A DNA stretch of 64,000 nt from Flaccisagitta enflata. Lineage: Eukaryota. The notes beneath the pieces were generated by a model. The model worked only from the letters and a program-made list of their open reading frames with translations, made no database searches and was not told where the DNA came from. Positions 1 to 64,000 of this stretch are shown piece after piece. The stretch is from positions 2,666,001 through 2,730,000 of the forward strand of contig OZ231126.1 in assembly GCA_965153355.1 (NCBI GenBank), given 5' to 3'. The translations under genes were made by a program, and so were the position numbers. Each line of letters starts with the position of its first letter. The stretch's first letter is position 1.

Positions 1-3000
1 TCAGAATACAGAATGATAGATGAAGATTGAACTAAGAACTACTCTGGATAACTGAAGTGATCTGAGGAGTATAAGTGACTGAGTCTATGTGAATATTCAT
101 CCATTTATGTTGTGTCAATTAATAGTCCCATTGACTCATAGTGTGTGACTACCTTCAGAATACAGAATGATAGATGAAGATTGAACTAAGAACTACTCTG
201 GATAACTGAAGTGATCTGAGGAGTATAAGTGACTGAGTCTATGTGAATATTCATCCATATATGTTGTGTCAATTAATACTCCCATTGACTCATAGTGTGT
301 GACTACCTTCAGAATACAGAGTGATAGATGAAGATTGAACTAAGAACTACTCTGGATAATTGAAGTAATCTGAGGAGTATAAGTGACTGAGTCTATGGGA
401 ATATTCATCCATATATGTTGTGTCAATTAATACTCCCATTGACTCATAGTGTGTGACTACCTTCAGAATACAGAATGATAGATGGAGATGTAACTAAGAA
501 CTACTCTGGATAACTGAAGTGATCTGAGGAGTATAAGTGACTGAGTCTATTTGAATATTCATCCATTTATTTTGTGTCAATTAATAGTCCCATTGACTCA
601 TAGTGTGTGACTACCTTCAGAATACAGAATGATAGATGAAGATTGAACTAAGAACTACTCTGGATAACTGAAGTGATCTGAGGAGTATAAGTGACTGAGT
701 CTATGTGAATATTCATCCATTTATGTTGTGTCAATTAATAGTCCCATTGACTCATAGTGTGTGACTACCTTCAGAATACAGAATGATAGATGAAGATTGA
801 ACTAAGAACTACTCTGGATAACTGAAGTGATCTGAGGAGTATAAGTGACTGAGTCTATGTGAATATTCATCCATATATGTTGTGTCAATTAATACTCCCA
901 TTGACTCATAGTGTGTGACTACCTTCAGAATACAGAATGATAGATGAAGATTGAATTAAGATCTTCTCTGGATAACTGAAGTGATCTTAGGAGTATTAGT
1001 GACTGAGTCTATGTGAATATTCATCCATATATGTGTGTGTCAATTAATACTCCCATTGACTCAAAGTGTGTGACTACCTTCAGAATACAGAATGATAGAT
1101 GAAGATTGAACTAAGAACCACTCTGGATAACTGAAGTGATCTTAGGAGTGTAAGTGACTGAGTCTATGTGAATATTCATCCATTTATGTGTGTGTCAATT
1201 AATACTCCCATTGACTCAAAGTGTGTGACTACCTTCAGAGTACAGAATGATAAATGAAGATTGAACTAAGAACTACTCTGGATAATTGAAGAAATCTGAG
1301 GAGTATAAGTGACTGAGTTTATGTGAATATTCATTCATATATGTGTGTGTCAATTAATACTCCCATTGACTCAAAGTGTGTGACTACCTTTGGAATACAG
1401 AATGATAGATGAAGATTGAACTAAGAACCACTCTGGATAACAGAAGTGATCTTAGGAGTGTAAGTGACTGAGTCTATGTGAATATTCATCCATATATGTT
1501 GTGTCAATTAATATTCCCATTGACTCAAAGTGGGTGACTACCTTCAGAATACAGAATGATAGATGAAGATGGAACTAAGAACTACTCTGGATAACTGAAG
1601 TGATCTGAGAAGTATAAGTGACTGAGTCTATGTGAATATTCATCCATATACGTTGTGTCAATTAATATTCCCATTGACTCATAGTGTGTGACTACCTTCA
1701 GAATACAGAATGATAGATGAAGATTGAACTAAGAACTACTTTGGATAACTGAAGTGATCTGAGGAGTATAAGTGACTGAGTCCATATGAATATTCATCCA
1801 TATATGTTGTGTCAATTAATACATCTATTGACTCAAAGTGTGTGACTACCTTCAGAATACAGAATGATAGATGAAGATTGAACTAAGAACTACTCTGGAT
1901 AACTGAAGTGATCTGAGGAGTATAAGTGACTGAGTCTATGTGAATATTCATCCATTTATGTTGTGTCAATTAATAGTCCCATTGACTCAAAGTGTGTGAC
2001 TACCTTCAGAATACAGAATGATAGATGAAGATTGAACTAAGAACTACTCTGGATAACTGAAGTGATCTGAGGAGTATAAGTGACTGAGTCTATGTGAATA
2101 TTCATCCATATATGTTGTGTCAATTAATACTCCCATTGACTCATAGTGTGTGACTACCTTCAGAATACAGAATGATAGATGAAGATTGAATTAAGATCTA
2201 CTCTGGATAACTGAAGTGATCTTAGGAGTATTAGTGACTGAGTCTATGTGAATATTCATCCATATATGTGTGTGTCAATTAATACTCCCATTGACTCAAA
2301 GTGTGTGACTACCTTCAGAATACAGGATGATAGATGAAGATTGAACTAAGAACCACTCTGGATAACTGAAGTGATCGTAGGAGTGTAAGTGACTGAGTCT
2401 ATGTGAATATTCATCCATATATGTGTGTGTCAATTAATACTCCCATTGACTCAAAGTGTGTGACTACCTTCAGAATACAGAATGATAAATGAAGATTGAA
2501 CTAAGAACTACTCTGGATAATTGAAGTAATCTGCGGAGTATAAGTGACTGAGTTTATGTGAATATTCATCCATAATTGTGTGTGTCAATTAATACTCCCA
2601 TTGACTCAAAGTGTGTGACTACCTTTGGAATACAGAATGATAGATGAAGATTGAACTAAGAACCTTTCTGGATAACAGAAGTGATCTTAGGAGTGTAAGT
2701 GACTGAGTCTATGTGAATATTCATCCATATATGTTGTGTCAATTAATATTCCCATTGACTCAAAGTGGGTGACTACCTTCAGAATACAGAATGATAGATG
2801 AAGATGGAACTAAGAACTACTCTGGATAACTGAAGTGATCTGAGAAGTATAAGTGACTGAGTCTATGTGAATATTCATCCATATAGGTTGTGTCAATTAA
2901 TATTCCCATTGACTCATAGTGTGTGACTACCTTCAGAATACAGAATGATAGATGAAGATTGAACTAAGAACTACTTTGGATAACTGAAGTGATCTGAGGA

Positions 3001-3640
3001 GTATAAGTGACTGAGTCCATATGAATATTCATCCATATATGTTGTGTCAATTAATACATCCATTGACTCAAAGTGTGTGACTACCTTCAGAATACAGAAT
3101 GATAGATGAAGATTGAACTAAGAACTACTCTGGATAACTGAAGTGATCTGGGGAGTATAAGTGACTGAGTCTATGTGAATATTCATCCATATATGTTGTG
3201 TCAATTAATATTCCCACTGACTCAAAGTGTGTGACTACCTTCAGAATACAGAATGATAGATGAAGATTGAACTAAGAACCACTCTGGATAATTGAAGTAA
3301 TCTGAGGAGTATAAGTGACTGAGTCTATGTGAATATTCATCCATATATGTTGTGTCAAATAATACTCCCATTGACTCATAGTGTGTGACTACCTTCAGAA
3401 TACAGAATGATAGATGAAGATTGAACTAAGAACTTCTCTGGATAACTGAAGTGATCTGAGGAGTATAAGTGAATATTCGTCCATATATGTTGTGTCAATT
3501 AATATTCCCATTGACTCAAAGTGTGTGACTACCTTCAGAATACAGAATGATAGATGAAGATTGAACTAAGAACTACTCTGGATAATTGAAGTAATCTGAG
3601 GAGAATGAATGACTGAGTCTATGTGAATGTTCATCCATCT
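1..3640. repeat. Tandem satellite, 154/155-bp monomer, about 23.5 copies visible (open at window start), with an 8-mer higher-order repeat
   Basis: TCAGAATACAG recurs at 1, 155, 309 and so on. Diagnostic variants recur exactly 1235 bp apart (951/2186, 1391/2626, 1531/2766, 1736/2971). Confidence 0.97.
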
Positions 3641-3689
3641 TTGTTGTTAATATTCATGTCGACTCAACAAATGAGTCGCTAGGTTTCAT

Positions 3690-5625
3690 AATTTGGTTTT
3701 GGTTTGTAGGGTTGAGTTAGTTTGTTAGGGTTAGCGTTAGGGTTAGGGTTGCAAGGGTAAGGTAAAGGTTAGTGGGTTTAAGTTGGGTTTGGGTTAGGGT
3801 TAAGGTTGCAGACCTACTAGAGTTAGGGTTAATGGGTTTGGGTTAAGCTTAGGGGTTTGGCTTAGGGTCAGGGTTGGAGACCTACTAACCCCAACCCTAA
3901 CTCAAACCCAGTAACCCTAACCCACTAACTCTTATATTTCCACTCTAATCCTAACCTTAATTATAACCCAGAGAGAGAAAGAGGGTTAGATAAGAGCTAG
4001 AGTTATGGTTAGGGTTAGTGGGTTTTGGTAAGAGTTAGTGAGTTAGGGTTAAGGTTCGGGTTGGAGACTTTCTAACCCTAACCATCTTGCCCTAACCCTA
4101 AGCTCAACCCTAACCTTTTTATTCCAACCCTAACCCTATCATCTATCCTTAAACTCAAACCCTAACCCTAACATGCTAACCCTAACCCACATATCCTAAC
4201 CCTAACCTTAAAAACATAACCCTAACCCTATCATCTATCCCTAAAATCAAACCCTAACCCTAAACTATTTGGACGAAGTTGTGGGGTACGGGTTAGGGTT
4301 AGACCTAATTTTTGAGGGACATAGATCTTACTGAAATGAAGGGTTAGGGTTTGACTTCACTTTGGAGGGATGTCAAACTGAAATGAAGGGTTAGGGTTAG
4401 GGTTTGACTTCATATAGTGATACAAAGGGTTAGGGTTAGACTTCACTTTGGAGGGACATGTTACTGAAATGAAGGGTTAGGGTTAGGGTTTGACCTTACT
4501 TTAATGGGATGTCCAACTGAAATGAAGGGTAAGGGTTAGGGTTTGACTTCACTTTGGCGGGATGTCTTACTAATATGAAATGGAGGTTTGGGTTAGGGTT
4601 TGACTTCATGTAGTGATACAAAGGGTTAGATTTAGACTTCACTTTGGAGGGACATCTTACTGAAATGAAGGGTTAGGGTTAGGCTTTGACTTCACCTACT
4701 GAAATGAAGGGTTAGGGTTAGAGTTTGACTTCACTTTTGAGGTATGTCCTACTGAAATAAATTGAAAGGTAAGGGTTACGGTTTGACTTCACATAGTGAA
4801 AAAAAAGAGTTAGACTTCACTTTTGAGGGACATCTTACTTACTAAAATGAAAGGTTAGGGTCAGGGTCTTACTTCACTTTGGTGGGATGTCTTACTAAAA
4901 TGAAGAGGTTAGGGTTTGGGTTTCACTTCATATAGTTATACGAAGGGTTAGGGTTAGACTTAACTTTGGAGGGACATCTTACTGAAATGAAGGGTTAGGG
5001 TTAGGGTTTGACTTCACTTACTGAAGTGAAGGATTAGGGTGAGACTTTGGAGGGATGTCTTAATAAAATAAAGGGTAAGGGTTAGGGTTAGGGTGCTAAC
5101 CCTAACCCACATATCCTAACCCTTACCTTAAAAACATAACCCTAACCCTATCATCTATCCCAAAACTAAAACCCTAACCCTGAACTATATGGATGAAGTT
5201 GCGGGTCATGGGTTAAGGTTAGACTTAACTTTGGAGAGACATCTTACTGAAATGAAGGGTTAGGGTTAGGGTTTAAACCAAAAGCGTAATAGTGCTATAC
5301 TTTCTTATAACGCTAACCCTAACCCTAACCCGCAACGCTCATGAGCGTGTACATGGCGCTCACTTAGTGAAACATTAACCCTAACCCTAACCCAAACCCT
5401 AACCCTAACCTTGTTATCCAGCCCTAACCCTAACCCTAACCCAAGAAACATAACCCTAACCCTAACCCGAGAAACATAACCCTAACCCTATCAGCTATCC
5501 TTAATCTCAAACCCTAACCCTAACACTAACCCTAACCCGTACAACTGAAGTGCATTTGCGGGAATGGGTTTGTTTTCACTTTGGAGATACCTCTTACTGA
5601 AAGGAAGGGTTGGGGTTAGGGGTGA
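3690..5625. repeat. Degenerate telomere-like (TTAGGG/CCCTAA) region with alternating polarity and a ~50-bp TTAGGG-containing subrepeat
   Basis: Short runs of GGTTAG and CCCTAA. The unit GACTTCACTTTGGAGGGACATCTTACTGAAATGAAGGGTTAGGGTTAGGGTTT repeats over ~4300-5270. A ~130-bp block is duplicated at ~4174 and ~5094. Confidence 0.9.
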
Positions 5626-5770
5626 AATATTCACATTGATTCAGTGCTCTTTGAATCACTTCAGATTACTAGGGTAGATCTTTACTAAGATCCTATTCAA
5701 GCATTCTCTATCTTGTCGCTTGAAACATTTTTTGAGTCAACAGGAATATTAATAGACATACAAGAGACAT

Positions 5771-5775
<5 letters not shown>

Positions 5776-5852
<77 letters not shown>

Positions 5853-5903
5853 CTTTTTTGATTAATATTCACATCGACTCAACTTTTGAGTCACATAGAA
5901 TAT

Positions 5904-5976
<73 letters not shown>

Positions 5977-6495
5977 AACTTTTGATTAATATTAATATTC
6001 ACATCGACCTTTGAGTCACTTGGAATATTATCTCTGGTGACAACTGATTTGTGTCAACCAATATGATTCTAACCAGCTTACCCCATCTTAGTCGAGCAGA
6101 ATATTCAATACCATAGATTTTGAATAATGAGTCTCTTGGAATATTAATTTTGTGATATGGTGCATGGTGCATGGGCTGTGGATCTCGCGATCTCTCATGA
6201 ATGTACCATTTCCTTCACTTTGTCATCAAAAAAAAGCTGAGTCTATAACAAATTTCCTTCTGAAATGGAATTAATATTCATATTGGCTTGAAGTGACTCT
6301 AATTTGCTGCATAATATTCCAATCGACCTGAATCGACCCAGAGCGACCCAAAGAGACTCAAAGGCGACTCATCGACTCATTGGATTGCATTGAAAATAAT
6401 CTTCTTGCAAGAATTTCCTTGTTAGTTATCATGAGAGAAAACCCGATGCTTATTTAAGAGAGAGAGAGAGAGAGAGAAGAAGAGAGAGATAAAAG

Positions 6496-6585
<90 letters not shown>
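5776..6585. repeat. Cluster of (CT)n/(GA)n microsatellites among decayed satellite-like motifs
   Basis: (CT)n at ~5776-5848, ~5908-5973 and ~6498-6585. AATATTC and GACTCA/TGAGTC motifs are shared with the satellite. Confidence 0.85.
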
Positions 6586-6591
<6 letters not shown>

Positions 6592-6634
6592 TCTTCACCT
6601 TTTCCTTTGTCTGTCAGTCAGTGGGTCGTGACGG

Positions 6635-6790
6635 TTTTTAGTCGCGGACACGCGACTCTACACCTTGCCGTGTCGGTCGGTCCGTCCGTCCGTCGGTCCG
6701 TCCGTCACATTTCTAAATTCTGAGCGGTTTTTGCGGTACTGCTCCAGCCCAACCGTCCGCGACTGGATTGCCGTGTATCCGGCCTTGTTT
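6635..6790 (+). mobile_element. Short HINE/DINE-1-like (non-autonomous Helentron-type) element, representative of many dispersed copies
   Basis: T-run, 5' hairpin TAGTCGCGGACACGCGACT, (GTCC/GTCG)n tract, 3' end GCCGTGTATCCGGCCTTGTT. Related copies on either strand at ~8370, 14055, 14150, 17535, 17870, 18040, 18700, 19755, 31395, 31800, 33585, 38435, 47040, 57740, 61070, 61725. Confidence 0.75.
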
Positions 6791-6997
6791 ACCATGATGT
6801 CGAGTGACCGACACCATGGGGTGTGACTGTCGATTCCGACAGTCACGACATAAGTTCTCCCAACGCTAGGACCCACGCATCTACCCATGGCCGGACTGAC
6901 GGACATGCCCTTGTATATAAAGTTGCAAAGTGACCACTATTAACAGAAACTTTCAACGAAAACTAGAGGGGAGCTTCTGTGAACTTTTTAAAATTAC

Positions 6998-7150
6998 CTG
7001 ATTATGAATAAATCTGACAAATTGAACGACAATTTGAAGAGCGTCTTTGAAGCTTTCGTCGGTGACACTTTTGCTCGTGTCAATGACAAACACGACGTCG
7101 ACTCTGACATGACCGCACTCAGCCGATCGTTCGCAACTTCGACCATCATC
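6998..7150 (-). CDS. VWA/EGF (matrilin-like) protein, exon D: end of EGF and start of a VWA domain with MIDAS motif
   Basis: cag|DDGRSCERSAECGHVRVDVVFVIDTSKSVTDESFKDALQIVVQFVRFIHNQ|gtaatt; 153 nt, phase 0-0; DxSxS present. Confidence 0.9.
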
Positions 7151-7420
7151 CTGCAGAGTGAGTGTTTCTACTAAAGATGAAAAACGCGTTTGTTACCGTT
7201 GAAAGCATTCACAGCGTGAAGACATATTAAAAAATTTTAACTGTCCCGCGAGGGAGTGAGCAAAGTGAGTGAGCGAGCCCGTGAACAGAGCAAGCGAGAG
7301 AAGCAAACATAGCAAAGCGAAGCGCTGAAGAGTAAATGAGCGGAGTGAGCAGTGCGAGCGAACGAACGTAGCGAGCGACCGAGTGGCCCGTTCAAAACGC
7401 GATTGTCTCTGACTAGAAAC
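7151..7420 (-). mobile_element. MITE-like insertion that makes up an entire 270-nt GT-AG intron (candidate Introner)
   Basis: The intron starts GTTTCTAG and has the inverted counterpart TAGAAAC near its 3' end. It ends in TCACTCTGCAG, a perfect 11-bp copy of the end of the upstream exon. The interior is (CGCT/CACT)-rich. Confidence 0.7.
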
Positions 7421-7570
7421 CTGCAGAGTGAATCCAGTCAGGCACTCGCAACCCGCAAACACGTTTCCATTGTACTCGACGCAATTTTGTTGACATCCTC
7501 CGTTGTGATCGTCGCAAGTGGAAGAAGCAGTCGAGCATATCAAGCCTTGGCCAATCTCATCGTTGAAGAA
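7421..7570 (-). CDS. VWA/EGF protein, exon C: VWA C-terminal helix and EGF-like domain
   Basis: tag|FFNDEIGQGLICSTASSTCDDHNGGCQQNCVEYNGNVFAGCECLTGFTLQ|gtttct; 150 nt, phase 0-0; C-x3-NGGC-x3-C...CxC-x2-GF spacing. Confidence 0.9.
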
Positions 7571-7822
7571 CTAGAAGGCAGGTGAAAACAAAGCTGAATT
7601 ACTCTGGGGACAAAAAAAATAACAAGGCCGGATACACGAATACACGGGCATCAGAAATGCGGACCCACTTTTCAACTCTATCACCACGCAGGGGCAGAAA
7701 GGACGGACGAGTTTGTCCCTTTCAAACGAATCTATAAAAGATTAGTCCCTGTTTAAAGATCACAAAACTATGTCACAACGGACGGAGCAAAGCCTCTTAT
7801 AACAGTTGCGTGTCCGCAACTA

Positions 7823-9373
<1,551 letters not shown>

Positions 9374-9591
9374 CGTTGGTTGTCTTCAAAGTAGGTCTTT
9401 GCCGCATACAGAGCTTCCGCTGTGTTCGTCTCAAGTTTCGTTATAGATCGCTTTTTGATGTTTTTGATCTTTTTCTCGAGCGACAGAATATCTCCAGTGA
9501 TAGATTGTTCAAAAAAGAGGTCAATATGAGCATCTCCTTCAAACTGAATGATGGCCAGTCGAGCATCTTGAGATGATAGCGGAAATTCACT
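9374..9591 (-). CDS. VWA/EGF protein, exon A: VWA middle part
   Basis: cag|SEFPLSSQDARLAIIQFEG...ETNTAEALYAAKTYFEDNQ(R)|gtctgt; 218 nt, phase 0-2, joins exon B in frame; TNTxxAL motif carrying the MIDAS Thr. Confidence 0.85.
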
Positions 9592-10446
9592 CTGATTGGG
9601 TAAGAGCATGTTAAGGTCATAGTGCTATTCTTTTCTCTGTTTTGTTTTGACCGCTACTATTTGACCAGGACTCTTCCTTTTGATCCTCTTCCTCTTCATT
9701 CTTCACCTCATTTTGCTTTTATTTCTACTTCTGATTCTTACTGCCTCTCCACTCTTCCATTTCTTGTATTTTAATGTTTTTAGCTTGTATTTGTTGTACT
9801 TTTGGAAACGGTGATGGGGCCTAAACCGGCCAGGATTAAGGCTAATGTGTAGTTTTACCCTTTTTCCTGTGAGTCCAAAGCCTCGGCTGAGGTACAACAA
9901 TTCATTTGTTTGTTTTTTATTGTTTTTTATTGTCTTTCCCTTTTTCCTCATTGCCACTTTGAAAACATTGGTCGATTTGGTGGAATTTTTTGATACATCA
10001 TACCCACATATTTTTTCTCACTTGTTTAAGCATGCTGATCGTGTTTTTTGCACCGTCACGGTGTCCCACGGTCAATAAGACGGTAAAACAACGTTAAAAC
10101 GCCAATTATGTGCGGGCGAACATTTTTTCCGAAAAAAGTTTCAAAAGTGATGTGTTTTGACATGTTCTTCCTTCTCGAGTTCGTTATGAATTGTAATTGA
10201 AGTGGCAAAGGCCTTATTTGAATTTTCTTATTTTTTTATTCTTGGAGCAAATTTTGTTGTGTGCTGATCCCCGAGAGAGGTATTTAAGTATTGGTCAAAT
10301 CTAATGATCCCATCTTCCCGATCCCGAAAAAAAGCGTGTCATTTAAAGTGCGATCTTATCAACGTGAATCAAATGTAACAGGTGATCATGTATCAGTGAC
10401 CAACGGATGGACGGAGCCTCTAATGAATGTTCGCGATAGCGAGCGG

Positions 10447-10483
<37 letters not shown>

Positions 10484-10493
10484 TCCTCCTGTC

Positions 10494-11540
10494 TAGTCGA
10501 GTCGGCCCGTTTTGTCGAGTCGGCCTGTTTTGTCGAGTCGGCCCGTTTTGTCAAGTTGGCCTGTTTTGTCAAGTTGGCCAGTTTTGTCGAGTTGGCCTGT
10601 TTTATTGAGTGGGCCCATTTTGTCAAGTCGGCCTGTTTTGTCAAGTTGGCCAGTTTTGTCATGTTGACCTGTTTTGTCAAGTCGGCCTGTTTTGTCAAGT
10701 CGGCCTATTTTGTCAAGTCGGCCTATTTTGTCAAGTCGGCCTATTTTTTCAAGTTGGCCTATTTTGTCAAGTTGGCCTATTTCATCAAGTGGGCCTGTTT
10801 TGTCAAGTCGGCTTGGTTTGTCAAGTTGGCCTGGTTTGTCAAGTCAGCCTGTTTTGTCAAGTTGGCCCGTTTTGTCAAGCCGGCCCATTTTGTCAAGCCG
10901 GCCCATTTTGTCAAGCCGGCCCATTTTGTCAAGCCGTCCCGTTTTGTCAAGCAGGCCCGTTTTATCAAGTTGGCCCGTTTTGTCCAGTCAGCTCGTTTTG
11001 TCAAGTCGGCCCATTTTGTCGAGTCGGCACATTTTGTCGAGTCGGCCTGTTTTGTCGAGTCGGCCTGTTTTGTCAAGTTGGCCAGTTTTGTCGAGTTGTT
11101 ATTGAGTTATTGAGTGGGCCCATTTTGTCATGTCGCCCTGTTTTGTCAAGTTGGTCAAGTTGGTCCATTTTCCAAGTTTGCCCATTTGGCCTAAGTAAAC
11201 AACTCGTCACTGCGGTTGTGCACTTGTTTTTTTCACGAATACATAACTGCAACCGTACCCCTAACCCTACCCTAACCCCACCCCTAAACCTAACATAACT
11301 TCTGACCCTAACCCTACCTCTAACCCCACCCCTATCCCTAACCCAACCCCTTACCCTAACGTAAACCCCAGCCAAAACCCACTTGCGAGAAAGTATTGAT
11401 CAGCCGAAAAACAAAAGACCAATTTCCCTTTCTCCTCCTAGACCGCTCATTTTCCCTAGTCGGCCCAGTTTCCCTAGTCGGCCCATTTTCCCTAGTCGGC
11501 CCATTTTCCCTAGTCGGCCCATTTTCCCTAGTCGGCCCTT
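10494..11540. repeat. 18-bp minisatellite (TTTTGTCAAGTCGGCCYR) with an internal CCCTAA-like tract (~11255-11375); resumes at ~17290-17390
   Basis: Direct periodicity. Variant unit TTTTCCCTAGTCGGCCCA at ~11450-11538. Confidence 0.9.
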
Positions 11541-11583
11541 TTTAGATGCGTCCTCGCATCTCTATAAGAGGGTCTGTCCGTCC

Positions 11584-11614
<31 letters not shown>

Positions 11615-12991
11615 TGTATGTCCGTTAACCTTACCTCAAAAATCCCCCTTATCCATCTCCAATCACTCACCAACCACCCCTGATCATTTTTAGATGCGTC
11701 CTCGCATCTCCATAAGAGGGTCTGTCCGTCCGTATGTATGTATGTATGTCCGTTAACCCTACCTCAAAACTCCCCCTTATCCATCTCCAATCACTCACCA
11801 ACCAACCCTGATCATTTTTAGATGCGTCCTCGCATCTCTATAAGAGGGTCTGTCCGTCCGTATGTATGTATGTATGTCCGTTAACCCTACCTCAAAAATC
11901 CCCCTTATCCATCTCCAATCACTCACCAACCACCCCTGATCATTTTTAGATGCGTCCTCGCATCTCTATAAGAGGGTCTGTCCGTCCGAATGTATGTATG
12001 TATGTATGTCCGTTAACCCTACCTCAAAAATCCCCCTTATCCATCTCCAATCACTCACCAACCACCCCTGATCATTTTTAGATGCGTCCTCGCATCTCTA
12101 TAAGAGGGTCTGTCCGTCCGTATGTATGTATGTCCGTATGTATGTCCGTTAACCCTACCTCAAAAATCCCGCTTATCCATCTCCAATCACTCACCAACCA
12201 CCCCTGATCATTTTTAGATGCGTCCTCGCATCTCTATAAGAGGGTCTGTCCGTCCGTATGTATGTATTAGCCTGTACTGAAATGACTAAATCAAAAAAAT
12301 CGACATTCTACGAGCGGTTCATGTTGTGGAGCTGTCTTGGGCTTCGATGGTCATCAATTTCAGCTTCAAAAGTTTACATCTTGCTTTCCGCGCCTTACCT
12401 TGAACTTCCCATGGGTCAATAGGAAACTGAAAATCTCAAATTGCTCATATCAAAATTTTGACTGCAGATTTGAAATCTGCATGAAAAACTGTCTGTTGAA
12501 AGTGCTTTTCTTTTTTCGGGATCATTATCAAAATCCACGCTAAAGATTTTTAAAGAAGGTAAGTTCAATGATTTTACAAAGAAATTAAAAGGAAAAGTAT
12601 GTTTCGCGATATTTGACAACACTTTTGACCACCTTCCAATTGGAATATCAAAAAAAGGAAAACACTTTCAATTAGGCATGTTCCAAGGGACAATATGTCC
12701 TTCGGAGGGAGGGGAGGGGATTTATTTTGTCCCTCCCTCAAGGGGAGCCGAAAGATCCGAATGTTTTGCTTTATACTACTTCATTTCAGGATGGAAATAG
12801 CGGGCATACGCCAGAGAGAGCCAAAACAGTTTTAGATCACTTTCAGAAAGTTTAGTTGTTTATGAAAGGAAACCTAGGGAACAAAATAAGCAACTAGCTC
12901 TTACAACTGATATGTTGTTAAAATAATCTATTTCTTTTTAAACAAAACTGAACCCCGACTAATAATCTTGGACATTCAGGTGGAAAGGCTT

Positions 12992-13221
<230 letters not shown>

Positions 13222-13696
13222 ATGATGTCGACACAAATGTTGCCAGATTTATTTTTGTCATCTCATACTTACTAAAAAAATCGTACAAATGAGCGTTCTC
13301 AGCATTCTTTTTACCTCTTCGCTTTCGATCCTTCAACCAATTTATCATTCATTCATTCATTCATTCATTTATTCATTCATTCATTCATTTATTCATTCAT
13401 CCATTCATTCATTCTTTCTTTCTTTAATCGCGAGACAAATATTGGCTTGAACTCGGCCTTTTTCTTTATCTCTTCCATTAGGCGTTTAAAAGTGTGACAC
13501 TGAAATTTCTACTTCATTTGATAAATCAATGTTTCTTTTTTCAACTGAGAAAAAAAAGTCAATTTGTGTGCCTGGCCTAAAAATGTATGAATGAACATTT
13601 TGGACGAATTAATATCTTTGATGAATGTGGGCATATATGGATGAAAATTGGAAGTGAATGAAAATGAATGAAATTGAATGAAAGATGATGAAAGTA

Positions 13697-13872
13697 CAGC
13701 TAAACCCCGCTCTAATGTATTTCAGGGGACCAACAATTTCATTCTGTTATATGCAGAATTCTGTTGTTGCCAATAAAGAAAATTAAAAAAATAATTTGAC
13801 GGGACCATAAATTTGCAGCTGTTACAGGCGGAATTCCGCTGGTTGCGGGTCCGTTAGAGCGGGGTTCAACTG
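13697..13872. mobile_element. Tc1/mariner-like MITE (TA TSD)
   Basis: TA|CAGCTAAACCCCGCTCTAA ... TTAGAGCGGGGTTCAACTG|TA. Relative at 63483-63659, partial end at ~49600. Confidence 0.8.
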
Positions 13873-14466
13873 TAAATGAAGGTGAATGAAAGTAGGAAGG
13901 TTGCAAGAATAAAGAAGGACGCCAGGATTGGCTGTTTTGCGCGGTTTTGACATTTGCGTGATAGACTGACAGATCAACCAACTGAGGGACAGACATGACT
14001 TCTTATGCAAGGACGCACAAAGAAATAAAGTCAAATTATGCTTAGCCTAACTCATTTTTAGTCGCGGACATGCGATTCTACACCTGAAGGTGTTGGTCCA
14101 TCCATCGGTCCGTCCATCCATTGGTCACATATAGCTAAATTGCGAGCGTTTTTAGTCGCGTGCACGCGACTCTACAACCCACTCTGTCTTTCTGTCGGTC
14201 GGTCGGTCGGTCGGTGACACTTTGCTTTTTTGCTGCTCCTGCCCACCCGCACGCGACTTTGGCTTGTGTATACGGCCTTGTTTGCATTACTTCTACTGCC
14301 CTACCGTCCGCAACTGGATTACCTTGTATCCGGCCTTGTTGATATAAGCAGTTTTTTTTAACATGGCATCAAAACGCGTTAAAAATAAGAATGTTGTAGT
14401 TATTTCATTAATAGCTATCTTTTGAAGGCGAAAGTGTAGAAAGTATGGTAAAACTACCTTATTTAC

Positions 14467-15107
14467 TAGCTTGTACCTAAATGACTAAAAGCAATAAAAT
14501 CAGAATTCTACAAGTAGTTCTTGTTGTGGGGCTGTCTTGGGCTTCTAATGGTATCAATTTTGGTCTGAAAAATTTGCATCTTGCTGTCCGCGCCTTGCCT
14601 TGAATTTTCCTTCAGCCTATGGGAAACCAAAAATTTCAAAGTGCTTAAATCTCTGTTTTGACTGCAGATTTGAAATCTGCAGAAAAAACTGTTAATTGAA
14701 AGTGCTTTCCTTTTTTCAATATTCCTTCGGGATCATAGTCAAAATTCATCTTAAAGATATAAAAAAAGGTAAGTTCGGCGATTTTACATATAAATAAAAG
14801 AGAAAGGTAAGTTTTGCAAACTTTGACACTTATTTTGAGCACCTTCTAGTTGGAATATTGTAAAGAGGAAAGCACTTTCAATTAACAGTTTTTTCTGCAG
14901 ATTTCAAATCTGCAGTCAAAACAGAGATTTAAGCACTTTGAAATTTTTGGTTTCCCATAGGCTGAAGGAAAATTCAAGGTAAGGCGCGGACAGCAAGATG
15001 CAATTTTTTCGGACCAAAAGTGATGTCATTGGAAGCCCAAGACAGCCCCACAATAAGAACTACTTGTGGAGTTCTGATTTTGTTTATTGTCATTTCGGTA
15101 CAAGCTA
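14467..15107. mobile_element. Foldback hAT-like MITE, same family as the enclosing element
   Basis: TIR TAGCTTGTACC with ~240-bp inverted arms; perfect 8-bp TSD TTATTTAC (14459-14466 / 15108-15115). Confidence 0.9.
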
Positions 15108-18100
15108 TTATTTACCGGGCACGCTCTTTTCCTGTCGGGCACGCTAAAATCTTGTGGGGCGTGCCCAGCATGCACGCTTAGATAAAATACTAATTTCAGG
15201 CCTGGTGATAATCATTTTTAAATGAATCTGAGTTCCTCTGATCGTTTGACTGACCAATCATATAATTAACTATCATTATCACTATCATGCATGTGAAACC
15301 CACTGCAAGTCGCAAAAAATTGCGCTCCGCAACCAAGCTAAAAAAACAGGAGAAAAACGCATCTCAGCGCAATAAAACGGACACAAGTCAACGCGAAAAA
15401 TTCTGGACTTTTCAGCTATCTAAAAATTTTAAACAAAAAACTTGCAAAAAAATTTCGCGGGACCGGGTTCCGGTCATTTTATCTTTTTACTTTCCCTTAT
15501 TTTTTTTTTTAGAACTTTTTCGTGTGTACTTGCTGTGGATTTTACATACTTTTTTTTTGATGACTATGACGGCCTTTCTATAAGACTTTGTAAAAAGTTT
15601 TCCTTAGGCTAAATATATCTAAATCTAAATCTAAATCTAATTTACAATTTTCCCAGTCGCTCATGCTATTGTTTAGCGAGGGGCCATATCATCCGCCACT
15701 TTTCCTTTCTTATGCTTATTGTCATTATGTCATGTATCTGATGAATGTGTAAGCTTCTGTCACTTATTTTTGCTGACGTGATATACTGACGTGATATGCT
15801 GACGTAATAAAACGGGTATAATTTAAACTTTTTTTAAAGAAGATATTTTCAAAGATTTTTAGGGGTGACAAAGCACCTCTATATAACTGGCTCTGTCCGT
15901 TGGTCGGTCAGTCAGTCGGTTGGTTGGTTGGTCGGGTAACGCATTCGTTCGACGATTTCGTTTTTCTTTGATTCATAGGTAAAATTAACCATCCAAAAGT
16001 GCGTCTTTTTTCGTGAGTCGTATAGTAAAGAAGATATATAAAATGAGACAGTGCCACGACCCAACCCAGAAGCCATAATTGCGTACCCAGAAGTTTCACT
16101 TGCTACGTCATTTTTAGCGAAAAGGGATGGTGAAATCTTGCGTTATCTTTTTTCGCTCGGGAAAATCTTACATAAAATGCATTTCTATAACACCGCCCAT
16201 CCATAATGATTTCTTAACACCAAGTTACTTGTTCTCATTTGCATCACTACAAAAATAGTTGCGGACTAGCGACTGAAAAGGCTTTGTCCGCCCGTCTGTT
16301 GGTCCATCCGCGCCCTGCGTAAGCACAAGTCGGAGTGGGAAAATTAGCGTTAGAAAATTATGCTTTTATGTAATTGAGTATGCCGTTGGGGGGGGGGATG
16401 AGAGCGCATGAGGTGTGGATAGGGGTAGGCATGGTCTGCATTGAATTTTTATCGCAAATTTTGTGAAATTATTATAAAAAAGTTCAATTTTACAGTTTTA
16501 AAAGGTGGACTGTGAAGTAGAAGCTAGTATGGTTCTTGTTATTAGGCCAGTTACCAAAACATTCGGGATAATTCGGAGGAATAATGAGATCATTTGTGGG
16601 AATCCGAAACAACAGAAAAAATGTATCATTTGTCCGAAATATTTCGGACATCCGAATATTCCCTCCATGCCTACTTTCAATTGACAGTTTTTTCTGCAGA
16701 TTCAAAATCTGCAGTCAGAATTGGAATTTGAGAACTTTCAAATTTTGGATTTCCTATAGGGGTAGGGTTCATAGAAGGTAAGGCGCGTCCACCTGAAAGT
16801 AGAATTTTAAAGCCAATATTGATTTCAATAGAAGCCTGAGACAGTCCCACATCATGATCTGCTCGTAGAATGTTTATTTTATTGCTTTTTGTCATTTAGG
16901 TACAAGCTAGTATGTATGTATGTATGTCCGGTGACCCTACCTCAAAAATCCCCCTTATCCATCTCCAATCACTCACCAACCACCCCTGATCATTTTAAGA
17001 TGCGTCCTCGCATCTCTATAAGAGGGTCTGTCCGTCCGTATGTATGTATGTCCGTATGTATGTCCGTTAACCCTACCTCAAAAATCCCCCTTATCCATCT
17101 CCAATCACTCACCAACCACCCCTGATCATTTTTAGATGTGTCCTCGCATCTCTATAAGAGGCTACATTTCATCTTTTGTTCCTCAATGATTACATCTTTC
17201 ACTCTGTCTTTCTTGCCATACTATTTTTTTATTGATGCCTAAAAAGTATACCTGTGAAGAGGACGCATCATTGCCCTATTGGGTTTGTTCCCAAGTCGAC
17301 CCATTTTGTCAAGTTATCCCGTTTTATAAAATCAGTCCATTTTGTCAAGTTGGCCTGTTTAGTCAAGTCGGCCCCTTTTGTCAAGTTGCACTATGGAAAC
17401 GTTGATCAAATGGACCAACGGACGGATGAACAGATGGCCAAAAAAAGTAGAACAAGGCTGGATACATGACCAAAAAGTAGTCGTTCACGGGTGGGCAGGG
17501 GTTGTAATGCGTGTATTGCACAAAAATCACTGTTTAGTTGCGGACACGCAACTTTATGAGAGGCTTTGTCCGTAAGTCGGTTTGTTGGTGGAAAAACAAG
17601 TTTTTTTTTTCATTTTTTGGGGGGCATCTGTGTTGGTGGGGGGCACAGGGTTGGATTGGGGTTGGGTGCTCCTGCCCACCCGTTCGCCACAATATTGTGA
17701 CCCCGCGTCACTTGTTCTGACAAATTCGCCTCAAATTTGAGCGTTTTGAGCTCACTACTCCTGCCTTAATGCTCCAGTGACCTCCATCACTGCCCCTGCC
17801 CACCCGCACGCGACTAGGGTAGCCGTGTATCCGGCCTTGTTGATTATGCGTTTATGCGTTATCTTCTTTTTAGATGCGACAAAGCACCTCTATAACTGGC
17901 TGTGTCCGTCGGTTGGTTGGTTGGTCGGTCGGTTGGTCAGTGGGTTGGTAAATAACGCATTCGTTCAACAATCAACACGTCGCACTTTTTGGCCTACTTG
18001 GCCTTGTTCTCCTTCGTTTTCTTGTTCTTCTTCTTCTTTTTAGTCGCGTGCACGCGACTCTACAACCCGCTTTGTCCGTCGGTCAGTTAGTCGCTTGGTT

Positions 18101-18291
18101 GGTTGGTTGGTCGGTCGGTCACACTTTACTTTTTTTAATTTCATTTCTTCGACCTCACTGCTTCTGTCCAAATGGCCCCTGCCCACCCGTACACGACTTC
18201 GGTAGCCGTGTATCCGGTAGGCTAGTTACCTGAAGGGTGAATTTGGCTCAACATTTACATGCTAAGCGGTATTGTGGCAGTAAATCAGACG

Positions 18292-18422
18292 AGCAGAGGT
18301 CGGTATTTGATCAAGAAACCTGCACGGCAACACAATGGTAAAGTTTATGAAAGCAATTTTTCGCCCATTGAAACTCTATAGTGTTGCCGTGTGGGTATTC
18401 TTTCCAGATACCGATCTCCGCT
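18292..18422. mobile_element. Small palindromic MITE
   Basis: GAGGTCGGTATTTG...CACGGCAACAC pairs with GTGTTGCCGTG...CAGATACCGATCTC. Confidence 0.65.
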
Positions 18423-19071
18423 TGCCTCAATTGCTTTTTAAGTACGACATAGAGTGTATGGTTAGTTGGCTAAGACGTTCAGAAATTTGACCACATTTGA
18501 CCTCCCAGATAGCCGCCCTAGTACCCGGCCTTGTTAGATCCTTCCGTTGGTCTGTAACGATTAAGTCGAGAAGTGGAAAAACCGGCATTTTGGATACTTT
18601 TTGAGTTTGTTTGTGTGTGGGGTGGGAGTTGGGGTGTGAATCTGGGTCGGATGCCCTAGTCCACCTGTCCGCAACAATATTGTGACCCCGCGCCACTTGT
18701 TTTTTAGTCGCGTGCTACGCGACTCTACACCCCGCTTTGTCGGTCCGTCGGTCCGTCCGTCCGTCCGTTGGTCCGTTGGTCCGTCCATCACACTTTACTT
18801 TTTTTTTGGTTTTTGCGGTCTTTGGCCTCACTGCTCCTGCCCTAGTGATCAAGTGATCTCAAATACGGCCCCTGCCCACCCGCACGCGACTAGGGTAGCC
18901 GTGTATCCGGCCTTGTTTTTTATGTCGTTACTAATACCGTATTACGTCCAAACAGCCTATGTGCTTCCATTGGTTAGTTCGTCGATCAAATGGTCAGGAT
19001 AACGTTGGAAATGCGCAAAACATCCGATTCTGAAATTAGCGCCACACACACATAACACACAGTACACACAA

Positions 19072-19189
<118 letters not shown>

Positions 19190-19196
19190 CATAAAT

Positions 19197-19296
<100 letters not shown>

Positions 19297-19456
19297 GCGC
19301 GCGCGCGCGTTTTAACACTTTTCGATTTGTGTTTAAGACAGAAGCGAAGGTTGGACAAACAGATGGACAAATGGATCAATGGCCTGACGGTAAAATAGAT
19401 GGATGTACGGACTGATATAGATAGGCAGATGGAAAAACCCTCTTTGTATCCCACAG

Positions 19457-19669
19457 TCATTCTTTTACGAGTTTGCAACACTGTGCGACGGCTATGAGTG
19501 GGATGAGCGCTTGATATGATTAGTTAGATCTTGTGTACACGCAGATACATTTCCAGCGATTTCTTAACGAAGGAAAGTGATCCTATTGATGACACGTAAT
19601 ATGTCCAATCAGCCAGCGCTTTATCACAACTGCTTAAGACTGATTGCGTTTGCATTGACGTTTATGCAT
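19457..19669 (+). pseudogene. Exon of an unidentified unprocessed pseudogene (phase 0-0, 2 in-frame stops)
   Basis: cccacag|SFFYEFATLCDGYEWDERLI*LVRSCVHADTFPAIS*RRKVILLMTRNMSNQPALYHNCLRLIAFALTFMH|gtaagg; 213 nt. Confidence 0.5.
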
Positions 19670-20096
19670 GTAAGGATGGACTGTTGGATACATAGACGGA
19701 CCGACAGATCGACCCTTTGATCAAAGACAGAAAAAGAAAGTAAGATCGGATGAAACAAGGCCGGGTGCACGGTAGGACAGTCGCGGACAGTTGGGCAGGA
19801 GCAGTAATGCAAAAACCGCTGGCAATTCTAAAATGTGACCTAATGACATACCGACATACCAACTGACACGGCGAGGTGTAGAGTCGCGTGTCCGCGACTA
19901 AAAAGAGAAAGGCAGAATGCTACCATGGCAAGGCAAGGGAAGACATGCCAACTAGTGCAGTGATCTAGTTAGTAGAATATGATACTTATGTTTAAATGTG
20001 TCTTATGTATTTCTCGCATTTGTTAAGAGACTAAGCACATTGCAGATGACTAATGCCCGTACAGTCTGTAGTAGCGCGCGAGTAGCGCTGCTACTG

Positions 20097-20338
20097 CACC
20101 TTGATCTGGGGGCTGAGAAAAACCCGAGATGAATCTAGCATGTTTCAATAGCTTAATTTACATGAAAAGCATACTTCTAGTTAACCCAGTGAGATGAGAT
20201 TTTAACTGAAGCTCTGCAAAACCATCAGCTTTCTTCATGTAAAATTTCATCTCACTGGGGCAACTAGAAGTATGCTTTTCATCTAATTTAAGCTATTGAG
20301 ATTCATCTTGGGTTTTTCTCAGCCCCCAGATCAAGGTG
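20097..20338. mobile_element. Foldback MITE with CAC termini and 5-bp TSD (Transib/RAG-like), copy 1
   Basis: Both ends read CACCTTG-ATCTGGGGGCTG-AGAAAAACC. TSD TACTG (20092-20096 / 20339-20343). Arms ~100 bp. Confidence 0.85.
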
Positions 20339-20716
20339 TACTGGGTAGATCAGGTGGTAACTCAGAAATTTTTGAGAAAAGAAAAGGAAGATGAAGAAAA
20401 AAAAGAAAGAAGAAAAAGAAGAAGAATAATAAAGAAGAGGAAAAAGAAGAAGAAGAAGAAAAGGAAAAGAAAGAAGAAAAAAAGAAGAGGAAGAAAAAAA
20501 GAAAATAGGGAAAAGTAGGAGGACAGGGCGAGAGACTAATACAGTTCGGCAGACAGACGGATAAAAAGATGTACAGATAGGATGAAGTAAGAATGAGACA
20601 TGACTGTTCCAGTGAGCAAATCCTGCTTCTCGGAAGGAAGGCAGAATGTACATGTATGACTAATGGACCATTTTTGCTAATTATAACTAAAAAGTCGCAA
20701 TCTCATGTCACAATAG

Positions 20717-20927
20717 CAAATGTGAGATCAAATTCGAACATCTGATCAGTTAACAATTCAACGTAATCTTGAGTCCAATAGTGACAAGGAAAAATGTCTC
20801 TCTGAAAGATCCTTGATAAGAAGCACTATATAGAAAATGACCATTACTAAGTTTGAAATGGGAAGTGCCACATCTCGCCTAAGGCCGGAATTCAAGACAG
20901 CGACGAAATTTAAAACAATTTTAAAAG
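20717..20927 (+). pseudogene. Second exon of the pseudogene (phase 0-1, 2 in-frame stops, GA instead of GT donor)
   Basis: caatag|QM*DQIRTSDQLTIQRNLESNSDKEKCLSERSLIRSTI*KMTITKFEMGSATSRLRPEFKTATKFKTILK-G|gaaagt. Confidence 0.45.
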
Positions 20928-22337
20928 GAAAGTTGGATATGGTTGGATGTAATTATTGCATATATAGCATCATAATGACTATCTGGCACTGTGTTATTAT
21001 CGTCTACGCGTCGACCCCCGTCGGGGCCTGGGAACGACGGATGCTACATGAATTTTGTAAATGTAGAAAAGACATGGAAGGGGGAAGATTTTGACCACAC
21101 AGCGAAAACAAGCATGGAATGTTGTGTCTGAAAAGGTATCATAATTTTTTTTCTGCCTCCTCTATACTACTTGAACAGCCAGTTCAAATAACTGTAAAAA
21201 TAGATATTGTCTCTGAAAAAACTAAGGCGTTTTGTTTTACGCATTTGAGCCTCACTAGTGATCATACAACGCGAATATGGGTGTCATGAGCCAAATTTCT
21301 AAATTTTGATTTCACCCTACGACTGATTCCAAGCAATTGCCAACATTGATACAATTTTGATTGATATTGAGATGATTTGAAGTCTTGTTTTGGGTTGCAT
21401 AAGAGGAAGTTGATGTTATGGTCCAGGTGGAATTAAAGTCTGGTTTGGTAATGGTACACTCTGGTTGGACATCAATCAAGAGGGCTATGTTGGTGAGTTG
21501 GTCGCGTGACTAACTCGGGATGTGAGATTATCGTTGCTCTACACTTTATAATACATACAATATTTACAAAATATACAGCCCTGAAAATAATTTAAAAGCA
21601 TTTTCTTACTATTCTTCTGTTTGATATCAGTTTTACCTCAAAACAAACGGACAGTTCGCTGTAAGAATACAAGAATGTAAGGTGGATCAAATTATGACTC
21701 AAGGATAACAAGCAAAATTGCTGTGGGCCCGTTGGGTCCGCAGCTAGATAAACTTTAGGGCCCGCTCTTTTTATTGATCTCGTAAACACGCTTTGAACTT
21801 CTTATGCTGGAATATCTATCACGTTGAAATGATTCATACAGTAGATGTCGTTTATACTTGGAAATACGGTAGGCCCTCATATCTTAAACACCATTTTGTG
21901 TAAAACTGTGAGTGTACAATGTTTATGCCCTATATGGTTGACAATGGGGCATGGCAGCTCTGTGAATAGAAGATTTTCTTGAATACACTAAATCAAATTC
22001 GCTTCAACTACACAGCTGCTGGAATTGGTCTGGTGGAAACTCACTTGACTACAGATTTATCATGATCAATTTATTCAAATATTGGCATAAGGCAGAACAA
22101 CCAATTATTTTTTTCAACATCAACTAGTCTGACAAATATTGACCTTATCAGGATTTTCTTGCTTGATTTTAAAAGATGCAATAACACTTATCATGCCCAC
22201 AAATGTTGTTGCACTTTTTACTTATGTCGTAAGATTTTAGAAATTAATTCTCATTTAAATTTTTGTTCCCCTTAAAAAATTCAATGCATTTGATACACAG
22301 TAATCATCCCAGGAATCAGGTCTTTCAATCAAAATGT

Positions 22338-22354
22338 CCAGGTTCGAATCCTGG
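22338..22354 (+). other. Isolated tRNA T-arm/B-box remnant (possible decayed SINE head)
   Basis: CCAGG-TTCGAAT-CCTGG stem-loop. No full cloverleaf or A-box is evident. Confidence 0.35.
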
Positions 22355-22545
22355 GCTGGTTTTGCAAATCAAGCAAATGGATGAAGCTGAAATTCTGCAA
22401 AAAAGATGATTGATCCTATAGTTTTATGCTCAAAGTTTTTTTCCTAAGGAAAGCCGTAGGGGGATGCCAAACCTCATCGTCAACCCCTTAATGTCTATAC
22501 ATTACCCCAACAAAATATCAGTCCCCTCACTGTGCTGATAGTCAG

Positions 22546-22721
22546 GTTATAAGCTCTTCCGTATTTCCAAATCTAGACGACATCTACAATACCTCATCCA
22601 AAAACTTGACAAATTTGATGACAATGTCCAAGGCATCTTTGAAGTTGGCCTCCGTGACGCTGTGGCTCGCATCAAGCACAAATACGACGTCAACAGGAAC
22701 ATGAGCGCAAATCTCACCTGA
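22546..22721 (+). pseudogene. Terminal exon of the pseudogene (open, phase 1)
   Basis: tcag|(G)YKLFRISKSRRHLQYLIQKLDKFDDNVQGIFEVGLRDAVARIKHKYDVNRNMSANLT*; AATAAA at 22942-22947. Confidence 0.5.
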
Positions 22722-23093
22722 ATTTGCGATAAAGTATAATACAACCTACTTATAATACAATTGTCGCACAAAAGGCCATCTCTGAGGGTATATTAAATAT
22801 ACTGTTGCGAAAAATAAGAAACATTTGTAAACACTGATGACAATTTACTTTTCAATATGAAACAAGCATTCCTGGCAGCAAAAAAATGACATTTTAGCAC
22901 AAGGCGGAGTAACCCATCGCTTATTCTACACACGACAAGACAATAAACCATACCGCGCTATTGGTCTATTCGTCTGTTGGTCTATTCGATTGTTGTCACG
23001 CATTCAACGGGTTTTCTCTCCTGGTCCAAATTTATAATCTCTCACAGACTTGTATCCGGCCTTGCTTAGATAATATCTAGATTTTTAAGAGAC

Positions 23094-23311
23094 TCATCCT
23101 TTTGTGCCTTGACTTCCAGTTCCGCCTCTTCTTCCGCTTCCGCGTCCACTTCCGCGTCCGCTTCCGAGTCCGCTTCCGCGTCCGCTTTCGCGTCCGCGTC
23201 CCCTTTCGCGTCCTCTTCCGTTTCTCCTTCCATCAATTTGACGTGGAAAGCGACTCCTTTTTTCATCAAATTTGTTGATTTCCAAAACTTGAGAAAATGA
23301 CGTGTTTTCTA
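23094..23311 (-). CDS. Candidate exon: propeptide end, RSRFPR convertase-like site and Gly/Arg-rich peptide
   Basis: Strong pyrimidine tract plus cag at 23312-23314; phase 1; (V)ENTSFSQVLEINKFDEKRSRFPRQIDGRRNGRG...SQGTKG*. Confidence 0.45.
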
Positions 23312-23435
23312 CTGATTGAAAAAAAGGGAAAGAAAAATCAAATGCCATGTAGCAGATAAGATCGAGGTTAATCATCGTGATTGTACCGTTTGCAAAACCT
23401 TTGGCTTTGAATTTAAAAGATGACACACCCCTTGT

Positions 23436-23800
23436 AGGGACATGTTACAGGTATTTGAGAATGGTCGCCCTCCAATTTTTCCGCATTCCACCCCCAAATT
23501 GTCCCCCGCATATGGGAAAACCGTCGCGAAAAAAATCTAGCTCTATTTTTTTCGTCCATCACCCTCCCAAGTTAGAGATAAGACTGTGGTATTGTGGTAT
23601 TTTGGTATTGGTCAGACACCCCTATCTTTGTTGGCTCATATCTTTTAAATGAATTGAGCTAATGACCTCAACTTGGGCTCATTTCAATCTTCAAATAAAG
23701 AGCTACATCTGCTCTTTAAAAAAAGCCCAAGCTAAGGACATTAGCTCAATCATTTTAGAAGCAGCATTGCTCCAAAGTTGATGTAAGTTTGTGCAAAAAA
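23436..23800. mobile_element. Dispersed DNA-element fragment, with a counterpart in opposite orientation at ~37840-38775
   Basis: TAGGGACATGTTACAGGTATTTGAG and TTGAGCTAATGACCTCAAC motifs are shared between the two loci. Confidence 0.65.
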
Positions 23801-23860
23801 TGGATTGCACTTAGTTCACTTGTAGCTTCTAGAACGTGGGTGTGCGGAGCACTCTACTCG

Positions 23861-23937
<77 letters not shown>

Positions 23938-25398
23938 ATGCTCACATATGTTACCGACGCATGAACTACACACCAAAACCTACAGTCGTGTGCAAAAAAG
24001 TGATATCTGTTATTCCAAAAAGCCATTAACCATGGGCAAAAAAAAAAAACTGTACATGGCGGTTTTTTTGCCTTTGACCGGCTTGGTTTCAATGAAAACA
24101 TAAAAAAGATATTTAAAAGTTCTTCAAATCTAGATCAAGCAGAAAGTTGTAGCTCAATTGGTATAGAAATGGCAACAGTTTGAAGTAAGCATCCCCACAA
24201 TCTGTCAATTAAAGGGATTCTGTACTTTTAGTTCTGTCTTTAAAAGCATGAAAAACATATTTGACGAAAGGAAACTAAGAAAAATCTAAGAGAAAATGAA
24301 AATATAACTTATTATCTACAAAATGGCGCCAAGCAGACCTTTTCAAGTCTATCTGTTTAGAAATAGTAATCAAACAAAGACATTTAGTCTATGAATTCAA
24401 ATTAGTAAAAAATATCATATCTGGCAGATTTCAATTTGATACTTTTTTTTCAAATAAACATAACTTCTAGAGTTTTCAAGTTAGAATTTTGTTCAACGAC
24501 TCAAATCAAAGATTTAAAATGGTCATAGATTTTATGTACTTTCTCAAAAGCAGCACCAAGTTATCGTAGAAATAAGCAATGTACAATCTTTTTTTTGCTC
24601 ATGGTTATTCCTTAGTTACGCACAATCCCGCCCCAGAGAACAGAGATAATTCAGCATATGATAGAAGAAACAACAGAACTTTGTCACAGAATAATCAAAG
24701 ATCAATCTGTTTTACATGGAGATTACAAAGCTTTAAACCAAACAACATTGGTATATCACCTAAGACACAGATTTTTTCTCTGTCAGATTCTAGCAGTCTA
24801 AATACCATGATTATTTCATCCACAAGTTTTTCATCTAATTTAATCAGGCTTTGTTTGGGAAGTGTCCGCCTGAGGTAGTGGCCAAGTTAAACCACAACAT
24901 TGCTGCCATTAGTGGAGCCAGATGTCACTGCTTGTATGGAGGCACATCTGTATGGAAGTAAAATTTTATACAATGTGTTATCAATGAGAGAACAGAAAGG
25001 TTCTCCCCCTAAAACTGCAGCACTTACCCCTCCTCCCTTACTGATCAAACTACAGCAATGAGTAGTTTGTGCTGGTTTGTAAATCATAGTTTAGAACTAT
25101 ACAAGTGGTGCCACCAAGTGGATTTTGAAATTTCCACTTCAATTTAGGGTTATAGCATAAAATCCTTGATTTCATAAATAATTAAAAATAGCTAATTTCA
25201 ACATTTTTATAAGCAATATCTTGAGTTAGACGTCAAAAATTGAAAATCGCTCTGGTGGCGCTATTTGTACTGATACAAACATTCTTTCTTTACTCTAAAA
25301 GTCTCTGTAATGTATTTAGTTAGTGCTGTATGTGGGGGTGCTACAGCTTTTAAGGGGTTCACACCTTGTATTTAGCACTTCTCTGTATTTTTCCTTTT

Positions 25399-26490
25399 GG
25401 GCAGCGGCCCCAAAGGGGCCAATGACCTATGCTTTCACATAAGCAGAAATTTCTCCCCCTTCTTTTCCTTCTCTGTCCGTCCTTTTCCCCCCATCCTCAT
25501 GGCCCAAGTCCTGGACATGAGGCCCAAATCCCAGCCTTGAAGCCCAAATCCCAGCCTTGAAGCCCAAATCCTAGCCTTGAGGCCTAAGTCCTAGCCTTGA
25601 GGCCCAAATCCCAGCCTTGAGGCCCAAATCCTAGCCTTGAGGCCCAAAACCTGGTCTTGAGGCCCAAACCCTAGCCTTGAGGTTCAGATTCCAGCCTTGT
25701 GTCCCAAATCCCAGCCTTCACGCCCAAATTCCAGCCTTAAGGTCCAAATCCCAGCCTTTAGGCTCAAATCCCAGCCTTGAGGTTTAAATCCCAGTCTTGA
25801 AGCCCAAATTCCAGACCTTTAGGCACAAATCCCAGCCTAGATGCCAACAGGTCGCCCAAGGGCAATATGTGGACAGCAATACCCGTTGCCCTGCTTTGCA
25901 TGATTGCGAAATGGAGTGAGAGGAAGCAGGGCAGCGGTCCCAAAGGGGACGATGTCCTGTAGAACACAGAGGAACTTTTGTTCATCCGTCTGTCCGTCCA
26001 TCCGTCCATCCATTCGTCCACCCCCAGATTTCAGGCCTGCTAGGGCAGATTTTAGGCCTGAGAGGGCAGATTCAAGGCCTGAGAAGACAGATTTCAAGGC
26101 CTGATAGGGCAGATTTCTGGCCTGAGAGGGCAGATTTCAGACCTGAAAGGGCCTGGGGGGACAAATGGAAGGACGAACGGACGAACATACTAACAAGACT
26201 CCCCCTGTGTTCTACAGGACTTAGTTCCCTTCGGGGCCGCAGCCCAAAAACCCAGCTTTGGTACTAAAATCCCAACCTTGAGACCATAAACCCAGCCTAT
26301 AGACCAAAATTCTAGCCTTAAGACCCTAATCCCAGCCTTGACGCCCAAATCCTAGCTTTGGGGCCCTTATCCCAGAAACTTACTAAGCATAGGTCATCAG
26401 CCCCTTTAGGGCTGCTGCCCCTGTAACCACCTCACAGTCCTCACACCCACATACACTCACATAGGGGCAACGGGTACGCTTTTGCGACTA
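25399..26490 (+). mobile_element. Minisatellite-carrying HINE-like element (GGGCAGCGGCCCC family) with a sister element nested in reverse at ~25846-26250
   Basis: Subterminal inverted repeats GGGCAGCGGCCCC-N-GATGACCTATGC; 20-bp array GGCCCAAATCCCAGCCTTGA; 3' mini-hairpin CGCTTTTGCG-ACTA. Other copies at ~32181, 38948, 40335, 40870, 41516, 42398, 43744, 45045, 51356, 51860. Confidence 0.8.
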
Positions 26491-26657
26491 TTTTTTTGGT
26501 CGCTAGCACACAAATGTAATTTCTTATGTCACTCCTCGCAACCATATTGCCTGCATCCATCTGTCTCTTCATCCCTCCATTTGTCCACGATCTCGCCATC
26601 CATTCTTATTTTCTACCCTCTGGCATTTGCCCAGCCTTGTTTGTGTTGTTGTTGTTG

Positions 26658-26984
26658 CCACTTGGGAAGAGTGGAAGTTTCCCGGCCTTGTAATATCAAA
26701 TGAAGATCCTGATCAATGACATCTACAGCGTTAGAATGGATAAGCGTCATCGTTTCCCTTACATAGGTCAAGTTTTGGTTCATCATGACATGTGGAGCTG
26801 ATGCTGCGATACAGCAACTTTTGTTGGACAAAGACCTCATGATTTGTTTTTCTCCAAAATTTGTTGATGCCTGCATAGTCAGACTTCAAAATCATCTGTG
26901 GTACATTTGCAAAGAGATGACCCCGTTAGCAATAGCCTCAACACTTATCTGTGACAGTGAATATGAGAAGCTTGCTCGGTTGAG
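26658..26984 (+). pseudogene. Decayed DNA-transposase fragment (hAT-like, HLWY-motif type)
   Basis: Frameshifted frames give YQMKIL..., VSLT*VKFWF...ADAAIQQL...RLQNHLWYICKEMTPLAIAS. This resembles the Y-x2-WF / HLWY-x3-E-x2-PLA pattern I recall from hAT-related transposases. Confidence 0.55.
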
Positions 26985-28197
26985 GCCAAATTTATGTCCA
27001 TGCGCCAGTATTTATCTGTCTGTCTTTTTGCAACTCTGTCAGTCAGTCAGTCTGTCAGACGAACACACACATGCACAGACACACACACACATACACACAC
27101 ACAAGTGACGCAGGGTTACAATATTGTGGGCGGGTTGGTGGGCAGAGGCATCCAACCCCCATTCACAACCCATGCCCCCCAATAGCACACATACCTGTTA
27201 AAGCATCTAAAACTAGTGGGGGAATTAACTAAGCTTGGTGAGCAAAATATTTTCTCTACCATATCCACGGGGCAGTCAAAATGCGTAATGGACCATATTA
27301 CAACAATGTGAAACAAAAAACCGACCAAAAATTTCCAGAAAGGGGCGCCGCAATCGACATTTTTGCAGCAACTCAGAAATGCTGCAAAAAGCTAAAAAAG
27401 CAATGTGAGAAGCATTTTTGTCACTAACAACGCTTTAATTCTTTTACATATTAGAGTTGAATATTGACTCAAATCATGTCAATAAGGCTTGTTAAACATC
27501 ATGCAATGATGAAAAATGATCTGCATTATGTTGAACGTAAAAGGTTGCAGCAAGTTGCAGCACTAAATGCCCTATTTTACCGCAAATTGAGCTTTTTTAA
27601 CACGAACAACATTTGTCCGCCAAGTAGTGTAATAGGAATTCAAGAAATATATTCTTTGTGTACTTGATGAATTATAACACCTGCATTACAACTTTTGGGA
27701 TTTGTGGCAACTTGTAGCAATCGCAGCAAAAACAAATACCAATCTAGCAGCAACTTGATAAAAGCTATGAAAAATCTTTAACCTACTTGATTTTTGAAAA
27801 TAACGAGGATTTGCCGATAAACCAGGCCAGATTAAGGTCACTAAGTGCTCCTCACTGATTAGGGTTATGGGAAAGAACTTGATGAATGAATGAATGAATG
27901 AATGAATGAATGAATGAATGAATGAATGAATGAATGAATGAATGAATAATTGAGTTTATAGAATGAAGAGTTTAGAATTGGCAGTTCGCGCATTTCAAAT
28001 GTTTGTGTGACCAATTGATAACCCAACCAACCAACCGACAGACATGACCTCCTACAGAAGTTCAAGGATGCATTTAAAATCTCCCTCTCAATCTCTTCAA
28101 CTAGATCTCGTTTATTTCTTCATTGCTTATAACTGCCTTGGACAAAATTTATACTTCGTCCAATTTTTATAATGCGTGGAAGTTTTAAGCCTCAAAA

Positions 28198-28234
<37 letters not shown>

Positions 28235-28474
28235 ACACACACACACACACATGATCATATACTCACACACACAATTGGGAAGGACAGATGCTCAAACCAA
28301 CTAATGGTCGGAATGATGGACGGACCAATGGACCAACGTACCAACGGAAGAACTATCAGGCAAAGCCTCTTTCAAAGTCGCGGGTGCACAACCTAAAAGA
28401 GAAATCGATTATCAAGATTGCGATAAAAATGCTTCTGACAGCGTGCCCACGAAGCCAACATTTAGGGTATCAAC

Positions 28475-29208
28475 TAGAGTTTACCTATACGCTTTTTTAT
28501 ACGCCACCTCTACCGGAAGTGGCAGATGAGACGCAAAAACGTATTTGGTGCTAAAATGAGTTTCCCATTGGCGTTTTTCAGGTTTTTCACTTGGCATTGA
28601 GGGAGTAGTAAGATTTAGGGAATTCATAGTGGATTTTTGGTGATCATTTTGATAATTTAATAAAAATTTCCAGAATTTTTTTGCTAATATCAAATAGATT
28701 ATTTTCATTCCTTATTTCTATCTATTTTCATCAGTTTTCATATTTCATGACTCACTTTTCATTTTTCATTTTTCATTTTTCATTTTTCATTTTACACTAC
28801 ACTTTTCACTTTTTTAATTTTCACTTTTCATTTTTGATGTTTCATTTTTCATTTGTTTTTTTTTTTTCATTTTTCATTTTGATATTTGATTCAATACTTT
28901 TTACAAATTTTTTTTCCCTTTCAAATTACCATTCTTTTAATAATTCTGTTGTCGCTTTTTTCATCTTTTTCATTTATATTCAATGTTTTTTACTCATATT
29001 TTATTAATCAAATTCTTTGTAATTATCTCATTTACTATATTTCATAGTTATATATATTTCACTAGTTGATTTGTTTTGTTAAAACAAAAAATAAAGTAAA
29101 ATAAATGATCGAGAATTCTCCCTCATGCTTATATCAAGTTTGTATCATCCCAAAAGAAATGCTGAAATGAGTCAAGAATCAAGTTCTTCTTGTCTATGTC
29201 TGTTTGTG

Positions 29209-29271
<63 letters not shown>

Positions 29272-29555
29272 GTGACAAAACGGAGATAGCACGTCGATGG
29301 CCATGCTTTTAATAATCTTAATCCATAACCATGCTTTGCTCAAGTATTTTCTTAAAGAGTCAACGATGCATCACAGGCACTGGAAAACTCATTTCATCTT
29401 AGAAAATAGTAGTAATTGTAATACTACTAAAAAAAACGTTAAAAAGCGTTTTTTTGGCTAAAAACTCCACTTATACGCAACCTACTATGCATATAATCTC
29501 AATTATACTTCCGTTATATGCCACTAGATGATTTTGTTAGAAACTCCAAACTCTA
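28475..29555. mobile_element. Non-autonomous hAT-like element
   Basis: Termini TAGAGTTT / AAACTCTA; perfect 8-bp TSD GTATCAAC (28467-28474 / 29556-29563). Confidence 0.75.
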
Positions 29556-30996
29556 GTATCAACTTGGGTCAAAATGGGAAAAATGTGAGAGTTGAAATAG
29601 AAAAACAAATGAATAAAAGTGATTGAAATTAGACATACATGATATTTGAAAGTAAAATTTGCATCCCCTTGGCAAGAAACTCAGATTTTGCCAATATTGC
29701 TGAAGATGTTATACTAAAAATTTCTAAAAATTTCTTTTTTGTCCACTGACAGGGTGCTGGTCGAAATTATAAGTTTGCATAGAAAACAAAAAAATGAAAA
29801 AACGAAAAACATAGTTCTCTTCCAAATTTGATTACAAAGAGAACTATGTTTTTGAAAATGCAAAAAATCCCCGCATTTGGCTGTCTTATAATTTCGACCA
29901 CAGGAAAAAGTTAGATTTAAATTTTTTTTTTTTTAGTAGTTTGCCTTAAGTAAGAAAGCTTTCTCGGTTGTATAACTGCCTGTGAGTGAATTTTTTTAAT
30001 AAGTCACTATCAATGATCACTGATAAGAAGCTTCAATGCTTCGGTAACAGTTTTGTATGATTTCTACATACAAAATACTACTATTTTCTGATTTTTCCCT
30101 CATTATGTAAATTATCTTTGTCACCCGAGGTACATAGCTTTTGACCTCTCCCCTGATTATAATAATGAAAATCCGGCCCCAGCATCGCTTTGACATATTA
30201 TTAGGAACCCTGATGGAGAATATAAACAGCTCTGGTAGCAACAAAATTATATTGATTGTCATAAAAATGTTATGATATGAAGAGTCATGGGAAAAATTGT
30301 CGACGGTTTTTCGCAAAAATGCCACTATTTTGCTGCTTTTTTTCATATATATTGTCTATTGAATCACTCTTAAGAGGCTATGTTGAGGTGTATATTAGCT
30401 TATTAAGTGCAGACAGTGACTACAAGACCTAAGAAAACATTAATGAGGGGATTTATGACTCCGTATTGAACTTAAAGTAGGCTGAAGCGTTTGCTGTTTT
30501 TCTGGAGGACTTGCCGTCTTCTTTGAAAGTCATCCATAGCAATTTTTGGAGATGCAAATTTGTATAATTCTTTTTGCTGAATCACTCGCAATAACACATG
30601 AAAAGACGAGAAAAGGTTGAATTCTGAAAAAAAAATGTTCAATTTCAACTTATGTTTCCCAAGCATAGATTCTCTCCTATACAAAAGGTAACAGATAAAT
30701 GGGTAGACATAAACATGTAAATAATGAAATGAATATGATTTGATAAATGGAGCGATGGATAGGAAGACAGACTGACAGGGCAGGGTCAAGAACACGACTA
30801 CTCCATTTAAATACAGATGGACAGTGGCAGTGATGTAAAGGACATCAGAAAATGTGGACAATGGACATGAGCAGTGAGTCGCCAAAAGAACGCCAAAGAA
30901 GTAACGCTATGGTTGGAAAGACCGCCAAAGCATGTGACTAAAAACAGGACTTGAGGACTTCAGGGCTTTACACGAGATAATCCCATTTTGAACTGG

Positions 30997-31356
30997 TAAC
31001 CCCCCAAAAACTGTAGCACCCCCCTACAGCTTCAACCACTGAATAAAGAAAGACATATAAAATAGGGAATGACAGCTCATATGAATATAATTAGCCTCAT
31101 CAGAGCGATTTTAGAATTCTATCCCTGTTATAGAGATATTGCTAAAAAATTAGTGAAAAATTGCATATTTGGTAAAATTAAAAAAAATGTCATTTTTAGT
31201 TAATTTTTAAGCCGTAATTCTAGACTTGGAATAAAATTCCAAAATCGCTCTGATGAGGCTAATTGTATTGATATAAGCTATTTTTTCTTACTTTATATGT
31301 CTTTTTTTATTCAGCAGTTGAGGCTGTAGGGGGGTGCTACAGTTTTTGGGGGGCTA
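30997..31356. mobile_element. Foldback MITE
   Basis: CCCCCAAAAACTGTAGCACCCCCCTACAGC...AGCCTCATCAGAGCGATTTT is mirrored at the right end. A decayed relative lies at ~25005-25360. Confidence 0.8.
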
Positions 31357-31490
31357 ACTTCTTGAATTTCACTTTTGTCTGTAGGTTGCTTATTTTTTAG
31401 TCGCGTGCTATGCAACTCTACAACCCGCTTTGTCAGTCGGTCCGTCCGTCCGTCGTCCGTCCGCCCGTGTTCCGTTAACTGAGAGAGATT

Positions 31491-31561
<71 letters not shown>

Positions 31562-31642
31562 ATACACGAAGATGAAGACTAAAACGCGCAAACCTTTTTC
31601 ATATGTTTTTTTTTCTTTTTTCGTTTGACCAAACAATAACAA

Positions 31643-31710
<68 letters not shown>

Positions 31711-33462
31711 GCCCAGTCAAACAGGCTCACAAGCAGGCCGACAGATTACCTCCTAATGATGAGTTACTCTTAGCTCGCAAACAGAAACGTAACCATGGCA
31801 GAAACAAGGCCAGATACACGGCAATCAAGTCGCGGACGGTTGGGCAGAAGCAGTAATGCAAAAAGCGCTCTGAATTCAAAAATGTTATGGACGGACAGAT
31901 GGATTGACCTACCGACCGACACGGCATGGTTCGACTAAAAAAGACTTAATGTCCATGAGCAGAAAACAAGCTTAGAATCCTTTTTAAAATGGCACAAAGA
32001 GTAAATATGTAACTTAATGTGTTCCAATTTCATACTACAAAAAAGAAACATATTTGTTTTTGATCAACTGTAGGACAACCAGCAAGATCCCATTCAAAAA
32101 ATCTTTTACAGAGCTCTCAAATGGTCGTGGATTTACTTTGATTCTTTCGTAGTGTACTAAAAATCAGAAGGGTCAGTTTTTGGGCAGCGGCTCCAAAGGG
32201 GTCGATGATCTATGCTTTCAAACATATAGGGGATATTCTCCTCCTCCTTTACTTCTTCATACGCCCCCCCTCCTGAATCAGATCCTAGCCCTGAGGCCCA
32301 AATCCCAGCCCTGAGGCCCAAATCCCAGCCTTGAGGCCCAAATCCCAGCCTTGAGGCCCAAATCTCCGCCTTGAGGCTAACATCTCCGCCTTTGAGGCCC
32401 AAATCCCATCCTCGGGATTTGGGCGTCAAGGCTGGGATTTGGGCCTTGTGGCTAGGATCTGAGTCAGAGGGGGGGGTGGATGGAGGAGGAGAAGGAGAAA
32501 ATCCCCCACATGTGTGAAAGCATAGGTCATCGACCCTTTTTGGGGCAATCCAGTCGCGGACGGTTGGATAGGAGCAGTAATGCAAAAACCGATTGGAATT
32601 CAAAAATGTGACGGACAGACAGACCGCCCTATCAACCTACCGACCAACTGACCGACACGGCAAGGTGTAGAGTCGCGTATCCGCAACTAAAAATTAGAAA
32701 AGCCAAGGCGGGTCATGTAATGGGAGCCATGTTAGAAGGCAACTGTGACAATTTTAATCATTTTCGGTTGTAGCATTTTGATTTGAAATGATCCATGCAG
32801 GCTCGGGATTTCCTCGTTGTTATTTCTTTGTCGCTATCTTTGTCTCCCCTTTATTATGTATGTCGCTATCTTTGTCTCTTTTTAGCGAAAATATCAAAAA
32901 TCAAAAATAATTCGGCGGCGCCCCTTTCTACTTAATAAAGGCCCAACTTGGGGTTTCTGTCCCTAGAAAAATATATCAACCCGAGGAAAAGTGCCCCGAG
33001 GGTTTATGATCGGATTGGTTTCCCCTCTACTTTTTGACTTATGGTACGTTTCACAGTCTCGCAGGCGGGGTACGAGTAAAATTGGTCATTTTTAGAACTA
33101 CATAAATTCAACAAAACTATACATCATTATCAAGCATATGTATTATTGTTCATGAACTCACTTTTGGATTTTGTTAGCGGTGTCTGATTCTTATGTAAAT
33201 TAGGTTATTGTAACAAGATGTCAAAATTTACCTTTATTTCAAAATTTAACCATTTAGAGAAGAAAGATCATCCAATGAAGGCGTATAATTGTGCAAAAAA
33301 GCAGGGCAAATGTTTTTACACTATATTGATCATTGGGTAGGAGTAGTAATAAAAAAAATTGAATGCAAACTCTCAGATAGTCCAAAATATCTATGTTTTT
33401 TGGACAGACTAAGCATCAGTCTGCGACAATATTGTAACCCTGCGTTTTTCTTTTTCTTTCTC

Positions 33463-33518
<56 letters not shown>

Positions 33519-35057
33519 TTTTTCTTTCTTTCTTTCTTTTTAGTTGCGGACACCCAACTTAATTCAAATTGAATTTTTTTCTATTTTTAGTCCCGTGCAC
33601 GCGACTCTACAACCCGCTCTGACCATCCGTCTGTCGGTCGGTCCATCGGTCGGTCGGTCACGCTTAGCTTTTTTGGCATTTATGGGCGGTTTTGGGGTTA
33701 CTGCTCCTGCCCAACTGCTTGGTTGGTCAAATTCATCATTGCCCCTGTCCACCCGCACCCAACTAGGGTAGGCCTTGTTTATGATTTTGTGTAGGATCAA
33801 TAAAGAAGTTTCTATGGGTTTGTTTGAGCATGCAAATACAAGAAAACAAGTTTATGAGCACAGCTGCTCATCTGTGAGGGAGTTTTTGAGCGTTTTAGCT
33901 CATTTAGCTCACTTAGCTCAGTCTTTGTTTTCTAATTTCAAATGCGATAAATGAGTAAAAATTTTCTTATATTTTTAAGTAGGCAAGTACAAGAAAGCAT
34001 GTCAGTGAGCAGAGCTGCTCATCTGTGAGGGTGTTTTTAAGTATTCTAGCTCATTTAGCTCCTTTAGCCTGCTCTTTTTCTCTAAAATTTAATTGGATGA
34101 ATAGATTAATGTTTTGATTTGAGCATGCAAGAAAGCATGGTAGTGAGTAGAGCTGGTTGTCTGGTTGAATTATAGTATGTCATCAGAATCATCTAGCTCA
34201 TTTGGCTTAGTGCTATTTTTCTCTGATTTTCAGTGCAATCAATACATACAATTGCTCTTGATTTGATCTAACAATAAAAAATATTGCAGTGACTGAAGAC
34301 AAAAGCTTGGCGAAAAGTGACCAATACTTACAACTTTTTTCCTCACGGCGACAGTCGCCATTACTTGTATAAGAGGCTTTGCCCATGCATTCATCCCATG
34401 CATTGGTCCGTTGGTCAGTTCATTACTCCATCAAATAAGCGTTTTTTGAATACTTTTCAAGTATGTTTGAATGTGTGTGGGGTGTGGATGGGGGTTGGAC
34501 GCCCAGACGACGAACGTAGCCTTAGATGTGTAAAAGACTTTTTTAAGGTACCATCATTTTTTACCAAGCAAATTCAAGATTCTCTGTTGCATTATTCTTC
34601 ATTTTATGGATTGAAAAATAAACTACCGGAAAATTCTTTGGCTAGTTTCTAGTCTTTGCTTACAAATGGTTCTCGATGGTTGTGAATCATAGTGTTGTAG
34701 AAAAAGTAGAGAAGTGTTGATTGACCATTTTGTGCGTCAAATTTGTTGAACAACAAAATGCTCTGTTGATGTAAGCTATGATGATTGCTGATGAATATTT
34801 TTTTCTTTCCTAGTTGACATATTCATCCTTTATTTCATCCCACTTCTATGGCCGGAAGAATTGATATGACAATGGATTCTACTTAATTAGACATGAATCT
34901 ATGAGAATCAAGAAAAAAATCAATTCTTCCGCCAATTTAGGTACCCTGCGTACCCCCCCTGGTTTGGACGCCCCTTCTCACCCGTCTGCCATGATAAAGC
35001 GACCCTGCATCACATGTTTCTTTCTTGCTTTTTTTCTCTACTGCTGATACTGAATCT

Positions 35058-35433
35058 TTCTTTTTTTTTCTTTTTTTTTCTCTTTTTTTTTCTTTATTTT
35101 TTTTCTTTTTTTTTTCTTTCTTTTTCTTTTTCATTTTCTTCTTCTTCTTCTTCTTCTTCCCCTTCTTCTTCTTCATCTTTATCTTCTTCTCATTCTCTCT
35201 TCTTCATCATCATCTCCATCTCCTCCTCTCTTCTTCTTGTTTTTTTTTGTTTTTCTTCATATTTCTCCTCTCCTTCTTCTTCTTCTGTTTCTTCGTCTTC
35301 TTCCTCTTCATATTCTTCTTCTTCTTCTCATTCTTCTTCTCATTCTTCTTCTTCTCCCCTTTCTCCTTCTTCATCTTCTTCTTCTTCTTCTTCTTCTTCT
35401 TCTTCTTCTTCTTCTTCTTCTTCTTCTTCTTCT
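35058..35433. repeat. Polypyrimidine / (TTC)n low-complexity tract
   Basis: Direct reading. Confidence 0.95.
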
Positions 35434-38400
35434 TTTTATCACATTCAGTCAATCTTAGTCCTAACGCTAACACGAGCATCTTCTCGTTTTCTTCTTGCTC
35501 TTGAGAAAGCGATACAAATTCTGTTCACATTTTTTTGTAAAGATTTCACAAAAATACTCACATATCGAAAACGGTTGGTGCAAAAAACTTGAAATTTTGA
35601 AAGTATGCGCAGAATTCAATTGCTCTTTCAGACCATACCTCTGATTGAACGCTCAAGTATCATACAGCTAGATGAAATATTGTGGAATACAGCATTATGC
35701 AATATGCATGTCTTACAGGGTGTGAACACAATTTGTATCGCATCTTTGAAATTGCATTTCTCAGCACTGAGTCATCAAGATTATTTGAAATTTGTCATTT
35801 ACAATCCCATAGCTCTTCTTCAAACGGGGGAATTTCCAAAAGTCGTCAAAAATGCTATACTGGAAAAAAAATCCCCTGTTAAGTTTTAACCATACTGAAA
35901 GGTCCCCAATCAACATAATTCTTATTCTCATTTCACCCACAATCTGGACAAATGAAATTATCCTATTTTTCTGAAATATTCCTTCGTTCTTTACCTCATT
36001 TTCCACCTCATTCGTTGCCTTCATCATAAGAGCAACAATTGAGCGACAGACCAAAATGAGCCAAATCAAGCCTATTTTGGGTCACATCGACCCAGGATAT
36101 GTTGCCCCCGGCATTGAAAAGTCTGCCCAGGGTCGTATGTGATGTCTTAGAACTGATGAAGACATGCCTGATGATATGCAAGATGAGTGAGGCTTTCAAA
36201 TGCATCATAATGTCATGGGATTTCCACGGGCTGCTGGATAGCAAAACATGTACCAATTGTAATTTTTCAGCATTTAATGGCCATTTTACAGCAATTTTTG
36301 GCCCTTAAACAGCATTTTTATGTCATAATATCTTACAAAATGTTATTGTGATTAGATGGGATTGTTATATGTATGTGTTCTAGGCCATAATGCTCTATTT
36401 TGCCAAGTCTTCAAATCTTTACAGCAGCATCTCAGAGAGAAACACCCAAAATTCTGTTTGTATTCTACATTTAAGGCATCTTTCAGCATAAAATGATAAT
36501 GAATTTCAACAATCAAGGTGGAAAATTTGGTAGGCGAGTGTCTTTGGCCCTTTTACTCCCTTTTTGACCCTTTAGAAGTTAATGTGGCGGAGGAAAAAAG
36601 AGAAATACCTTAAAAACAGTTGAAAAATGTTATTTTTACAGCATTTCCACAGCATTTTACAGCATTAAATCAAAATTTTTCAAGCCAAGTTTTTTTATTT
36701 TGCTACAAAATATTTTTTAAGCATTCCCAAAGACAAATCCATCGGCTTTTTAGACCTAATGTTTCATTTTGGCCGTCCAAAGTCTCCAACGCTATGAGAC
36801 TCCAAGAAAACTTGATGGAGCTATGAGAAATGTGTTCACACTTTAGGGCATGTAATAACAAAAATGCTCATATTTCCTGAACGCATAGAGCAATGGTCTT
36901 GAAATTTTGAACTTGTGCACAGAATTTCATGCTCTTTCAGACCATACCTCATGGCGGGCCCCCTGGTATCATGTGACTGGTCAAATCACCGTGACTAACA
37001 GCGTGACATGAGCGTGACAGGGTGTGAACACATTTCTCATAGCACATTCAAAATCTTATACCTCCAGTCTGAGAAATGGGGAAGTCATGAAATTTGGCAT
37101 GAACACCCTCACATGATTCTTCTAAATGGGCAAAAAAGAAAAAGTTTTGAAATCCTAAGTAATGAGCCTTTTTTTTTGAATTAGTCAACTTTTTTCAAAA
37201 AAATTGTCAAAACGGGTGATTAAAAAAAAACATCAAAAGTCGTAAATTTACAATATAAAAAAGTGACCTATCATTGTGAGATTTTAGATGCTTTGAACCA
37301 CAACCAGGACAAATGAAAATGACCCTTTCTCTCATAATATTTTCCATTTTTTGTTATCTTTTACCCCTATGAAAGTCAGTGTGACCTATGTGAGACATAC
37401 CAAAATCACTAAAATTAGTCCTTTTTTGGGCCATAGAGCCTCATAATATGTCGCTAATGGAGACAAAAATTTGTTCCTTTGGTACTTCCTGATACCCCCG
37501 AACAGTTAATGGCACTTTTCTCACAAAATAGTTTTGGTAAGAATACTCGATATACTAGCTAATCAGGTTATCTCCCTGGCCCGGCGAATCCTGAATCCTA
37601 CCTAATGCATCTCAAACTAACAATGAAGGTGATGGTGCTTATGTTTTTGTTGCATTTGATGTTATCGTTATCGTTGTTGTTTTTGTTGTTGACAATACTT
37701 TTGTAGTCGGTGTCGTTGTTACCACCATCACCATCACTGCCACCATCGCTCTCATTGCCAGCATTGCCACCAGCGCCACCATCATAGCCACCATGGCCTT
37801 CATTGCCACCATCGCCATCATTGCAACCATCGCCTGGGTGAAATCCATTTTTAACTCAAATTTACATCAACTTCGGAAGATGGCTGCTTCATTACAAATT
37901 GAGCTAATGACCTCAACATGGGCCCTTTTTAAAAAGTTGCGTCTGTTCTTCAAAATAAGCTCAAGTTGAGGTCATTAGCTCAAATTGTTTAAAAGAATCA
38001 AGCTTCAAAGTTGCACAAGTGAAATCCATGTTTTGCACAACCTTACATCAACTTTGGAGCAATGCTGCTTCTAAAATTGCTGCTTCTAGAATTGAACTAA
38101 TGTCCTCAACTTGAGCTCATTTTGAAGAGTTGGGTCTACTCTTAAAAATGAGCCGAAGTTGAGGTCATTAGCTCAGCTTGTTTAAAAGATATGAGCTAAC
38201 AAAGATTGAGATGTCTCCGTTTTTTCTTTGTTTTTCTTTAACCACCACTGCTCCAATTCTAATGACCGTGACTTTCTGAGGCCTGTTTAATATTTTTTAG
38301 TTATTTTGGAAAGGAAAAAGCGCCGGGTGGGGGTACTCAAGCCATTTCCTGGGCATTTCATGAGCACTAGTCGTCATGCTATAAGACCTGAGTTGCAAGA

Positions 38401-39689
38401 AATCATCGCATAACTGAAAAAAAACACCACCATTTTTAGTTGCGTGCTACGCGACTCTACACCCCGCTATGTCGGTCCGTCGGTCGGTCGGTCGGTCCCC
38501 TTTTTTACTTTTTCGGCGTTTTTGAGCTTTTTGAGCACACGGCTCCTGTCCAGATGACCCAGTGACCTTCTCCAGCACTGCTCCTGCCCACCCGCACGCG
38601 ACTAGGGTAGCCGTGTATCCGGCCTTGTTCCTTTGAATTGTGAAGGTGATGGACGAAAAAATTAGAGCTAGATTTTTTTCGCGACGGTTTTCCCATGTGT
38701 GGGAGATACTTTGGGAGTGAAATGTGCAAAAATTGGAAGGCGACCCTCCTCAAATACCTGTAACATGTCCCTAATTTACATCTAATCACAGTGGGTATTC
38801 AACTATTCATCTTAAGCCTTGGTCTCTAACGCAGTAATTCACCTAAATTTTTGGTCGCGTGCTACGCGACTCTACACCCCATCATGTCCGTCCGTCGGTC
38901 GGTTGGTTGGTTGGTCGGTCGGTTGATCAGATGGTCGGTCCCCTTTTTGGGGCAGCGGGGTCAATGACCTGTGCATTCACACAAATGGGGAATTTTCTCC
39001 TTCTCCGTCTGTTTCCCCCCCCCCCTTTACTCAAATCCTAGCCTCAAGGCCTAAGTCCCAGTCTTGTGACCCAAATCCCACCCTTGAGGCTCAAATCCAA
39101 GCCTTGAGGCTCATATACCAGCCTTAAAGACCAAATCCCAGCTTCAAGGCTCAAATCCCAGCCTCAAGGCCTAAATCCCTGCCTTGAGGCACAATTCCCA
39201 GCCTCAAGGCCCAAATCCCAGAGAGGAGAAGGAGAAAATTCCCCACATGAGTGAAAGCATAGGTCATCAACCCCTTCGTGACCGCTGCCCTGCTCCCTCT
39301 CTAAACTTCAAGCATAAACTAATGGCAGGGCACGGGTACCGCTGGCCTTCTAACGCTTTTGCGACTACTACTTTTTTGGCGTTTTTGATGCCCTAGTGAC
39401 CTTCTCCAGCACTGCTCCTGCCCACCCGCACACGACTAGGGTAACCGTGTATCCGGCCTGCATCAACTATGAGGCTAAACCAGCCCGGCCCGATCGGGGA
39501 AATATGCATATTTCCCCGTCCTGATTCTGTCTCAGATTGTTTGAAATTTTGCGCTAAATAATATGGGTCGGAAATATGCGTTTCAAGCCTTTTGAGTTGT
39601 GCGTTACAGATGGACAGACGAACAAAGCCTCGTATAGAGTCGCGGGTCGGCTACTAAAAACAATACAAGGACATAACAAATTCTTTTAC

Positions 39690-39864
39690 CTGAAAGCGTA
39701 TGAATGTTGGGACTGTGATCCTTTTCCCCGACAATTCTGCTTTCATAGACTGATTCTTGTTTGTCTATCGAAGTTCCATCGGTCAAAATGGCATCGATGT
39801 TGACGAAGATGGAAACAATGAAGACAAGCGAAAATGGCGGCCATTTAAAAAGCATTTTCATCAT
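39690..39864 (-). CDS. Candidate first coding exon with signal peptide
   Basis: MMKMLFKWPPFSLVFIVSIFVNIDA-ILTDG...IHTLS-G|gtaaaag; basic n-region, hydrophobic core, IDA cleavage-like motif; phase-1 donor. Confidence 0.55.
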
Positions 39865-40869
39865 CTTAAGCTTACTATCTTGGATAAAAAATCTTTCCTT
39901 TTGAAAAGCTTTGAAGAAGTCCTGCTCTTTCACAAGTTTCTCCAACGGAATGGTATAACACAATTCTGCGAAGAAAAAGAGAATGACTTTTGACCATCAG
40001 AGGCCTTGAAATCGTTCAGAGTCGTCTTTACTGGTTTCTTTAACTACCAGTAATGGCGGCTATCGCAGTTAGGAAAAAAGTCGTAAGCATTAGTCACTTT
40101 TCACCAAGCTTTTGTCCTCAGTCATTGCAAATTCTTTTACTTGTTAAATCAAATCAGAAGCAATTGTATGTATTGATTTCACTGAAAATATGTGAAAAAT
40201 AGGACTGAGTCCAATGTGCTAGATGAGCTAAAACACTCGAAACACTCAACCAGACAACCAGTTTGCTCACTGACATAAATATGCCACACAGCAACTGTAA
40301 TGGAATAATATCATTCAGTTTATCTTTTTTTTCGACAGCGGCCATGAAGGGACTGATGACCTATTCTTCCACACATACTCTTCTCCTTCGCCTTCGTAAC
40401 CCCCCCCCCCGGCGGCAAGACCCAAATCCCAGCCTTAAGGCCCATATCCCAGACTTGAGGCCCAAATCCTAGCCTCAAGGGTCAAAGTCCATCCTTGAGG
40501 CCCAAATCCCAGCCCCAAGGCCCAAGTCCCTGACTCAGAGCACAAGTCCTAACCTAATGGCCCAAATTCCATGCAGAGGAAGGAGAAGGAGGAGGAGGAG
40601 AAATTTACTCATGTGTGCCGAGCTCCCTCCTTCAACTTCAATCACAACCTACTAAGGCAAAGCACGGGTACCACTGACCATCTAACGTTTTTGCGACTAT
40701 TCATATCATTCTAAACAGTGTCAAAATTGTAGTTAAGTGCTTCAAAATAACCTATGCAATTTTACAGTTTGGCAATTTTCCTAATCTTTTGAAATAATCG
40801 CTAGTGTCAGATGGTCAGTAGTACCTGATGCCCCTAGGCTATTCTTATGTGAGGTTATGTGATGGTGAG

Positions 40870-43800
40870 AGGGGCAGCGGCCCTTGGAGGGACCTATGAA
40901 CTATGCTTAGGCATATGGAGAATCATAGAGCATTTCATGCTTTGATTAAGGGGTTGAATTGGACCACAAGGCTAGGATTTCAGCCCTGAGGCTGAGACTT
41001 TTGTTTTCAGGCTGAGATTTGGGCCATGAGGCTGCGATTGAACTATCAAGGTTGAGTTTTGGGCCTTGAGGCTGGGATATGGGCGGGCCTCAAGGCTGGA
41101 TTTAGGCCTCATGGCTAGGATCTGAGCCAGTGAGCCTTAGGGCTACAATTAGGATAGGACTTTAAGGCCAGGACTAGGGCTTCAAGGCCAGGATTTGGGC
41201 TTCAAAGTCAGGATTTGGGCCACAAGTCTAGGATTTGAGTGGGGGGAGGGGTACCTAAAAGAAGGACGAGAAGGAGAAGAAGATGAAATTCCAAGGGTGT
41301 ATATAGTTCTGTAATCTTTGATTATTTCTCCCCCCCTGCCTTTGATTTTCTTCTCCGCAACACATAGCACCGCATTACCAAGTCTATGATTTTCTTCCCC
41401 ATACAGCAATAAAACTATGTATTTTAGGTTTAAATAGTGTTAAATTGTGTTTTGCTTATCATGTTTAATGATTTGTTGCTGCCAAAAGTTAAATTTTCCC
41501 CAAATTTTCATTTTTGGGCAGTGGCCCCATAGAGGACGATATCCTGTAGAACACAGGGGGACTTTTGTTTGTTTGTCTGTACGTTTGTCCATCCGTTTGT
41601 CCATCCATTTATCCCTACAGTTGTTCGTCTGTTTGACCTCCCCCGCCTTGAGACTCAAATCTCAGCCTCAAGGCTCAGATCCCAGCCTCAAGGCTCAAAT
41701 CCCAGCCTCAAGGCTCAAATCCCAGCCTCATGGCTCAAATTCCAGCCTTGAGGCTCAAATCCCAGCCTTGAGGCTCAAATCCCAGCCTCAAAGCTCAAAT
41801 CCCAGTCTCGAGACTCAAATCCCAGCCTTGAGGCTCAAATGCCAGCCTTGAGGCTATTATCCCAGCCTTAAGGCTCAAAACCCAGCCTTAAGGCTCAAAT
41901 CCCAACCTCAAGGCTCAAATTGCACACACCGACGAACAAACAAATGAAAGTCCCCCTGTGTTTTGCAGGACATTATCCCCTTCAGGGCTGCTGCCCTGCC
42001 ACCCATCACCTACAAAAACCAACATACGCAGCAGAGCAACGGTTGTTGCTGACCACATATTGCCCTTTTGTTTGTTTGACTGTCTGTTCATCCGCCCGTT
42101 CCTCAAGGGCCTTGAGTCAAGGCTCAAATCCCAGCCTCAATCTTAAATCCCAGTCTCAAGGCTCAAATCCCAGCCTTGAGGCTCAAATCACAGCCTAAAG
42201 GCTCAAATCCCAGCCTCACGGCTCAAATCGCACACATGGACGGACAAACAAATGAAAGTTCCCCTTGTGTTCTGCAGGACATCATCCCCTTCAGGGCCGC
42301 TGCCATGCTACCCATCACCTACAAAAACTAACATACACAGCAGGGCAACGGGTATCGCTGACCACATATTGACCTTGGGCGACTGGTTTCTCTTTTTTGG
42401 GCAGCGGCCCCGAAGGGGCCAATGACCTATGCTTTCACACAGGAGAAATTTCTCCTCCTCCTTCTCCTCCGTCCGTCCACCCCCTTCTAGGCCTAAATCC
42501 CAGCCTCAAAGCTCAAATCCCGGCCTCTAGGCTCAAGTCCCAACCTTGATGCTCAAATCCCAGCCATGAGGCTTGAATCCCAGCATTGAAGCTCAAATCC
42601 CGTCCTCGAGGCTCAAATCCCAGCCTTGATGCTCAAATGCCAGGTTTGAGGCCCAAATCCCAGCCTCAAGGCTCAAATCCTAGCCTTGAGGCTCAAATTC
42701 CAGCCTCAAGGCTCAAATGTCAGCCTCAAGGCTCAAATCCCACTCTCATAGCTCAAACCCGAGCCAGGAGGCTCAAATCTCAGCCTGGACGCTTGAATCC
42801 CAGCTTAGATGCTCAAATCCCAGCCTCAAGGCTCAAACCCCAGCCTCAAGGCTGAAGTTCCAGCCTTCACGCTCAAATCCCAGCCTTAAAGCTCAAATCC
42901 CAGCCTTGAAGCTCCAAACTTGCTAAGCATAGGTCATCGGCCCCTTTGGGGCCGCTGCCCCTCTTACCACCACACATCCACATAAACTCACATGGGGGCA
43001 ACGGGTACCGCTGACCATCTAACGCTTTTGCGACTATTCTCCCTTCCTTTTCCACTCCTTTCTCAAGACCCTTTGATTATTTCCCACCCCCCCCCCCCCC
43101 CACAGGGGGAATACAGAACAATATACAGGCCTGCAGCGGCGTAGGAGAGCTGGATTTTTTGGGACTTCCACCACCTAACTAGTATCCGACAAATTTGGTG
43201 TCCCAACAGACAATAACTTAGTGTAAAATAGTTATTACTACTATACTCTTGTATGCTACTATAATCTTGTTTGCAACTACACTTTTTTTTGCTACTATAC
43301 TCTTGGATAAGTGGGATGAGGCCTAATCACACCTAATAAAGGATTAAATAATTCTATTTCTCTCTCAGCCATTCATATTCTGTGTCTAGATCTTCATTTC
43401 TTCTCTTACCCACCTCCCCTATACCCCCCTGTATTTGCTTAAAACTAAGATAAGTTCTGAATTTTGATTTCTTCATAAATTGTTCATCAGATTGCTACCA
43501 TGCAAGAACATTTATTGTTCAGTATGTGTTGGTATGTTTTCCTCTCTCCCTCTCTCTTCCTTTTTTTCTGAGAAAAAATGTATTAACCTTTGCACTTTTA
43601 AGGTGCATGGAAGGAAGTGATCTGTCAATTTCAATCTCTAATGTCACTTAGGCTTTAAGTGTCCAGCAATCAGTGTCTGTCTTTCTGTCTGTTTTACCAT
43701 CTTTTTTTTTTTTTTTTTTGTTAAATCTTTTTTTCCTGCTTTTTGGGCAGCGGCCCCGAAGGGGACAAAGTTCTGTAGAACACAGGGGGACTTTCGTTCG

Positions 43801-44547
43801 TCCATCCGTTCGTTCTGGCGTCCCCCCCCCTGCCTCAAGGCTTAAATCCCAGCCTCAAGGCTCAAATCTTAGCCTCGAGGCTCAAATCCCAGCCTTGGGG
43901 CTCAAATCCCAGCCTCAAGGCTCAAATCCCAGCTTTGAGGCTAAGATTTGAGCCTCGAGGCTCTAAACCCAGCCAGGAGGATCAAAACATAGTTTGGAAC
44001 CTCCATGGTCTACAGGACTTTGTCTCCTTCGGGGCCCTGCCTCAATTGACCTCAGACCTCAAATCCCAGCTTCAAGGCTCAAATCCCGGCCTCAAGGCTC
44101 AAATCCCAGACTCGAGGCTCTAATCCTAGCCTTGAGGCTCAAATCCCAGCATCGAGGCTCAAAACCCAGCCTCGAGGTGCAAATCCCAGCCTCAAGGCTC
44201 AAAACCCAGCCAGCAGGCTCCAATCCTAGCCTGGATGCTCCTTTCAAGCCTTAATCCAGCTCTCTCAAGCATCAAATCGGCTCTCTCAAGCTTCGGATTG
44301 GCATTCTGAGGCCTTACATCAGCCGTCTTAGACCTCGATTTAGGCTCTTGAAGGCCTTCAGTAAGCCCTCTATAGCATCTCATCCACTTCTTCAGGCAGG
44401 ACGAACGAAAGTCCCCCTGTGTTCTACAGGACTTCGTCCCCTTCGGGGCCGCTGCCCTGCTTCCCCTCACTCCAATTCACAATCACTCAAAGCAGGGCAA
44501 CGGGTATTGCTGACCACATATTGCCCTTGGGCGACCTGTTTACTTTT

Positions 44548-44627
<80 letters not shown>

Positions 44628-44850
44628 TTTCTTTATTCTTTTTTTTTCTCTTCTTTTTTTTTTCTTCTTCCTCTCTCTTTCCTCTCTTTCTTCCTTCCTT
44701 CATTGGTGTCCCGACAACTTTGGTGTCCCGACAGCAGGGACTTCCATGGAAGTCCCGGAAGTCCCTTCTCCTACGCCGCTGCAGGCCTGTGAAATGCCCC
44801 CATATGTGAAAGCACAGGTCATTGGCTCTTTTGGGGCCGCTGCTCAAAAA
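40870..44850. mobile_element. Four-level nest of HINE-like and hAT-like elements
   Basis: An outer HINE is split by MITE 41292-44789 (TSD TGAAATTC/TGAAATGC). That MITE holds HINEs at ~41516-43036 and element 43134-44781 (TIR CAGCGGCGTAGGAGA, TSD CAGGCCTG), which holds a HINE at ~43744-44540. Confidence 0.75.
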
Positions 44851-45044
44851 AGAGATGAATACTATTATATATAAAAGAAACATCATTGAGTCACCAAAGT
44901 GCACAATAATTTTGTTATATTGACCAATAAAGGCAGCTTTTGCCATTGGAAAAAGTTTTGGATTGGTGTGTACGTCTGTCTGTCTGTCTGTCTGTCTGTC
45001 TGTTACTCTGTCTCACCCTCATTATCCATTCTTCATCCCTTTTT

Positions 45045-45536
45045 GGGCAGCGGCCCCAAAGGGGTTGATGACCCATGCTTTCACACATATGGGGAATTTT
45101 CTCCTCCTTCCTCTTCTTCTTCTTCTCCTCCTCCTCCTCCTTTGTACTCCCTTCCCCCAACCTCCAGGCCCATATCTCAGCCTCGAGTCCCATATCCCAG
45201 CCTTGAAGCCCAGATCCCTGTCTTGAGGCCCAAATCCCAACCCCATGGCCTAAATCCCAGTCTCAAGGGATTTGGGCCTCAAGACTGGGATTTGGGCCTC
45301 GAGGCAAGGATATGGGCCTCAAGGCTGAGATATGGGCTTGGAGGTTGGGGGATGGGGGGTGCGGAGGAGGAGAAGGAGGAGGAGAAGAAGAAGAAGGAGG
45401 TGAAAATCCCCCATATGTGTGAAAGCATAGGTCATCAACCCCTTTGGGGCCGCTGCCCCACTCTCCCCTCAACTTCAACCACAACCTACTTGAGCAGGGC
45501 ACAGGTAGCACTGACCCTCTTACGCTTTTGCGACTA
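45045..45536 (+). mobile_element. HINE-like element with an internally inverted minisatellite (near-palindromic); close relative in reverse at 51356-51836
   Basis: The array switches from CCCAAATCCCAG to GGGATTTGGGCC at ~45265. Confidence 0.8.
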
Positions 45537-47355
45537 TTTAGGATCAAGCAGGCTTGCAAATCTAAGTTGAACCCAAAAAAACAAAAAATCCATATGCATA
45601 CTGTAATGATCAGGTTAAAAGCTCTATGACTCAAAAATTATTGTCACACAGACTTCTGCTAGGCACCATCTGAAAGAGCACGGTCAAATTTACTTACTAA
45701 ATTTCACGCATAGGCTCGTTTGGCCCATAAAAAAAAGCATAGACTTCCTCAAAACACACAAGAAAGAGGGGAAAACCGAATTCCTCTGCAGGTCTCAAAA
45801 GCCGAAGGTAATTTTCGACCTCCTTTAAATGATGGCTTAAGCGATTTTGATGTATTTTTTAGATTCATTGATTTAATGACATTCTCTGTTTTACGATAAC
45901 ATTGTCTTCAAAAAAGTTGAAGGGAAAATACTTTTTCAGTAATAAGATCCAGAGGAAAAAGAAATTGAGGAGCAAGGACATCAAGTCAAGGATGAGACAC
46001 GGGTAAAGTGATCTGTCTGATTATCTGTTAAAAACCACATGGTGCCAGAACGGCTGCCTACAGCTTTGTTTCTCATAGCAAAAAGTTATGTTAGGTTTAA
46101 TGGTTCTATCATTTTTGCTCATACCCCCTTACGTTCCATTGCAAATATAGAGAAAGAATTTGGACCTCCGACCTTTCCTGTTTTATCATGGGAGGGAAGT
46201 GGAAAATCAATATTGGAAAATTTGGAGTTTCAATCAGAACGTTGCTAATCATTTCGATTGAAAGACCTGATTCCTTGGATGATTATTGTATATGAAATGC
46301 ATTGACTTTTTCAGGGGAACAAAAATTAAAATGAGAATCAATTCCTAAATTGTTACGACACAAGTAAAAAGTGCAACAACATCCGTGGACATGATAAGTG
46401 TTATTGCATCTTTTTGGATCAAGCTAGAAAATCCTGGTTAGGTTAATATTCATCGAACTAGTTGATGTTGAATAAAAAAATTAGCTGATCTGCCTTATGA
46501 TATTGATTGATTGAATTTAATTGCTCATATGTGCGTTCATCACATTACAACAAAGATTGTTATGGAGCAGTACCAAGGTACAATGGGCAAAAGGCATCTA
46601 AAAACTAAATAGTTCCAATGCATGTCCGTATGTCTGTGTATTGATAAAGAAACAATCAAAATAAATGTAAATGGAGGGGGAGGGGGTTCTAAATACTTGG
46701 GTCTATAACCCCTCACTCCCCAAAAAAGACCAAAAAATCACAGACAAGAAATCAAAACAAGCCCAAGAGGGCAACAGTCGCGTGCGTCTGGAAATGACAG
46801 ACAAAATGTTAGAAATGTCAGGAAATGTTAAAAAATGTTAAAAAATGTTAAATGATGTTGAAAAATGTTAAAGAAAGTTAAAAAATGTTAAAAAATGTTA
46901 AAAAATGTTAAAATGCCAAAAAAGTCGGAAAATGTTAAAGAATGTTAGAGATTGTTAAAAAATGCTAATAGTAAAAAAATGTTAAGAAACGTCAAAAAAT
47001 GTCGAAAATTTAAAAAGGTTACGGGACGGACGGACCGACCGACCGACCTACCGACCAACAGACCAAGGTGTAGAGTCGCGTGCACGCGACTAAAAACCTA
47101 TAAGTCGGTTATGAATGATGAAATTGATGCATTGATGCATTGATGTAATGCAAGAGAGCAAATTGACGTATAAATTGAGACCGAATGGACGGACTTACTC
47201 ACAAGCCCTTTACCTAAACTTAAGGGGTATATAAAGAATGAAAAAAGAAAAAAAGGAAAAAAAACAAGCAAATCAATTCGTTGCCTCTACAGTCTTCCCA
47301 TTACCATAAGAGGCCAACTTCGTCGATTAGTCGGTCCCCCTTTCCGTTGGTTCAT

Positions 47356-47660
<305 letters not shown>

Positions 47661-50600
47661 AGGTCTAAGAATAGGCATAGGTCTAGGAATAGGTAATTGG
47701 CTTTAAAAAGCAAACTGTGCTCGGAATACTACGATATAAATAATTCCCGGCGCACCGTCTGGGCTGGCTTATCCGACCTTGTTATTTGAATCATGATCTT
47801 TTATTTCCGAATTCATTTGAGACCTGGTCGACGGCTGCCGATGCCGCCTTTATAGACTCTTTTAACATCTGCAGCCTGGTACATATGTTACATATGGTAC
47901 ATATGGCACATATGGTACTACAGTATGAGTATTCTCAAATGAAACGGAAAATGACAGCGTAACATGATAACCACCTTCAATTCCAGATTGAGGCAAAACC
48001 ACTTGACATCCAAAGCTCAGATTTGGCACTAACGAATGCCCGAACGTTTTCTTTTAGCCATTTTTTTTCACAATTTTATTTCAAAATCATACAGACTAAG
48101 TATCTGTAAACAATCTGATCTTGTATCTGTCGCGGGTACGTCTTGAATATCTGTTTACAATCTGACCCGGCATCTGATGCTGGTCCACATACTTTTAACA
48201 TCTCTCTGCAATCTGATGCGTACAACTCAACACCGTACAGTCGTACACCTTTACTCATTTACACCTTTACACACTTATACCTTTACGCCAATCTTAGCTT
48301 ACATCTGCCACAAGTACATGTTCTTTCAATATTTGATCTTACGTTTGATGCTGGTACATAGTGCATACAATCGTTCTTGCGCCTGCCCCAAGACGGCACA
48401 CCCTTTTAACTTCTGGTACTAATCGGGTCTAACATTTTTGTTTAATCAACACCACCATCACCCCCCCCCCCCCCGTGGTCCCAGGATTCAGCGGTTTGTA
48501 CTTGTACTGTTTGTACTGGGTAAAAACGACCATTGTGAAATGTTAAAGGGTGTTGGTGGCGGCCCCGGGCCCCCAGCATTTTCAGCATTTTTCTGTTTTA
48601 TTCGTAATTAGAATTGAACAAATTAAAAAGATGGAAGTTGACGTAAACAAAAATAAAAAGATTTTGCGACTTTTTGGAAACTCAAACTTTCTTTGCCTGA
48701 CCTAAATCATCTTTGTTTGGTTGGTTGGTTTTTTTGGCATTTTCGGTTTTTGCATCACTGCTCTTGCCCAATTGCCCGCCTGGTTTCCCACAAGACTGCC
48801 CCTGCTCACCTGCACAAGACATACTACGCGAATTAAAAAAAAAGACGCACTTTTGAATGGTTGATTTCGCCATTGAAAATCAAAAAAACTAATTAAAATC
48901 TTAGACCATTTTGAAGCCCTTGAAAAACTCTTTCGTTTGGCGCCAATCTGGTATCTCTATCTTTTTTCGTTTGGAAATGGCATTAGTTTGAGTAAAAATG
49001 TTGCCAAATTTGTTTTTGCAGTCCCTTTGAAAAAAATGCAATTCAGCAAAATAGTGTCTCACTTTAAAGAGGTCTAGCTCCTAAACCGTTAAAGATACCA
49101 TATATTTGGCCTTTTTTCCTCGTAGTTTCGTACTTTATTTTGCCTTGAAGTCCGCCCTTAAGTGCCGCAATGTTTAGGTATTCAGAAATTTAAACCGTTC
49201 CCTCTGAACTTTTTTCCCTAACAATTTTCATGCTCCTTACTTTTTTCCCCTCGAAATTTGATCCGTCATTAAAACAAAAGACGCGGGGTCACATCATTGA
49301 CATTGTTGCGGACGGGTGGGCAGGTGCATCCAACCCCCATCCATACCCCATGCCCCCCACCTACCCAATTAAGATCTAAAACTTTTTTTTCCTCTTTTTG
49401 ACTTATGTGTTACGGACGGACAGTTAGATGGACAGACAGACAGACAGACGGACGGATGGACAAAGCCTCTTATATAGTTGCGTGTCCGCAACTAAAAAGA
49501 AATGGAAGAAAGAAAAAAACAGGTGTAGATTTCTGAGCACAGTACTCGTCATACGATAACAAATCTCATACAAATCATTCATCCATGTTTGATACTTGAT
49601 ACAGTGGAACCCCGCAATTACAGACCCGTCTTGAATGGTTCCTCATTAACACTATCTAGCAAATAAAGATATGGACAGGATTATAGCAGTAAAACTTCAA
49701 TATATATTAAAACAATGAAAGCAGATTGACAAACAATGACCAAGAATCTTCCATTTAAGACCAAGCAGAGCACAGTAGCTCAATCCCTTTTCAAATGACA
49801 GTGTATTGAAGAAAAACTGTTATTTACCAAAATCTTTTTAGTTAAAATCTTCTAAGGACAACCTACAATGAAAGAGCTATCTTATCTGAAGGGATTGAGC
49901 AAAATCATTCGGCTTGGTCTTGAAAGATCACATTTTTGACAGTTTTGATTGTGGAAAAAAATCAAGGAATGCTGTCAAACATAACGCTATGAAATTATCT
50001 TATTTTAAAATGAAACAAAGCTGGTTCAATCATTTTTTTGTTATTTTTTTGAAAAGCAGGGGATTCACTAATTCAGGTTGAAAAATCATAGATCAATCCC
50101 ATGGAAAGTCGAAACAGAAGCACTCGATAGATCAAAATACCATATATTGATTAAAAGTTGATTCATTTAGTCATTTACTTCTTTCAGTGAGTGAAAAGGC
50201 TAACTTTTCCTCCCAACTGTCCGTATATTTATTTCCGAGATAGTAAAGGTCAACATTTTGTCCCTAATGTGATTTCACCTCTCTTTAAAGGTGAACCTGA
50301 GATAAAGGTGAAAAATCTTCAGTCCCAATGAGACCAATGAGGCGGGGTCCTACTATAAATCATTTATTACGAAACATTTGTTCTTTCACTTAGTTATTAG
50401 TCATCTGCTCTTTCTAATCTTCACTTGTTTTACGGGGTAATTTTATAGAACGCTAGTCTATAGTTTTGAGATGCGTCCGTCAGGAACACATCTCTATAAG
50501 AGGGTCTGTCCTTCCGTCGGTCGGTCCGTCAGTCGGTCCGTCGGTCGGTCGGTCCGTTACGCCTGTGCAAAAATCGCGTTTTTCGGCTGGTTTCTGGCCA

Positions 50601-50777
50601 CAGTGAGATCCTATACTGAAACAAATGATCAACCAACGTGTTTTGAGGGCCTCCTTTACTATTCAATTAGATTTTTTTAAAAATTGTCTAGCTGCTCCAG
50701 AAGTTGAGATATGACATCATGAACCATATCTTGACGCTCTTGTTCCATCAGTTTTTTTACACCATTTTTTCCATAAA

Positions 50778-53700
50778 TAAGGGAGTACGAGAATTGGATT
50801 TGACAGACATTTTTTATGGGACTGCTTAGTGTGATGGATAAACATGTGAGTAGGCCTAAGATATGATAGAAAAAACTGAGTTGAGCTCATTTGGTTGAAA
50901 AATACCCCCCGAACAGGCTAAAAAACTGAATTTCGACCGTTTTTTTGCTTTTTTTTGCATTTATGGTAATCCTGAGCCTCTAGTGCATACAATTGTAATA
51001 AAACATTCAAAAATAGATGGAGATAACCAATGCATGACTGGAGATGAAAGACAGTCTACTTGCATATCTTCTGTAGGATACCAAATGTCAAAATGAAGTG
51101 GCTAGGCTTTTGCGTTCCTTGTTGCCTTCTGTGGTTTAATATGAATGGACAATTGAATTTCTAGTTGGCTTTCATCTCATGGAACCCTTTTTGGGCATCA
51201 TGATGGACCCTCCAAGGCCCAATCATTTACTACTTTGATCAATCTTTCAAAATCTGTACAAACAGATGATGGAAGCCATCCCAGGTTTTAAGTTCAGTTC
51301 AGTTGAGAGGCATACTCTCCCTGCTCTTTGCTATGGATTTAGTAGGGAGTACAAATAGTCGCAAAAGCGTTAGATGGTCAGCGGTACCCGTGCCCTGCTT
51401 AAGTAGGTTGTGGTTGAAGTTGAGGGGGAGCAGGGCAGCGGCCCCGAAGGGGTCGATGACCTATGCTTTCACACATATGGGGAATTTTCTCCTCCTTCTT
51501 CTCCTTCTTCTCCGCACCCCCCCTCCCCCCAGCCTCCAGGCCTATATCTCAGCCTGGAGGCCCATATCCCAGCCTCGAGGTCCAAATCCCAGTCTTGACG
51601 CCCAAATCCCTAGAGAGTGGAATCTGGGCCTTTGGGTTGGGATTTGGGCCTTGAGGGTGGGATTTGGGCCTCAAGACTGGGATTTGGGCCTCGAGGCTGG
51701 GATATGGGCCTCCAGGCTGAGATATAGGCCTGGAGGCTGGGGGGAGGGGGGGTACGAAGAAGAAGAAGAAGAAGGAGGAGAAAATTCCCCATATGTGTGA
51801 AAGCATAGGTCATCGACCCCTTCGGGGCCGCTGCCCAAAAGGAGTGGATGGAATCATTCAACAGGTTGCCCAAGGGCAATACGTGGTCAGCGATACCCGT
51901 TGCCTTGCTTTGCATGGTTGTAAATCGGAATGAGAGGCAGGGCAGCGGCACCGAAGGGGACGAAGTCCTGTAGAACACAGGGGGACTTTTGTTCATTCAT
52001 CCGTCCGTCCGCCGCCCCAGGCCCTCTTAGGCCTGAAATCTGCCCTCTCAGGCCTGAAATCTGACCTCTCAGGCCTGAAATCTGCCCTCTCAGACCTTGA
52101 ATCTGAGAGGGCAGATTTCAGACCTGGGAGGACAGATTTCAGGCCTGAGAGGACAGGTGACAGGCCTGAAAGGGCAAATTTCAGGCCTGAGAGGGCAGAT
52201 TCAAGGCCTGAGAGGGCAGATTTCAGGCCTGAGAGGGCAGATTTTAGGCCTGAGAGGGCAGATTTCAGGCCTGAGAGGGCCTGGGGGGGACGCACGAACG
52301 GACGAACGGACGAACGAATGAACGAACAAAAGTCCCCCTGAGTTCTACAGGACTTTGTCCCCTTCGGGGCCGCTGCCCAAAAACCATCTTCAGCAGTATG
52401 TCTCAAAGCTGGAGGTTGCCATGAGGGCTTTAATGAAACAGCTTGCTGCAACATTGTCCAGGCAACATGGAATTCAGTATGAGTTTTAACCTGAATTTCT
52501 GGAATACTCAGAAAAAGAAGCTGCAGGAACCTTGGGCAAATCACACTTAAGGCCCCTTTTTGAAATTTTCACTGAGGAACAACTTAGATCAATTCCTGAG
52601 GATAATAAAGCAGGGGAAAATTACTTTGGGCACATGTCTGAACAGCTCAGAAGTAAAGGAGGTTCAGTGACAGACTTGTGCTCTAGTCAATTTCTGATCT
52701 AACATTTGGAAAGGATGCTGCAGACATGTTGAAAGATAAAGAGCTGAAGTTAAAGCAACAAGAAATCATCCAAATTGAGGCAGACTGGTCAAGATCTCAA
52801 AAGGATATTATGAAGTCCAAACTGTCAGTGACAGATGCTGAGGCCAGGCCTGAGCGATTGTATTGGGTATTGGTATTGGGTTTACAATATTCTTGTGTAT
52901 TGGGTTTTCCCAATACATGTAGTTTATTTTGTTATTTTTCCAATACAATACAATACTATACAATATTACGAAAAAGTTGATCTGAGGAGAGCAAAATATA
53001 TGAGGAAGAAACTAATGAATCTATAGGAGAGAGAGAGAAAGAAACAGGGAAAGATAATAAAAAACAGAAAATAAAAAAAGAGAATCAGATCTAGACAAAA
53101 AAAAAAGAAAAAAAAAACAAATAGATAAGTGTGAAAAAAAAAAAGACCGAATGATAAAAGAATAAAATAAAATTTTTTTCAAAATAAAAAAAAATATATA
53201 TTTATATGTTTATATGATGATTAAAATTATAATATTTTTTTAAATTATTAGTATATTATCTTACTATGATTAGTTTGATATATATTACTACTTATTACTT
53301 ATTACTAAAAATATATAAAATCATATATGTATATATGTATTGTATTGTATGCTATGATAATGTATTGTATACAATTTTAATGGATATTGTATTGTATTGG
53401 TATTGTATTGTATTGTCCCAATACTTGAAAGTATTGTATTGGTATTGTATAGTTGACAAAAATGCTATATAGCTCAGGCCTGGCTGAGGCAGACATCTTG
53501 GCAAGGGAACAATCTAGATTCAAGCTGATTGCTCTTTGCAAGGAAAATGGGGATTAACACAAGTACCATGCACTACTTTCATCTCAGGCTGAAGTCATGA
53601 AATGCTATGATAGGATCAAGAAATTGAGTGAGCAAGATCAATTTAGCAGTATAGCAATCATAGAAAAACCGCCAAAACATGTCAGATACTTAATAATACG

Positions 53701-55599
53701 TCTTTGGGTTTCAACACATATTTGTATGTGGATTTTCTAAGCACTTTAAGACAAATGCTTTATATAAATGCATGATAACTATCGCTCATAAAATTTTATT
53801 TAAAAAATTCCTTAGTGTATGCTATGTTCTCCCTTTTGCCTCAGTTGCAATCCCAATGATTCAGAGAGGTTGAAATCAACCAAGATAATGTAGCAAAGGT
53901 GTTGGGCGCTGTAATTAGGACCAAAAATAGGGTGGAAAAAACCTCCAATCTATCTGAAAGGAGACTTAGTAACTTGTAAAGAAACTAGATGCATTTTTTG
54001 GCCATTTTCTAAAAGAGGTATCAATCTTGTTTTGCCCGTCAATTCTAAACGCCTTGAGCTAAAAGGATGCGGTTTGCGGCATTTGGTCAGAAATTCGAAA
54101 TAGTTTCAGAATCTCACTGATTTTTATATAAATTTTTTATTCTTAACAGAGTTATTGCATAAAATGCCTGTCGATATACATATGTTCTAGATAGTACTTT
54201 CATCTCAGGCTGAAGTCATGAAATGCTATGATAGGATCAAGAAATTGAGTGAGCAAGATCAACTTTCCATCCTTCGCAAGGAGGTCAAGTTGAAAAAAGT
54301 CATGTTCTCTGAGATGCCTAGTGACTTTGTTTATATCTAGCAATACAACATCACTGCCAAGCAAATTTATGAGAATCTGCTTGCTTTATACACAACTGAT
54401 CCAAAAAATCAAGATGTTGTGACAGAGGATGTCTATTTTACCTCTGAATCCGCAGGTATTCAGGCAGCAAACAAGCCAGCGAAGAGGTCAAAAGCCCCCG
54501 CTGAGGTACCCCAAAGAGAGTTTATCTGGCCAGTAGAGGAAGAGGAATTTATCATCACATAACAAGAAGATGGCTGGAACCTTGGAACCGTGCAATCTTT
54601 CAACGAGGAGGAAAACAGTATTTTAGTACAGGCACTCTCTACTCCAAAACCAAGGCAAAGATGATAAGGGGAAAACATATTTGCTTTTCTCAAATGAAGA
54701 AGTTGCAGATGGCTTCAAAAGAAAACATAATTTGGAGATCAAGCCTTCAGTCATAGTGACTAAAAATGTTAAGAGAAAAGATTTGGTCATTGCACTGCTG
54801 AATCATGAGATCATAGTGGCGCTTTAGGGACAGCTGATGGGCTCAAATGAATCTGAATAAAGCTGATGAGATATCATACATCTCCCTGCAGACTTTAGGG
54901 ACAAAGTCATGAAGTCATAGTTCAAGAGCAACTAAAACTTGAGCATGGAACTCGAAACTTGATGCTATGGAAACTTTTTGTGAGCAAGTTTCTTTTTATG
55001 GGGGGAAGGGGCAAATCTCTAAGATATTTTACCTGCACCCTACAATCATAACTTATCATTTACTTGTAAAACTAGTTTGCTACCTTCCCCATGTTTTACC
55101 CCCACCAAACAATCATTTCCTTGCGTTTACTTGTTGAATTTTATTAGTGAAGCTCTCAATTCATTTGGGAAGTAATTGAATATCAAATTTAGCTGATGTA
55201 GGTGTCAGTTTATTTATCAGTTAGAATGCCCACTTCCAATTGATAAAGAATTAATTGTATAAATGATCATTTTTTATCAATTTTTCAACATTTTTTAAGA
55301 TTTTTCATGAAGAAAAAGATTCAAGGCACAAGAAGCAATTTTTTCCACTTCAGTACTAGTAATCAAGTGTGTATGCCAGTGTTTTTCCAGCTAGATATAT
55401 CATTTGATCCTCAATTTAAACAAAAAAACGCAGAAAAAGCAAGAATTTACTATCTTTTTTCGTTTTTTGGCCTGTTCGGGGGGTTTTCTTTGAGAGAGGG
55501 CCCCAAAATTGATGGATTACCTCATATTTTGGGCCTACTGAACCAAAAATCAATCACACTGTCCAATCCGTTTCGATGAGTTATTCTCGTACTCCCTTA
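50778..55599 (+). mobile_element. Decayed, internally deleted hAT-like DNA transposon with 7-bp TSD and transposase remnants
   Basis: Perfect 17-bp TIR TAAGGGAGTACGAGAAT; TSD CCATAAA (50771-50777 / 55600-55606). Stop-riddled + frames include GFHLMEPFLG...FQNLY, LSRQHGIQYEF, IPEDNKAGENYFG (PxxNxxxExxFG-type motif) and LSILRKEVKLKK...WNLGTV. Confidence 0.85.
52845..53482. mobile_element. hAT-like MITE inserted in the transposase remnant
   Basis: TIR CAGGCCTGAGC; perfect 8-bp TSD GCTGAGGC. The frame reads through TDAE/ADILAREQ once it is removed. Confidence 0.9.
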
Positions 55600-56472
55600 C
55601 CATAAAATTATCCATTTTTGACCAAAAATCTGTTTTGACATGTGCTATGTGAGCCCTTTCATACTAATTCAAAGAATCATTCTTCAAATTGCATGCTTTG
55701 TACAGTAAAATGATCTTAAATTGGCAAAATTTTCAAGCAAAATCTTAGAGAAGAGTAAGAATTATTTTAATGAGGTATCTTTACTGTATAATTACTGACA
55801 CAGTTTGTATAATATGGTCAAATTTTTTTCGAGAGGCTGTTCATATCTATCTGACACTAGTATAAAACTTTTTTGCCATATGATTTTTAGCATTTTGGAT
55901 GTCTTTGTCAAGTACCTTTTAAAAAATGTCAGCTGACAATTGAATTTCAAAAAATAGGATATTTTATTTTGAAAAATTCATTTGGGGTACTTCCCATTGA
56001 AGTAAAGTCATGAAATTTGAATGGTAGTCAAAGGAAGCATTTAACCTTAAGCATTTCAAATTTCGTAACAATCGGTGGATTTTAAGTATCAATTTTGTGA
56101 GTTTTTCTATTCCAAATTGCAAAATTTGAAGTTTTTGAAAAAAACATTTTTCATCCCCTAAATAACAAATCTTGAACACAGATGAATATTTTGCATTTTT
56201 GAAAACATCAGACCCGAGATAATGTAATTTACTAGGGTCTGATGTTTTTGTTTTTTTCATTTTTTAAATTTCTATGCAAATTTGTTATTTAGGGTGCACC
56301 TATGTCAGATTTAACAGAAATATGAAAAAAAGGATGTTTTTTGTTAAGAGTTTTAAATGGAGTTGGACAACATTACTTTATAATGAGGCACTTCCTGGTG
56401 AAGAAAAGTCATCAAATTTTTATGGTAGTTAAATGAAGCAACAAACCACCTGCATGTCAATTTTCATTACTA

Positions 56473-56714
56473 CACCTTGATCTGGGGGCTGAGAAAAACC
56501 CGAGATGAATCTCAATAGCTTAAATTACATGAAAAGCATACTTCTAGTTGCCCCAGTGGGATGAAATTTTACATGAAGAAAGCCGATGGTTTTGCAGAGC
56601 TTCAGTTAAAATTTCATCTCACTGGGTTAACTAGAAGTATGCTTTTCATGTAAATTAAGCTATTGAAACACGCTAGATTCATCTCGGTTTTTTCTCAGCC
56701 CCCAGATCAAAGTG
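56473..56714. mobile_element. Foldback MITE with CAC termini and 5-bp TSD (Transib/RAG-like), copy 2, opposite orientation
   Basis: Left end CACCTTG-12-AGAAAAACC; right end CACTTTG-12-AGAAAAAAC. TSD TACTA (56468-56472 / 56715-56719). Confidence 0.85.
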
Positions 56715-57029
56715 TACTATATGAAGTGACATATATCATTAGGTGAATTATTTGTTTTTGGTAAAAAACATGGTGATTTTTTTGCTCTTGGCGAAACTGA
56801 AGTGTCACAATAATTTTCATTGTGTCATAATTCCATTACCACATCTTTAAATGCCCACGTGAGGCCATGAGGTAGCACTCTTTCTCTCGCCACCCCCTCC
56901 CCCTCCTAATTTACAACGATCAAAAAGTTTTTAAACAAAAGATGAACAAAAGCCACCGCCTTTGCTACTTCCCAAAAATCCCGCCACAGCAACCGAGCGC
57001 TATCAACCACCAAACTAATATTCTAGAAC

Positions 57030-57240
57030 AAAATGACAAAAAAACGCGCGCCTGTGATTCGTTGCCTTTGTTTTGCCAAAACAGTTGAGACTGTTTCTCC
57101 ACTGCTGATTCCCGTTTTGTTTTCTTTCATGGCTGCTTTCTGGGAAGAAAAGAAGCAACGCTGTTTTTCCTCAAAATCGACTCATTCAAAAAATTTTCTG
57201 CGATTATCTAAGCATTAGTGAACCTTGTCGGGAGGTCAAG
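57030..57240 (+). other. Probable non-coding 5' exon of the MADS-like gene (start approximate)
   Basis: Consensus donor AAG|GTAAGT at 57240/57241 in unique sequence. The next strong acceptor is at 58235, one base before the ATG. Confidence 0.5.
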
Positions 57241-58236
57241 GTAAGTAATTGGAGTGATGTGATGATAGATTATTCCATTGATTCATCATGTGATTTCATT
57301 TTTGGTCATTTTAGTCACGTGCACTTAAGTGGTTCATACTTCTTATTTAAGATGGACTCTAGTGGGTTGATCGTGTCATTTCTGAGTCAGTGTGACAGTC
57401 TGTCCGTTGGTCATTCTTCTACACCATAATCGTCTGTCCATCTGACACGCTTTTGGTAAACCATTTTATTGACATTGCGTTGGGGTCTTGAACCTTGGAA
57501 TTTGATCATGTGGATGGATATGCCCCTCAAAACATCAAAATTCGCATTTCTTTGACTTTTGTCCGTCGCGATCTGTTCGTCTGTCTGTTTGCATGTCTGT
57601 ACCACACTTTTTACTTCATTGGCAACTAATAATAAGCAAGCACTTTCACACGGAAAAGAATTGACGTGAAATCATATATAGAGAAGGAAAAAAAAAAGGA
57701 ATGAAAGAGAAAATGAGTAGAAAAGAAGGGAAGAACAAGTGACGCGGGGTCACAATATCGTTGCGGACGGGTGGGCATGGGCATCCAAACCCTATCCTAA
57801 TACACACACTCAAACATACGCAAAAAGTATTCAAAAGCACTCGTTTTTCCCACTTTTTGACTTGTGCTGACAAACAGACCGACAGACCAACGGATGGACG
57901 GACAAAGCCTCTTACAGAGTTGCGTGTCCGCAACTGAAAAGCAAGACAGTGAGACAGACAGAGAGAAATGTAGAAAAAGCTGCAATGTATCGACAACAAC
58001 AACGACGACGACGACGACGACGACAGTATGGGAAACTTCCACTCCTTCCAAGTGGCAACAACAACAACAACAACGACGACTACGACAATGACTACAAAAA
58101 CAATGAAAATAAAAATACCAATAAAAATAAAATTAACGACATAAAAAGCAGCGGCGGCATCCGTGACAGTAAACAACAACAAACACTTCTCACCTCCCCC
58201 CCCTCTCCCTTTTCCTCTTTTTCTTTTTCTTGTAGG

Positions 58237-58418
58237 ATGGCTACTTCCCAGAGTTTGTTGGGCCTCGTGTCTCAGCTTCATAACATGGACGAAGTTGTCA
58301 ACACAACTTTGATGGAGTTGGCGCTAAAACTGTCTTCACTCACAGACGCCAGCATTTTTCTGTTGATTGAGACTCAAGAAGGGAGAAGATTCGCGGGAAA
58401 AAGACATCTCTGTGACGC
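58237..58418 (+). CDS. First coding exon: divergent MADS-box-like (dimerisation half) domain protein
   Basis: Pyrimidine tract plus tag|G-ATG; MATSQSLLGLVSQLHNMDEVVNTTLMELALKLSSLTDASIFLLIETQEGRRFAGKRHLCD(A)|gtaagt; phase 2. Confidence 0.8.
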
Positions 58419-58431
58419 GTAAGTTGTTGTT

Positions 58432-58525
<94 letters not shown>

Positions 58526-58718
58526 CTTCACTGATGAGTGTATTTTCCTGCACATAGAATGATTCGTGGGGAAAAGACATCTCTATGATGCGAAAGTTAT
58601 GGGGTAGTTGTTGTTGTTGTTGTTGTTGTTGTTGTCTTCACTCACTGATGAGTGTATTTTCCTGCACATAGAATGATTTGTGGGGAAAAGACGTCTCTAT
58701 GATGCAAAAGTTATGGGG

Positions 58719-58756
<38 letters not shown>

Positions 58757-59576
58757 GCTGCTGCTGTTATTTTCGTTCTTTTCTTGTTTATGTTGGTAGA
58801 AATAAAGGGAAACGATTCGCCGAGAAGAGGCATGTCTTTGACGCTTCAGTTGGTCGGAAATGTTTTTGTTGTTGTCGTTTCTGTTACTTGTTGATGCCGT
58901 TGTTGTTTTGTTGTTATTGTTGTTGATGTTGTTGTTGTCGTTACCGTTGTAGAAAGGGGTGAAGATAGACTCTTCGCCAGGAAATGATATCTGGTATTCG
59001 GAAGGTGTTGTTGTTGTTTTGGAACACGTAAGATGCTCCGCTCGCTTACGGGATTCGTACGGAAGCTTCTCCGGTGGCGGCGGCGGCGGCGGTATTGTAG
59101 AAGGAGAAGTCCGCTCGTCGGCCGCGCCGCTCGATAGATAACGGATCTCTACCGGCCGTCCAGCCGGTCTGTATGACGTTCGAATATCGGTATAAGATGC
59201 GGGAATTTCGGGTCTCTAGTAGGCCGCAAAACAGTCACGATTTTGGTGGATACGCGCGCGAATTTGGCACTTGATAAGTAGGGGTCAAATCAGTTTAAAG
59301 GACGTAAAGAAAGCCGACAATACAAAATGCTGATGCTCCCTCAGAACCTTATATTGATACGAAAATGGGCGCAAAAATGAGTGGAAATGAGCACGAAAAT
59401 GAGTGTTGTTGTTATTGTTGTTATTTTGTTGTTGTTGTTGTTCTCTAGTTGTTGTTTTCTTCATTCTTTCCTTTTATTATTCATAGCTTGTCATCATTTT
59501 TCATCTTCTTTATCTTCATCTCATTCATCTCATTCATCTCATTCGTTATATGGGGCCCGTGGCGAATGCCCCCCAA

Positions 59577-59880
59577 TAGGGTGGTCCCGAATTGGGTCAA
59601 ATTTCATATATTGATATACTTGAGCCCTTTGCACAAATGCCCAATAAAAGAAGGATTTCTCACAAGCTGGGGTGTGAAATCAAACAAGAAACCTTGTCGG
59701 CAAAACTATAGGGTTGCTGTGGGGATTTTTTTACCATAGGAAGCCTATAGTTTTGCCGCCATGGTTTAATCTTCAAATTCAGACCTCTACTTGTGGGAGA
59801 ACCTTCTTTTTTGTTACATTTATGCAAAAAACTAGAGTATATCATTTTTTGAAATTTGACCCTATTTCGTGACCACCCTA
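59577..59880. mobile_element. hAT-like foldback MITE in intron
   Basis: TIR TAGGGTGGTC...GGGTCAAATTTC; perfect 8-bp TSD CCCCCCAA. Confidence 0.88.
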
Positions 59881-60061
59881 CCCCCCAACCGAGAGCAACC
59901 ATACCTGTTCTCTTCTGCTTCTTAATCTTTTTTTTTTCTTTTTCATTATAGATCAGTTGGTTTTTAACATTCTCCCCCCCCCCCTTCTTCCTCAGCTGTA
60001 AATCTCCGCCGTGTCAGCAATTTGCACTGAGTTACCTTTTTTATTTTTCTCCTATTTCCAG

Positions 60062-61011
60062 TTACACCCGCAACAGTTTGAGCCCCTTGGCCACGGACGT
60101 AGAATTGGAGTACGATCCGACCGTCAGCACTCTGCATCATCGACCCTCCAAGACGTCTTCAAACGAATTCTTCGCTCCGAGTCTCTTCGAAAATCAATCG
60201 CCGCATCAGCATCATAACCAGCAACAACAGCATCACAACCAGCTTCAACAGCAGCATCACAACCAGCTTCAACAGCAGCATACTCAACAACAGCATGGAC
60301 GCAACTCGTTGTCGAAACCGCATCTCAACGACCGTAAAAGGCCTCTCTCGCGATCACGATCTCCTTCCACGCCGCAGCAGCAGCATCAACAACAGCATCA
60401 GCAGCAGCAGTTGAAGCGGCAGAGGCTTTCTCAGGATGAGTTCAAGAATTGCCACGTCAAGCGAGAAGGCGGGAAAGTGGGGCAAGAGGAGGAGGAAGAG
60501 GAGGAAGTGAAAGTGGAGACGTTGACGGACGCCGACATTCGGATGGATCGGAGTGTCGGCGGCGATGACGCTGACAATCATGATGACAATCGTGATGACA
60601 ATGATGACGACATCGTCGTGGAAGATTTTCGATCTGCAAGGATTCATGGGGATCACGATGTCGGTGATGGTTGTGGTGGAAGCGGCAATGGTAGGGAGAA
60701 TGGTGGTGGCGGTGGTGGTGGTGGCGATAGAAGTGGCGATTTTAGTGGCAACAATTCTAGCCTCGCGCTTTCGTTGTTTGAGGGCGGTGGTGGCGGTGAC
60801 GTCAGCTTGTCTTCGGCGGCGACTTCTATCGGTCACGTGAGCGGCATTTTCGATAACGACCCTAAAAGATATCCCAATAAACTATCGGCTTTGGAAGGGT
60901 TTTCGTTGCCCGAGTTGGCAGGAGAACATCCGGTCGCGTCCAAGATCTTCAAATCATGTCTGTACGATTTCGCCAAAACTGTCGCATCGGATTTTGTGGC
61001 GTCTTTGCATG
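60062..61011 (+). CDS. Second coding exon: Q/H-rich, basic NLS-like, acidic and Gly-rich tracts, then the start of a folded C-terminal region; the gene continues past the window
   Basis: tttccag|T-TAC joins exon 1 in frame (CDA-YTRNSLSPLATDVELEYDP); 950 nt open; RKRP and LKRQR motifs; ends SLH-G|gtaagt. Confidence 0.85.
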
Positions 61012-61208
61012 GTAAGTATTTTTTATTGTTGCGTTGTTTACCGCGTATTGTTTTTCCACTGCCCTGCCACTTTAGTCGTATGCTACGCGACTCTACACCC
61101 CACTCTCCGCCCGTTTGTCCGTCAGTTGGTCGGTCCGCAAAATTTTACTTTTTTTTATGATTTTTATCTTTTGGTCTAGTGTATCCGGCCTTGTTTTAGT
61201 ACTTACCA

Positions 61209-61542
61209 CAGGCCTGTATATTGTTCTACATTCCTCCCCCCGGGGGGGGGGGGGGGGGGAAATAATCAAAGGGTTTGGAGATGGGGAAAAAATGTAAGAT
61301 GAAAAAAAAGAAAAAAAAAAGAAAATTTGGGGAAAATAAAACTTTTTGCAGTACGAAATCATAAAAACTCATTAGTAAAACACAATTTAACACTATCTAA
61401 TCCTTAAAAACATTGTTTTATTGTTATATGGGGAGGAAAATCATAGATTTTGTAACGCAACATGAAGCATTGCGGGGAAGAAAATCAAAGGCAGGGGGGG
61501 GGGGGAAATTAATCAAAGATCATAGAACTATATACATCCCTG
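61209..61542. mobile_element. hAT-like MITE (intact relative of the split element at 41292-44789)
   Basis: Ends CAGGCCTGTATA / TATACATCCCTG; perfect 8-bp TSD ACTTACCA. Confidence 0.88.
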
Positions 61543-61809
61543 ACTTACCAACACAGAAATTATCAGTCTATGTCTGTCAACTGATTTTATTTGTTTTACA
61601 TTTTATTTCTTTTTTTAGTCGCGGACAAGCGTGTTGGTCGGTATGTTAGTACATAGGAAATATTGTTAAATTGCGGCTCCAGCCCAACCGTCCGCGACTG
61701 TCTTGCCGTGTGTCCGGCCTTGTTTTTAGTCGCGTGCACGCGACTCTACACCTTGCCGTGTCGGTCGGTCGGTAGGTCGGTCGGTCCGTCACGTTTTTGA
61801 AATTATGAC

Positions 61810-62170
61810 TTTTTAAGGTTTTTTAAGGTATTTTAAAGTACTCTAGGGTATTTCAGGGTACTTTAGGGTACTTCAGGGTACTTTAGGGTACTTAAGTAAT
61901 TTTAGGTACTTAAGGTATTTTAGGGTACTTTCAGATACTTTTGGTTTTTTTAGGTACTTTTGAGTATTTTTGGGTGTTTTTGGGTACTTTTGGGTATTTT
62001 TGGGTATTTTTGGTCATTTTTAAGTTATTTTAGGTACTTAAGGTATTTTAGGGTACTTTCAGATACTTTTGGGTACTTTTTGGTATTTTTGAGTATTTTT
62101 GAGTATCTATGGGTATCTTTAGGTGTTTTTGGGTATCATAGGGTATTTTTGGGTATTTTGGGTATTTTGA
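61810..62170. repeat. Degenerate ~10-bp minisatellite (TTTAGGGTAC-like) inside a HINE
   Basis: Follows the HINE head at ~61725. Confidence 0.75.
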
Positions 62171-62314
62171 CAACTTTTTATTGGGCACTCGTTATAAGTT
62201 CAGAATGTAACTTTTTTTGGGACAGTCGTTATGTAATTTGAAGTTGTAGAATGAAGTTATGTAGTCCGAAGTTATGTAGTCCGAAGGGATCTTTAATACT
62301 ATTAAAGATCCCTT

Positions 62315-64000
62315 GTAAGTATGTAAGTATGTATGTATGTAAGTATGTAATTATCTAAGTACGTAAGTATGTAAGTATGTAAGTATGTAGGTTAGTATGT
62401 AAGTATGTAGGTAAGTATGTATGTAAGTATGTAAGTAGGTAAGTGTGTAAGTATGTGAGTATGTAGGTAAGTATGTAAGTATGTAAGTAAGTATGTAGGT
62501 ATGTAAGTATGTAAGTAAGTATGTAAGTATGTATGTAAGTATGTAAATATGTAGGTAAGTATGTAAGTATGTATGTATGTATGAAAGTATGTAAGTAAGT
62601 ATGTATGTATGTATGTATGTTTGTACGTATGTATGGAAATAAGTATGTATGTAAGTATGTATGTAAGTATGTAAGTATGTAAGTAAGTATGTAAGTATGT
62701 ATGTAAGTATGTATGTAGGTATATAAACATGTAAGTATGTAAGTATGTAAGTATGTAAGTAAGTATGTCAGTATGTATATAAGTATGTAAGTACGTAAGT
62801 ATGTCAGTATGTAGGTAAGTATGTAAGTATGTAGGTAAGTATGTAAGTAAGTATGTATGTAAGTATGTAAGTAGGTAAGTATGTAAGTATGTGAGTATGT
62901 ACCTAACTATGTAAGTATGTAATTATGTAAGTATGTAGGTATGTAAGTATGTAAGTAAGTATGTAAGTATGTGAGTGTGTAGGTAAGTATGTAGGTATGT
63001 AAGTATGTAAGTAAGTATGTAAGTAAGCATGTAAGTATGTGAGTATGTAGGTAAGTAGGTAAGTATGTAACTAATGTAAGTATGTAAGTATGTAAGTATG
63101 TAAGTATGCAAGTAAGTATGACAGTATGTAAGTACATAAGTATGTAAGTATGTATGTATGTAAGTAGGTAAGTAGGTAAGTATGTAAGTATGTATGTAAG
63201 TATGTAAGTAAGTATGTAGGTATGTAAGTATGTATGTATGTAAGTAAGAATGTAAGTATGTATGTATGTAAGTAAGAATGTAAGTATGTAAGTATGTATG
63301 TAAGTAAGAATGTAAGTATGTAAGTATGTATGTAAGTAAGAATGTAAGTATGTAAGTATGTAGGTAAGTATGTAAGTGTGCAGGTAAGTATGTAAGTGAG
63401 TAAGTATGTATGTAAGTATGTAAGTAGGTAAGTATGTAAGTATGTGAGTATGTATGTAAGTATGTAAGTAAGTATGTAGGTACAGTTAAACCCCGCAATA
63501 ACGAATGTCAAGGGACTAACAAATTTTATCCACTATAGCCGGATTTCCCTTATAGCCAACATAGAAATCAAAAGAAATTGATATGAAGGGACCATGTTCT
63601 TAGATTTGTTATAGGCGGATTTCCATTACTCTTGGATCCGTTATAGCGGGGTTTAACTGTATGTAAGTATGTAAGTAAGTATGAAAGTATGAAAGTATGA
63701 AAGTATGTAAGTATGTAAGTATGTAAGTATGTAAGTATGTGAGTATGTGAGTATGTGAGTATGTGAGTATGTGAGTATGTGAGTATGTAAGTATGTGAGT
63801 ATGTAAGTATGTGAGTATGTAGGTAAGTAAGTATGTAAGTACGTAAGTATGTATGTAAGTATGTAAGTAGGTAAGTATGTGAGTATGTAGGTATGTAAGT
63901 AAGTAAGTAAGTAAGTATGTAGGTAGGTAAGTAAGTATGTAAGTATGTAGGTATGTATGTATGAAAGTATGTAAGTAAGTATGTATGTATGTATGTATGT
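62315..64000 (+). repeat. Mosaic tetranucleotide array (GTAA/GTAT/GTAG/GTGA), open at window end
   Basis: Direct reading. Preceded by a perfect 14-bp hairpin (62284-62314). Confidence 0.97.
63483..63659. mobile_element. Tc1/mariner-like MITE (TA TSD) inside the array
   Basis: TA|CAGTTAAACCCCGC ... GCGGGGTTTAACTG|TA. Confidence 0.85.

What the first reader, a model, noticed from the sequence alone, without database searches (positions are those of the whole stretch)
7151..7433. Transposon that is a whole intron: candidate animal Introner splitting an EGF domain
Seen (gene sense): exon ...GGAT-TCACTCTGCAG|GTTTCTAGTCAGAGACAATCGCGTTT ... AAACGCGTTTTTCATCTTTAGTAGAAACAC-TCACTCTGCAG|GATGAT. The donor GT is the start of an imperfect ~27-bp inverted repeat. 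The acceptor AG lies in a perfect 11-bp duplication of the exon end (13 bp with one mismatch). Splicing restores GFTLQ-DDGRSC exactly. Known: Introner DNA transposons create introns using one splice site from the TIR and one co-opted from the TSD, and EGF modules are usually bounded by phase-1 introns rather than cut at phase 0 between Cys5 and Cys6. Inference: recent TE-mediated intron gain, possibly from an undescribed intron-generating family. Only one copy is in the window.
Basis: partly seen in the sequence, partly recalled or inferred. Interest (0 to 1): 0.78.

Follow-up and report, generated by a model that had tools for sequence, protein, structure and literature searches.

The report
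Intron built from a transposon copy
A 270-base interruption in a matrix-protein gene of a marine organism is one copy of a very abundant short transposon plus a duplicated 11-12 bases of the gene, a layout that would let it be spliced out as a new intron, though splicing could not be checked.

Summary
On the minus strand, a GT..AG segment (7420..7151, 270 nt, phase 0) splits an EGF module between Cys5 and Cys6. It is flanked by an exact 11-nt direct repeat (12 nt counting the next G). Its ends form a 26-28-nt imperfect inverted repeat.

There is no second copy in the window. In DNA contigs of the same organism and of a marine metagenome, however, 7162-7420 is massively multi-copy, and other copies stop matching exactly at 7420. 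I also recovered 159 ORF clusters that read through other copies. So the interruption equals one repeat copy plus a target duplication. That essentially excludes an old intron overwritten by a MITE.

- The copy lacks the family's terminal ~6 nt at both ends (0 of 46 and 0 of 57 other copies end like it). Integration was therefore not canonical.
- The copy is not young (at least 19 of 259 sites differ from the family majority).
- Nothing shows that the family makes introns elsewhere.

Splicing is untested: no RNA reads fell on the exons. I read it as a new member of a known kind, TE-derived intron gain. Interest is moderate.

The parts
7151..7420 (-). Candidate intron: 270 nt, GT (7420-7419) to AG (7152-7151), phase 0. 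It equals the repeat copy plus one copy of the duplicated target.
   Evidence: sequence. (in-frame stop at 7195-7193 if read through). Splicing not observed.
7162..7420 (-). Body of a dispersed TIR repeat (MITE-like, 259 nt). It lacks the family's terminal ~6 nt at both ends.
   Evidence: summed word depth is 1.7e5-4.9e6 (X1) and 1.4e3-4.0e4 (X3) here, against 105-136 and 4.5-7.3 on the flanking exons. Loose ends begin exactly behind 7420 in 670 (X1), 39 (X3) and 12 (X15) contigs; 159 ORF clusters read through other copies.
7421..7431 (-). Exonic copy of the 11-nt direct repeat TCACTCTGCAG (12 nt with 7420). It encodes the end of ...FTLQ and ends in the CAG|G proto-splice site.
   Evidence: (D4).
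7151..7161 (-). Intronic copy of the 11-nt direct repeat (12 nt with 7150). It supplies the pyrimidine-rich tract and the acceptor AG.
   Evidence: (D4).
7395..7420 (-). Inverted-repeat arm at the intron 5' end. Its first two bases are the donor GT.
   Evidence: 21 matches over 26-28 nt; 0 of 2000 shuffles. (the arms pair in the predicted fold).
7164..7191 (-). Inverted-repeat arm near the intron 3' end.
7421..7570 (-). Upstream exon: tail of VWA1 plus the EGF module up to Cys5 (..CECLTGFTLQ). The acceptor is ttctag| at 7571.
   Evidence: (FXa_inhibition 1-30/36, E 3.8e-5).
6998..7150 (-). Downstream exon: DDGRSC (Cys6), a linker and the start of VWA2 with DTSKS. The donor is cag|gtaatt at 6998/6997.
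   Evidence: (VWA 1-18). (68% identity to the VWA1 N-terminal exon).
8588..8846 (-). Exon with the C-terminal part of VWA1.
   Evidence: (VWA 95-167/174).
9374..9591 (-). Exon with the middle of VWA1. Its donor GT is the first unit of a (GT)n microsatellite.
   Evidence: (VWA 30-98)..
22593..22717 (-). Exon with the N-terminal part of VWA1 (phase-1 acceptor).
   Evidence: (VWA 1-32, E 2.1e-5).

Best explanation
The 270 nt arose by insertion into a continuous EGF-coding exon. A copy of an abundant short inverted-repeat transposon family entered at a CAG|G site, and 11-12 bp of the target were duplicated. The donor GT is the first two bases kept from the element's inverted repeat. The pyrimidine tract and acceptor AG come from the duplicated exon end. 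Removing 'element + one repeat' therefore restores the original message exactly, so the insertion behaves as a new phase-0 intron.

Integration was not the family's normal cut-and-paste. The copy lacks the terminal ~6 nt that other copies carry at both ends, and the duplication is far longer than expected. I think the most likely route is capture of a repeat copy with trimmed ends during repair of a staggered break. An aberrant transposase event is the second choice.

Shown: the anatomy, the multi-copy nature and limits of the repeat, the missing termini, and contigs from two samples that run from the flanking unique DNA 25-30 nt into the element.

Inferred: that the exon was once continuous, that the segment is spliced, and the mode of integration.
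For: Anatomy:
- GT..AG, 270 nt, phase 0, exact 11-12-nt direct repeat, imperfect TIR.

Multi-copy repeat:
- 7162-7420 has a summed word depth thousands of times that of the flanking exons, both in X1 (the labelled organism) and in X3 (a marine metagenome).
- A SINE-like repeat at 6633-6790, with 12 or more copies in the window, behaves the same way and serves as an in-stretch positive control.
- Other copies stop matching exactly at 7420: 670 contigs in X1, 39 in X3, 12 in X15.

Other copies recovered as ORFs:
- 5 ORFs and 159 clusters with E<=1e-3, at 46-80% residue identity.
- Our copy has the modal internal length, 83 residues from V to (L/V)ET, as in 9 of 19 two-ended copies.

Nothing but repeat plus duplication lies between the splice sites.

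The gene looks alive:
- Five exons have open frames, GT-AG sites and consistent phases.
- VWA1 is covered over profile positions 1-32, 30-98 and 95-167.
- Cys6 and the DxSxS motif follow the junction.

Presence in independent samples: contigs in X1 (6936-7186 and 7395-7638) and X3 (7391-7619) run from unique DNA into the element.

Precedents:
- Introner families that carry the 5' site and take the 3' site from the duplication (PMC9860276, passages read).
- Daphnia new introns with a 4-12-bp repeat of the exon end at the far end of the intron (PMC4202315, passages read).
Against: - No RNA evidence. 0 of 11 laid X22 reads and none of the 8 X15 contig pieces listed lie on the exons (X15 depth is 0 across the exon bins apart from edge bins). 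All of them lie on repeats. Only about 6% of X22 was read.
- No transcript-derived protein was found.
- The donor GTTTCT is weak.
- The contigs reach only 25-30 nt into the element, just under the tool's 31-letter rule for bridging.
- The rest of VWA2 was not found downstream in the window, so gene integrity is shown only for five exons.
- The X1 contig 6936-7186 differs at 6 exon sites, 5 of which change a residue (two in one codon). This hints at weak constraint or a paralogue.
- The integration mode is conjecture. No other copy with trimmed ends plus a long duplication was seen: 0 of 29. That test sees only about one frame in three.
Confidence: 0.62

Rival explanations
1. The family, or a subfamily of it with ends at GTTTCT...GAAACAC, is a true introner. 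In this reading it is a transposon that routinely lands in exons, makes an 11-12-bp duplication and is spliced out, so that many genes of this organism carry such introns.
For: The architecture is that of described introners that carry the 5' site and co-opt the 3' site (PMC9860276). The family is very abundant. Its ORF copies occur in sources labelled ena and merc. 5 of 46 copies lack a G at both of the two positions before VSS (EF, KV, CR, WL, and GW with G only at the first), so other ends exist. Introners are enriched in aquatic organisms (PMC9860276, PMC12130899).
Against: 0 of 46 copies have CAG before the GT and 0 of 57 have the duplicated exon-like end. 0 of 29 two-ended copies show a long in-frame flank duplication. 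0 of 10 long flanks hit a Pfam domain. Canonical termini carry no AG at the 3' end. There is no genome or annotation to count genic copies.
Confidence: 0.15
2. The insertion is simply a disruptive transposon insertion in an exon. It is not spliced, the protein is truncated at the in-frame TAA, and the gene, or this copy or allele of it, is a pseudogene.
For: There are no RNA reads on the exons and no transcript-derived protein. The donor GTTTCT is weak. The rest of VWA2 is not found in the 7 kb downstream, which is full of satellites. 5 of 6 exon differences in the X1 contig change a residue.
Against: All five exons seen are open, with canonical splice sites and matching phases. The copy differs from the family majority at 19 or more of 259 sites, yet the 101 flanking codons have no stop or frameshift. 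The EGF exon shows a single listed difference in X3, which is synonymous by my reading, and the one X1 contig listed there has 1 other letter over 7395-7638. Other donors of this gene are also weak (GTCTGT, GTATTG).
Confidence: 0.18
3. An old intron already stood at this position, and a MITE later landed in it and now fills it.
For: MITEs often sit in introns. The copy is not young.
Against: Other copies stop matching exactly at the first intron base (7420), and the listed pieces start at 7162-7165. The remaining 11 nt are an exact copy of the exon end. No older intron sequence is left. An insertion into an intron would not duplicate exon sequence.
Confidence: 0.03
4. The direct repeat and the inverted repeat are chance resemblances in an ordinary intron.
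For: Exon ends and intron ends both favour CAG, and pyrimidine tracts are of low complexity.
Against: Nine extra matching bases have a probability of about 4e-6. The TIR score is reached by 0 of 2000 shuffles. The repeat family's limits coincide with the interval between the repeats.
Confidence: 0.01

Closest known systems
Introners: intron-generating transposons of Micromonas, Aureococcus, Chrysochromulina, dinoflagellates, and also copepods, a tunicate and a sea urchin (Gozashti et al. 2022, PMC9860276, passages read; Gozashti et al. 2025, PMC12130899, Results read)
   Same: A short non-autonomous TIR element lies exactly between two splice sites. One splice site is carried by the element and the other is taken from the duplicated target. 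Removal restores the message without a length change. The host is aquatic.
   Different: Only one locus is known here. The copy lacks its family's own termini. The 11-12-bp duplication is longer than the 3-9 bp quoted for earlier families. No evidence shows that other copies are introns. Splicing was not observed.
New introns of Daphnia pulex made during repair of staggered double-strand breaks (Li et al. 2014, PMC4202315, passages read)
   Same: [quoted passage not shown] There it is 4-12 bp in 33 cases; here it is 11-12 bp. The inserted DNA needs no transposase footprint.
   Different: There the source of the inserted DNA is mostly unknown. Here it is a nearly complete copy of an abundant transposon family, trimmed symmetrically. 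No presence/absence polymorphism is shown here.
Tourist-like MITEs of the PIF/Harbinger superfamily (PMC2836001, passages read; PMC2213677, abstract in a search listing)
   Same: The family's canonical copies have G/C-rich termini followed by GTTTCT. They are about 270 bp long and highly abundant. TAA/TTA-like bases stand next to the terminus in the loose-end consensus. The resemblance of the termini and of the flank (C)ACTTA to the PIF target is recalled, not tested.
   Different: A 3-bp duplication on both sides was not demonstrated (3 of 19 against 1.4 expected). No transposase partner was seen. The copy in the gene has an 11-12-bp duplication, not a 3-bp one.

Membership tests
Introner (intron-generating transposon) | Belongs to a multi-copy mobile family | tested here: met
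   (depth, and loose ends at 7420 in 670, 39 and 12 contigs). (5 ORFs and 159 ORF clusters).
Introner (intron-generating transposon) | Element limits coincide with intron limits, with splice sites carried by the element or co-opted from the target | tested here: met
   The GT is the first base pair of the retained TIR. The AG lies in the duplicated 11-mer.
Introner (intron-generating transposon) | Correctly spliced out of the transcript | tested here: inconclusive
   0 reads on the exons in about 6% of X22, and no exon depth from X15 contigs (none of the 8 listed pieces); no transcript-derived protein.
Introner (intron-generating transposon) | Many copies of the same family form introns in other genes | not testable with these tools
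   No genome is held. Partial look: 0 of 46 and 0 of 57 copies share our junctions, and 0 of 10 long flanks have a Pfam domain.
Introner (intron-generating transposon) | Intron absent at the orthologous position in relatives | not testable with these tools
   No eukaryotic genomes are on hand. Metagenome and viral scans found nothing.
Staggered-break (Daphnia-type) new intron | Direct repeat of the adjacent exon's terminal bases at the opposite intron end, 4-12 bp | tested here: met
   11 nt exact, 12 nt with the next base. The range comes from PMC4202315.
Staggered-break (Daphnia-type) new intron | Insert lacks the footprint of a canonical transposition | tested here: met
   the terminal ~6 nt are missing at both ends (0 of 46, 0 of 57). 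The duplication is unlike the family's flanks.
Staggered-break (Daphnia-type) new intron | Young, segregating presence/absence alleles | tested here: inconclusive
   the insertion junctions are seen in X1 and X3. No empty-site joint appears among the 15 joints listed (167 more were not shown).
PIF/Harbinger (Tourist-like) MITE | Terminal inverted repeats | tested here: met
   The canonical ends were inferred.
PIF/Harbinger (Tourist-like) MITE | 3-bp TTA/TAA target duplication on both sides | tested here: inconclusive
   TAA/TTA lies next to one terminus in the consensus; flank residues agree in 3 of 19 copies against 1.4 expected (765 of 5000 shuffles reach this). ORFs cannot contain TAA, which biases the test.
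PIF/Harbinger (Tourist-like) MITE | Autonomous partner with a DDE transposase and a second ORF | not tested
   No genome was available to search.

The most novel reading that the evidence does not exclude
This marine organism carries an intron-making derivative of an abundant Tourist-like MITE family. The derivative integrates without its terminal hexamers and duplicates 11-12 bp centred on the family's usual target. That would be a new integration mode, turning an ordinary animal MITE into an introner and seeding many phase-preserving introns at CAG|G sites across the genome.
Probability: 0.12. Interest if true: 0.8.

Novelty: new member of a known kind. Interest (0 to 1): 0.48.

Why it matters
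How new spliceosomal introns arise in animals is still argued. The two main models are transposon insertion (introners) and error-prone repair of double-strand breaks. This locus is a clean single case with hallmarks of both. The inserted DNA is identifiable as a member of a highly abundant transposon family. Yet its trimmed ends and long exon-end duplication look like break repair rather than transposition. If RNA data confirm splicing, and a genome-wide count finds more such copies, the organism would offer a testable link between the two models in a metazoan-type gene. If the locus stands alone, it is a tidy but ordinary example of TE-derived intron gain.

Tried and rejected
- Whole-genome search: no genome is held for this window.
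- Second copy in the window: none. blastn with word size 7 gave only chance hits.
- DNA of other copies:
  - An exact 24-mer scan of metagenome contigs gave 0 hits.
  - A profile-based scan of metagenome contigs matched 167 pattern stretches, none confirmed.
  - A scan of viral contigs matched 5 stretches, none confirmed.
  - The family could therefore be studied only through the read laying summaries and ORF translations.
- Spliced product in protein collections: a VWA exon with 'longer' lengths gave 0 hits. The exon after the intron with 'longer' lengths gave 0 hits.
- RNA: X22 (about 6% of the run read) gave 11 reads, all on repeats. X15 contigs gave depth only on the repeats, with none on the exons. 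I take this as 'not expressed enough to tell', not as evidence against splicing.
- Rfam on 6500-7900: 0 matches at E<=1.
- RNA fold of the intron: the ends pair, but the energy is ordinary (z = -0.42).
- Window-wide count of GT..AG pairs with repeated upstream bases: swamped by tandem repeats and not used as a statistic.
- Atlas look-up of a VWA exon: VWA clusters only, with no taxa.
- Earlier findings of this scan: nothing for this genome or sequence. 38 notes on 'introner' concern other genomes and were not used.
- Rejected idea: that CTGCAG is a palindromic extension of the TIR. Its spacing to GTTTCT/GAAAC differs at the two ends (0 nt against 7 nt).
- Rejected idea: reverse splicing of a lariat. 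It would not duplicate exon bases.
- Supplements of the introner papers (species and family tables) are closed. They may list this organism or family.

Full report
**1. What is there**

The gene lies on the minus strand. One exon (7570-7421) ends ...TGCGAGTGCCTGACTGGATTCACTCTGCAG. The next 270 nt run from GTTTCTAGTCAG... (7420) to ...GTAGAAACACTCACTCTGCAG (7151). The following exon starts GATGATGGTCGAAGTTGC and runs to 6998, where the donor is cag|gtaatt.

- The last 11 nt of the upstream exon recur exactly as the last 11 nt of the interruption (family D4). With the following G the repeat is 12 nt.
- The two ends of the interruption form an imperfect inverted repeat with 21 matches over 26-28 nt. 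0 of 2000 shuffles and 1 of 2000 random 40-mers of the window score as well.
- Read through, the frame meets a TAA at 7195-7193.
- Removed, the frame continues ...CECLTGFTLQ|DDGRSC..., which supplies the sixth cysteine of the EGF module.
- The upstream exon matches Pfam FXa_inhibition positions 1-30 of 36 (E 3.8e-5, below the gathering score). The downstream exon opens a VWA domain.

**2. The gene around it**

I could lay out five exons with GT-AG borders and matching phases: 22717-22593, 9591-9374, 8846-8588, 7570-7421 and 7150-6998. The first three cover the VWA profile at 1-32, 30-98 and 95-167 of 174.

The protein reads VWA - EGF - VWA. This resembles matrilin-type matrix proteins (a resemblance recalled from memory, not tested).

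- The remainder of the second VWA domain was not found in the 7 kb downstream. That stretch is mostly microsatellite, telomere-like repeat and a 154-bp satellite.
- Other donors of the gene are also far from consensus (GTATTG, GTCTGT). The weak GTTTCT donor is therefore not out of character.

**3. The interruption is a copy of an abundant repeat**

The window holds no second copy and no genome is held for it.

I laid contigs of a DNA run labelled with the same organism (X1), contigs of a marine metagenome (X3), metatranscriptome contigs (X15) and raw poly-A RNA reads (X22) on 6620-7815 at 80% likeness.

- On the flanking exons the summed word depth is 105-136 in X1 and 4.5-7.3 in X3.
- Over 7140-7419 it is 1.7e5 to 4.9e6 in X1 and 1.4e3 to 4.0e4 in X3.
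- The tool warns that this sum is not a copy number. The contrast is still thousands-fold.
- A SINE-like repeat at 6633-6790, which has 12 or more copies inside the window, behaves the same way and serves as a positive control.
- The limit is the decisive point. Other copies cease to match exactly behind 7420, the first base of the interruption, in 670 contigs of X1, 39 of X3 and 12 of X15. The listed pieces begin at 7162-7165, just inside the 11-nt repeat.

So the interruption equals one repeat copy (7162-7420) plus one copy of the duplicated exon end. No base is left for an older intron.

**4. Other copies, seen as translations**

The in-frame translation of the element (75 residues) retrieved 5 ORFs from the word-indexed collection. 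It retrieved 159 cluster representatives with E<=1e-3 (59 with E<=1e-10) from the exhaustive search. The best 150 are listed, at 46-80% identity.

- Our copy has the modal internal length: 83 residues from V to (L/V)ET, as in 9 of 19 copies that show both ends.
- The flanks of the 10 longest ORFs hit no Pfam family. These copies do not visibly sit in coding exons.

**5. The ends are not the family's ends**

- 5' end. 46 ORFs reach the 5' end. The two residues before VSSQR are GG in 21, EG in 7, and GC, GR, GD, RG or MG in 12. None has Q, that is, CAG as in our gene.
- DNA agreement. This fits the DNA consensus behind 7420...GAAAC followed by GCCCCC, AGGCCC or AGACCC, and then TAAGT or TTAAT.
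- 3' end. 57 ORFs reach the other end. 48 continue LET-RP and then diverge. None continues LTLQ as ours does.
- Canonical copies thus carry about 6 more G/C-rich bases at each end, and our copy lacks them on both sides.
- None of 29 two-ended ORF copies shows an in-frame flank duplication of 9 nt or more. The same script finds it in our copy. The test can see only duplications that stay in frame.
- The G/C-rich termini followed by GTTTCT, the ~270-bp size and TAA/TTA next to the terminus recall Tourist-like MITEs of the PIF/Harbinger superfamily. Those make a 3-bp duplication and have an extended target preference (PMC2836001, passages read). The likeness of the termini and of the flank (C)ACTTA to the maize PIF target is from memory.
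- A two-sided 3-bp duplication could not be shown: 3 of 19 against 1.4 expected, with 765 of 5000 shuffles as good.
- One curiosity. Our 11-mer reads TCAC-TCT-GCAG. It is symmetric around a CAC-TCT-G that resembles that flank consensus in 5 of 7 places. I cannot say whether this means anything.

**6. Age and spread**

- In the listed rows, the majority letter of the family in X1 differs from ours at 19 sites of 7162-7420. Many are A where the family has G, the pattern of CpG decay. A further 29 rows were not shown. The copy is therefore not young.
- Contigs run from unique DNA into the element in X1 (6936-7186, 95% identical; 7395-7638, 1 difference) and in X3 (7391-7619, 1 difference).
- They enter the element by 25-30 nt, just below the tool's 31-letter criterion. 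That is what one expects of contigs that break at repeats.
- No empty-site joint is among the 15 joints listed (167 more were not shown).

**7. Is it spliced?**

This is untested.

- About 6% of X22 was read. It gave 11 reads, all partial and all on the two repeats, none on the exons. X15 contigs likewise gave depth only on the repeats.
- Searches for a protein containing the neighbouring exons found nothing.

The case for splicing is indirect:

- The junctions are GT..AG at a CAG|G site with a C/T-rich tract.
- Removal restores a canonical EGF end.
- All five exons are intact although the insertion has had time to diverge by 7% or more from its family.
- The EGF exon shows one listed difference in X3, synonymous by my reading (7535). 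The one X1 contig listed there has 1 other letter over 7395-7638.

Against it:

- The X1 contig over 7150-6998 shows 6 differences, 5 of which change a residue (two in one codon). It may be a paralogue or a weakly constrained allele.

**8. Mechanism**

What is shown: a repeat copy minus its termini, an 11-12-bp duplication of the target, and splice signals drawn from the TIR and from the duplication.

What I infer: the exon was continuous, and a staggered break at the CAG|G site was filled in and joined to a repeat copy whose ends had been trimmed.

- This is the layout described for Daphnia new introns. There a 4-12-bp repeat of the exon end stands at the far end of the intron (PMC4202315, passages read).
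- An aberrant transposase-mediated event is the second possibility.
- A specialised subfamily with these ends, a true introner, is the third.
- Known introners include families that carry the 5' site and co-opt the 3' site. They are reported from copepods, a tunicate and a sea urchin (PMC9860276, passages; PMC12130899, Results). An animal case is therefore not new in kind.

**9. Verdict**

- The reading 'a transposon that is a whole intron' is right in anatomy.
- 'Introner family', 'recent' and 'spliced' are not established.
- The integration was non-canonical.
- It is a new member of a known kind, of moderate interest.
- Two straightforward tests would settle it: RNA across the junction, and a genome-wide census of the family.

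Noticed in passing
window 6633-6790 (and 12 or more further copies, e.g. 14055-14340, 18701-18918, 19753-19904, 31802-31930, 61676-61790): A SINE-like dispersed repeat of about 160 nt is the commonest repeat in the window. In one search its summed depth exceeds even that of the intron's element, and poly-A RNA reads of X22 fall on it.
   Followed up: partly
window 193-3565: A tandem satellite with a 154-nt unit fills the first 3.5 kb, downstream of the gene. The expected remaining VWA2 exons are not found before it.
   Followed up: no
window 5369-5538 and 11251-11360: Interstitial degenerate (TAACCC)n arrays, which are telomere-type TTAGGG repeats on the other strand.
   Followed up: no
window 9203-9373: The donor GT of the intron after exon 9591-9374 is the first unit of an 84-copy (GT)n microsatellite in gene sense. 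The splice site abuts a perfect dinucleotide array.
   Followed up: partly
window 10488-11151 and 11604-12000: An 18-nt minisatellite (36.8 copies) and a 128-nt tandem repeat (3 or more copies, 97% matches) lie inside the 13-kb intron of the VWA gene.
   Followed up: no
window 6936-7186 (contig of run X1): A contig 95% identical to the window covers the exon after the intron and the first 25 nt of the element. It has 12 substitutions and 2 gaps. 5 of its 6 exon differences change a residue, and it turns the last exon codon CAG into GCG. It may be a divergent haplotype or a paralogous gene copy that shares the insertion.
   Followed up: no
window 62390-64000: A G-rich tandem array of GTAAGTATGTAG-like units, with GC skew 0.74 in the last 2 kb.
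   Followed up: no
window 59952-61157 (+): The longest open frame of the window (402 residues, glutamine- and histidine-rich) has no Pfam match. It may be an exon of another gene or a chance frame.
   Followed up: partly
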